Notes: generated from the sequence alone by a model not told the origin. A DNA stretch of 64,000 nt from Vitrella brassicaformis CCMP3155 (GCA_001179505.1 CDMY01000386.1:26371-90370); one strand, 5' to 3'. Shown: positions 1 through 64,000, counted from the first letter of the stretch. Program-made: numbers and translations.

Positions 1-2287
1 AGACCGACAACCTGGAGGAAGTCGTGAGGGCCATATTCCCACACCTCCAGCCACGGGCAATGCCGCCCAGCGGCAGCTTCGCCGACGCCAACGCACCTGC
101 TGACGGGGTCAGTGGGTGATCATGACGACACTCACTCATCGACGTCTGTCTGGTGTGTACCTGTGTTGTGTATGTGTGTGTGTGTGTGATGTAGACGTTG
201 AGCAAGGCCGCGCTGTCCTCCCTGATGACGGGCATGCGCAACTGGTTCGTCGGACCGGCCAAACCTAAACAGCAGCAGAACCAGGTTGGCCTGGCCACCC
301 CTCCCACGCCACCCGTGTTCGTTCAACTCTCCCCTGTGCGTGTGTGTGTTGCAGCTGCTGCAGAGTTCGCTCAAGGGCACCGAGGGCATGCGAGCGGCCG
401 ACCGGCGCACCGACACGGCCTGGGCTGACATCCGTCCAGTGCAGGAGCTGCAGGAGACCGAGAGCGCCGTCACCTGCCTGTCCTTCGGCCAGGAAAGGCA
501 CCACAGGGGATATGTGCTGCTCGCCACCGGCGCGAAAGACGGATCGGTCACCGTGTACAGGTACGCACACGGGGGGTGGGGGGGAGTTGTGGGTGAGTTG
601 GTGCGGGGGTGTGCAGGTGTTATCGGACTGAGATGGAGCTGTCCATCTTGAAGGATGTTGATTTCCGCACCAACGAGGCCCAGCCGGTGCCGCAGGAACA
701 CTCCAACATCGCCATACACTCCAGAATGGTCGGTCGGTCGCCGTGCATCTTCACCTTCACCTTCACCAGGACCCTCCCTCCTCACACACATCCATCCCAT
801 CTCGGGAACATGTGTGTGTGTATGTGTGTTGAATGGACAGACTGGTCATCAGCGGGCGGTGACTTCTTTGTTCTTCAACCTTCTGGAGGACCAGGTCGTC
901 ACCACGTCCATCGACAAATCAGTCAGATTCTGGAACGTCGACACAGGTCGCCACGGCACCACCCCCTAAACTCTCCCCCCCTCTCCCCCACACACTGCCA
1001 ATGCAATGGTGCAATGGTGCGATGTGGGTGCAGGTGAGATGTTGAAGGTGTTCACCGATAGCAGCCCGGCCCTCGTGGCGGCCTTCCTCCCCTTCAACCC
1101 CTCGGTGTTCGTCGCCGCCAACGCCAACGCCGTCCTGAGGCTCGTCAACGTCCAGAATGGGATCGTCGTGCAGAAGCTCAAGGTAAGAAGCCAGCCACTC
1201 GAGCACACAGACAGACAGACAGACAGGCAGACAGGCAGGCAACATCACCCCCTCCCTCCCTCCCTCCTCCCTCCGCATGGTGGTGGTCTGTGTGTGCGTG
1301 TGTGTGGTTGGGTGGGTGCTGTGTTGTCAGGTCGAGTCGGAGGTGCGAGCGTTGAAGTTTGACGACACCGGGCTGTTCTGCCTGGCGGGCACCAAGAACG
1401 GCGCCATCCACGTGCTGGAGGCCTCCGACTCCAACACGCTCAAGTTCAAATTCAAGAACCACCTCTCGCGCGTAGGCAGGCCAGCCTTACCACACCACCC
1501 CTCCCCTCCCAGCCACCAATGGATGTGTGTGTGGGTGGTAGGGTGCGGTGACTTGGATTACCTTTGTGGGCTCGAACAGCCCCGACAGCAACCCCTGTCT
1601 GCTGGTCAACAGCTGCGACTCGCACATAACGATCATCGACTGCATCTACGGACCGCCTCAGGGCGTCCTCACTAACCTGGCCGTCAGGCAACGGGTCAAG
1701 GTGCGTTTTACACCCCCGCTCCCTCTCCTCTCCCCCGAACACACAGACGTGGATGTGTGTGTGGGGGTGTGTGTGTGGGTGTATGGGTGTGTGTTTGTCA
1801 CTGGCACACTTGTCTGTCGTCTGCAGGTGGCGCATTCGTTGTTGCCGCTGCGCAACTGCTTCTCTGCGTATGGAGGGGGGTTCCTCATTTCGGCCTCGGA
1901 GGACAAGGAGGTCAGTCAGACTATAAGATCACATAGACTTCATTTGTCCATCCGTCAAGACCTCTGGGACCTCCGTGTGTGTGTATGTGCTTGGTTTGTA
2001 TGTGGTGTCTGTCTGCAGATATACATATATTCCCTGGCGAAGTCCGCCAACTACAAGATGCACTACCTCAAGCACCACAACGTACAGTACACACAGCCTC
2101 CTCACCCCCACACACGCAATCAACGCCATGTGTCTGTTGCTCTCTGTCTGTCTGCCGGTCGGTCATCCAGGCGCCGGTGTTGGCAGTGGCGGTGAACGCG
2201 CTCGACACGCTGATCGCATCGGCCGACTCGCTCGGCAACATCGTCTTGTGGCGACGGCTGGACTTCCCACATACCGGCGACCCATAG
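1..2287 (+). CDS. WDR13: WD40-repeat protein, WDR13-like (5' end outside window; about 11 exons seen)
   Basis: Spliced exons give ESAVTCLSFGQE, VTDFDWSSA..VVTTSIDKSVRFWNV, VRALKFDDTGLFCLAG, NPCLLVNSCDS, SASEDKE and APVLAVAVNALDTLIASADSLGNIVLWRR. As recalled, the C-terminus matches WDR13 ([29 protein letters not shown]). Stop TAG at 2285-2287. Confidence 0.8.
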
Positions 2288-3466
2288 ATGGGAGGGATTC
2301 GGTTACGATTACTAACGCTGAGAGGGACGGGTCGGTGAGGGGGTGGGGCTTTTGTGAATACGACACACATACACACATGGCTACACACACCTCCCTCCCC
2401 TTCATGCCATGTGTACGCTATGTGCTGGTTTTGCTAAGTGAGCCGTGTGGTTGGGTGTGGTTGGGTTGCTGCAGGCAGTGTGCGTGCGTGTGTCTCTGTG
2501 TGGTGGGCAGGACACCTCACCTGTGGGGGGCCCAGCCCACAGGTATGCGTGTGTCCGTGCTACCTGTGGGCCCCGCCAAGGGGATGTCGATCGACTCACC
2601 CAGTTTTGACGCCTCCCCCACCCACCCCTTCTCCACGGTATTGGCTAGCCCCCTCCCTCCCTCTTCAAGTCTGCGTGTCAATACCATACCAGTCAATGAA
2701 TGAAAGAATGGCTGGCTGGCTGGCTAGTCAAACATTATGATGCACGTGAGTCACGTGCTGCGGCAATTAATGCCATGAGATTGCTCCGTGTCAGGGTTGG
2801 TGGTGGGAGTTGGGGGGGTCGGGTGCAACATACATACACGACACACACATACACATACACACATATACAATGAATGCCCGTGATGGATGGCCCAGAGGGA
2901 CCCCTCACTGCTCGCTGCTGATGGATGGATGGATGGATAGCTGCTGTAGAGTACTCTCTCTCTCTCACCTCCCACACACGAGTTGCGCAGCGTCTGTGTT
3001 TGTGTGTGTGTTTGTGTGCGTGAGTGCTTACGCAGCCGGGCGGGGGCGACATGGGTGTGTGTGTGCGTGCGCGCGTCGAGTGCGGGGGTGGGTCCATTTC
3101 TTGATTGACGTCTATTATGCATCAGATTGTGTGTCAGTCTCGCTAGTGGTGGTCTGCATGCGGTGAGTGAGTGAGTGAGTGTGTAGGATCTTTGCTGCAT
3201 TTTGACATCGATTCATCGATTCATCTCGCTGTGTGTGCCGGCTGCGTTCCCCTGGGAGGGAGGGATGGAGGGAGGAGCGGCTTTCCCTATAGCTAAGCTG
3301 CCCGTGGCTTCGATCATGCTCACTCATGTTGGTTGAGACCTTATGGCTGACTGCATGACTTGACTGCCTTTGTCTGATGCGTGACATGGTGCCGCCATCT
3401 CAATCAACGTGCCTTTTATACCAACACCAATACCAATCCATCCATCCATCCATCGTACTCGTTCGT

Positions 3467-6400
3467 TCAAGAGATCCTCTCGGCGACGTATGCGCTGCCC
3501 TTGCTGGGCAGGTGCACACAGTACGACCTACCAGCCGTAGAAGTGCCCACACTCGAACGCATCACGACAAACACACCCTTACCACCTACTTCTCTATCTC
3601 TCCCACCACTCTCTTCGCTCTCATCAGCAATGCCTCGCGCCTCCAACACACCAGACAAGTCCCCCAACTCGCCCCCCGCACCAACCCCTCTCCCTCTCCC
3701 TCTCGCCATCTCGTGCACCACCATATGCCGCCTTGTGTGTTCCGTGTCTGCTGCATCTCCCGCAATGACCACACGCACTCGCGCAGATTCAGTGTCCTCC
3801 CCTCCTTTAGTGCGTGTCTCAGCGTCGCGCCTATGCGGCAGTGTGTCACGGAGAAATCCATGAGACGTCTTGGGTCGGGTGCGTTTGTGGATTCTCCCTT
3901 TAGCTCGTGACTGCGGGCGTGTTGATGTTGAGGAGGCAGGGGCCTGCAGCAGCAGGGGGGGCTCCAAAGCGATCATCTCGCTTCTGGGTGTCTTGGGGGT
4001 GGCTGGGACGACGGGTGTTTTCCTCGTCTCTGCCTTGTCCATGGCTGGTGAGGCCGTCTTGGGCGTCGTCAGCCGGACGGCCTCTGGCGACATGGCGACT
4101 GTGGCGGCTGTCGTCTCAGGCGTTTTCACCCTCTCTTGGCACACAGGAGTCGCCTTGCCGCCCCCCGGCAGCGGCTCAAAGTCGAAATCCGTGACGAAGC
4201 GCGTCCCCGCTGCTTTCTCCCTCGCCGACAACAGCCGTGAGCTCCGACAAGGCATAGCGCTCAGGACCCTTCGATGCACCGTCGCAGCGGCTGTGGCTGC
4301 TGCAGCGGGTGTGTGTGGTGTGGCCGTGGCCGGGGGCGATACCGACGCAGCGCGGTAGCTGAGAGCGTACTGTGGTGCGGGTGCTGGTGCTGGTGTGGGC
4401 GAGGTCATGGCTAAGGATACTGGCGAGAAGAGTAGGGGTGTGAGTGGGACGGAGTCGGTGTGGGGGGAGGAGGTTCTGACGGAGGGGTGGACCAGAGAAG
4501 GGACCGGCGACGGGGCACCTGACCACGCACAGAGAGACATGAATGACACGACAGCAGCAAAAAAGTGGATGGAAGGTGCCAGAAAGAAAGTGACAGTACA
4601 GTACCTGCTATCCTGGCTCCTTGCATGACAGAGAGGCGTCGTGAGCCGACGATCAAGTCCGTCCGCGACTGAGATTCCAGACTGTCGTGCTTGTCCCTCT
4701 CCGCCTGCAGAAACGTCGCCACCGACGCCACCAGCCTCCCGCAGTCCCACTCCAGCTTCACTACCCTCAACTCCCCTGCCTCCACCCACACAAGCCGACC
4801 CCCGTCAGGCAGCATCATTCCTTTGGCACCGCACTCGCACTTCGGTCGCAGCAAAGTCAGGCAGCTTTTCATCACCCTGCCTGCTGCTCCTGCTGCCGAG
4901 ACGTCTTTGTCCTTCTGTGGCGACTGCGGGGGGCCTCGGAATCGCCAAATACGCGGAGAGGTCTTGGGCGTGAAAGGGGCGAACGTGGCCAGAGACACGT
5001 CTCCTCTTTCTTTGTCCTTGCCCCTGGCTTGACGCATGGCGGCGGTCTGGAAGGTGGCCGGGGGGAGGGGGTAGAGCGAGATGGTCATGTTGTCGCCGTC
5101 GTGCACCAGCAAGGCGTGCTGCCGCGGGGTGTATGTCACCCACCCGTTCGCTCCCGTGTGCGGCATCTTGACAGGCGGGGCCGCCACGACGTCGATAGCG
5201 AAAATCGACGGACCGGTGGCTTCTCTCTCTCTCTCCATCACCGTGACGGATTGCGAGAGAAGCCCTGATTGTGACGTGGAGGGGCCCCTCGATACGGACA
5301 CAGACGCAGACACGCTTTCGCCGCTGACACTGCTCTGCCGCGACAGCAGCTGAGAGGAGGACGGCGTCATGGTGGTGGACCGAGCGGGGGGGGCAAGGAG
5401 GGCGCCACGCGTCTGTATCCTCGACGGCATGAGCGTCACCCTCTTCCGCCTCAGTCGCCTCTTCTTGCGCAGAGTCCAGAACGATAGCGTGTCTCCGCTG
5501 TGGACCATCAGCGTCAGGTTGCAGAAGATGGCAGAGTGGACGTCGGCTGGTGGGCCAGAGGGGCACAGCATTGAGGGCGGGAGGTAGGCCAGCCGCTCCA
5601 CTCCCATCTCGGGCAGCGTTGTCACGCTCGAGGTGATGGGCATCGGTCGCCTCTCCGCCTTGCGGGTCACCCTTGCCACCCCGACAATCCCATTTGACAG
5701 CACGAAGGCCGCGAACCGCCCGTCACCGCTCAAATCGCTGTCTTGGAAAGTTACTCTCTCTGTGAACACCCTCTGCTGGCTCAGCAGCGACTGTGAGATC
5801 AGAGAGTTGACCGACTTGCTGGGGATGGTGGCCGTGAGAGTGGAGTGCACAAACACGTAGAGAGAGTGGGGGGTGTGGACGAGGAGGGTGGTGGCCTCGG
5901 AGGAGATGCGGATGGCTGTCGCGGGGGGGATGGTCGAGAGAGGGTGTTCCCGCGACATCCAGAAAAGCTCCGTCAACCGCTGCCCGTCACGCACGTCCCA
6001 CACCTTCAATGTCCGCCAGGCCGACGCAGCGATCAATGCGTTGGTCGCACAGACCACCAGCAGGAGCACCTCCTCCCCATTCTGGCCGCCTTCGTGAGCT
6101 TTGACCGACTTGTTGAGCAGAAATGGGTCGTCATCCCCCTCGCCCCGCCTCCAGATGTCCATACGCCCGCCAACATATCCCACCAGCAGGAAGAGTCCCT
6201 CCCTGTCCACAGCCAGGGAACAGAGTCTCGGCGCACGCATCGACTGCAGCAAGCTGACGTTTGTGAGATGGCCTTTCTGCATCTGGGGGTGGGCACGTGT
6301 GAGCGAGGGGAAAGGGGGAAAGGCCTCGCACCACATGGATGCCACGGACGGGTGGCTCCACCTGGCGGTGACCTCCCTCTGTATGAGCGACCGTTGTTTC

Positions 6401-9400
6401 TCCAAGTGCCTGTGGAAGCCGTGGATGAAGTAGGGCGGATGCTGGCCCTCAATCGCCCGGGAAGACGCCAGCAAACGGCTCAGCTTGCCGGCGTAGTCAC
6501 AGAGCCCCGTGAAGGACACACTGCCTTCGTCAAGACCGCATGGCATTGACCGGCACTCCCTGACAACCTGATTGACGGCCTCATCACAGGCCTCCATGTG
6601 TCTCGCCGCCTCCACATAGGCCATAGCAGTCGGGCTGGACTCCTCTCCTTTCCCACCAGCACCGTAGCCATGGCTCTCCGCCGTCAGGTACTCTTCCATC
6701 TGCGAGAAGAGGCTCTCCAGCCGGGAGGACGACACAGTGATGGTCGACAAGTTGTCGGCGGTGGACACGCTCCCGGCCACAGACGTCCCCCTGCTGCCCT
6801 TGCTGCCCTTGCTGCCCTTGCTGCCGCCTTCGCCCCTTCTATGGCTCCGCTGGCCATGCTGGAAGGTGGGGATGATGTACAGCCGCCCGGATGAGGCGCG
6901 CACGAAGACGCTCGGCCGGGAGCGGAGGGTGGTGTGGAGGAGCTCGCCTTGGTCGATTTGACGGGAGGGGAGGGTGGTGTTGATGAAGGGGTCGAGTTGG
7001 GTGCCGAGGGGGGCAGTGCTGTCGGGGAGGCGGGTGGACTTGCGCCTCATGGACAGCTGGCTGACGATGGCCATCCGGCGAACGGCCTGCCTGCAGGTCG
7101 AGGGGGAGAGAGGACAAGCAGCGACGCATTCGTGTGTGTATGTATGTGAAGAGATGCCTTCCTTCCTCGCACTCATTTGCTTACTTGAGTGTTGAGGCCC
7201 TCCTGGCTGTCGTGGCCCTTTCACCAGCAGCCTCCTCTTTCTCACGCTGAGACGGCCACCACACACACAGACACAGTATGAGACACAGGCACTCTCCTGC
7301 CTCTCCCTGCGTCTGTCTACGTCTCACCTACCTTTGCCCATGCGGTGCTGAGTTTGTAGCACTTGACCCTGGGGCCCATCCCGACAGCCAATAGGGGCAA
7401 AGAGGAGAGGCTCAGGGCCATCCACGGGCGAGGCTTGCCGGCGGGATTATGTGCGACTGGCAGCGGGTCGGTCGAGAACAGAAACTCGCCCGTCTTGCTG
7501 GAAAGAACGATGACGCTACCTGCAGGTGGACAGACAGGGAGGTGAAAGAACGACTGGCTGGGTGTTTCTCCATCTGACTGTGTTGGGCCCGGCCCGCTCG
7601 CACCGTCCTCATTGAGGAGGGCCAGGTGTGACGTCTTGGCCGACCACGTGCAGCCCGCGTGATCGCGGCCCTTCGGCAACGGTACACGCCGCCTGCATTG
7701 TTTGCATCCAACACGTCACATCACATTCATGTCATGCAGCCAACACATGAAGGGCCCGTGTGTTGTGTTGCGTGCCATCACTCACTCACGTCGGCACAGG
7801 GCAGATCTGCGCGTCTCCCCTCGGGGGCAGGCCCCTCAGTTGCGTCGTCTTCTCTGCGTTGGCGGCGAGGCTGTACCACAGCACCTGCCTCTCACCCACC
7901 ACCATTAGCGCCATCTCGTCAGGAACGATGAAGGCCCCTCTCAGCACGTCAGGCGGCTGCCGATCACCCGAGCCGTCCACAAACAATGGGGAGGCCGGGC
8001 GGCTCGCTGAGGGTGACGTCTTCTGTGGCAGGAGGTCGTCGATGTCCGGCACCTCTGTCTCAGACATGTCGGTTGAGCGGAACCGCAGCAGCCGCAGCTC
8101 CCTCTGTCTGTCCACCTTGACGTCGGTGCTGCCCACCCACAGAACCCGCACACACGGCACCACATGGTACCTCTCCCCCTGCCCTTCGGCACCCCTTTCT
8201 GCCGACGGATCGTCTGCGAGGCTCTCGGCGGTCAGGCGCAATCGCAGTTTGGTAGGGCTTCGGGGGCTCCTGTCGTTCGCCTTGTAGCTAACAGCATTGA
8301 TGTCCAGCACGGCAGCGCGGGAGTCGATGACGAGCAGTAGAGGGGGATTGTCCTGGGTGTTGCTGAGGGGGGCGGCGTGCAATACCTTGATGGGCGTGTG
8401 GGTGAGGGTAAGCAGGTGCGCAGTGGGCAGGAAGTAGTTGCTGTAATACTGAACGGACGAACCGGCAAAATCAGAGAGCAATGCCATTCCAGAGATTTCA
8501 GAGCTCCTCGCGTCCGCTTCTTTACCTACATTGGTCTTTATGTATGGCTCCAGCTCAGAGTTTGGCGTGAATTTTGCCCCTGGAGGCACGCGCTTCTTCC
8601 TCATTTCGTCGGCATACAGCAGCAGCCGATGCTTCTTTATCAAACTGCATCCACACGCCGACACACACCCACATCCATTCACCGAGCCCCTGTGTCTCTC
8701 TCCGTCTGTCTGTCTCTCACGCGGCGTTGTCTTCCATGAGTCTCAGTCTGAGCTGGTCAGTGATGGGCAGGGCGTGCACCACTGAGGGGATGATCCGCTG
8801 GTAGTTGAAAGCAACCAGACCTGCCGCGGCCCTCTCCGCTATCAGCTGGGCGGAATCGCTCGTGTCATCTGCACGCATATTAAGACACACATACACCCAT
8901 CTGGACTGAGAGAGAGAGAGAGGCAAAGGAAATGGCGTCGGTGCTGACCTGCGATGATGCTGACGTGTGACTTCTTCCTGGCTGTGAGGACGAAGCGCTG
9001 GATGCTGCCGTCACAGTAGAAGATGAGGACACTCTTGTAGGCTGGTGGCATGACGACTGCGTGCGCGATGGGCTCCGGGTGTGTCCGCAGCAGATGAAAC
9101 TCCTAACAGTGACAGAATTCAGCCGTTGGGTGGGTCTTGGTGTGGCGTGGTGCGGCATATCCACCAGGTGGTCTTAGACTACCTGTATCTCTTTGCTCAG
9201 CTTGATGAGCAGCGACACATCAGGCTGCACCCTTACACACAACAAACACACCCACAAGACAAATGACCCACCACAAATGAAGCCTCACTCACCCATATGT
9301 GCTTCGGCGCCGTCCGACCGAAGAACCTCTCATGGTACGCCGCCACACCGTCCGCCCCCCCATGCATCAGCACAAACCCAGGGGGCAGCAACCGAAGCGA

Positions 9401-11437
9401 ACCCACCTTCCCCCGCTCCTCATCCCGCTGGCCATAGCCAATCCCAGCCATAAAAGTGTCGCCCTCCCGGCTGTAGAACTGGGGAGCCTTGGCGTTGAAT
9501 AGAGGGGCCGATTGTGGGCCGGGGTCTCTCTTTCTGCCGCTACCTTCAATATCGAAGACGGATTGTCTGCGGCCGGATGAGCGTCGTCTTGCGGTGAGGA
9601 GGGAGAGGCGGCGGTCGACGGGTTGTGGGATGGGGAGGGAGGGGGGAATGGTGGGCGGGGTGCACTGGGTGAGCTTGAAGTGGGGGGCCAGGAGGTGGCA
9701 GAGGTTGACATTGCTGATGAAGTCGTAGAGGACCGAACGAATGCTGACACACAGACAACACAGACACGGAGAAAGAGACAGACACACAGCCGCGTCAATG
9801 TACACAGAACACACTGTGTCTCTCTCTCACTCGTATAGCAGCTTGAAGGCCGAGTATTCTGATCGAGTGAAAGAGTGCCGATCCCACAGTGCCCCGTACC
9901 TACAGATGGACATGTCCCAGCCAGCCAGCCATTCCTTCCAGCAGTGCAACTCGAGTCTTCACAGGTACCTTGCGAGCATCATGTCAGCTCCGTTTAGAGC
10001 CTCAGGCAGCCAGAACTCCATGCACAGGAGACATATGCCCAACACGGCCACCTCCAGGCTCGGTACACACAGCTGCAGCTGACTCAAGGCCGCCGGGAGC
10101 GACGATAGCTCTTGACATCTCCGCCTCAATAAGAAGCTGAGCATTTGTGCCTCTCCTAAGGACGGATCGCCTTCCGATGCCGCGTCAACGAGCCCCTGAA
10201 TGCGGCCCCACCCCCATCCGCAGACACCGTCATCCTGCCCACCTCTGTCTTCGATAGCCACACCCCTGCGGTCCCTGCACAGCGTCAAGAGCACTTTCGC
10301 CCTGTGCAGCAGGCCCCGCGACTCCAGCCACGCCACCATTCGTGGGCTGTTAAGCAGCGCCTCCAGGGGGTGGGGTGCGGGTGTTTCTGATGAATAGATG
10401 GAGAAGAGGGCATCTTGGAATGCCCCATGGGATGTATCCAGTGTCTCGGTGTCGGCAGTTGCGGAAGCGAGGCGGTCCAGCAGTTGATGGATGGCGCCGA
10501 GGACCAGTGCTGTTGTGTTGTTGTCAGTCTCAGTGAGGTTTGCTTGAAGGTGCCCTACCAGGTCTCCCAACTCGTCCAGCCGAGTGCTGCTTTGTTCCAT
10601 CTCCCAAGGCAGCAGGGAGCACCAACACAGCACACGGAGGACCATGCTGCAAAGGGCCAACAAGTCGGCAAATACAGCCGCGAAAGACTCAGCCGAGTCG
10701 TCGATTGGCCGGCAGTGGAAACAGGGCGACACAATCAACATATAATGCTGGCCTCCAAGAGGATATTGGCGCCAAAATGAGGGCGGAAGGGCGTCGTCGG
10801 CATCTCTGTCCTTTGCTGCCACCTTCACCGCAATACCGCCATTCGGCTGATCGATGGACGAGTAGCTCCGCATGTAGCCCGATGTGCCTTCACTTGACGC
10901 ATCAATGTCATCCCCAGTGGCTTGTGTGTCGCTGCATGGTGTCACGTAGATGTCCCTTGGGCTGATTCGGCCGCCGAGAGTGACACCTGCAGCGTGGCAG
11001 CCCATAATGGCCGAGGACAGCTGGATGGCCCAGTCGACGCACATCTCCATCGCTTCATCTGATGAGCCCTCATCCTCACCACGATCGCCCATGCCGCTCT
11101 CCAGCACCTCTGCAAGCGTCACAATCTGGGTCCGCCTTGACGACTGTCCAGTCCTCAGCTCAAACACCGGCACGGGATCACACACGCCCACCCGCCGGTG
11201 TGCCGGCTGCCTGCCCTCCACTGCAATGGACTGCAGGAAGTGGACGGGCAGCACATGCGGGTGAAAGATTCCATGCCAGAGAAGGGCCGCGTCGTCGAGG
11301 GCCACATCGTCAGACTCTTCTTCTGGCGGGACGCAGACAGACAGAGCCACGGACGAGGTGCCGTACTTGAGGACCACAAGGGCTGGCCCAGGGCTCTGTG
11401 AGGGGCTCAGCAGCGGGCGAACGGCGGCGTTGAGCAT
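3467..11437 (-). CDS. Large multi-exon protein: N-terminal degenerate kinase-like region, central WD40 repeats, low-complexity C-terminus
   Basis: Long same-strand ORFs (9959-11437, 7786-8682, 4411-7266, 3467-4789) are joinable by GT-AG introns, e.g. about 4421-4603. WD-like segments: LCSLAVDREGLFLLVGYVGGRMDIWRR, LIAASAWRTLKVWDVRDG, QDSDLSGDGRFAAFVLSNGIVGV. Kinase-like HPHVLPVHF and WAIQLSSAIMGCHAAGV. The true start could lie in the gap at 11527-11826. Confidence 0.65.
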
Positions 11438-11526
11438 GACAGATCGTCACAGTCTCCCGTCTCTGCAGCTGTCGTTGGTGTTTCCCTTTGGGGCTCAGGT
11501 TCAAGACTCAATCGAGACGGCAACGA

Positions 11527-11826
11527 NNNNNNNNNNNNNNNNNNNNNNNNNNNNNNNNNNNNNNNNNNNNNNNNNNNNNNNNNNNNNNNNNNNNNNNNNN
11601 NNNNNNNNNNNNNNNNNNNNNNNNNNNNNNNNNNNNNNNNNNNNNNNNNNNNNNNNNNNNNNNNNNNNNNNNNNNNNNNNNNNNNNNNNNNNNNNNNNNN
11701 NNNNNNNNNNNNNNNNNNNNNNNNNNNNNNNNNNNNNNNNNNNNNNNNNNNNNNNNNNNNNNNNNNNNNNNNNNNNNNNNNNNNNNNNNNNNNNNNNNNN
11801 NNNNNNNNNNNNNNNNNNNNNNNNNN
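11527..11826. other. Assembly gap (300 N)
   Basis: Run of exactly 300 N. All five gaps have this length, so it is a placeholder of unknown true size. Confidence 0.99.
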
Positions 11827-11955
11827 GGGGGGGAACTTCTCCAGCTGCGAGCTTAGAGAGGAAGGCGATCGGTCTTCCCGAATTTCGAATTCGCATGGTG
11901 GCTGTAGTGTCGTGTTGCCAGGTCTATACGGTCACCAGGAAGGTGAGTGAGTATT

Positions 11956-13133
11956 ATGACCGATCCTTCCTCTCTTGCTGTGGACTACTTCCTCGTCCTC
12001 GACTTTGAGGCCACGTGCGAAGAGAAGCGCCGACTGGTGCCTCAGGAGATCATCGAATGGCCGGTGGGGAACAAACAGGCAGCACCGCAGCACCGAGAGG
12101 GGGCTTGACGTACGTATGTGGGTTGACCTGTGGCCTTCAGGTTGTGAAGGTGAATGCACACACGTGCTGCATCGAGGACCCTGCTTTTCATCAGTACATA
12201 GCGCCTCAGGCGCATCCCACGGTGACTCCGTTCTGCACACAACTCACCGGCATCACACAGGTGAGGGACAGGAGGGATGGACGGCACGGCGCCGCCTGAC
12301 TGCAGGCCCAAGCCCATGGCCATCGAGTGAGTGCATGGAAACGATGAACGACAGACATAGATCCAGACACATACACAGGCTGTCTGCCTTTTGCAGCCCA
12401 TGTGTTCTGTTCGTATAGGAAATGGTGGCTGGGCAGCCGCCCTTCGCTGAGGCACTGCAACGGTTCACGGCGTGGATGATACAAAACCGTGAGCATATAG
12501 AACACGAGACCAGCGGCTCGACGACAGGAGGCACGTGTTTTGCTTCAGGCTTGGCAGCTCCAGCCGTGCCTCAGGACAGCAGTGAGGAGGAAGAGATCAC
12601 CCCCACCGTCCCCCCTCTTCGCTCGGTGTTCGTCACGTGTGGTGTAGGTTCAATGCATGACACATCCTGTCCATCAAACACCCCCACACACGTGTATATC
12701 ACCTGCACCTTTTTGACGCCCCCCCTTCGCTCGTTGCGTAGGACTGGGATCTCAAGACCATGCTGCCCGCTCAGTGTGCGGTGTCGGGGGTGGAGGTGCC
12801 GCTGGCGATGAGGACGTGGATCAACATCAAGAAGGTGTGCAGACTAAATGGGTTGCTAGGGGCAGCGAAACGGCTGTCATGTGCTGTTGCTGATCTGTGC
12901 AGGTAGCTTCCCACTGTTTCAGTCGCAGAATCGACGGCATGCCCGCCTTGCTGCAGCGCTGCGGGCTGTCGCTTGAGGGCAGGCACCACAGCGGCATCGA
13001 CGACGCTATCAACATTGCGAGGTGCTGGGTGCACCTGATCAAGTACAGAGGGGGAGGATGGCAGGATGCTCACATGCAGCCACTATCTGTAACGTTCGTT
13101 GCTGTGTTTGGACCAGGACCTACCCCGAATTGA
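11956..13133 (+). CDS. ERI1-family DEDDh 3'-5' exoribonuclease (5 exons)
   Basis: MTDPSSLAVDYFLVLDFEATCEE..QEIIEWP / FHQYIAPQAHPTVTPFCTQLTGITQ / FVTCG-DWDLKTML / WINIKK / LEGRHHSGIDDAINIAR. All ERI-type exonuclease motifs are present across canonical introns. Confidence 0.9.
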
Positions 13134-13920
13134 GGACAGCTGAGGGCATCGCCCCCTGGCTCACTCGCAACACTGCAATGGTAGCACCCCCTGGAGCAGA
13201 GGGAAGTCAAGGGAAGATAGCTTGATGTGGCGGGTTGTTTCTGTGTCATGCGGGTCGTAAGCTGTGGATTGTGATGAGCGATGCTGCGTCGACAGGCAAT
13301 AGAGATCTTCATGCCGCCTGCATGCAGACCACATGTTCCCCCAGTGCCAATCGTGTATCCCCAAGGCCAACCCAATGCCATTCTGTTTGAGCGAACGCGG
13401 CTGGTGCATGCATGAGGCGTTGAGATGAATAGCGGTCAGCAGGACTGGTTGATGTACCATCCAACGCACTCGTGTACGCTACATAAGCAAGTCCACCCGA
13501 CACACAACCGGCCTAAACCGGCCACGAGTGGGGCGGTCGTGGACGGGCTGCTTTCCATTGCAAGAGTGAACAGATTCCAGCGTCCGTCGCTTGCTGACCC
13601 TCACACAGCCAGTATGCCGTCCGGGATCATCGGTGAAGTTGACAAGGCCCCCACCTTTCGCCCCCCGTCTCTCGCGTTTTCGAGAAGTCCTTTTTCCCTC
13701 CTTGCTGCCCCGTTTTGGACCGGCTGTATCCAAGTATATCGGTCTACCGGCTGAAATCGGCTGCAATCGAGGTGAAACACCCGTCGGACTCCTCGCTCTG
13801 TCAGGCGGCCTTATTCTCACGTTTCCCTCTCGAGCCAACCGGCGAATCATCGCGTTTCGGCGTCAGGAGCATCCTCCATCGGCGGTTGGACCCGTCGGCA
13901 ATGGCAACTCACCGTCTCAC

Positions 13921-15901
13921 ATGAGGCAAGTGCAGAATCAGTCTGCTGATATGCTGCCGCCACCGAAGGCCCAGCCCGGCTTCCCCGGGCCGCTTCCCGC
14001 CTCTTCTGTCGATACGACGCTGCATGGGGGCCAGCAGATGTCCGCCGCGGCGCTTTTCGGTCCGGGACCGGCCGGCAAGGCGGCGCAGGTTAGCGATAAA
14101 GTGGAAGAGATGGTGGAGGAAGAGGTGCCTGGCGAATCGGACGAGACGACTGCGGGGAGCGAGGAGGGAGGTGAGCCAGCCCGTTAAGGCAGCAATATTG
14201 ACATGGTGGATGAGAAGTTGGTGTGGCGGGGCTTGGGTGTGTGTGTGGTGTCGTTTTGCAATGCAGGTTATGCTGTGTTTGTTGATTCCAAGGATAAGTA
14301 CCTGGCCGACTCGCCGCACTTCTTTCAGAAGAAGTTCGCGGACGGCAAGAACTACTGGGGCGTTGTCGCGTGGAAGGTCAGACTCCTCAGAAAGAGAGCA
14401 CACCAAAAGTTGGAGAGAGAAGAAGGCAATTTTTCCTTTTGGTGGGCTGTGTATACGTTGTGTGCAGGAGCCGCGTTCGTGGAAGGGGAAGGAGCAGTTG
14501 ATGTACCAGGTCATCTATGCCGATGGCGATGCAGAGCACATGGACAAGAGCGAACTCAAGTATGCAAATGCAATGCACACAATACAGCCGTCGCACCAAA
14601 TGCATCTTCGTCCATTCTTCCCGTAGGCGTTGTTCGGAGGGCCGCTCCCGCTCGGGTGCCCGTCGCCGCGCCCCGTCCATGCCGCCCTCCCTGGCCAGCG
14701 TGTTCAAGGAGATCCGCGAGGCGGCCATCCAACTCAAGAAGGATGGCATCACAGGTGCGTCACAATACATGCACTCCTCCGATCGCCATTCCGTCTGTTT
14801 GTTGTCTGCTGTATGCATGTGCTCAGAGGAGGATCTCCTGCCGCTGAGGGAAGCCACGGCCGAGATCGAGATGAAGCGCAGACGCACACAGGCGTTCATG
14901 CCTGCCAGGCAGCACACCACCCGCAGCGCCGCCCGGCAGGGAGGGAGCCGCAAGAGGGGGCCCTCCGGCACACCCAAGAAGCAGCCCCGGACCAACAACA
15001 CAGCCAAGCGGCAGAAACCCCCGCCCATTCCATCCGATCGCCGCGCACAGAACCGCCGCAGGGCAACCGATGCGGCCTCTGTGCCTCCCCGGTCAGACAG
15101 GGGGCGGGCGAGGGCGGCTGGTCGGAGGCGGCAGTGGGAGAAGGAGCTGCCGATGTCGTGTGACGATGTGTGTGTCGACGCGTGTGTGGATGGCGGCGGG
15201 GGGCAGGGGGACGGCGGCCTGAGCGTTGAGGTGGGCGTGTGTGGTGGTCGCGATGATACGTGTGGCAATGGGGGTGACTCCGAGAAGGACGGCCCTGGGG
15301 TGGTGGCTGTCGATCTGGAGGACCATTCTCAGGATCAGACGCCCGCCAGCAAAGCCGATGTGCTCGTAGCGAAGGGTGCACCCGTGCTGCAGGTGGGGTG
15401 GATACACATGGAATATACACACGGACAGAGAGACACCCACCACAGCTATTTGTGCATGTGGTTGGTGCAGGCCGGTGCGGGTTTGTCGATGCGGGCGGTG
15501 AATGCGTTTGTGGAGTACCACGGCGGCCACCCCTTCAGCCAGTCCTTCTGGACGGTCGACGCGCTCATCGGCATGGCACAGCGGAGCGACCACCACAGGG
15601 TGAGCTCGTGGGGGTGACCACATACACACCATGGACGCATCCATCCATCCATCCGTCCATGTGTGCGTGTGTGTGTGTACGTCTGTGTGCACTGCAGACA
15701 CGTGAGATGATCGCTCAGCCCTGGTGCCCACCGGAGAGGCGCGACTGGATTGTGTCCCGCCTGTTTGAGGTGCTGCTCGAGCACGACCGCATGATAAACA
15801 CCCCCACCCACACCAACGACGCAGACACCGACCACACATCCCCATGTAAAAAGAGGGATCCCAAAGCGGAGCCCTACATCGAGATGGAAGTCGACACGTG
15901 A
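13921..15901 (+). CDS. Hypothetical protein with a Tudor-like (PTM/DIR17-type) module and a basic low-complexity region
   Basis: Spliced exons read FQKKFADGKNYWGVVAWK|EPRSWKGKEQLMYQVIYADGDAEHMDKSELK, fitting the KxF..YxGxV...YxVxYxDGDxE pattern. Canonical splice sites; TGA at 15899-15901. The start codon is uncertain. Confidence 0.6.
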
Positions 15902-16409
15902 TTAGTTCACCAAGTACATATACATCGACGCGTCGCGTGCATGGACGGCTGCTTAATGGGACTGACGCAGGGCGGGAGTGGGGGTGAGGGAGGGGTGGGC
16001 ATGCTTTGCTTTGCTTTTCGTGCCGCGCCACAACGTACGTCACATTGATGGCCACAGGACACATGACTGACTACTTTGCCAACGTTCACTGATTGATGGA
16101 TATAACACTGAATTGTCTCTCTCATGGCATACATCAACCCACGGGAGACGCCAAACCCAGAAACCGACTCACTGTCACACACACACCCCGTGGGTCATAC
16201 ACGCACACTCACACACGCCCTGCAGCCGCTGGAGTACCAACTTGACTTGAAACGAAAAACGCAGGGTAAGGATTTCTCTGTGCTTTTCTTGTTATGCTCG
16301 AGTCGCAGCTTGACCAGGAGACATGAAGGTCTCCCCAGGTCAAGAACCACACCACCTAGCAGACATACAGTACACTGACTGCACTTGATAGATCTGCTGT
16401 GTGCATGAC

Positions 16410-16497
16410 ACAGGGGCAGAAGGTTCGCTGTCCATCGGGCTGGGCCGCTTCCGGTAAGGGATTGCACAGCCAGCAGCCGTCACTCGCGGCCCCCTGT
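16410..16497 (-). promoter_or_regulatory. SECIS element 2 (distal, GUGA/GA type)
   Basis: Minus strand: ACAGGGG-GCCGCGA-GUGAC-GGCUG-CU-GGCUGU-GC-AA-UCC-CUUACC-GGA-A-GCGGCC-CAGCC-CGAU-...-CCCCUGU. Shows the UGAC/CGAU quartet, upper helix, unpaired AA, mini-stem and closing helix I. Confidence 0.8.
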
Positions 16498-16812
16498 CGC
16501 CCGGTCACACACATCAGCCAAGATCGCATGATCGTGCTTGTGGGGCTAGTGGTCCAATCAGCACATGTACGAAGCGAGTGACCGGTTGACGAAAAAGAAA
16601 AGGAGGAGAAGGGCAGCAAGGAACACCCCCCCACACCCACATATATGGAAGAGGAGCATACAAACCACGTACATGCCCTCACACCCACATGCAGACCAGC
16701 CAAGAGGGGAAGCAACGATATATACGGTGCAGATGCCTACGTATACGCGACAAATCCATCCACCTCCATCCACACACACGCAATGGACGGATGGGCTGTG
16801 TGGTGTGAGAGA

Positions 16813-16897
16813 GACAGGCAGCTCGCTATCACTTCAGGCTGGGCCGCTCCCGCCAAGGGATTGCGCAGCCGTCAGCCGTCACTCGCGGCCCCCTGTC
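16813..16897 (-). promoter_or_regulatory. SECIS element 1 (proximal, GUGA/GA type)
   Basis: Minus strand: GACAGG-GGGCCGCGA-GUGAC-GGCUG-AC-GGCUGC-GC-AA-U-CCC-UUGGC-GGG-A-GCGGCC-CAGCC-UGAA-...-CCUGUC. Form-2 SECIS geometry, about 250 nt downstream of the TAG of a gene carrying an in-frame UGA. Confidence 0.88.
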
Positions 16898-17129
16898 TAC
16901 GCTCACACGCACATATGGCAGCAGACATCACATAGCATGTTGTCTATGTGAGTGAGTGGATGGGGTGTTGGGAGGTCGAGGTCAGATACAGAGATGCAGC
17001 AACGACGCAGCGAATGTATACCTTCCCACTGGCCTAAACTCATTCATTAGAAACGTACAAAAGCACACATGGCCCACCGTGTGCGGCCAGCAGCAGCTAT
17101 GGCCTGTCTATATGAGTCGGTCTGCCTGT

Positions 17130-18974
17130 CTATGCGGTGATGACATTGTTCCGTAGGAAGGCATTGATATCCATCGACTCGTACAGAACGCCGCCGTCGG
17201 GCAGACCCAAAGCAGGCACCTGACTCACACACACACACACACGCACGCACCGGCGTTGCACATGTGAGTGTAACAGCACAGCACCTCCCACCTGTGTGAG
17301 TCCGCCCCTCTGTTTGAGTTGGTCCTTCTGCGACGGGTCGGCCTTGACGTCCACCAGCGGCAGCATCCCCTGCAGCCCCAAAGCACTCAGCTGGTCCAGC
17401 ACATGGACGCAGAAGGGACACTGGGGCATGTAGAAGAGGCAGTAGCCCTCCTTCGACAGATCCTGCACACACGCAGCCAGCCAACCAACACACACACACA
17501 GACACACACACACAATCATCTCTTTCACTGTGTCGGTTCTGTGTGTGTCATCCCACTGCCCACCGTGGCGTTGACGTGCTTCATGTTTTCGACAAGCGGT
17601 GCGGGCGGCGCGTCCTTGCGAGAGGCCTTGACCTCGCTGATGTAGTCGCGGCCCGTCTGCTTGCCCATCCACTGCAGCACGGCGTCAAACGAGTAGTCGA
17701 ATGGACCAGGCCCACCTGCACCAACGACGTACACACCGCACACACACCCATTCCCCCTTCATAAGTGTGTTTGTTTCCTCGATCTCTGGCCGACCGATGA
17801 ATGCCAAAGTGCCATCGGGTTTGAGGACCATGAGGCGGTCGAGCCAGGCGGCGTAGGCCACGCAGGCCTCGTCGTCCGAGCCGTCGATGAGCAGCTCGCC
17901 AGTGACGCCCTTGCCGGCGAAGAAGTCCACCGCCAGCTTGGTCCGCTCGGCGAGGCTCGTGGTCTTCTTGACCCTCAGATTCCCATACACCGCCCACTCA
18001 TCAGTCGGGTGGGCCTCCTGTGGCCACACACACAGACATGGAGAGATGGCCGCAGCCGTCACCCACAACCTCTGCTGGTGTGTGGTGTGTGGTGTTGGTT
18101 ACCCTCATGTAGATGGTGACGAACTTGGCGTCGTCCTTGAACAGCTGTTGGGCGACCATCAGGTCGTCCATAACAGCCGCAAACTGACATGCCAATCAAT
18201 CAAGACACACACACAGGGGGAGAGAGGCATGGATGGAGCCACTCTCAAGCAAACCGAGGAGGCGGATCGATCTCCTCTCTCTCGTGGCACTTACCGGGGG
18301 TCAGCTGCAGCTGCCGAAGTTGAGCACCAGGAACTTGGTGGCGTCGAGGAAGTCGTAGATGTGACGCTTCTCACCCTCAGTCGTGTACACCACACAATTG
18401 GGCGCCTTGCGGCCCTCTCTCAGGGTCCAGCGGCCACGCCTCCACACACAACACACCCAAACAGTGTCCGTCTCTCTCCCTCTCTCTCTCTCTCTCTCTG
18501 TGCCCACCTGTGAAGGCGCACATAGATCCAGATGCGGTGGTAGAAGGCGGGATTGGTCAGAGTGTGCCACATGGTCTCGCTGAGGTCATGTCGCAGCGGG
18601 TTGGGCTTCTCGGCGCCCAGCTCTCCGACGCCTTGTCGGTTGGTCATCGGGCCGGGCAGCCCGGTGACCTTGACGCCCAGCGCTCGCGAAGTGGGAGCAT
18701 CCGGCTTTGTCGAAGCAGGAGCCTCCTTCCAGCCGAGCAGTCCCTTGATGAAACCCATAACGCACTTGAGAATGTAGCCCTGACAGCAGACAGACAAGGC
18801 ACACACACCAACAAGCATGCATCTCATCCTCCCAATGGATGCTGCTGATCAGCTCAGAGACGTCGCCGACGGACTGACCTGTGTCAAGAAGCCGACCATA
18901 AAGGCAAACCTGATGACGTCCAATGGCAGGTACGCCACCTCCCACAGCTGCTCTGACACCGACGACGCCCTCAT
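17130..18974 (-). CDS. Selenocysteine-containing iodothyronine deiodinase homologue fused to a C-terminal CPFC glutaredoxin/GST-N domain (about 409 aa, Sec at about residue 169)
   Basis: Exons 18974-18879, 18779-18508, 18439-18295, 18183-18103, 18017-17795, 17715-17564, 17462-17292, 17219-17130 give one continuous frame with TGA at 18303-18301. Motifs: APNCVVYTTEG..IYDFL..LVLNFGSCS-U-PPF, FVTIYMREAHPTDEW, AYAAWLDRLMVL..FIGGPGPFDY, then LFYMPQCPFC...GGLTQVPAL..DGGVLYESMDI. Hydrophobic N-terminus; SECIS elements downstream. Confidence 0.92.
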
Positions 18975-19197
18975 TTTGTGTGAAGGAAGATCAGCACAGC
19001 AGTCGACGGCCTTCATTCATGCAGACCGCCGACCACCAGATCCAGGCGCTTGCCGACGCCTCTCCGATCCCGCTGGCTACCGAAAGAATGGATGAATTGA
19101 AAGTCCTCCTTCTCTTGGAGCTAAGCTCGCAAGCGCCCAAGTTCGCAGCCCGCTCTGCACACAACTCATTGATTTTCGACGGAAAGGCCAGCTCGCG

Positions 19198-20393
19198 ATG
19201 ATAGCGGCGATTGACGTGCTGTCAGCTCACACGCTGCGGATCGGTGCCATTCTCGAACTGACCGGCGTGATCTTCCTCCACTCGCTGTTTCTCACGGGAT
19301 GCACCTCGCCTCTCTTCGATGTGTATGCGGCGTCCATGACGGGCCAGCCAGTCGATGACTACGAGGAGAAAATGAAGGCCGCCATTGCAGCGGTTCGCCA
19401 TTGGAGCCTGCCTTCCCTCTATGGGCAGGTGCCGTGGATGACGGGCGCCCTGTTCATTCTCGGCTTCCAGGTGAGCATTCCACTGCAAACAGAGCGGAGG
19501 TGAGCTGTGTGTGTGTGTGTGTGTGTGCGTGTCGCGTCAACAGGTGAAGCTCACTGCAGACCCCTGGCTGTCCTCTCGGCATCGTCTGTTTCGGCTGGGA
19601 ATCGGAGTGCTGCAGATCGGTGCCTTCCTGGACGTCACCTGGAACCTCGTCAACCTGGCAGAGTGGTGAGCTTGCAGACGAGCAGAGCCCCTCGATCGAG
19701 GGTGGCACGTGTCCTGTGTTCGTGTGTCTGTGTGTGTGTGCAGGGTGATTGCCGTCAACTATGTGAAGGCCTCCGATGCAACCATTACTGCACTCATAGA
19801 GGGAGGGTTCTTCTGGTGGCCCGAGATGCTCTATGTGTCCTTCCTCTCGCTGGCGGTGCTGGTGAGTAAGGGAGAGGGGGAGAGGGGGGGACGGACAGCT
19901 CATGGTGCAGTGCAGTGCACACCACAGCGCTGTTTGTCTGGTGTGTGCGTATGTTGTTGTGCGTGTAGCTGTATGGCGTGTCGTTCATGCTGCTGGATGT
20001 GCACCATCCGGAGGGCGGCAGCACCTGCCTGGCCTGGACCCTCCTCGTCTCGTGGACACTCACAGGCACCACCGGTACACACACACACCACACAAGACGC
20101 ATGGTCGATTGTGCCTGTCTGTCTGTCTGCCTGACATCCACGGGATGTGTGTCCATTCAGCCTTTCTCCGTCTGCTGGTGCCGCCCTCCCTGGCGGCGCT
20201 GAGCGTTGTCGTGGCCATCGACACAGCCTGGCCTCTCTTTCTCATTTTATCTCTCGTCCTCACTGTCGTCTGGTCTTTCCTATTCGAGCCGGCCGTCAAC
20301 AGAGGTATATACGCTGAGGCTGGTGGTGCTGATGACTATGGGCCAGAGCATACCCCCCCAAGGCACTGCTGGGCCGCCATACGCCGCATATGA
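19198..20393 (+). CDS. Multi-pass membrane protein of unknown function
   Basis: About 5 exons with several hydrophobic helices (GAILELTGVIFLHSLFL, WMTGALFILGFQ, LGIGVLQIGAFLDV, WPEMLYVSFLSLAVL, WPLFLILSLVLTVVWSFLF) and canonical GT-AG introns. Confidence 0.7.
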
Positions 20394-20961
20394 CATTGGC
20401 CCGGCGTATAAGTGAAGGAGGAGAGCAGCGGGACAGAGGATAGGGGGTGTGTCGTAGCGCCAAAGGACTTACTTGACGTGTGGGTGTCCATTTAGCCATG
20501 TGGCTGTGTGTGTTTGTGTGTGTGTGCGCCGATCGGATAAGTTGTGTCGACAAGTTGGATGCGATCGCGATGAGGGCAGGTTTCGGCGCGTGAATTCAGT
20601 TGTGTTGGTGTGCTGGTGTTTTATCTGTGCGGCGGGTCAATATCTGCTTAGTTACAGAGAGTCTCGTCTTTCAGAAGACAAGACCCATCGCCATTGACTC
20701 GACCATCACTACATGGCCAATTGTCGTGTGTCCGCAAGTGTGCTGTCCTTTGCACGTACACACAAGAAGGGAAGAAACTCACATCCAATGGAATGACCCA
20801 CCTCGATCGAGGCAGCCAGAGCAGCAACCCGTCCCTGACTACTACATGTCGCACACGACATATTACAGCCCCTGCTAGCGACTCACTCACACAGGGCATA
20901 CAATGACATCCGCGGCGAAATGACCAGATAAAAAACTCTTACAGACCAGACACACACACCC

Positions 20962-21453
20962 TCAGTCAGCTGGGTAGTCCAACAGTGAGCTGACAGGATC
21001 CTCCCCACCACCGTATCGCAGCAGGAACTGCTTCAGCCAAGCCATGGTGACGGGAAAACGCTCGTCGAGAGTCCGGCCAGCAGCCACAGGCACCTCAGTG
21101 GTTTCCACCTGCAGAACTCTGCCGCCGTTGACGTAAACTTCGCCGTCGACGAAGTTGACTACTAGCAAGACAGGTCCACCGAGCCCCTCGAGCAGGAAGA
21201 CCATCCCCCTGCGGGGATCTGCTTTCGACCGATATTTGGCCGAAGTCAAACCGTACCTCGAACGTAGCGAGTATGTCCGCCTTGGTCAGCCACATTGCGC
21301 TTCGCCGCCTACCTCCTGCTCATTGTTTTAAGCTCCTCGTCGCTGAATGGGGGCTTGGTGAGGCACACCTCGCCGCTGCCGTAGTGGAGCACCCCCTGCC
21401 GGAGTACCTGCGGTGCTTGGACGTTGGGCGTCGACCCGTGAGTCGACCTGTGA
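20962..21453 (-). pseudogene. Degenerate gene fragment of a lineage-specific family
   Basis: The coding-like frame VDSRVDAQ..GVLHYGSGEVCLTKPPFSDEELKT is interrupted by TAG and TGA. It then shifts frame into ..VLLVVNFVDGEVYVNGGRVLQVETTE..FPVTMAWLKQFLLRYG. Confidence 0.45.
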
Positions 21454-21617
21454 GAGGAGAGAGGAGAGAGGGGCAGTGGCTGAGCTTAGTGAGGGCGCCA
21501 CGCATACCAGTGGTTGATGAAAGACTGCTCAGCCATGACTGACACGACAGCCCTCAGCTGACATGAAACGTGCGTGACAATGACGAGAGCACACCCGCAC
21601 AGCGGAAAAGACGGATG

Positions 21618-22257
21618 GTGTAATGGCCATGGATGTCATCTCGCTATTGACTGCAGCTGCTGCACGGTCTACACACATGTGTCAACACAAAGGCATGTAT
21701 ACAGGCAGACAGATGAGGCAACACACATGATTCACGTACCTTCTCGTATGTCTTCTTCTGCCCCTTGCACCATCCCCTGGGGCAGCTCCTGCCGAAGCTC
21801 ATGGAGCCAGCCCACCAGACACCCCTCGCAGTACTCATGCCCACACTTGGTGCATCGGCTCTGACAGATGGGGCAGTCGCTGTCGCCCTCTCCCTCCCCC
21901 TCACCATCCCCGCCGCTCTCTGCTGCCTTGCCCTCTCGCCGCAGCAGTGCGCCCGGCAGCACATCACTGATCGGGCAATGGCACCTCTTTCTGTGGCAAT
22001 GGCCTGATGTGATGTGAAGGAAAGGGAAAACAAAGTAACAGTGCTCTGTGTGATGGGCTAGAAGTGTGCAGTGTCACTTACTTTTGAGTGTCTCTGTCGA
22101 AGTCTTTGGCGCCTAGAGGGATGAGCTCAGTTCTCCAAGGTTTCGTCTGACAGACGTCAACGGGTTCTGCCCACCCGTTGACGTCTGTCAGACGGTGCAG
22201 GAGAAACAGAATGGCGCCGACATCGCGAGTGATTGTGACAGGCATCTATACGGCACC

Positions 22258-22293
<36 letters not shown>

Positions 22294-22770
22294 TGGAGAG
22301 AGAGAGCGGCTCCTGTTGTATGCCGTGTGTGCCGCTGTATCTGTGAGTATGTCATTTCGCCTGCCTGTCATTCGACCAGCGCACCCGTACCGTTCCTTCA
22401 CAATGTGAACATCTGCATCGCCGTAGTTGCAGCAGCCTGCACACAGCCACGTGCGAGGAGATGAATCCTACACACTCACATGAGGGTCTGGATGCGTGTG
22501 GCTTGTGGCCTCTTACGTCGTAGTATGCACAGTGACTGGATGTGCGCCGGGGATGTTGCCCATGTCATGGCGTTTGCCTTGGCGCCAGCAGCCACAAAGA
22601 GGCTGTGGTCCATCCTGTTGCCGTTCTTCCCCTCGTATCGGCGGTCAGTGCCTCCTTGTCCTTGGTGAGGGCCTCCTTCTGCAGCTCAACGTGTTGACGC
22701 TGCCGTCGGGCATAATTACGAGCGCCAGCAAATGCCGGAAAGATGGCTCACAAACGATGCTGCAGCGGTG
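21618..22770 (-). pseudogene. Frameshifted RING-finger gene remnant
   Basis: CPICQ..CGHEYCEGCLVGW lies in one frame and the expected terminal pair (SCPRGWCK) in another. The upstream segment (..HVELQKEALTKDKEALTAD) ends in a stop. A homologous remnant lies inverted at 53270-53573. Confidence 0.5.
22144..22194. repeat. Perfect 21-bp inverted repeat (hairpin, 9-nt loop)
   Basis: cgtctgacagacgtcaacggg-ttctgccca-cccgttgacgtctgtcagacg; the arms are exact reverse complements. Confidence 0.95.
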
Positions 22771-22937
22771 AGAGGGGAAGGGAGGGCAGATGAGATGCGA
22801 GAGAAGGCAGCGAAAGAAAAACCCTAAAAAAGACGGGGGCAGAGTCTTGGGGCGCGAATTCTCGACCGGCCAAAGTGTGACCTTTCCCCGTTCCACATTC
22901 TCCCGCACCGAATTCGGTGGTAACAGCTGTCGGCATT

Positions 22938-25317
22938 ATGGATGTGCATCAGGTGAGCCAGCAGCCGTGAGCAACGATCTGATGATTCTCCTCGTTGCTT
23001 CGCTACTCTGTGTGTGTGTGCAGGTCAGGGAGGATACGCGAGCAGTTGAACAGGGCCTGCGGCACCTGCAGGAGCTCAACACAGCGGTGCGCCTGCCTGC
23101 CTGCACAGAACAAGTCGTCGACTCTCTCTCTGCGTATGTGTCTTCCCTGCAGCTCGGCGCGTTGCGGTCTCACTTTGAGCAAGCGCAGCCTCCCAGTCTC
23201 ACTGCACAGGTACGTCACACACACTGCCGCATCGCTCGTGGAGTTTCCGTCTTTCGCAGGCGCCGTCGGCCAGCTCATTGGAGCTCCATGTGCAGCATGC
23301 CCTCGTCAGCTCCCACATCGCCACAGCACAGTCGCAGCTCACCCGCACACATGAGGACGTGTCGCGGGTGGTGGATGCACTCAAACCGATCCTGGCGGCC
23401 GCACCCAATCCCGCCACTCAGGATGATGCCGAGGTGCGCACAGCAGATGGCGACAGCACGACACTCTCTCTGTGTGTTAATCGCTGGTTCTTGTTGCTCT
23501 GTGTTTTGCAGGCCTCTGCAGTGAAGCGCCCGTCATTTCGTCTGACCCATCGAAGCGGCAACCCTCCACCTGTGAATGTGAATCAAGGACCGGTCAGACC
23601 GACACCATGACAGATCTGATACATCGAATCCTCTTGACCTTACTCTGATGTCATGTTGATTGTCACATCAGGCCCGTCGTCGGCTGTCGCGTGATGAGCT
23701 CTCCAACGTGTTCGGCCACCTGCAGCACTGGGAGCTGACGCGCCACCGCCGGCGTCTCGGCACGCCCCTCTTCCATCAGTCGGCCGCCAACTACACCCAC
23801 CTGGTCATCGACTGTGAGGACGACACGGCGCGGCGCATGTGGGAGACCATGCCGCTGGCCGTGGCCCAGAGATGGGGGCAGAGGGCGACCAACGTCCGAG
23901 TGATCAAACACCGCTACCCCAAGTGGCATGATCTATGGTGCCGCGGGACCTGGGCGGCATTAGTGGAAGGTCATGCGAGGGGCCGGGCGGCCATCGCAGA
24001 CAAGAAACGACGAGAGAGGGAGGGAGGGGAGGGGGCAGCTGCTGCGGTGGCGCAAGACGATTACGGCCCCAGATCAGCTGCTCGCGTTGTGGAACGCGTG
24101 GTCGACTGGACGCGTCATCAGTCGGCTGACGAGGGCACACTAGAGGTGCTGTCATTCGAGGCCGTCGAGCTCGATGACAGCATTGACATCCCCCACCCGC
24201 TCCCCTCATCTGATCTGCCGCCCGCCCCCTGCGTCCCGATCCCCATCCACCTGCCGGCACTCAAGACAGCCAACAGCATCCCGGGATACCTTGTGATGGC
24301 TCCTCAACGTCGCAACTGGCATATGCCCGCTCTCAGGGTCCTCACCATCGGAGAGCTGCCGGGAGGCGATGCCGGGTCGGTATGGCTGACGCACTGTAAA
24401 GCGATTGAGGTGCTGGACTTCAACGCCACTGGCTCTTATTCTGGTGCGTTTGTGGCCGACCTGCCGAGTGCGCTGCCGGCCGGATGCGGAGCACTCGAGG
24501 CGCTCCACACTCTGCGAGGCATCGCACTGCCGGCCTCCCCCGCCGACATCGACAAGCTGCGTGAGGTGATGGTGGCGAGGGGCGCCAGGCGGTCCATTCG
24601 CAACCTTCAGTTCATCTGGAACCATTGTGTGGTTGACACTGACAACACTGTGCAGCAGCTGAGGAAAATCGCGGAACTCAGGTGGGTCGGGACGGACCAG
24701 GCAGGCAGACAGACAGGACCGTGTATGTATGTACTTCATGTGACTGTGGTCGTCTGTTTGTGCTGTTTCGTCAGGGACGCAGTGGCTGATCCCGCTGCCA
24801 TGTCGGAGCCACTTGTTTGCGGCAACATGGGGTATGGGGGTCTCGCCATGGAGCTCCTCTCGCGCAGCAGCGACCACGTGTTCCAGAACGTCATCGCCGT
24901 GTTCGCCAAGACCATCACGACCGTGACCTACTGCGGGCGTACCGAGGCCACCCCTGCATCGATCACGGACGACACCTTCCCCGCCGCCCACACCCTGCAG
25001 CTGCAAGACGATGCCCTCCCCAGTGAGGCCAAGAAGAAGAGGGCGGTCGAGATCGCCTCCCACATGGCCAACCTGCAGCGCATCGAGGCAGACGCCCATG
25101 TGGCTGTCAGTGAGGTGTGGCGTTTCGTTGCACGGCTGCAGCGGGCGCGGATTGGCAGAGGGCGAGAGGGCGGCCTGACGGTGCATTTGATGGTGAATTT
25201 TTACACACTGCTCGGCCACGTGCCTGCTTGCTTCTGTCTGGGGGGGCGGTCCGTCGAACAGCTGCGGGGCGTTGAGAAGATTGAAATCGATATCTGGGGT
25301 GAGGGATCTTCAACAGG

Positions 25318-25352
<35 letters not shown>

Positions 25353-25760
25353 GAGAGAGAGAGCAGAGAGAGAGAGAGAGAGAGAGACAAAACAAACATG
25401 AGTGTTCTCTTTGAGCGTCAGGCGACGTCGAGGAGCTGGGAGAGGAGTTTGAGGTGGGAGACGAGTTTGACACCTTCTACGGTAATGTCATGGCTATGGT
25501 GACTGCGTACAACGAGATCAAGGTGGGTGCGTTGCAAAGTGTGTGTCACACGCCCACGCACACATCTGTCATGCTGGTCTATTTGCCCGTCGATAGGGAC
25601 ACACAGCCACTCGCGTGTCCATCGCCGAACATGGTCTCCGCTACAGGTTCCAGGAGCGATTCCACCAGCAGCATGCTGCCCTCAAGTTGGCCGGTGGACC
25701 GTTTCGGTTCTGCTGCGACGACCAGGGCTTCCTCGTAGAGCGCAGGGCGTAACTGGCTGA
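22938..25760 (+). CDS. Hypothetical protein of an expanded Vitrella-type family (F-box-like RRRLSRDELSNVFGHL lead-in, long central exon)
   Basis: ATG at 22938 (MDVHQ|VREDT..). The exon ending at 23592 splices in frame to 23672 (..NQGP|ARRRLSRDELSNVFGHLQHWELT..WETMPLAVAQRWG..WCRGTWAALVEGHARGR), joining what the ORF track shows as two genes. Family assignment is from memory. Confidence 0.7.
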
Positions 25761-26294
25761 CACAATTCACGTGGACAACGGAGGGAGGGAGGGGAGGGGA
25801 GGGAAAGGGGGCCGAGCAACACCAAAGGCATGGCAATCCATCCGTGTCTTATGTATGAGTGGGATGCGGGCTATATGCACCGGGAGACTTCGATGCTGTC
25901 CGGTGCCTTTGACGTGCCCTGGCGGCTCATGTTAGGTAGAGAGAGACGTATGAGTGTATGTTTGTATGCTAATTGGAGACATGTGTTGCGTGCTGGTGTG
26001 ATTCATGGAATGTTATTGACATAGGTGAACTGTGTTCCTCATACCTAATCGGATTTCGCTGCGTATTTGGCTGTCTGTACACACGTCTCACTCACGCACA
26101 CCATCTGGGCAGGCAGCTAGCTATGTCGCCCTCGGCACAGCTCCGATTTGCACAAAGGCACATACCCCAAATCCACGCTACAGTAGCTGGCAGTCACGCC
26201 ATGGCTACCGGGCTGTTCATCAGCGGGGCCCTCTCTGCCTCTGAACAGACACATGACGAATAACAGCTGCACACACTCACCCCCCTCCCGCGCG

Positions 26295-27205
26295 TCACTT
26301 ACGTGCCCTAGGTAGGTCTTCTGCACACAGCAGCTCGGTGCCGGTGCCGCCCACCAGCCACACGCGATAGAGGCTGTAGGACACGTAGAGTGTGTAGACG
26401 CTGCAGACGCAGACAGAGGGAAGGGATACCAAGGAGAATCTTTTCTGACTGCCCCGCCCCAATGTGTGTGTGCATTCACGGCGCACAGGTATATCGACAG
26501 TAGCGAAGGCAAGAGGACCGCCGCGATGTAGAGTACCTCGATGAATCTGTCCATCGTTGCTGCGTCAGTCTGCAGTGCATGACGCACACATGGTGGATAC
26601 CATTACACAGCCAGCCAGCCAGCCAGCCGGGCGTGTGTGTTCTGTTCCTGGCCAGCCATTTATCCATGGCTTCTCACCTTAGCGGCCAGCGTAAGGCGCA
26701 GAGGAACGACGCCCGCGAAGAGCAGGACGCAGTAGACCATCAGGACCAGGCTCAGCAGGAGCATCAACCCCTGACACCTGAGGAAACAGACAGACGTCCA
26801 GGAAGGGTGTCGTGGCAGTGGAAGGGTGTCGTGGCAGTGTATGGTCTCACCCACCCCATGTATACGCAGAGTGCGAACGCCTCCTGACACATCGCCGCAA
26901 AGATGCCCACAACCGATATCACCATAAGACCAACTGCAGTGCACACACATCCACAGCTCATGCAATGCAGCTCGAGACCAGCCTGGTGCGGCGCCCTCGC
27001 TCACTCGCGAAAAGACGTGTGAGCGGGCCGAACATGAATGCGACGAGGGCCGCCGCGCAGTGGAGCAGCGCCAGAAAGATGACGCCCGACCGCAGCGACA
27101 GGCAGAAACAGCATCTGCAATGTAATGGATCATCAACGAAAGATCATGCTGCCCTTGCGGCTGTGGTAACGTCGCTTTCCAACCTGCTAGTCGTTCGGAT
27201 CTTCA
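26295..27205 (-). CDS. Small multi-pass membrane protein of unknown function
   Basis: MKIRTTSR|CCFCLSLRSGVIFLALLHCAAALVAF.., VGLMVISVVGIFAAM, GLMLLLSLVLMVYCVLLFAGV, IEVLYIAAVLLPSLLSIYLC; canonical introns. Confidence 0.65.
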
Positions 27206-27340
27206 TCAAGCGGCGCTCTTATTGGGTGGAGGGACCCTTTATACGACGGATCTTTCCTAGAATGCCCTCTTTTCGTCGCTGCCTTTCTGCCTCTTGGCGA
27301 TCGCAATTTGCGCGCTTAATTTGTTCGTCTTAAGTCCAAA

Positions 27341-30266
27341 ATGCATCCCCACGCCTTGCCTGCAGCCGCTGCGCCAGCTGCCAACCATCGGACGGCCAAC
27401 GCTCGAAGGGCAATGGGCTATGGGAGGAGGAGATGGTCCGCCACGACAACGCCAATCGCAACGTCCCCCGCCCAGCAGAATGCGCTCACCATGACGGTAT
27501 GCGGTACTTTGCACTGATGGTTATTGCATGCACAAGACATCCTGCCTTTTCTGCAAGGTCTGCACCTCCAATGTGTCCCACGGCATCCGCCTTGACCCTC
27601 CCCCCAACGCAACACGCCACTACCATACAGTGGAGTGCTTTGGCTTTGCACAAGAGGCGCGGCCGCCAGGGCAGCCTGAGCCGGCCAGCCAATGTGAGGT
27701 CAAGAAGGTGATCACGGAGTGGAGACAACACGAAAAGAGCCGCAAAGTAAGAGTGGGTGGGGGAGAGACGAGAGACAAGCTTGACACGGTGACACCATTG
27801 ATTCAGGCTCTATTCGCGTTGCCCTATCGGTCGCCGCCCTTGTCTACTGCCCATCGACAGCCAGCGAAAGGTCATGGGAGAAGTGTCGGCGGAGACAGTA
27901 GCGAAGGGGCGAGACGTGACGCTGAACGTGTCGACATACTTCAGAGTTGGGACGAGTCGGTGCCCGATGCAGTGCAGAGGGCCAACAGGTGGGCGGCGCA
28001 GCAGGCGGCACGTGACCTGGTCACAGCTTACCGTGACTGTTTTCAGGTGCGATGGAGAGTGGGACCGCCATGTCAACGAGTGGGCTGCCCTGCGCTTCAC
28101 AGTGAGGCCACTCACAGCCTTCACTTGCGAGAAATGACCGCGCCTCTCTGTGGTGCATACAGGTGTATCGCCAGCTATGTGAGCTGCATGCTCTCAGCCG
28201 TCCCTCTGGACAGCAGGAAAGAGACACAGAAGGGGATGATCGAGACGAAGCATGGATTGAGGAACTGTACAAAGGCAATGCCAAGCAGTTTAGCAGCCTT
28301 GATCGTCTGGCCGGCGGACTCTTCAGGTGAGGAGTGAAGATGTTGGCCTTCCTACGCACAAATTGGAGTGCTTTGGCTTTGCTGCTGTGCAGTGGCGGCC
28401 ATGATAACGGACATCGAGACATGACACCTTTCGCAACGCCCTTCTTCTTCTCGCCCACTTCGTGCACCCTCAGCCCCCGACCGATGCTCCTCTCACTCCC
28501 TCTCAGATGCCAACAACCCAGCAGCCTTTCTGCGTCTCCGACATCTCCCCCGATGCGCTGCGTCGCCGAAGGGCAGGAGCAAAAGACCGTTAATCCGCCT
28601 TTCGCGCCCATATCGGCTGCAGAAGGCGCCTTCGACGAATTGCAGGGTGACGAAGCATGGGAAATAGCAGACGACCACCCTGGAGCTGGCCCTGTCGCGG
28701 GTTCGGAAGGGGATGACAGTCAACGTGCACGACAAACGACGGGTATTTCGGTGCCTTCGGTACAAGTCCCTGACGCGTGGGAGGACATTGAAGTGATGGA
28801 CGAGCCGACACCCTCCCATGTTGATGGGAACAGGGGGCATCCAGACGCCCCGCACTCCAACGAGCTACCACTTCCCAGCTGTCGACGCAGCCCTCGATCC
28901 CAGTGTGCGGCCACGTCATCGACGGAGCCGCAACCTCCTGCCTCATCTGTGTGGCCCCACCATGCACCTCTGGCCTTGGGTCATATCAACTCGAGATCGA
29001 GAGCGAGACAGTCGCCCCCTCTCGGCGAAGCAACGAGCCCCCCTCTCTTCAGCTCGGCCCACACCGCGACACATGCGGGCCTTTCTTCAACCGGGACTTT
29101 CCTGGACTTGGGTGCCGCTCCCGGCGGCTTCTCGAGTCAGCTGTGTAGGTGGGGCTGGAGAGGGATTGGCGTCAGCATGCCTGTCGAGCAAGGAGGGCTG
29201 CCAATGCTGTTCACGCCCAGCGGCGACCCGGAAAAGTACCGGGTCATCTATGACGACTTGGTTGGCGGGGCCTTAGAGGGCGGTGAGGACCCTCTGGGTA
29301 TTGCTAGTCGCCCTCCAATCCTCCGATCATCGAATAGGGGTGAGCAGCCGCACGCGTGCTTCTCCCTAGTGGTTATGGGCGCCGGTTGGGAAGAGGGATG
29401 GGGAGGGGACACACAGTGGGGTGCGTCGAGCCCTTTGTTGCTTCTGGCCCAGCTGTATCTGGCCCTCACGTACTTGACAGGTAAACACAAGGGCTGTGAG
29501 GCGAGACGCGACTCATCGTCACTTGTCTGGTCCAGAGGGTGGTGTTTTGGTGGTGTCGTTTAGCGGTCTTCCTCGACTTCGCTCTTTGTCTGTCCTGTGG
29601 CACTTGCATCGCATTTTTGGCTGTTCGAATGTCCGCGCGTACAAGCCCAACACCAGATTCGGGATGGCGTCAGGAGAAGCCTTTGCTGTGGCCCTCCATG
29701 CCCCGTCGCCGACTGACCTAGAGAGACAGCAGATGAGAGACTTCTGCCGGTACAACCACGTGCATGCAGCCATCTGGAAAATGGAACATTCCTGTTTCTT
29801 TTCTTTCTTGTCTCAGGGCCCTTCTCGTGAGGGCTGCGTCGTATCGGCAAGAGCAAATCACTGGTTTTCTCCGTCCGTGGTGGCTCGACGCCCACCGTCT
29901 TCCTGACTCAGATGCAGTAGTGGCGAGCCACTTGCCGCTGCCCCCACACGTGACGGTCAAGCATCTTTGCGCGTTCGTCGAGGCACTAGCAGGGGACCTC
30001 AAGCCCCTCTGGAGCAAACAGGTGGGCAGAGAGGGAGACGGTGGATCTGTCGGTAAGAGACACCTTCTCTTTTCATTTTTTGTCAGGTTGCTGCACTGAA
30101 GGCCAGCTTCAACCTGGCATCGTCGTCCGCCGGGCACAAGCAGTCAGCCCCCCACAGTACCCCCAGCGAAGCTGCCACGCCTCGCGAGTGGTGGCCTGTC
30201 AAGAGGGGCAGGCGGATGAGGCCTGGGCAGTGGAAGCCGGGCAGGAATGCCCAATTTCAGCAGTGA
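27341..30266 (+). CDS. FtsJ/RrmJ-like SAM-dependent 2'-O-methyltransferase domain protein
   Basis: SAM-binding motif TFLDLGAAPGGFS, then GIGVSMPVEQGG, LLLAQLYLAL, GGVLVVSF and VRAYKP; multi-exon. The N-terminal half is low-complexity. Confidence 0.8.
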
Positions 30267-30540
30267 ATTTCATTAAAACAAGGCAGAGACCTATATATCT
30301 CTTTCTGCAGAGATCTATGGGTCTCTTGTCATGAGGTGGCATAACATTTCTCGATGTGGAACAGACATGAACCTTTGATCCTTGCCAGCTACACGTCAAT
30401 CGACAAAGGTGCATACACAGCACACGCCGACATTCAACGCAACCTCGTCCCTGTCGTTCTGGACACGATAGCAATGTCACATAGTTTTCAGCCGATCGTA
30501 TCTCACAATTGTCACGCATACCACGCCGCACTGCAAAGAA

Positions 30541-31964
30541 TTACGTCCATTGGGACTTGAGACGTTCTATTGCCGCGTCCCTCTTGATAAGCTCCACTCT
30601 CAACTTGGTGCACTCCGAGGCAAGAGCTGAGTCTCGAATCTGACAAATGAGACACATGGCCGGCCATTGAAGTGGGAATGTACACTCCCTTGATCCGCCC
30701 CGCGCACCTTCTCTTCGAGGACACCACATGCGTCAAGGAGGAGAGTGCATCGACTCTGCAGTACATTGACGTCCCACTGACCATCCTCCGCCTCGTCGTG
30801 CGAAGTGTCGCCCGCGTCCGTTTCTACAGCTGCCACTGTCTCCTTTGCCACGGCCTGAACTCTCATCTGTGTCAGCTTGTCGACGAGGGCGTTGCGCCTC
30901 TCCGTCTGTCTACGGAACTCTTGTCTGAGTCGTTCGCGCTTCTTGGCCTGCGACGGCCCCTCCATCACCTCGTCTACATCTCGTCTCAGCTGCATATACA
31001 ATCCGCAAAACATCAATGGGATTTTGGGTCTACCAACAGGTGCAATTACCTGGTTGGCGTCGTCTGAGAGTTTGCAGTTCTCTGCTTTGAGGCTGAGCTG
31101 CTCCGCCCGTCCAAAGAGGCTGTCAGGGACGTCTGCGCCGTCCATGCCGAGATGTCTCAGGTGCCTCTCGATCTGTGTTATCATGTTCTGGTTCTTGGTG
31201 ACTTGCCCCTTGACTGGCAGCACCGACTCGCTGTACCTCCGATGCAGGCGATCCACAACGCTGCGCTGACCAGCGAATTGATGGGTATGAACGAAAAGCA
31301 TGGCACAGACACAAGCTGAGATGAATGACAGTACTTGTGAGGATCCGTGTCTGCGACCTGTTGCTCGCCCACGTCGCTGAGCTCTGTCAGACAGGCCTCC
31401 AGCTGCCTGAAGTGCCAAGCCACTTGTCTGCAGCTTCGCATGTACTTTCTTTACCTGATTTGTTTCCCCTTTGTCTTCAGGGGCTTGAGCTGATCCCAGA
31501 GCTTCACCACCTCAGCTCGTGCCTTGTCAAATCGCTCAGCCACCCGACCTGAGGAGACACGAGCACACTCCCATGAACGAATGGCTCCGTCGACTGTGTG
31601 ATGGATCGTACTAAAAATGTGATTCAGCCTTGTGCGGCCGTCTTTTGACGCCAAGATGACCTCGAGATCCTGCGTCATGGCAGACCAAGCAGCGGAGTCC
31701 CATGTATCGCTCATTCTCGTCCACCAACCATATCAGTGATGGCATTCTCTATCAGCGCCTTGAGTTGCTTCTTCGTGCTTCGAATGGAATCCTGAACAAA
31801 CAAAGGTGCGTGTCCTGACGAGAGGGTAAGAGTGAGGGGACGCGCATATCGTGCTCTTTGTGTCTTACGATGATGCCATCTTTCTCCCCCTTCAGGTTCC
31901 TCTGTTCTTCGTCAAGGTCAGCCTGGTGACGCTCCACGGCACGGCAAAGCTGCACTGAATGCAT
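30541..31964 (-). pseudogene. Coiled-coil hypothetical gene, possibly disrupted
   Basis: Coiled-coil-like segments (ERHQADLDEEQRNLKGEK, RFDKARAEVVKLWDQLK, RERLRQEFRRQTERRNALVDKL, KLRVELIKRDAAIERLK). There is an in-frame TAA near 31452, removable only by a 27-nt intron, and the frame is inconsistent around 31270-31430. Confidence 0.4.
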
Positions 31965-32322
31965 TCATGAGAATGAGAACACAGACAAGCGCCTTTAGCC
32001 GCATGCATTCGAAAGGAGCGTCCGTCCGCCCTTACACGTTAGTAGCCGGTCCGTGGGGTGATGACAGGGCGGCATAGCGAAGGAGCGGTGGGAGATTCTT
32101 TGCAAAGATATTTCCACAGTTCCGAGGGGAAGAGCGTGAGAGACGGGAATCAGATGGGGGCTCGCAGCGCCTCCTTCCGCATAACCTTCTCCCCGCCCTA
32201 ACCTCTCAGTTTGCGAATCCTTGTTTTTATGAGAGATCATGAGTCCCTGCGCGTATTGAAGACCCCCGGCTGGTTGAAGATGGGTTTGATGGATGCTTGG
32301 AGGTAGCTGACCCCGTTTGCTG

Positions 32323-35300
32323 ATGGCGCAGGCATTTCAGTCGGTGCAGGCGATAGGTGCCTTAGCTGCAGTCCAAGCCGGTGCGGGCGCACAGTTCGCT
32401 GCGGTCACCGCATCCACCAGACCAGCAGCACCCCGAGTGAGCATGCGCATCCATTCATCGCTTTACCCCTCGTGGTTGCGATGTGATCTCTCCCCCTCTG
32501 TATATCTGTGTATGTGCATCGTGTGTGTCAGCAAGAGGCCAGGTCGGATGGAGGCATTTTCGGCGCGTTCGACATCTTCGGCATGTGCACGTCGGGTGCA
32601 GCGGTCAAGCCGGCGGAGGCAGCAGCGGCCCAGGCCAAGAGGTCGGAGCAGGTGCTGTATCTGCGGCTGTGCCTGCACTCGGCGACCAACCTTGCGTCAG
32701 CTGACGTGGCCAGCCTCTCTGACCCCTACGTGGACGTCAAGTTCCAGAACAAGGAGCACAAGACAAAGGTCATCGACAACAGCCTCAACCCCGTCTGGGA
32801 AGACCTCTGGGAAACGGAATTCAGGGTGCGTACGGTGGAGGGGCCTATATGTGTGTGTGTCGTGTGTGTGTGTGTGTTGGGATGTTGCTGTGTGTGTTGT
32901 GTGGTGCAGGATGGTTCGTCGAACGAGCTGCTGCTGACGGTGTATGACAAAGACACACTCAGCGCCAACGACCCACTCGGCAACGTGACCATCAAAGTGC
33001 CGTTCGAGCCCTCCAAAGTCAAAAGGTAACTAACGCGCCGACAAACACCCCCACGCCGCCAGCAGCCATGCCATGATGCGTGGGTGTCGCGTGTGCAGGG
33101 AGGTTTTGCAGCTATCGAACGTGCCAGGCGGTTGGTTCAGCAAGAGACCAGACAGCCGGCTGACGATCCTGTACCAGGTCACCCCACCACCCACACCAGC
33201 TGACAACGACGGAGATGCATCGACACGCACGACCGTATGTTTGATTTGTGCAGGTGACCGATTCGCTTCAGAATCAGCCCGACCTGGTAGCGATGGCGCA
33301 GCGGGCCCGTGACGCCGACGACATGGAGCCCAAGACGTACAACCTCAGCATCACCGTCTACAAGGTACCACCACCAACACACACACGAGAAACCAACACC
33401 TGATCTGCATTGCATGCACGTGTGTGTCAGATCCACATGCTGAAGAAAAAGCCCAACGTGAGTGGGATGGTCAAGGTGACGCTTGGCAGCGGCCCCAGCG
33501 CTGTGACGCACAACTCAACGGCCACAGCCGTCGACGAGAGGTCACGCACCATACGGATCGGTAACAGAGTGCAGGTACGCCAGACATACACACACAGACA
33601 CAGACACAGGCAAGGGATGGAGAAGAATGTGTCTTTCCTGTCTGTTCTGTGTGTATTGTGCTCTCTGTGTGCTGTGTGTCGGTCAGGGCTGGACTCCCGA
33701 GCCGTTTCTGTTGGAGGATAAGACCATCGAGGACCTCATGATGCTTAGGTATACACACACACACATACACACACACACGTGTGCAGCGAGTGCCCCACAC
33801 ACAGATACTGTTTGTTGCCTGCCCTTGTTCACTCAGGCTGAAGGTTGAAGGGCTCCTATCGCACACGGCTGCCGAGGTGAGTGACCGATCAGATGCACCA
33901 CCCACACCCAATCGTTCCTGCCTCCGCGTCTTTCTCTGTGTGTTCACACGTGTCCGCCTTGTGTCCCTGTGTGTGTGCAGAAGCTTGGCGAGCAGGTGAA
34001 AGCGTCGGAGCGGGTCGGGGAGGAGATCAAGAAGGAAAAAGGTGAGAGTGGCGCCGAGAGAGAGGGGCTTTCACACCGTCCGTCCGTCACTTCCGGTGTC
34101 TTGGTTTGTTGCAATGTGCTGTCTGTCAGCTGAGGGCAAGAAGGACAGGCAGCACAAGCGGCACAAGCGGCTGCTCCAGCGCAAGAAGAAACGGGATGTA
34201 GCCGAGGTAAGCACCAGCAGCACAGTCACCACACCCACCCCTCCGCCATCTGCACCCCTCTCACCCTCCGTCGGTGTGTGTGTTGTTCGTTCAGTTGCCG
34301 GTTCAGAGTTTGGGCGTGTGGGAGGAGTCGCTTGACGAGTTCCACGACCACATCACCGAGACCAAGACCCCCTGGGCCGCTCGGGCACTCCTGCACGACA
34401 TCCAACACAACCAACTCACCGGAGAGGTAGGTAACTCACAATCTCACAATGCAAGAACAACACAACAGACAACAGAACGCCGCAGGGTCTTACCCTTCCC
34501 CTCTCTCTCTCTCTCTGTGCGTGTGTGTGCAGGTGTTTGTGCAGATCGACATGTGGAGTCCGGCCGATGAGGAGAGCCACGAGCCCCTCGACATGGAGAC
34601 CATGGAGGAGAACAAGGAGCTCCGCAAGTCCAAGGGCTCCCACGCCGGCCTGGGCCGCGGCGCCCCCACCACCTACTACCTCTACGCCTACGCCGACTTC
34701 CTGCCCACCGTGGACGAGCCCATCTTCGGCTTCGGCCGTCGGATGGACAAGCACACGGCGTGCGACCCGTTCGTGCGGCTGACAGTGGCTGGCGGGGGTG
34801 CCAAGCCGCAGCGAGTGACGTCAGCCACTGTGAGTGACCGGCAGCGGGAGGTCATGTGGGACGTCATGACCTTCACACTGCCCGCCAACGCGTAAGTGCG
34901 AGGGGATGGGACATACAGGATGACGGAGAGGGGAGGGGGGGGACACTTTCTGTCTGTGTGTACTTGTGTGTGTCTGTGTCTGTGTGAGGTGTGCAGGAAG
35001 CGGACTCGTTTGCTGGTGGAGTTGTATGACAACGATTCGGTGTCGCTCATCTCACTCGAAGAGCTCATCGGACAGGCACACACACACACAAAGACACACA
35101 CACGCACGCACGCTGACTCACAGAGCTGACCCATTTGTGTGTGTCTGTGGGTCGCTGTGTGCTTTCCGTGTTTGTTCATTCATTCAGGTTCAGCTGTTCA
35201 ACTTGCCCCTGAATCGCCGGCAGTGGTATCACCTCTACGGAGGGGGCCTCCGGGCGCCCAGAGACGACTACGCACTTGCAATGATCAAGGCAGGCACCCA

Positions 35301-38300
35301 TCACACGCACACGAGCCACTCCATGGTGCTTTCTCTGTCTCTGTGTGTGTGTGTGTGTGTGTCTGCAGGGGGGTGTGCAGCCGGCGAGTACGTACCGCGG
35401 GTCACTGTGTCTGTCGATCGATCAGAAGCGCGTGCCCAACAAGAAGGGCTGGCCGCCCCTCGTCACCCTGGCAGCACACCCACTTCGCCTCAGAGTGCGA
35501 CTCTACAGAGGCCTCTACCTCTTCGACATGAGGTCACCAACCAACTCACCACTTCCCCATCTCCATCCTGAACCCCACACACACTTCTTCTTGTGTCGTG
35601 TGTGTCTGTTTGTCTGTCTGTCTGACAGGGGCACGGATCTCGGCGACACCGAGGTGACGGTGCTGATCCAGGTGGCGGGTTGTGAGCTGCACCCGACCAA
35701 TCCCTGGGGCGAGCCGATCGACGAGGACCCGCGGAAGGTCAAGGAGGGTGACAAGGGGGCCGTGGTGCGGCAGGTCATCCCGGACAAGATGCTCAAGCAG
35801 CTGCCCGAGGGCAACCCAGATATCCTCGCATTCCCGGGCAAAGTCGACCAAGACGTGAGACCACGCCCACGCCCACGCGAACACACATACACAATGTGTC
35901 GAGTGGTGTTGTGTTTTGTGTGTGTGTGTGTGTGTGTGTGGACTTCTCTGTCAGGGTGTGTTGCGTCTGTATCCGTGGAACCGGACGGCCAAGCAGATGG
36001 AGCGTGACAAGAAGAACAAACGCGTCGACAAAACGGCCCTGGGGGTCGACACGGTCAGTGTGCCGCGTCTGGCGGTGTCTGTCAGGGAGGGAGGGAGGCA
36101 ACCGACTTATGTGTGCGTGTGTGTTGTGTGTGTGTATGTTGTGTGTGTGCAGGAGCAGCCGACGGCATGGGTGGAGCGCACCACTCCTGTGCTGCGGGTA
36201 CTGCCCGACGTGAAATATGCATACGTCTACATCCAGGTCACTAAAAATCACCATCATTGTCTGGCGCAACTCGAGGAGCATTCGTGTGTGTGTGTGCCTT
36301 CCTTCCGTCCCCCTGTGTGTCATGTGCTGTGTGTGATGTGGTGCAGGAGAAGGGCCAGGAGGGGAAGCTCCCTCGCATTTTCGGACGGTAGGTACCATCT
36401 TCCTACAGATAGATGGGGGCGATCAATCATTCCATCAGGTTGGAGTTGATCGACGCCCCGACGCGCAACCGCGACGAGGAGGGGCCCGATGGCGGCGAAC
36501 AGGCGTCACCACAGGCCACCAAGCCCGGCGAACGGAGAAGGCCAAACCCAGACTGGGTCAAGGTACGCACACACGCCCCGCACATCCATCCACTCACCAA
36601 ACGAGAGCCATCCATCCAACCACTCTCCCTCCCTCCCTCCCTCCCTCCCCCTCCCTCTCAGCTCCACTTCGACCAGTCTGTGGTCCGTCTGCCCGAGGCC
36701 CGGTACCCATCTGACTTCGCGGGCTGCCTGCTGGGGTCGGCCCAGTTCATCCCGCCCCCCTTTGTGCCCAAGAAGCGCACCACCACATCGACCGTGCCAT
36801 CAGAGGCCGGCGCCGGCGGGCAGAAGGAGACGCGCATCGACATGCCCTTCGGCGAAACCCAGCCCCCCTCGTCGCCGTCGGAGGGCGGCGACCCATGGGA
36901 CCTGGAGGAAAAGATGATTGAGTAAGAGACAGAGAGAGAGAGAGAGAGAGATGTCGGCATCTTGTGTGTGCCTTTATTTATGTGGATGTCAGTGACCCTA
37001 GGATGGCTCCGAAGATAGAGGAGACGGCGTACGTGCCCACCCTGACGCACACAGTGGGGCTGTGCCAGTGCAGACCCCAGGTGGTCCGCGACGGCTCGCC
37101 AGGCGCCACCGTCGAGTTCGAGCTGGAGCCGCCACGACCCAAGCGCGAGGGCACAGAGGGAGAGGCGTTGGCGAAGGAGCCGTCTCCGTTCTTCCCGCCG
37201 CTGTACCTGCACGTGGACGTGCTGCAAGCGCGGAACCTGCCGTCGCAGGATGAGGACGGGCTTGTCGACCCTCTCTGGGAGATCTGCGTCGAGGACAAGG
37301 TGGGGTGGTGGGCTGGTGGGTGCAGAGAAGAGCGAGGTCGTGTGTGGATTGGGTGTGCTGTCTTGTGTTGTCTTGTGTTGTGTTGGGTGTGACAATGGAC
37401 AGCGTGTGTGTCCTGCTCGTGGGTTCGTGCCCAAGTCGCTGAACCCCTCGTACCTGCAGCGGGTGGTGATTCCCCTACCAGAGATCTACTGCCCGCCACC
37501 CACTGGCCCGTGAGCACCAGCAAGACCAGCACCATGGGGCACACACATGACATGTGGCGGGCATGTGTGTGAAATGGTGCAGGCGCTCACCCGGCTCGTT
37601 GGGACCACCCGATTCGTTGGAGCGGTACGACGCTGTTGCGGATGAGAAGGAGCGGATGGAGATCCCCCCGCCGCCCGTGCTGGTGAGGATGTTCGACATC
37701 GATGAGGGCAAAGTCCCGGGCGCCGCTGTGGTGAACAAACAAACAAACCGACACACATTCATTCAATCAGGCCACCCACCCGAGCACACTGACTGTCCCC
37801 GCCTGTGTGTGTTGGGTCGGTCGGTGGTCGTGCGCCGGGGTGCGATGCAGTATGAGGAGATGGGTCAGATCGTCGAGTGGCAGCCCTCCAACCTCGACTT
37901 CCTCAACACCTCGAAGCATGTACGCACCCACACACCCACACACACATACACAGACTGCCCAGGACCACCCAATTGTGTGTGTGTGTGTGTGTCTGTGTGT
38001 GTGTGGTGTCCTTGTAGCGTCCGCTGGATGTCAACGCGGTCCACGTCCCCCGCTGGTACGACCTGGCCCACGAGGACCAAGTCGACTATGCAGAGCTGGA
38101 CAGACCCAACAAGTCAGCATAGCAGGCAGGCAGGCAGATCACTTCAACACATACACTGCTGTTTATGCAGGCGGGCAAAGCACGCGATGTGGCAGCGCAA
38201 GGTCAAGCTCCTGGCAGCCATCGGCTACTCGCGGCAGTGCCCACCCGCACTCCTCTACCACCTCACACACGCTGAAGTCAAGGAGAAGCCGCCGAAAGGT

Positions 38301-41300
38301 CAGCCCCCTCTCCCTCTCTGCCATGTCTGTGCTGGATGGATGGGTGGGTGGGTGGATGGGTCGTCAGATTTGCGCAACGGTCGTGTGTTGAACCAGAAGG
38401 CCAAGTGGAAGGTGCCCGTGAAGGACACCGAGGCCACATGGGTGGAGTTCGTGCAGCGCGGCCTGGCGGGAGAGGAGCCGGTGGACGACTGCCTCATCAC
38501 ACGCATCACCAGAGAGCTCGCAGGTGCGCACACACAACCAATCCATTGCATATGGTTGGTGCGATCGGTCCACCCACACACAGGTCAGGAGGAGGTGTTT
38601 GTGTTCGACTTCGACTTGCTGGGTCTCCGGCGGCTGGACGAATTCTCCCGCACGGCCGACTACAAGCTCTTCGTCGACTCCTTCTGGCCCACACCGCCAC
38701 GCGTCGAACTGTCGGTGAGACGCCAAAGCCAACCAGAGCCTTCTTCTTGGCATCCATCCATCCATCGTGTGTGTGTGTGTGTCAGATCTCAGGGTCTGAT
38801 TTGCCGTGTCCGAACCTGACGTATGCCGCCAAGGCGAGGGGCATGTTCGAGGCCCTGGCCTCGGGGTTCTTCACGCAGGCGTCGGGGGCAGACGCCAGCC
38901 AGAGACGCAAGATTTCCAGAAAGGACACTGAGGAGGGTAGGTGCGCACACAGGCAGACACACAGGCAGGCAGGCAGGCAGGCAGGGATGTCTAGCTGGGG
39001 ATTTGGGATTGGTTGCTGTCTGTGTGTGTGTAGAGGCTGTCGGCGTCCGCATCACATCTCCCCACTACGCCACGCCCATGCTCGAGTACCTGCAGGTAAC
39101 CAACAGCTGCCAACACAGCCACAGACAATGAACCTACGCAACCCCCTCCTCTCTCCCCCTCCGCCTCCTTTCGTCCCCATACAGATTGAGCCCGAGGCCA
39201 CAATGACCGGCGTGACCAACAACGCCGCCAACAATGTCGTCAACAATCACGGCGTCCCGGACACCGCCCGCGACAGCATCGGCAGCGGCAGTGGCGGCGC
39301 CGACACCTCCCGCGACACATCCCGCTACCAGACGCGCGTCATCATGCCCGACCTGACCTTCCGCCTAGAAGGCCAGAAGCAGGCCACCCTGTCGGTGTCG
39401 CTGCAGGACTACAAGCACGTTGTGCAGTCGGGGACGCCAGAGAAGGAAGACGAGGACGACCTGCTGGTGCTGACACGTGAAGTGCAGGAGGTGGATACCG
39501 CCGCACGGGCGCAGGGGGGCCTGGGGGTGGGGGGCAAGGCAGTCGCCAGACCGGTCCCCTTGACGGCAGAAATAAAAGAGGTGGGGAGGGAGGGAGGGAG
39601 GAGAGAGAGAGAGTGGAATGGCTGTGTGTGCGTGTATACAGGCGTTTGACAAGAAGGCGAAGCCCATGGAGCATCTGGTCGCGATGAACGCGCCGATTGT
39701 CGAGGTCACTGTGGACATCTACGCCGGTCGGTGTGACCACCAGCACTCTTCTGAAGAGTGAATGAATGAGTATTATTGCTGGTCGGTCCCGTGTGTGTGT
39801 GTGTTGTGTTGGTCAGAGGCCGATGGCGAGCTGATATTTGACGAGGACGTCAAGGTGGGTCGGTTCATCCTCGACCACGACCTCTTCACCATCGGCCCCT
39901 CGGAGATGCAGACCATGAAAGGCATCACCACCAAAACGGTCAGGGCGTGGCCTGGATGACACGCCCACCGAGAGAGAGAGGGAAGGACTGTGTGCTGGCT
40001 GCCTGGCCTCTGCAGGACCAGAAGTTCAACCAAGACGACCTTCTCGTCAACGCACCTCCCGAGGAAAGGGCCAGGGCATTCACCAACCCACTCCTCATGG
40101 TAATAGCTAGCAACAACCCACACACAACACAAGGCACACGCGAAACATTCCTCCCTCCCTGTCTGTCTGTGCCATTCTGTCCGCCCGTCCCAGGTGGACC
40201 TCAACGACAGAGGCTGGACGAGCGAAGATTACGAGAAGCGCAAGCCCTTCGCCCCCCTGACCATGATGGCCGGACCCACCGCCCTCCTCGACCAGAAGAC
40301 CACCAGACGCCCATCACCACCACAAGGGGGCGATCAGCAGACCGCTGCTGCTGCTGCCGCCAAAGCCAAGGCGGCTCCCAAGGCGGCCCCAGCACCGGCC
40401 TCCGGGACTGGTCCGCAGCAGTCGTCCCCGGCGGATCTGTCGAGCCAGATGGCGGCCCTATTCGACACCGACAAGGCCATCAAGGAGAACATGCGGACCT
40501 TCCTGCGGCCGGTGGGGCACAAGGTCGACCTCAACGACAACAAAGGGTCAGCCAGTGAGTGGGTGGGTGGGTGGGTGGATGGGCACAAGAACCAGACCGA
40601 ATGACGCGTTGGCCCTTTCTTTCTCGTCTCTCTCTCTGTTCTTCGGCCGGTCTGCTAGGTCTCACGTGTTGGCGCGTCTGCGGATGTACAGCGTCGACAA
40701 GGCCGACACGACCAAGGGGTCGGCCAGGTCGGTGGCCCCAGTCACCTCGGCCCAGTTCGAGCCATTCGAGGGCATCGACTTCGAGCCGACCATGAACATA
40801 GTGGAGATCAAGTCGCAGATTGACGGGGAGGTCGTGTGGCGCACCAAGAAGCACCAGTACAAAGACGCGGGGGAGCTGCTGCTCATCCTCAAGGCAGAGG
40901 ACGGCTACTACCGAATCGACGTGCCGACATTCGACATTCGGTCGGTCCAGAGAGGCGAAATGAGGGAGAGAGAGAGAGAGAGAGAGGCCCATGCATCGCC
41001 TCTCTGTGTGCGTCTGTGTGTGTGGGTGTGGCAGTTTCCCGTACGAGACGGGCTTTTGGGTGTACGAGACCACCACACAGAAGTTCGATGACCTGGAACG
41101 GGAGTACGCACAGACAGACAGACCTGCACACAACAGAGCAGTGTCGATGGTCATGTGAGCCATGTGTGTCGTGTGTGGTGTGCGGTGTGCGGTGTGTGTC
41201 AGGGTTGAGCGTGAAGACATCCGGAAGCAAATCGCGAACCTCAAGAAGGGCAACAGGAAGAAACCCAAACACAAGCGAAGGGTTGGCATGCAAGAGAGAG

Positions 41301-42769
41301 ACAGAGAGAGAGTGGGAGCCTTGTGTGTCATGCATGCGATGCGGTGTGCATGTCAGGAGCACAAGGAAAAGATCAAGGAGCTGAACCTGTCGCTCAAAGC
41401 CACAGAAAAAACCGAGCAAGAATCGGTAACTAACTAACGGCTCCACACCACACACACCTACATCAGCAAGTGCAGAGGGGTGTGTGTGTGTGTGTAGAAG
41501 GACCAGCCATTGGGTCGTCTCCCGAAGCACCACACGCTTGACGCCTTTGGCATCACGGCGACCGACATGAAGACGCTCGGCTACAAGTACCCCCTCCCCA
41601 TCAGCAGGGGCGAGTTCGTCCTCAGACTCAAGAAGCGAAAGGCCATCGTAGCTGACAGGTCAGCCAGGCGACCCACACAGAGCCCAACATATATGTGTGT
41701 GTGTATGGGTGTGTGTAGGGACCAAGTTGACGAGAGCGACAACACGCTGTTTTCGACGCTCAACCTGAAGCCCGTGTGCAACCTGGTGGAGCCGCTCGTC
41801 ACCGGCGAGACTCTCAAACCCGTCGGACTCCTCAAGGTAGCCAGATCATTGAAACGGCTGGCAACCGAGCGAAGCGGCGGATGCGTGTGTGTGTGTGTGT
41901 GTGTGTGAGCAGGGGCATGTGTCGATCAAGCATCTCGATAGCCGCAAGAAGGGCGAGAAGACCGAGGTCGCGAAGCCGCCGCCGCCGGCCGAGGGCAAGA
42001 AGGTGCAGGTGCAGCTGCCGCCCGCGGCCGCCGAGGACAAGAAGGTGCATGAGTGGGAGATGACGCCCGCCCGTCAGATGAACTGTAAAGAGGTCAGTTG
42101 GTCACTTACACACGCAGACACACACACAGACGCTCCCCTGTGTTGTGTGTGTGATGTCAGGAGCGTGTGATGGTTCACGTGTACGTGTTGACGGCTCGCG
42201 ACCTGAAGAACGTCGACATCATCGGCAAGTCGGATCCCTTCCTCGAGATCTCACTGGCCGGCAAGAAGGAGACATCCAAGAAAGTCTTCAACGAGTCAGC
42301 ACAGACACGCATTAGCTTAGACACCGGAGCACGGCTGCCTGTATCTGCTTGTGTGCAGGGATTTGGACCCCGATTTCTATGAGCACTTCACGCTCATGGC
42401 GACCGTACCTGGCGACTCGCTGCTCACCATCGCTGTCAAAGAGAAACACACAGAGAGAGAGCTTTGGTCGTCCATCTCCCCACACTCGTGTGTGTGTGTG
42501 TGTGTGTGCAGGTGATGGACCAGGGCAGCGTGTCCAACACCTTGATGGGCAAGGTCAACATCGACCTAGAGGACAGGTAGGTGCACACCCATTCCATCCT
42601 CTGCCGCACACACCCCATCCCTTGTCTGTTGTCTGGTCTGCACGTCTCTCTCTTTCTGTGTGCAGATGGCTGGCACTGCAGCGGCGCAAGCCCACTCAAG
42701 AGGAGAAGGACAAGTGAGCAAACACACATTCCCCCTCCCCTCCCCCCCAACACACACGCACCCTCCCTG

Positions 42770-42806
<37 letters not shown>

Positions 42807-44559
42807 CATTAGAAGTAGAGATCAAGGAGGACGGCTCCTCGCCCACCTTCGGGCCCAGCAGCTCCGGCTCGCCATCGCCACTCGTCCGGGGCAGCAGGGG
42901 CACCAGTCAAAAGCTCTCCATTCCGGGCGGCAGCCGTGCCGCCAGTGCTTCTGCTGCGGCCGCTGCTGCCGTGGCGGTCAAGAAGGAGACCTTCCTGCCG
43001 CCGCGCAAGAACAGCCCAATCGAGATCATGCCGCTGCGCATGGGCGACGGCGGCGATGGCCTCACCACGGGCAATCTCAGATACTTCATAGACCTGGTGG
43101 GTTTGGTTGGGGTGGGTGGTGGCGGGCGCAGACAGGGAGGGGCGGTGGTTTGTTTGTGCGGTCGGTGTCAGGTGCGCGAGGCCGACCCTTACAAGGAGGT
43201 GGGTCTGGCGGAGTTGAGTTTCTCCATCGAGTTTGAGCTGCGCGTCATCGTCTGGAATGTCACGGACATATCCGTCTTCAAAGACATCGGTCGGCACACC
43301 ACACCACACCACACCCACTCACACCGCTCTCACTGTTTGGTTGCTTGACTTACAGGAGGTCGGAACGACGTCATGATAGAGATCACCTTGTCGGTTTGGA
43401 ACTTCTTCGGCGAGGTCACCGAGACGACCCTGCAGACGGACGTGCACAAGTTCGCCCGCGAGAGGGCCAACTTCAACTGGCGCATGAAATTCCCAATCAA
43501 GCTGCCCGCCGCTGCTGTCGATATGAAGGTGCGGATGCGCGTGTGTGTGGCCCTTGTGTGTCTGTGTCCCTTGTGTGTTGGGTGGTGGGTGTCCTGACGT
43601 GTGTGTGTCTGTGTGTGGATGGGTTCGTTAGTGTCGGATTGTGGACTGCGACACGCTCTCTGGCGACGATGTCATCTACGACGATGAGACCATTCCGCTC
43701 GACGACCTCTGCAGGTACTCTTGCACACGACCGTCCCTCTCTCTGTGTGTGTGGGTTGATGGATGGATGGATGAGTGGATGAGTGGATGAGTGGTGCAGG
43801 TACTCGCTGAAGCAGAAGATGGAGCACAGGCCGCTCCTGCCCCCCCTGCAGTACCCCGTCATCTTCGACTCGCCCAGACAAGACGACTTGTAAGCAACCC
43901 GCCCATCCACCAACCCATCAGCCCGAACACGTGTCCATGTGCGTGCGTGTGTGTGTGTGTGTGTGTGTGCAGTTTGGGGAGTCTGTGCGGGTCCTGTTGT
44001 CCGACCCTCCGGTGGGGCAGCCTCTGCTGCCGACCCCCGCCTGACGAGGACGACGATGACGCCCCACGACGGGGCTGCTGCGGACGCCGGAGGGACATGT
44101 ACGCGAGCAACTGCACACACACACATACACACACACCCATGTCTGCGCAGCTTGATCACGCCCGCCAAGTTGTCGATGCGTCTGGAGATGGTGCCGATGG
44201 ACGTGGCCAAGGCCGAGCCAGTGGGGACGGGCCGCAGCGAGCCCAACGTCAACCCGTTCCTGGGCGAGCCGCAGGACAGAGTCGAGTGGTCCCTCTGCCT
44301 ATCGGTCAGCCACACAGGCGGGGCGGGGCTGGTTCAGTCACTGGTGCACAGTGCGATCGATGATGCGTGTGTGTCCGTGTGTGTGTGTGTGTGTGTGCGT
44401 CTTCAGAATCCCTGCAAGTTCCTGGAGATTCTGATTGGCAAGGACATGTACCGGTGCCTCACCTATGGCAGCTGCTGCCTGTGCATCCTGCTGGTGGTGG
44501 CCCTCGTCCTCTTCCTCATCTTCATGGCCGTCCAGACCACAGTAGTGCCGTTCAAATAA
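32323..44559 (+). CDS. Ferlin (multi-C2-domain, tail-anchored membrane protein)
   Basis: Several C2 domains (SATNLASADVASLSDPYVDV..NSLNPVW; QARNLPSQDEDGLVDP; YVLTARDLKNVDIIGKSDPFL; LRVIVWNVTDI..QTDVHKFARERANFNWRMKF). Ferlin C-terminus PAKLSMRLEMVP..PVGTGRSEPNVNPFL and terminal TM CILLVVALVLFLIFMAV. Dozens of short introns, including GC-AG introns at about 35077 and 35290. Confidence 0.93.
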
Positions 44560-45156
44560 ATGAACAAACAGATAGATAGACGTAGATAGACAGACGTAGA
44601 GACGGCCGGCAGCTGGCTGAGAGAGGGGTGAGAGAGGAGCGGGAGGGAGGGAGGGAGGGAGGGAGGGGGGGGAAATTGGGGGTGTGCATACCGGCATATA
44701 TATAAGCGGACTCGCGAAAAACGATCGACTGTGGGAAAGTTTTACCTGTCTGAAGGCTCGCTCGTACGCAGAGTCGTTCATAGACACGTGGCACCGCATC
44801 AGTCGATCACCTCACTCTCACGCACACCAACGCGCTGCTTCCGCCTATCGGTATAGGCTCACAGCCGGTGCACACACACCCACAGTCTCACACACGGGCG
44901 ACAAATAACATCACACCACACACACACATGCAGGCAGACAGGCAGACAGCCCTCTCACGTTCATATCATGTCAGGGAGCCATCCCTAGCACCATCCATCC
45001 ATCCATCCATCCATTTCACCCGACCATCTGTCCATCGTTACGCACACACACATGCACAATTAGAAACTCCATTGGGACTCGGCCGGCCTCCGCGAGATGT
45101 AAATCGCTTGAAATGCACCGCCTTAAACTTCATTCTCCAGACCACAGTAATCACGC

Positions 45157-47095
45157 TCAATAATCCTCTGGGCCAGGACCAACCGGCTGCAACCACACAG
45201 AGAGATCCGAGCAAGCCCTTCGTGTGTTCCGTGCTATGTGTCTGGTGTACAGTACCATTGGCTTCTTCTCTTCCTCTTCCCTCTCGACCATCATTCCCTC
45301 AGTGGTGAGGACCAGGCCGGCGACCGAGGCGGCGTTCTCGATGGCGGCCACGATGACCTTGGCGGGGTCGATGACGCCCATCCCGATCATGTCGCCGAAC
45401 TTGCTCGTCTTGGCGTTCCAACCAAACCTGAGAAAGAAAGAGCGACAGACGGCATTGCGTCGGTCGTCTTGTGTCTTGTGTCATGTGTGCGGTGTGTGGT
45501 GGTGGTACCCGAATGGCTTCCCCGAGTTCATGATGACGTCGACGATCCGCTCGCCGCTGACGCCCGCGTTGTCTGCGATTTGTTGGGTGATGGACCGCAT
45601 GGCCTCGATGATGATCTTGGCGCCCGCCTTCTGCAGCTCGATCTCACTCTCCATCTCCTCTGCCAGTCAACATCAACACCACACACAGACCGACCAATGG
45701 ATGTGGTCTTTTCTTTCTTATGGCAGTGCAGTGCACATACGTACCGGCTCCGACGTTCTCAACGTACTGCTCGCCGGTTTCCTCGTCGATGCCCAAGAGC
45801 TCCGCCTTGGCGGACTTCTCCACCTCGGCCAGCACCTGCTCCTCAAAGGCCGGGTTCGCCACCGCCAGGTAGGTCACGCCGCCTCCAGGCACATAGCCGG
45901 TCTCCATTGCCGCGCGCACCGCATTGATGGCGTCCTCATACCTAGATGGAATGAACGGCGCATCGAGCGGGGTGAGAATGCGGCTCTGTTGGCTGGCTCA
46001 CCTGAGTTTCTTCTCTTTCTGTTCTGTCTCGGTGGCGGCTCCGATCATGATTCTGGCGATGCCGCCCGAGAGAGCGGCGATCCTCTCGTCGAGCTTCTCC
46101 CTGTCGAACTTGGAGGTGGACTTCTCCTTCTCGCCTCGCAGCTGCTCGATGCGCGCATCGATGTTGGCTGCACCACACACACACGCACACACGGGGAGTC
46201 CAAGGCAATGAGGTCCGTCCGATATGCCGAGAGGCATCGACAGCTCACGTTTGAATCTGGGGTAGGTGATGATGCTGGTGCGCTCCTTCCTGACGACGGC
46301 TGCCTGCGCCACGCCCAGGAGGTCCGGTGTGGCGTCTTCGAGCATGACGCCGATGTCCTTGGAGATGAGCGTGGCGTTGGTGGCGATGGCGATGTCGCGG
46401 AGGTAGTCCTTGCGCCGCTCGCCGAAAGAGGGGGCCTTGACGCCACACTGAGGTCACATAGTCACATGAAAGGGCAAGAAGGACATGTCTTGTGGGGGGA
46501 ATGGGAGGGTGAATGGTCGCATGGGAGGGGAGGGGGTGTTGTGTTGGGTGGCTGACTGACCACTTTGAGGAGCCCTCTCATTTTGTTGATGACGAGTGTC
46601 TGCATGGCCTCGGGGCCGAAGTCCTCAGCAATGATCAGGAGGTTCTCCTGCACACCATACACAGCAAGAGAGACGAATGACTGCATCCCTGCGGTCGGTT
46701 GTGTCCTCGCCCCCTCTCAATGAGTCCCTGTATGTGCGCACCTTGGTCTTGACAAAGTACTCGAGCAGCCGGATGATGGCCTGTGCCGACTCGACTTTGT
46801 AATCGACGACCAGCACTCGCGGGTTCTGATAGTCGATGATGTCACGCTCCTCGCCCTACGCACGACAACACACACACACGCCGCGAGCAATGTGTGGCGG
46901 ATGACTGATGTTTCTGTCGTTGGGTCTTGGCTGACCACAAGGAAGTATGGCGAGGCCCAGCCCCTATCGAATGTGTAGCCCTCAGTGAATTCGAGCTCGT
47001 CCTCAAGTGCGGGGTTCTCCTCCAGGATGGTGGCCGCATTGGCACCCAGCTTGTCGAACGCCTCGGCAATCACCTCGCCCATACCTGCACACACG

Positions 47096-47127
<32 letters not shown>

Positions 47128-48324
47128 ATGTGGAGAGCCGCCTGTGGGATTTGGTACGAAGGGTTGCGTACCGGTGTTTCCGCTTGTGGCGACCGTTGCG
47201 ATGTTGTTGAGGTCCTTCTTGCCGTCGACGGGCTTGGCCAGCCGCCGCACCTCGTCCATCATCATCTTGGACGCCTTCTGGATGCCCCTGACAAAACAGC
47301 CACGCAGCAACACACGCGAACGACACCATTGATGGAGCAGAGCAGAGCACCCCTGATTTGATTGGGCCTCCATCCGTGTCACGAGGCGCTGTGCCTACTT
47401 TTGTATTGGGATGGGGTTGTGTCCGGCGTTGACGTACTTGACGCCGGCCTTGCAGATCTCGCTGGTGATGATGGTCGTGCTGGTCGTCCCGTCGCCTGCC
47501 CTGTCGTCACTCGTGGCCGCGACCTCCTGCACTAACTTGGCACCTGAACGCAACGCAGCGCAATGCAATGCATCTGGCTGGCCGTCTGTGTCTGCTCACC
47601 AGCATTGAGCTTTCTGTCCTTGAGCTCGATGTTCCTCGCAATCGTCACCCCGTCATTCACCTGAGCAGCGAAGCACGTAACGCACAGAGAGCATCTCACT
47701 GCCACTGCCCCCGTGGTGTGTGTGTGTGTGTGTGTGACATTGGCTGGCTTACGATCATGGGAGGTCCGTACTCCTTTTCGAGCAGGACGTTTCTGCCTCT
47801 TGGTCCAAGGGTGACACGCACGGCAGCCGCCACCTGCTCGATGCCGTCCAGCAGGTAGTTCCGGCACGGGTCAGACAGAATGATCTCCTTGAACTTGCGA
47901 CCCTGATCACAGACAGGACAACACACACACACACACACAGACACACACGAAGACAGACGGTAAGTCAGTCAGGGTAGTGATTGCTCGGGTGAATGCAGCC
48001 TCACAGACTCATTGCCCACGACCCACTGGACACGCACACCTCCCCTCGCACATGGCTGGCCTCATCCACTACAAACTCGTGATAGATCTGTCTGTCTGCC
48101 CCCTCCCCTCCCTCTCAGCCATCCCTAATCCACGCACCTACCTGCATCTGCAGGCTGCTGGATCCTCTCTGGTGCCGCATTGCCCTGATTGGCGCATGGT
48201 GCCTCCTCTGCAGCAGGCCAGGTCGTCGTAGAGCTGCATTCGGCGCGACAAATGCGTCCGTTCTTCTGAGTGCATTGACGACATGGACGAGAACGGCAAG
48301 CAGTGATGCGACAAGCGCACCCAT
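45157..48324 (-). CDS. cpn60: Chaperonin 60 (GroEL family), plastid-targeted
   Basis: [73 protein letters not shown] and VIDPAKV. N-terminal signal peptide ([18 protein letters not shown]) followed by FVAP and a basic transit-like region. Confidence 0.95.
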
Positions 48325-48724
48325 CGTCACGGGTGGAAGCGGCCGCATGAAGAGGCGGAGGTCTGAGGCCGTCCTGCCCTGGAGATCTGCCGCGAAACTG
48401 ACCAGCAAGCTCAGCTCGCAGACGCCAAAAATTCTCTGATGGCGGCATCTCTCTTCGCAAGCAAGCAAGGTGAGCGTCCACAGTTGCAGAGATCTGTCCT
48501 TGGGGCTGCTTGCCCAGCCAATCCGGATGTTCCACCCGACGACGGCGGACGCTTCGCCTCCCCGTGGATCTTCGCCTGCGCGCATGAGGGACGAGGTAGG
48601 AGGGAGGAGATTCACGACACGCTCGTGCTCTTCGGCACGATTCCTGTGACTCGGTTGAAGGCCCCAAAGCGCGGGCTGTGTTGTGGGGGCGATCTGCTAT
48701 TCGTGTCGTTCCCTACCGCCTGCG

Positions 48725-51656
<2,932 letters not shown>

Positions 51657-52226
51657 ACGATCAATGCCCATCCATACGTTGCATTCTGTCGATAGATAGA
51701 GAGTCCGCGCCCCTTTGTGTTGTGTACGACCCATTGGCCGGCTGTCTGTGAATGGCGATGGTTGGTTGGTTGGTTGGTTGCATGTGTGTGTAAGTAGGGC
51801 GCCTCTTCTTGACGACAGTGTACACACTGTGCTGTGGATGGCTATACTTCCATATATCAGTAGAGATGTCTCTCGCCCCTCCCCTCCATGGATCGGATCG
51901 TGTCTCAAAACCTCGCAACGCCACACATGCAGTGCACACTACACTCATGCAGAAAAAACTATACACCAGCACGAGAGGTAGATAATGATGTGACAGATAG
52001 ATGTATGTTTGTACCGCTCACGCAAAACGCACCACTCAGCCATCTACCATCTTGGTGTTGCTAGGGCTACTGCCTGGCCTGCCTGCCCTGTCTTCGGCGT
52101 CTTCCCGTCGCCCGCAACCTCTACACGCGAGTTGCCATCAAGAATCAACCGACGGCAAAGGGCAAGGGCCTTTACAATGCGATGCGATCGTCCGTCACTC
52201 CCATTTCTTCATCTGCAGAACTGCGA

Positions 52227-53233
52227 TCAGAAGAAGTTTTGGGAGCCTGGTAGGGTAAGGTTCGGGTTGGTGCCGGCTTTCTTGACAGACCACACGGTGA
52301 CGTCAAACTCCACAGGTGTGTTAGGAGGCACCATCCCACGACTGACCAAACACAGAAAGACACAAACGAGCACAGCACATCGTGTGCCTTTGGGCTTCTC
52401 AGCGTGCGTGGTGCTGTGCTGCCGTGATGTTTGCTCGTACCCCTTCTCTCCATATGCCTCAGCTGACGGCAACACGACTTTCCGCCTCCCGCCGACCTTC
52501 ATGCCCTCCTGTGCCAGCACACACATCAGCAATCGCACAATATACGCCACATGTGGTAAGGTAAGTGAGTGTCCGTACCAGGGCGTCTTCGAGTGCCTTT
52601 GGTATTTTCCGGTTGAAGTCACCGCCGTACGTGAAGCCAAAGGGCCGTGCTGCAAGGCCACTGGAATCGCGCGTCGACTCCACCTCAATGCCTAGACGGA
52701 CGGACACGCAGCCGCAGCCGGACACATGCAGTGCACACCGACACGTCGATGTGTGTTTGTCCGGCGTACCGTTGCAGAAGAGGCTGTAGTGTATGGCCAC
52801 AGTGTCGCCCACTTCCAGCTGATTGCCGTCACCCAACAGCACATCCTGGTACCGCACCCCATTGTCAAGCTCGACAGCGGCGCAGTTCTTACACCTCTTG
52901 ACGCCCGCAGCTGCATGACAAACATGAATGGGACACACAGAGTGAGAGTACGTGTGTGTGCACATCTATCGGATCTATGTGACGGGACGTACCTGCAGGC
53001 AGTGGGAGAGCGATGCCTGCGGCCAGCAATGCGCCCAGCGGCCTCAAAAGAAGGCTCCTGCGGTCGACGCTTTCAACATCTGTCGATGGCAGCGCGTCAC
53101 TGGACAGCCTCTGCGCGTTGAGTAGACTTCGTAAGCATCTTCGCCTGGACGATGAAGAACAGGGCAGCAAGAAAGAAAAGCAAGATGACAACAGTGAAAG
53201 CAGAGATGCAATGAAGAACAGGGGGAACTGCAT
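52227..53233 (-). CDS. FKBP-type peptidyl-prolyl isomerase, probably plastid thylakoid lumen
   Basis: GVRYQDVLLGDG..GDTVAIHY, PKALEDAL|EGMKVGGRRKVVLPSAEAYGEKG, VPPNTPVEFDV. The N-terminus has a signal peptide, a transit-like stretch and a twin-Arg motif (DRRSLLL..GALLAAGIALP). Confidence 0.88.
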
Positions 53234-53269
53234 TGATGGTCGCGTTGATTTCAAGCTCGCATTCAAAGG

Positions 53270-53573
53270 ACGCTCAGTCGAGAAGTTGAGACGGCCCCGA
53301 TTTTTGCCCCCGTCTTCTTTGCGGTTTTTCTTTCGCTTGCCTTCTCCATCGTTTGCAGGCCATCTTGCCGGCATTTGCGGGCACTCGTAAGCATGCCCGA
53401 CGGCACGTCAACACGTCTTTCAACAGGTGCTGCAAGAAGACACACGAGAAGGTACATGAATCATGTGTGTTGCCTCATCTGTCTGCCTGTATACTTGCCT
53501 TTGTTTTGACACATGTGTGTAGACCGTGCAGCAGCTGCAGTCAATAGCGAGATGACTTCCATGGCCATTACAC
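53270..53573 (+). repeat. Internally deleted inverted paralog of the 21618-22870 region
   Basis: 53270-53415 matches the reverse complement of about 22690-22870. 53435-53573 is near-identical to the reverse complement of 21618-21752 (gagaaggtac.tgaatcatgtgtgttgcctcatctgtctgcctgtatac...gtgtagaccgtgcagcagctgcagtcaatagcgagatgac). Confidence 0.85.
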
Positions 53574-53689
53574 GCATCCGTTTTTTCCGCTGTGCGGGTG
53601 TGTCTGGCGGCGGCCTCTCGCGCTCTACGAATGATGACGTGCGTCGCATTTGACTTGCAAGACCTCTTCTCGGGCGGCAGCGATTACAT

Positions 53690-54977
53690 TCCGTTCGAAG
53701 TTTCGTCGGCGGTTCTTCTACCAGCCTGACGAGACCAAGAGAATACCCATGGGCCTCCAGCGCGGCATCCCATCGTATGATTACCCATTGGACTGCACAA
53801 GGTGCCCGACGGCCCAATTCCGCAGACGCACTTCAACTGGGACGGCGTGTGCGACAAGAAGGGCTGTGGCGGCGGGAAGAAGTACTACATGCACGTGGAG
53901 CGAAAGCCCAACCACCCCGCCGAGTCAGACCCCTCCTCGCGCAAGGACGGGATGGGGCCCCGGAGCACCCTGCGCTGCACCGAGAACAGGGCGGATGACG
54001 GCCGGGACCTGATGGGCAGGTTGCAGGAGAGGGTGCAGATGTTTGAGAGGGCCGAGCGGGAGTGGCTGAAGCACTTCGCGCGGCTCCGAGGGGTGAGTGA
54101 GAGAGGGAGGATACTTGTGTGTGTCCGTCCACGTNNNNNNNNNNNNNNNNNNNNNNNNNNNNNNNNNNNNNNNNNNNNNNNNNNNNNNNNNNNNNNNNNN
54201 NNNNNNNNNNNNNNNNNNNNNNNNNNNNNNNNNNNNNNNNNNNNNNNNNNNNNNNNNNNNNNNNNNNNNNNNNNNNNNNNNNNNNNNNNNNNNNNNNNNN
54301 NNNNNNNNNNNNNNNNNNNNNNNNNNNNNNNNNNNNNNNNNNNNNNNNNNNNNNNNNNNNNNNNNNNNNNNNNNNNNNNNNNNNNNNNNNNNNNNNNNNN
54401 NNNNNNNNNNNNNNNNNNNNNNNNNNNNNNNNNNTCGGTCGTCTTCCTACTTGGAGTTCGAGGACCTGAGCGCCCACTCGACGCCCAACGACTGCATCGA
54501 GGGTCGGGGCGTTGCGTCGATGAGCAAGCATGAGGCCTCCCACTGGGTGCGGCAGCTGGTGGAGACCCACCAGGAGCTCAAGGCCATGGACAGATTCTCC
54601 AAGTAGGGACCCATTGGACATGTTGACAGGCAGACACACACATCATGTCTGTCTGTGAATGAATGTGTGCAGCGACTTCGACCTGAGGAGCTACCTGGTC
54701 GACGAGGCCAACACGGTCAAGCTGGCGTGCATGAGGTGGCGTGTTGGAAAGCACTCCGTCGCCACAGAGAGGAACGCCGTGTTTTGCATCGGGTGCATGG
54801 GGGGGTGGGTGGGGTGCAAACAAACACCACCACAACACACGCCCGATAAATGGACGTTCCTTTGTCTGCAGGAAAATCGCCGAGCGCACTTTGTTTGAGA
54901 GGCTGCCGCGCCGCATCGCATCAGAGGATGTTCTCAGTGTAGGACCAATCCCGACCCGCTTCACCGTCCTACACTGA
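53690..54977 (+). CDS. Hypothetical protein or pseudogene, interrupted by a gap
   Basis: Coding-like segments (THFNWDGVCDKKGCGGGKKYYMHVERK, LQERVQMFERAEREWLKHF, SYLEFEDLSAH..HWVRQLVETHQELKAM, DFDLRSYLVDEAN) with GT-AG boundaries. There is a frame break near 53800. Confidence 0.45.
54135..54434. other. Assembly gap (300 N)
   Basis: Run of 300 N. Confidence 0.99.
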
Positions 54978-55796
54978 AGGAGCTCATCTCACATCCGTGC
55001 ATGGTCAGTTGAGTGAGTGACACCGAGGGAGCGCATGAACCGCCTCACTGTATGTATGTATGTATGTATGTATGTACGGCTGGGTATGTCTTGATTGATG
55101 CGGTCATTTCTTGAGCTTGGTGTTTCCGCCGCCCCCCGGCCCACTCCCTCGCCGCCATCGGCCGTCGTCGGTGTACCCCTTGGTGGAGCGCTCGCTGGTG
55201 TTGTCGGTGCCGACGGACAACTGCCTCTCCCCCTCCCTGCCGGACCGACTGACGGGACTGCTAGCGGGACCGGGGCAATCAGCGAAATTGGCGTGTCTAC
55301 TTCTACAGGGGGAAAGTCCACACAGGGCGGCAGAATCGCTGCCTGCATTTTATATCTTGTCAGTTGGTGAGTGTGATGGGATCGATCAAGCGCTCACGAA
55401 CCGATCGCTGCCTGCATTTTATATCTCGTGCGTGATTCGTGTCTCTTTGGCGGCGTGATGGACGAGTAAGGGCACTCGCGAAGGAGGGAGGGACGTATGT
55501 GTGCGCAGCAAGGATTACGCAAGTCAACCGCTGGACGGAAAAGTGTCATGGACCTGAGAAAGAGCGTAGTGTATACGCGTATACAAAAGAAAGATATTTG
55601 TGTATTCATGGCCTCCCATATGCATGATTCACACAGGAGGTTATGGAGCCAGCCGCAATGAGTCCTTAATTAATTGCGCATGTCATGGCTGTACACTGAG
55701 TCACTGACGTGGCAGACATGAAGTATGGACACACGTCGAGCACTCAAAGCGACGCATGGACACACACACACACACACACACAAACGAATGCCGCAT

Positions 55797-56317
55797 GGCT
55801 GGCAGACTAAATATTGCGCCTGCAGCACAGCAGCGACAGCAGTGGCATACACATGAACACACACACACACACACACACAGACACACACACACATGGACAC
55901 ACCATGAGGTCGGATGGCAGGCTAAAGATACCGCCTGCGCACCGACCTGAGCGGTGTATATGAGCATACACACAGAAGGCAAAGGCACACAGTGCAGTGC
56001 AGCACCACATGAACATCGATTGATAAAAGCCATACTTGCATGAGTGATGCTACGGAGCTACCTAGCAACCACTACCACGAATCCATCTACCAACTACAAT
56101 AGGGATGTGTCTACTGCAGGCTATGCTGCTTGCACATGGAGGGGCAATATCAGAGAGACATGCGTCAAGAAAGAGTGGCTGGCAGACTAAATATCTCGCC
56201 TGCAGCACACCAGCGACACGAAATCATGATCATCGACACACACATACACACACACACACATGGACACACCCATGAGTCGGATGGCAGACTAAAGATACCG
56301 CCTGCGCACCGACCTGA
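55797..56317. repeat. Duplicated block of about 150 bp (55797-55950 and 56177-56317), each holding two copies of a roughly 30-bp unit
   Basis: Four related units ggc(t/a)ggcag(a/g)ctaaa(t/g)at..cgcctgc, separated by (CA)n tracts. Confidence 0.8.
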
Positions 56318-56459
56318 TGATTCACATGAATACACAAAATGCACACTAGAAGAAGATACACGGCATGGATCTATGTATGCGTGCTACAATCGCGAAAAGA
56401 GACACTACAGGTAACCAACAGACTCTACAGACACACCGACTACGCTCAGTGAGAAAGCG

Positions 56460-56759
56460 NNNNNNNNNNNNNNNNNNNNNNNNNNNNNNNNNNNNNNNNN
56501 NNNNNNNNNNNNNNNNNNNNNNNNNNNNNNNNNNNNNNNNNNNNNNNNNNNNNNNNNNNNNNNNNNNNNNNNNNNNNNNNNNNNNNNNNNNNNNNNNNNN
56601 NNNNNNNNNNNNNNNNNNNNNNNNNNNNNNNNNNNNNNNNNNNNNNNNNNNNNNNNNNNNNNNNNNNNNNNNNNNNNNNNNNNNNNNNNNNNNNNNNNNN
56701 NNNNNNNNNNNNNNNNNNNNNNNNNNNNNNNNNNNNNNNNNNNNNNNNNNNNNNNNNNN
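56460..56759. other. Assembly gap (300 N)
   Basis: Run of 300 N. Confidence 0.99.
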
Positions 56760-56842
56760 GCCAGACAAAAGAGACAGGAACAATTTGTTCAAGACAACAG
56801 ACATGTAGGCGAAGTGGTGCTTCAGTTTTGCTCACAGTTGGC

Positions 56843-59800
56843 TTGATGTCTCTATGGATGAATCCCATGGAGTGCATGTATTCGACTGCATTCACCTGCA
56901 CACACCAAACCAACACATCAATGCCGCCGAGCCGAATGAACGGCGTAATTGATCTCTTCATTGCGTACAAGCTGCTCCGCCCAGATCAATCTCCGCCGCG
57001 CCGCCGGCTCTTCCCGTAGGTAATTGGACAATGTGTCTGCAAGAAGCACATATGAACACGTGGACGAACATCTAAGATATCAGTCTATGTCCTTTTGCTG
57101 ACCTCCATCAATGTATTCGAGCACCAGGCAATGCCGAGGACCTCTCAGTGTGGCCTCTCTCGCCTCGGCATTGCCCCCATACGACAGACCCCGAGACACC
57201 TCACAATGTTTCTATGCTCAAGAAAACTACGAAGCGACAGCAATGTAAGAAATGAGGAAGGCAATCAGTGGGGTTTTGTTGCAGACGCTGACCTAAATGC
57301 ACGGATTTCCCTCTCGAAATTCATGATATCCCAATCCGACGGCGCCCTTCCTGCAATCAAACAGGCAGCCAACGAGGGCGATGCATTCAAGGGATGCTGG
57401 AGTGAGCCGCTCACCCCTCTGCAGCGACAGCAACACCGACTTTATGGCTACTCTGGTGGTCCGTCGAAGTAGCCCTTCCTCCACCTGGTACAAGCATCAG
57501 ATTCCACACAGCAAAGTGCATGTAGGAGCTCCTCTTTCTCTGTTTACCACGCCGTAGGTCCCGTACCCTACCGCCAACCGGTCCACCCAAATGAGCTCTG
57601 CACATAATGAGACATGCAAGGAATGAACTCGGAGGAACTCACGATTGTTGTCATTTAGAAAAGAGCTTACGGTGGGGCTGGATTTGCTCCAAAAACACCG
57701 GCCCCACCCCAGCTGACGTGCCCTGGCGCGGCCTTTGGTTGTCCAGCTCCTCCGCTCGCCGCAGCAGCCGCGCCATGGGGTCCAGGTCCTGCCAAACCTC
57801 CTCCTCAAACTCATCCACTTCCTCCTCCTCTTCCTCCAGTGGCCGCCGCAGGATGGCCTCCCGGCGCTCCAAAATCCACCCCCGCAGCGCCTCGATAGCC
57901 CCTCTTACGAGCTCTGCCGGGCGTGGGGCGCACCCCCTGGGTGGTGGGGGTGGGGGTGGCTGTGGGTCTGTGGCTGCGGCTGCGGCTGCGGCTGGTGGTG
58001 GTGGTGGTGGGGATGGTAGCTGTGGGGCTGCCGTTGGTGATGGGAGTGCAGGGCCGCTGGGTGGTGACGCACTGGGCGACGCATTGGCACTGGCGCGTCG
58101 GTTCGTGTTGGTCAAGATGCGGAACTCAGGCCTGGGGCGCGCTGATGGGGGAGAGGGCATTGGCGGCATCGATGACATGGCCTCCTGTGGGGGCGGGCCA
58201 GGAGGCGGTGGGGGACGCTTCATCAAGCCGAGCGACGGGGAGCTGTCCGGGGGTGGCGGGGCTGCAGCAGACGATGCTGCCATTGACATGGACGAGGGGA
58301 GAGGGAGAGGGAGAGGGAGAGGAAGAGGGAAACCACCCATACGCGAGCCCGGCTGCCCAGCAAGCTTGGGGAAGTCGTGCGAGAAGGGCTGTGGGGGTGT
58401 GACCGGATTGGCCACACCAGCAGCAGCCGCAGCTGCTGCAGCTGGCCCTCCAGAGGAAACCAGACCGCCCCCGCTGGGCGTCGCTGGCAATTTCTTGCCA
58501 GCAGTCAGAGAAGCGGATGAGGGCGGGGGTGGCAGAGCCGACAGTGCGGTCGGCTGCCNNNNNNNNNNNNNNNNNNNNNNNNNNNNNNNNNNNNNNNNNN
58601 NNNNNNNNNNNNNNNNNNNNNNNNNNNNNNNNNNNNNNNNNNNNNNNNNNNNNNNNNNNNNNNNNNNNNNNNNNNNNNNNNNNNNNNNNNNNNNNNNNNN
58701 NNNNNNNNNNNNNNNNNNNNNNNNNNNNNNNNNNNNNNNNNNNNNNNNNNNNNNNNNNNNNNNNNNNNNNNNNNNNNNNNNNNNNNNNNNNNNNNNNNNN
58801 NNNNNNNNNNNNNNNNNNNNNNNNNNNNNNNNNNNNNNNNNNNNNNNNNNNNNNNNNNGCTCTTCGCGTAGGTAATTGGACAGTGTGTCTGCAAGAAGCA
58901 CATATGAACACGCGGACGAACAACTGAGAGAGCAATCTATGTCCTTTTGCTGACCTCCATCAATGTATTCGAGCACCAGGCAATGCCGAGGACCTCTCAG
59001 TGTGGCCTCTCTCGCCTCGGCATTGCCCCCATACCGACAGACCCCGAGACACCTCACAATGTTTCTATGCTCAAGAAAACTACGAAGCGACAGCAATGTA
59101 AGAAATGAGGAAGGCAATCAGTGGGGTTTTGTTGCAGACGCTGACCTAAATGCACGGATTTCCCTCTCGAAATTCATGATATCCCAATCCGACGGCGCCC
59201 TTCCTGCAATCAAACAGGCAGCCAACGAGGGCGATGCATTCAAGGGATGCTGGAGTGAGCCGCTCACCCCTTTGCAGCGAAAGCAACACCGACTTTATGG
59301 CTACTCTGGTGGTCCGTCGAAGTAGCCCTTCCTCCACCTGGTACAAGCATTAGATTCCATACAGCAAAGTGCATGTAGGAGCTCCTCTTTCTCTGTTTAC
59401 CACGCCGTAGGTCCCGTACCCTACCGCCAACCGGTCCACCCAAATGAGCTCTGCACATAGTGAGACATGCAAGGAATGAAGTCGGAGGAACTCACGATTG
59501 TTGTCATTTAGAAAAGAGCTTACGGTGGGGCTGGATTTGCTCCAAAAACACCGGCCCCACCCCAGCTGACGTGCCTTGGCGCGGCCTTTGGTTGTCCAGC
59601 TCCTCCGCTCGCCGCAGCAGCTGCGCCATGGGGTCCAGGTCCTGCCAAACCTCCTCCTCGAACTCATCAACCTCCTCCTCCTCCCACAGCGGCCGCCGCA
59701 CGATGGCCTCCCGGCGCTCCAAAATCCACCCCCGCAGCGCCTCGATAGCCCCTCTTACGAGGTCTGCCGGGCGTGGGGCTGCGGGGGTGGGTGGTGGCGG

Positions 59801-62800
59801 TGGAGGTGGCTGTGGGTCTGCGGCTGCGGCTGCGGCTGCGGCTTCTGTTGGTGGTGGTGGTGGGTGTGGGGATGGTAGCTGTGGGGCTGCCGCTGGTGGC
59901 GGTGCTGCTGCAGCAGCTGCTGCCGCTGCCGCTGCTGGTGGTGGGAGTGGAGGGCCGCTCGGTGGTGACGCGCTGGGCGACGCATTGGCACTGGCGCGCC
60001 GATTCGTGTTGGTCAAGATGTTGAACTCAGGCCTGGGGCGCGCTGATGGGGGAGAGGGCGTTGGCGGCATGAATGACATGGCCTCCTGTGGGGGCGGGCC
60101 AGGAGGCGGTGGGGGACGCTTCATCAAGCCGAGCGACGGGGAGCTGTCCGGGGGTGGCGGGGCTGCAGCAGAGGATGCTGCCATTGACATGGACGAGGGA
60201 AGAGGGAGAGGGAAACCACCCATACGCGAGCCCGGCTGCTTGGGGAACTCGTGCGAGAAGGGCTGTGGGGGTGTGACCGGATTGGCCACGGCAGCCGCAG
60301 CTGCTGCTGTCGGCCCTCCAAAGGAAACCAGACCGCCCCCGCTGGGCGTCCCTGGCAATCTCTTGCCAGCAGTCAGAGAAGCGGATGAGGGCGGGGGTGG
60401 CAGAGCCGACAGTGCGGTCGGCTGCCCTCTCCTGGTGTTGGTGGACGTCTGCCGCAGGGTGTTGGGCATGGCTGGCGGGGCGGGTGTGATGGGGCGGAGG
60501 TCCTTGCTGTGGCTTTGGGGCGGGGGTGAAGGCCATGATGCTGGCAATGTGGGAGCATGGCTGGAGTCAAATCTCGCCGCCCTCGCAGCTGAAGAGCAAA
60601 AGATCCATCAAAGAATGCAGCGACTCGTCAACCAAATTGCACTTGTGTCTCACCGATGCATCGATATTCCTTCACGAACATATCGATGACACCGCTGCTT
60701 GACGACATGGACCTCAACTGCCGCAGCTGTCCATTGCACAAAAGGAAGACACCGGCCCTTGGGACATAGTAATTTGGACCTGGAGGAGAGAGAGAATAAA
60801 TCAACAAGCCCATCTCACCGCATCCCTCTTCATGATGACCGCTTACCGCAGTCCGTGACAGAAGGGTGATCCCAAGAACCGGTGCCATCCGTCGGGACGA
60901 ACTGTAGGCCCTGAAATTGTCAACAGAAGACACAAGATGGGCAAGAAGCGTGAGCCAATTATGTGCCTCCGTTCATACCTCATGGAACTTCATGCACACA
61001 TGCCACAGTTCAGATCCCGAGTCCCCCAGCTGCTGGCAGGGCACCCCGGGAAGTGCCGTCCACCCGCCGCCCTCCACCGAGTGGTGGACGTAGGGCTGCC
61101 GCCAACCGCTCACATAAACGATGTGGCTCTGGTTGGCCTTCCTGGCAGCCCTCTCCACCCGCCGCACCACCCGCCTCACGGCCCGCATCTCCTCCGAGCG
61201 CAGATATTCTATTGGCAGAAGGAGACACAGTGAGCCACAGAGCTCAGTGGATACCTATCATTTCCTCATCGTGCACTTACGGCGGGTCCGCCTCTGAATC
61301 TTGATGGCCGCCTCTTCCTCCCGCCAAGTGCACAAGGTACGGACCGTACCTGTGCACAAAATGTACACCCCCGGCTGGCCGATGCGGTAGTTGGCGGCTG
61401 ACAAGACACACACATACGACCCAAGGCGAATGACCGTCGGATAAGGAGGTCTGTCTTGTACGTGCAATGTCGTCGTGCATTGCATACCGTTTGTGGACTG
61501 TGGCGGGCTGTCCCAGCTGCTGCCGCCATCGTTCATCACGAACTCCAGCTCCTGCACATAGCCAACAAACGCAACAAACAGCGATCATCCATCTGGGTAT
61601 GTGGTTGCTAATGTGCAATCTGGCCACCTCCTGGTCGACGTGGATGAAGGCCAGGCCAGGGACCAGGAAGGAGCATGGAGTTCCGGGCAGCGCTCCCCAG
61701 CTGCCGTCTTGTCGGCGGTGGTGGCAGCGGGGCGCGGACCATCCAGTCACGTAGAAGAGGTTGATGCCTCTCGTCGGAAGGCCCAGCCCCTGAGCGACAA
61801 CCACAGCAGTCGGAACCCCTCACCCCACACTGCCTTCCCCTTTGCTTCTCCCCCTCCCTGCGTGCGTACCTGCAGCAGCTGGATGGCTTCTTGGTGACCT
61901 CCCTGGACAAGGTCACCGATGTAGGAGGCCAGCCGCCTCCAGATGACCAGCAGCAGGGCGATTGGCGACGCCAACGCGCCCTGAGCTGGTCGGGGAAAGC
62001 GCGTCCCGCGCTGCTCGGCGAAGCCGAGAGCGGCGTTGTCGCGCTGAGAGAGAGGCCTGGCGCGTCCCGCACTCTTCGGCGAAGCCGCAAGAGGCGTTTT
62101 CGCGCACTGGGCACGAGAGAGGACAGAGCCGGCGCGTAGGACCTCCCCTGGCGACGCCAAGGAAGGCCTTTTCGCGCTCTGGGCACGGGAAAGAAGCTGC
62201 TTGAAGGTCAGCATTTTGTTGGGGACTGGGGGCCGCCCCCGCGGCGCATGCGGTCTGCATGCAGGTGGAACCATCCCAAGAATCGAATTCGTTTTGGCAG
62301 AAGAGACTGCCACAGTGAGGTACACAGAGGCAGATACAGGCTCTCCACTAAGTGGCATGCCTGAATGGAATGTTTGCAATCCGTCTGTCTTTCCTCAAAC
62401 TCCAGTCACAAGACTTACTCGTCANNNNNNNNNNNNNNNNNNNNNNNNNNNNNNNNNNNNNNNNNNNNNNNNNNNNNNNNNNNNNNNNNNNNNNNNNNNN
62501 NNNNNNNNNNNNNNNNNNNNNNNNNNNNNNNNNNNNNNNNNNNNNNNNNNNNNNNNNNNNNNNNNNNNNNNNNNNNNNNNNNNNNNNNNNNNNNNNNNNN
62601 NNNNNNNNNNNNNNNNNNNNNNNNNNNNNNNNNNNNNNNNNNNNNNNNNNNNNNNNNNNNNNNNNNNNNNNNNNNNNNNNNNNNNNNNNNNNNNNNNNNN
62701 NNNNNNNNNNNNNNNNNNNNNNNNTGCACAAGGTACGGACCGTACCTGTGCACAAAATGTACACCCCCGGCTGGCCGATGCGGTAGTTGGCGGCTGACAA

Positions 62801-63607
62801 GACACACACATACGACCCAAGGCGAATGACCGTCGGATAAGGAGGTCTGTCTTGTACGTGCAATGTCGTCGTGCTGCATACCGTTTGTGGACTGTGGCGG
62901 GTTGTCCCAGCTGCTGCCGCCATCGTTCATCACGAACTCCAGCTCCTGCACATAGCAACAAACGCAGCAAACAGCGATCATCCATCTGGGTATGTGGTTG
63001 CTAATGTGCAATCTGGCCACCTCCTTGTCGACGTGGATGAAGGCCAGGCCAGGGACCAGGAGGGAGCATGGAGTTCCGGGCAGCGCTCCCCAGCTGCCGT
63101 CTTGTCGGCGGTGGTGGCAGCGGGGCACGGACCATCCAGTCACGTAAAAGAGGTTGATGCCTCTCGTCGGAAGGCCCAGCCCCTGAGCGACAACCACAGC
63201 AGTCGGAACCCCTCACCCCACACTGTCTTCCCCTTTGCTTCTCCCCCTCCCTGCGTGCGTACCTGCAGCAGCTGGATGGCTTCTTGGTGACCTCCCTGGA
63301 CAAGGTCACCGATGTAGGAGGCCAGCCGCCTCCAGATGACCAGCAGCAGGGCGATTGGCGACGCCAACGCGCCCTGAGCTGGTCGGGGAAAGCGCGTCCC
63401 GCGCTGCTCGGCGAAGCCGAGAGCGGCGTTGTCGCGCTGAGAGAGAGGCCTGGCGCGTCCCGCACTCTTCGGCGAAGCCGCAAGAGGCGTTTTCGCGCAC
63501 TGGGCACGAGAGAGGACAGAGCCGGCGCGTAGGACCTCCCCTGGCGACGCCAAGGAAGGCCTTTTCGCGCTCTGGGCACGGGAAAGAAGCTGCTTGAAGG
63601 TCAGCAT
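56843..63607 (-). CDS. TKL-type protein kinase with long Pro/Ala-rich linker (3' end runs into a gap; two segments appear twice)
   Basis: After collapsing the duplicates: MLTFKQLL.. N-terminal exons, a Pro-rich exon, then LAVGYGTYGV|, RVAIKS, FEREIRAFR|..LEHRNIVRCLGVC..LVLEYIDGG|..TLSNYL..WAEQL|VNAVEYMHSMGFIHRDIKP. DFG and APE motifs are not seen and may lie in the gap at 56460-56759. Confidence 0.7.
57007..60426. repeat. Direct duplication flanking a gap: 57007-58558 vs 58859-60426
   Basis: Highly similar copies with SNPs and indels concentrated in the Pro/Ala tracts. Copy boundaries coincide exactly with the edges of the gap at 58559-58858. Confidence 0.9.
58559..58858. other. Assembly gap (300 N)
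   Basis: Run of 300 N. Confidence 0.99.
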
Positions 63608-63817
63608 TTTGTTGGGGACTGGGGGCCGCCCCCGCGGCGCATGCGGTCTGCATGCAGGTGGAACCATCCCAAGAATCGAATTCGTTTTGGCAGAAGAGAC
63701 TGCCACAGTGAGGTACACAGAGGCAGATACAGGCTCTCCACTAAGTGGCATGCCTGAATGGAATGTTTGCAATCCGTCTGTCTTTCCTCAAACTCCAGTC
63801 ACAAGACTTACTCGTCA
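61329..63817. repeat. Direct duplication flanking a gap: 61329-62424 vs 62725-63817
   Basis: Nearly identical 1.1-kb copies giving identical ORFs in the track (e.g. 61608-62186 and 63001-63579). The boundaries sit at the gap edges. Confidence 0.92.
62425..62724. other. Assembly gap (300 N)
   Basis: Run of 300 N. Confidence 0.99.
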
Positions 63818-64000
63818 AGAAGTAGAACACCTCAGGATGTATGTATCACGTATGTATGTCTCATGTCGTTTTGTTTCTCCTGTTTGTCAGGTCCGTTTGT
63901 CCGGTTCTTCATTCGGTGAGCGTGATGAGATCAATCTTTTACTTCTCGTGGTTCGTGTCTCTTTTGCGGTGTGATGGACGAATGCTCTCAGGAATGTTGG

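Follow-up and report, generated by a model that had tools for sequence, protein, structure and literature searches.

In the window examined here, a stretch of 64,000 nucleotides from Vitrella brassicaformis CCMP3155 (CDMY01000386.1:26371-90370), positions 17130-18974 of the minus strand very probably form an eight-exon nuclear gene. Its predicted product unites a hydrophobic N-terminus, a deiodinase-like domain and a C-terminal glutaredoxin, with an in-frame TGA read as selenocysteine (Sec). This TGA, at 18303-18301, is with high confidence regarded as the genuine selenocysteine codon of a deiodinase-like enzyme; we infer Sec insertion itself from the sequence. It would specify residue 162 of the product, or residue 169 if an upstream splice acceptor is used. 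The minus strand runs ...ctc aac ttc ggc agc tgc agc TGA ccc ccg and then continues into gtaagt. The initial annotation had read this place as FGSCS-TGA-PP/FAA, which proved exact, with the TGA at 18303-18301, the donor at 18294-18293 and the next exon beginning at 18183. It had also noted that the ORF stops at this triplet, and the mechanical ORF 18301..18570 (-) does terminate at 18303-18301. Its proposal that the TGA is recoded as Sec is supported by the Sec position of Dio3, the presence of tRNA-Sec, SepSecS and SelD in the genome, the SECIS-like hairpins, the UGA in paralogues and the relatives with UGA or Cys at the site. The main value of the finding is a correction of the public annotation; the glutaredoxin fusion is a secondary lead.

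Translation would begin at an ATG (18974-18972) in exon 1 (18879..18974; this and all other exons lie on the minus strand), which comprises 32 codons, encodes the hydrophobic N-terminus and ends at a GT donor (18878-18877). Exon 2 (18508..18779) has 90 codons and two further bases (phase 2), and is flanked by the acceptor ...ctgtcag and the donor ag/gtgggc. A hydrophobic stretch of approximately 30 residues can be read from the translation of exons 1 and 2, a candidate for the N-terminal membrane anchor of deiodinases. Both are shared with P0001, the public model of a gene copy on contig C638, with 97% identity for exon 1 (tblastn) and 99% for exon 2. The catalytic motif NFGSCS-U-PP is borne by exon A (18295..18418), which closes at the GT donor 18294-18293 (gtaagt). 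An alternative in-frame acceptor, the upstream one used by P0001, would start this exon at 18439 and add seven residues. Exon B (18103..18183) opens with ttt gcg gct after the acceptor ...atgtcag, consists of 27 codons (FAAVMDD...TIYMR) and is spliced in the same manner in P0001. The predicted junction of exon A with exon B that keeps the TGA is ...TGACCCCCG / ...AGCTGACCCCCG joined to TTTGCGGCT.

The second half of the deiodinase domain, from EAHPTDEW... to ...AFI, is encoded by exon C (17795..18017). Exon D (17564..17715; GGPGPFDY...) supplies the end of this domain and a linker, and the junction AFI-G-GPGPFDY matches P0001. The glutaredoxin domain with its CPFC motif resides in exon E (17292..17462), which is joined at ...NAT/DLSKEGY as in P0001. 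Exon F (17130..17219), whose junction is again that of P0001, contains the end of the glutaredoxin/GST_N-like domain and the stop codon TAG (17132-17130). All introns are of the GT-AG type and measure 72-111 nt, with abundant (GA)n and (GT)n. The predicted product is 402 residues long (409 if exon A starts at the upstream acceptor) and approximately 45 kDa in size, as had been expected of the protein.

The model was used exon by exon, and the domain, protein and structure searches were likewise carried out in this way and not with the joined protein. The deiodinase profile PF00837 (T4_deiodinase), which describes a thioredoxin-fold domain, scores 33.9 bits on the 38-residue segment that ends just ahead of the TGA (18304-18417; profile positions 75-112) against a gathering cut-off of 27. 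On exon C it scores 28.6 bits (profile positions 144-209), so that each piece by itself exceeds the 27-bit cut-off, and a PF00837 search of the genome agrees. Conservation on both sides of the TGA had been noted in the initial annotation. The 30 residues between the two matches, made up of U, PP and the 27-residue exon B, fill the profile gap colinearly. For exon E, the glutaredoxin profile (PF00462) reaches 28.7 bits against a cut-off of 22.9, with CPFC as the CxxC active site, and exon F matches the end of GST_N_2 (Pfam, E 0.007). The catalytic helpers can be read directly, namely the Ser of FGS, the proximal Cys at -2 and the Glu-Ala-His of EAHPTDEW, and these align to Dio3.

For both pieces of the domain, the closest solved relative is the catalytic domain of mouse Dio3 (4tr3). 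Residues 18-56 of the chain are matched by exon A, whose alignment ends at ...LVLNFGSCT, and exon C aligns from residue 87, at EAHPSDGW. As exon A ends at residue 56 and exon C begins at residue 87, the TGA takes the place of chain residue 57. The spacing from the Sec site to EAH is identical in the Vitrella gene and in Dio3, at 29 residues. The catalytic selenocysteine of Dio3 is Sec170 (PMC9141512), to which chain residue 57 of 4tr3 would correspond, judging from the motif.

The likeness to the vertebrate enzymes DIO1-3, of which Dio3 (4tr3) and Dio2 (9h48) are solved, includes PF00837, the motif FGSC(T/S)-U-PPF with the UGA in the same column, the proximal Cys at -2 relative to the Sec, EAHPxDxW at a distance of 29 residues past the Sec, GGPGPF near the domain end and a hydrophobic N-terminus. 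The 3′ UTR of DIO1-3 holds a SECIS, and SECIS-like hairpins are found here. Several features set the Vitrella gene apart. Identity in the aligned pieces is approximately 30-40% (E 0.002 and 0.29 against PDB), the residue just before the Sec is Ser and not Thr, and the SECIS core is GUGA instead of AUGA and occurs in two hairpins. In addition, a C-terminal glutaredoxin is fused to the domain, which is absent from the animal enzymes. An alga is not expected to contain thyroid hormones; thus, the substrate is probably other than that of DIO1-3.

The gene belongs to the non-animal DIO family of algae, Dictyostelium and marine bacteria, and is of a kind already known. The algal DIO family is approximately 80% Sec-containing (PMC7539508), a deiodinase-family selenoprotein has been described in Dictyostelium (PMC2375036), and marine bacteria possess deiodinase-like proteins in both Sec and Cys forms (PMC1088965). 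With the non-animal selenoproteins, the Vitrella gene shares PF00837 and the use of Sec or Cys at the same site. Its hairpins resemble the type II SECIS with a mini-stem of the Dictyostelium DIO-like gene and, like the elements of Ostreococcus, place a G ahead of the quartet. No coverage of chromerid selenoproteins was found in the literature searched, which included the surveys PMC7539508, PMC2375036 and PMC1088965.

Among 1.84 billion representatives, 572 proteins matched an exon C profile at E<=1e-3. Among the best 150 of these 572 relatives, 18 have Cys at the Sec site (e.g., FGSCT-C-PPF), four have Ser and one has Arg, while Trp occupies the site in seven, as expected if a TGA is translated as Trp. 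Approximately 110 of the same best 150 begin no more than about 35 residues before EAH, as gene calls that restart just past the site. At the DNA level, two adjacent PF00837 calls on a Logan contig are one frame through LVLNFGSCT-TGA-PPF, and a metagenome contig reads VVNFGSCS-TGA-PPF. An alternation of UGA and Cys at this site had been proposed as a check of the Sec reading. It is present among the relatives, given the 18 Cys forms and the TGA in both cases examined in DNA.

The public annotation presents a different product. P0001, the deposited C638 model of 398 aa, is listed in UniRef as “GST N-terminal domain-containing protein”. In this model, ...DATKFL runs directly into FAAVMDD... via a cryptic donor (ctg/gtgctc), by which VLNFGSCS-U-PP is deleted. 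The deposited model of a further paralogue on contig C768, P0002, begins after the Sec site. Each of the two models unites deiodinase and glutaredoxin parts in one protein. As the catalytic motif is either excised or lies ahead of the modelled start, the selenoenzyme is hidden from database users, who meet a “GST N-terminal domain protein” in its place. The initial annotation had predicted such a mis-annotation, and this holds for the near-identical C638 copy.

The same junction could be taken at face value, in which case the real mRNA would bypass the TGA through the cryptic donor (ctg/gtgctc) located 33 nt upstream. The product, ...DATKFL-FAAVMDD..., would have neither a catalytic loop nor Sec. 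This very junction, which is in frame, appears in the model of the 95%-identical C638 paralogue. However, the 11 residues lost (VLNFGSCS-U-PP) form the motif that the family conserves most strongly, and each of the four Vitrella loci keeps the motif in its protein despite synonymous differences in the codons. The C768 gene could not be spliced by the same route, and its model P0002 is simply truncated after the site. Moreover, gene predictors routinely route around an in-frame TGA, and a bypass would leave the SECIS-like hairpins purposeless. Splicing of this type is considered very unlikely, and a message that retains the TGA as a Sec codon is the preferred reading.

Four PF00837 loci are present in the genome: the gene described here, on contig C386, and those on C638, C768 and C255. 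The C638 locus is a 3.1-kb duplicate of window positions 16766-19867, with approximately 90% nucleotide and 95% protein identity. It keeps FGSCS-TGA-PP and has one SECIS-like hairpin, compared with two in the C386 gene. The possibility that C638 is a haplotig was rejected, as homology is confined to the 3.1 kb around the gene; with flanks that are not homologous, C638 is a paralogue. At C255 the motif reads FGSVT-TGA-PP, EVFP replaces EAHP and there is no Grx domain; a canonical AUGA SECIS-like element lies approximately 75 nt past the stop. The C768 gene has the same DIO and Grx architecture, with CKFC as the Grx motif. Its sequence is FGSCS-TG/gttagt...ctgtgcag/A-GGT-CCG-TTC, in which the Sec codon would be split by a 96-nt intron, judging from the consensus splice sites. 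The predicted spliced message of C768 again carries UGA at the Sec position; GPF comes next, and the spacing to EAHPTDGW is 29 residues here too.

Comparison of C386 with C638 gives 1.9% mismatches in the exons before the TGA and 3.1% in those after it, with no indels in either set, each exon being aligned gap-free. The introns have 7.9% mismatches and 65 gap columns, and the 5′ flank has 10.6% mismatches and 38 gap columns. Exons past the TGA match those ahead of it in conservation, while introns and flanks are more diverged. Both copies retain the TGA, the TAG and the splice sites. There are nine synonymous and 14 non-synonymous differences among the differing codons, with a rough dN/dS moderately below 1, and this amounts to only moderate purifying selection. 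Within the motif, the codons differ synonymously between loci (ggc/ggg/gga, tgc/tgt and agc/tcc), which indicates selection on the encoded protein right as far as the TGA.

If the TGA had arisen by nonsense mutation, or by misassembly of TGC or TGT, the locus would be a pseudogene or a Cys-type gene, and only one base separates TGA from the Cys codons. Yet the TGA occurs at three independent loci, and at the fourth it is split as TG/A. No indel or additional stop interrupts the downstream exons, which have diverged less than the introns, and both copies keep the splice sites and the terminal TAG. A mutation or error at this position is therefore rated as extremely improbable.

Two SECIS-like hairpins lie past the stop codon on the minus strand. 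Hairpin 1 (16811..16900) has its GUGA core approximately 250 nt past the stop and is of type II, with AA in the internal loop and a mini-stem. Its MFE is -47.5 kcal/mol (z -3.5), and it is conserved in C638. Hairpin 2 (16411..16500), with a GUGA core approximately 650 nt past the stop, is a diverged copy of hairpin 1, the two being 82% identical, and lies outside the block that is duplicated in C638. The unconstrained fold of hairpin 2 is no better than that of shuffles; the SECIS core, helix II and the AA are retained. In both hairpins, G-UGA-C on the 5′ side faces (U/C)-GA-(A/U) on the 3′ side, the AA of a GCAA is unpaired, helix II consists of 5+6 bp with a 2-nt bulge, and a mini-stem places the element in type II. 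In Ostreococcus tauri, the SECIS quartet is as a rule preceded by G, and long mini-stems have been reported both from this species and from the deiodinase-like gene of Dictyostelium (PMC2375036).

A SECIS descriptor was composed of standard features: an (A/G)UGA...GA quartet, a helix II of approximately 9-13 bp, an unpaired AA and helix I. Written after the elements had been seen and exercised on this gene family only, it gives two matches in the whole window on both strands (128 kb), which are hairpins 1 and 2. With the same descriptor, there is exactly one match past the stop at each paralogue, with GUGA in C638 and C768 and AUGA in C255. The Rfam SECIS models gave no match at the gathering score or at E<=10 in the window, the 3′ region or the paralogue loci, including the AUGA element of C255. 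We attribute this to the Rfam models being poorly suited to detecting protist elements, although the result still counts against the hairpins. The case for a SECIS rests on architecture, position and recurrence, and not on a curated model. The Rfam search yielded only chance miRNA-like matches on GT repeats.

A covariance model (R1) derived from the three close hairpin copies finds only those three copies in the 72.7-Mb genome; thus, the hairpin is not a dispersed repeat. R1 is too sequence-specific, and misses the C255 and C768 elements and other genomic SECIS. An alignment of all five hairpins by MAFFT was structurally wrong and was discarded.

For the decoding machinery, the genome of Vitrella brassicaformis CCMP3155 was searched (72.7 Mb in 1064 contigs). 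A tRNA-Sec reaches 71.6 bits, well over its gathering score of 47, and is called by ARAGORN as tRNA-SeC with the anticodon TCA. A profile search of the genome places SepSecS in six colinear exons on contig C544, over the cut-off. SelD is represented by four colinear exon matches on C464, each under the whole-protein cut-off. One exon on C473 is a candidate for eEFSec, with 106.6 bits for selB compared with 96.3 bits for eIF2-gamma. The exon-by-exon search of the genome gave no match for PSTK (TIGR03575). Other selenoprotein families were sought as positive controls for the SECIS descriptor. Nothing was found for SelK (PF10961) in an exon-wise search, a Rdx-family gene on C104 is of the Cys form (CVGC), and in the stretch examined of a GPx locus on C296 there is neither an in-frame TGA nor a SECIS. 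The initial annotation had named the Sec machinery as a check, and tRNA-Sec (TCA), SepSecS and SelD are all found in the genome. This provides more evidence for a working selenocysteine system in a free-living photosynthetic relative of the apicomplexans, and the system is predicted to support at least four deiodinase-like selenoprotein genes.

The machinery also bears on the question of which residue the UGA would specify. The UGA-C context is a weak terminator, and a near-cognate tRNA could in principle read through it with Cys, Trp or Arg in place of Sec. Against such read-through, the genome has a dedicated tRNA-Sec, SepSecS and SelD, SECIS-like hairpins stand beside every UGA-containing deiodinase-like gene found in it, and Sec and Cys are the residues known from this position in the family. 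The chance of near-cognate decoding is accordingly rated as very slight, and Sec is retained as the residue encoded.

It is proposed that decoding of the UGA is directed by one or both of the GUGA type II SECIS-like hairpins in the 3′ UTR, using the tRNA-Sec machinery, and that Sec would in this way be placed in the catalytic motif FGS-C-S-U-PPF. The catalytic cycle may be pictured by analogy with DIO1 and DIO3. The selenolate would attack the substrate, possibly an oxidant or a halogenated phenol. The proximal Cys at -2 would then resolve the oxidised selenium with formation of a selenenyl-sulfide, and the fused glutaredoxin together with glutathione would reduce this bond back. Both the recycling role of the glutaredoxin and the type of substrate are suggested by this analogy.

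In human DIO1, the proximal Cys forms a selenenyl-sulfide that is then reduced by glutathione (PMC9141512). Studies have shown that GSH with GRX1 sustains the turnover of DIO1 in vitro, and the mechanism of re-reduction has been called unclarified (PMC9141512). For this reason, the fusion is the most interesting aspect of the Vitrella gene. It could be a “Rosetta stone”, signifying that glutaredoxin and glutathione natively recycle the oxidised selenium of deiodinase-type enzymes; this reading is tentative and is given slightly less than an even chance. The fused glutaredoxin offers a testable hint on the re-reduction of such enzymes. A DIO-glutaredoxin fusion is absent from the algal selenoprotein fusions in PMC7539508. 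No other protein with both DIO and Grx was found among the exon C profile matches or in a word-based search with P0001, which returned P0001 alone. Within Vitrella, the fusion is kept in two diverged lineages, one with CPFC (C386 and C638) and the other with CKFC (C768). If true, the tandem arrangement of SECIS-like hairpins and the splitting of the C768 Sec codon by an intron would be further unusual traits of this gene family.

The putative selenocysteine (Sec) codon of the deiodinase-glutaredoxin paralogue on contig C768 of the Vitrella assembly (G000) is split across an exon junction, as read from the sequence at C768:11190-11288 (positions 2191-2289 of the fetched stretch L023). A predicted 96-nt intron interrupts this codon (...tcc TG/gttagt...ctgtgcag/A ggt ccg), and the UGA is formed by splicing only. 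As a result, a search for in-frame TGAs run on the genomic sequence would miss this site. The public model of this copy, P0002, starts 3′ of the split codon.

A fourth, divergent deiodinase-like gene resides on the minus strand of contig C255 (C255:106990-107860; stretch L022) and has the motif FGSVT-TGA-PP. It carries EVFPEPGW in place of EAHPxDxW, and thus lacks the conserved His. This gene has no glutaredoxin domain. A type II SECIS, the hairpin that directs Sec insertion, is located approximately 75 nt 3′ of its stop and has the canonical AUGA.

The deiodinase-glutaredoxin gene of the window has one UGA and two SECIS-like hairpins 3′ of it (window 16411-16500 and 16811-16900). The 3.1-kb block duplicated on contig C638 takes in only the hairpin nearer the stop, at 16811-16900, and C638 has one. 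The minus-strand exon containing the TGA has two in-frame acceptors, 21 nt apart (window 18419-18439): an upstream site, ...gtggag/g, at 18440/18439, and a downstream site, ...ccctgag/a, at 18419/18418. The choice between them alters the protein by 7 residues, with the upstream acceptor being the one used by the public model of the C638 paralogue.

The exon-wise search returned a single Rdx-family (SelW/T/H-like) match, on the minus strand of contig C104 (C104:163717-164091; stretch L029). This carries CVGC, the Cys form, and both TGAs reported within it fall in apparent introns.

Contig C638 carries four or more copies, 87-92% identical, of a repeat of approximately 500 bp at window 23530-24067; this dispersed element bears no relation to the gene duplication. 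Contig C467 holds several tRNA-like matches and an EF-Tu/selB-like open frame of 420 amino acids without introns (C467:28277-68420 and 61578-62495), and looks like organellar (plastid) DNA within the assembly.
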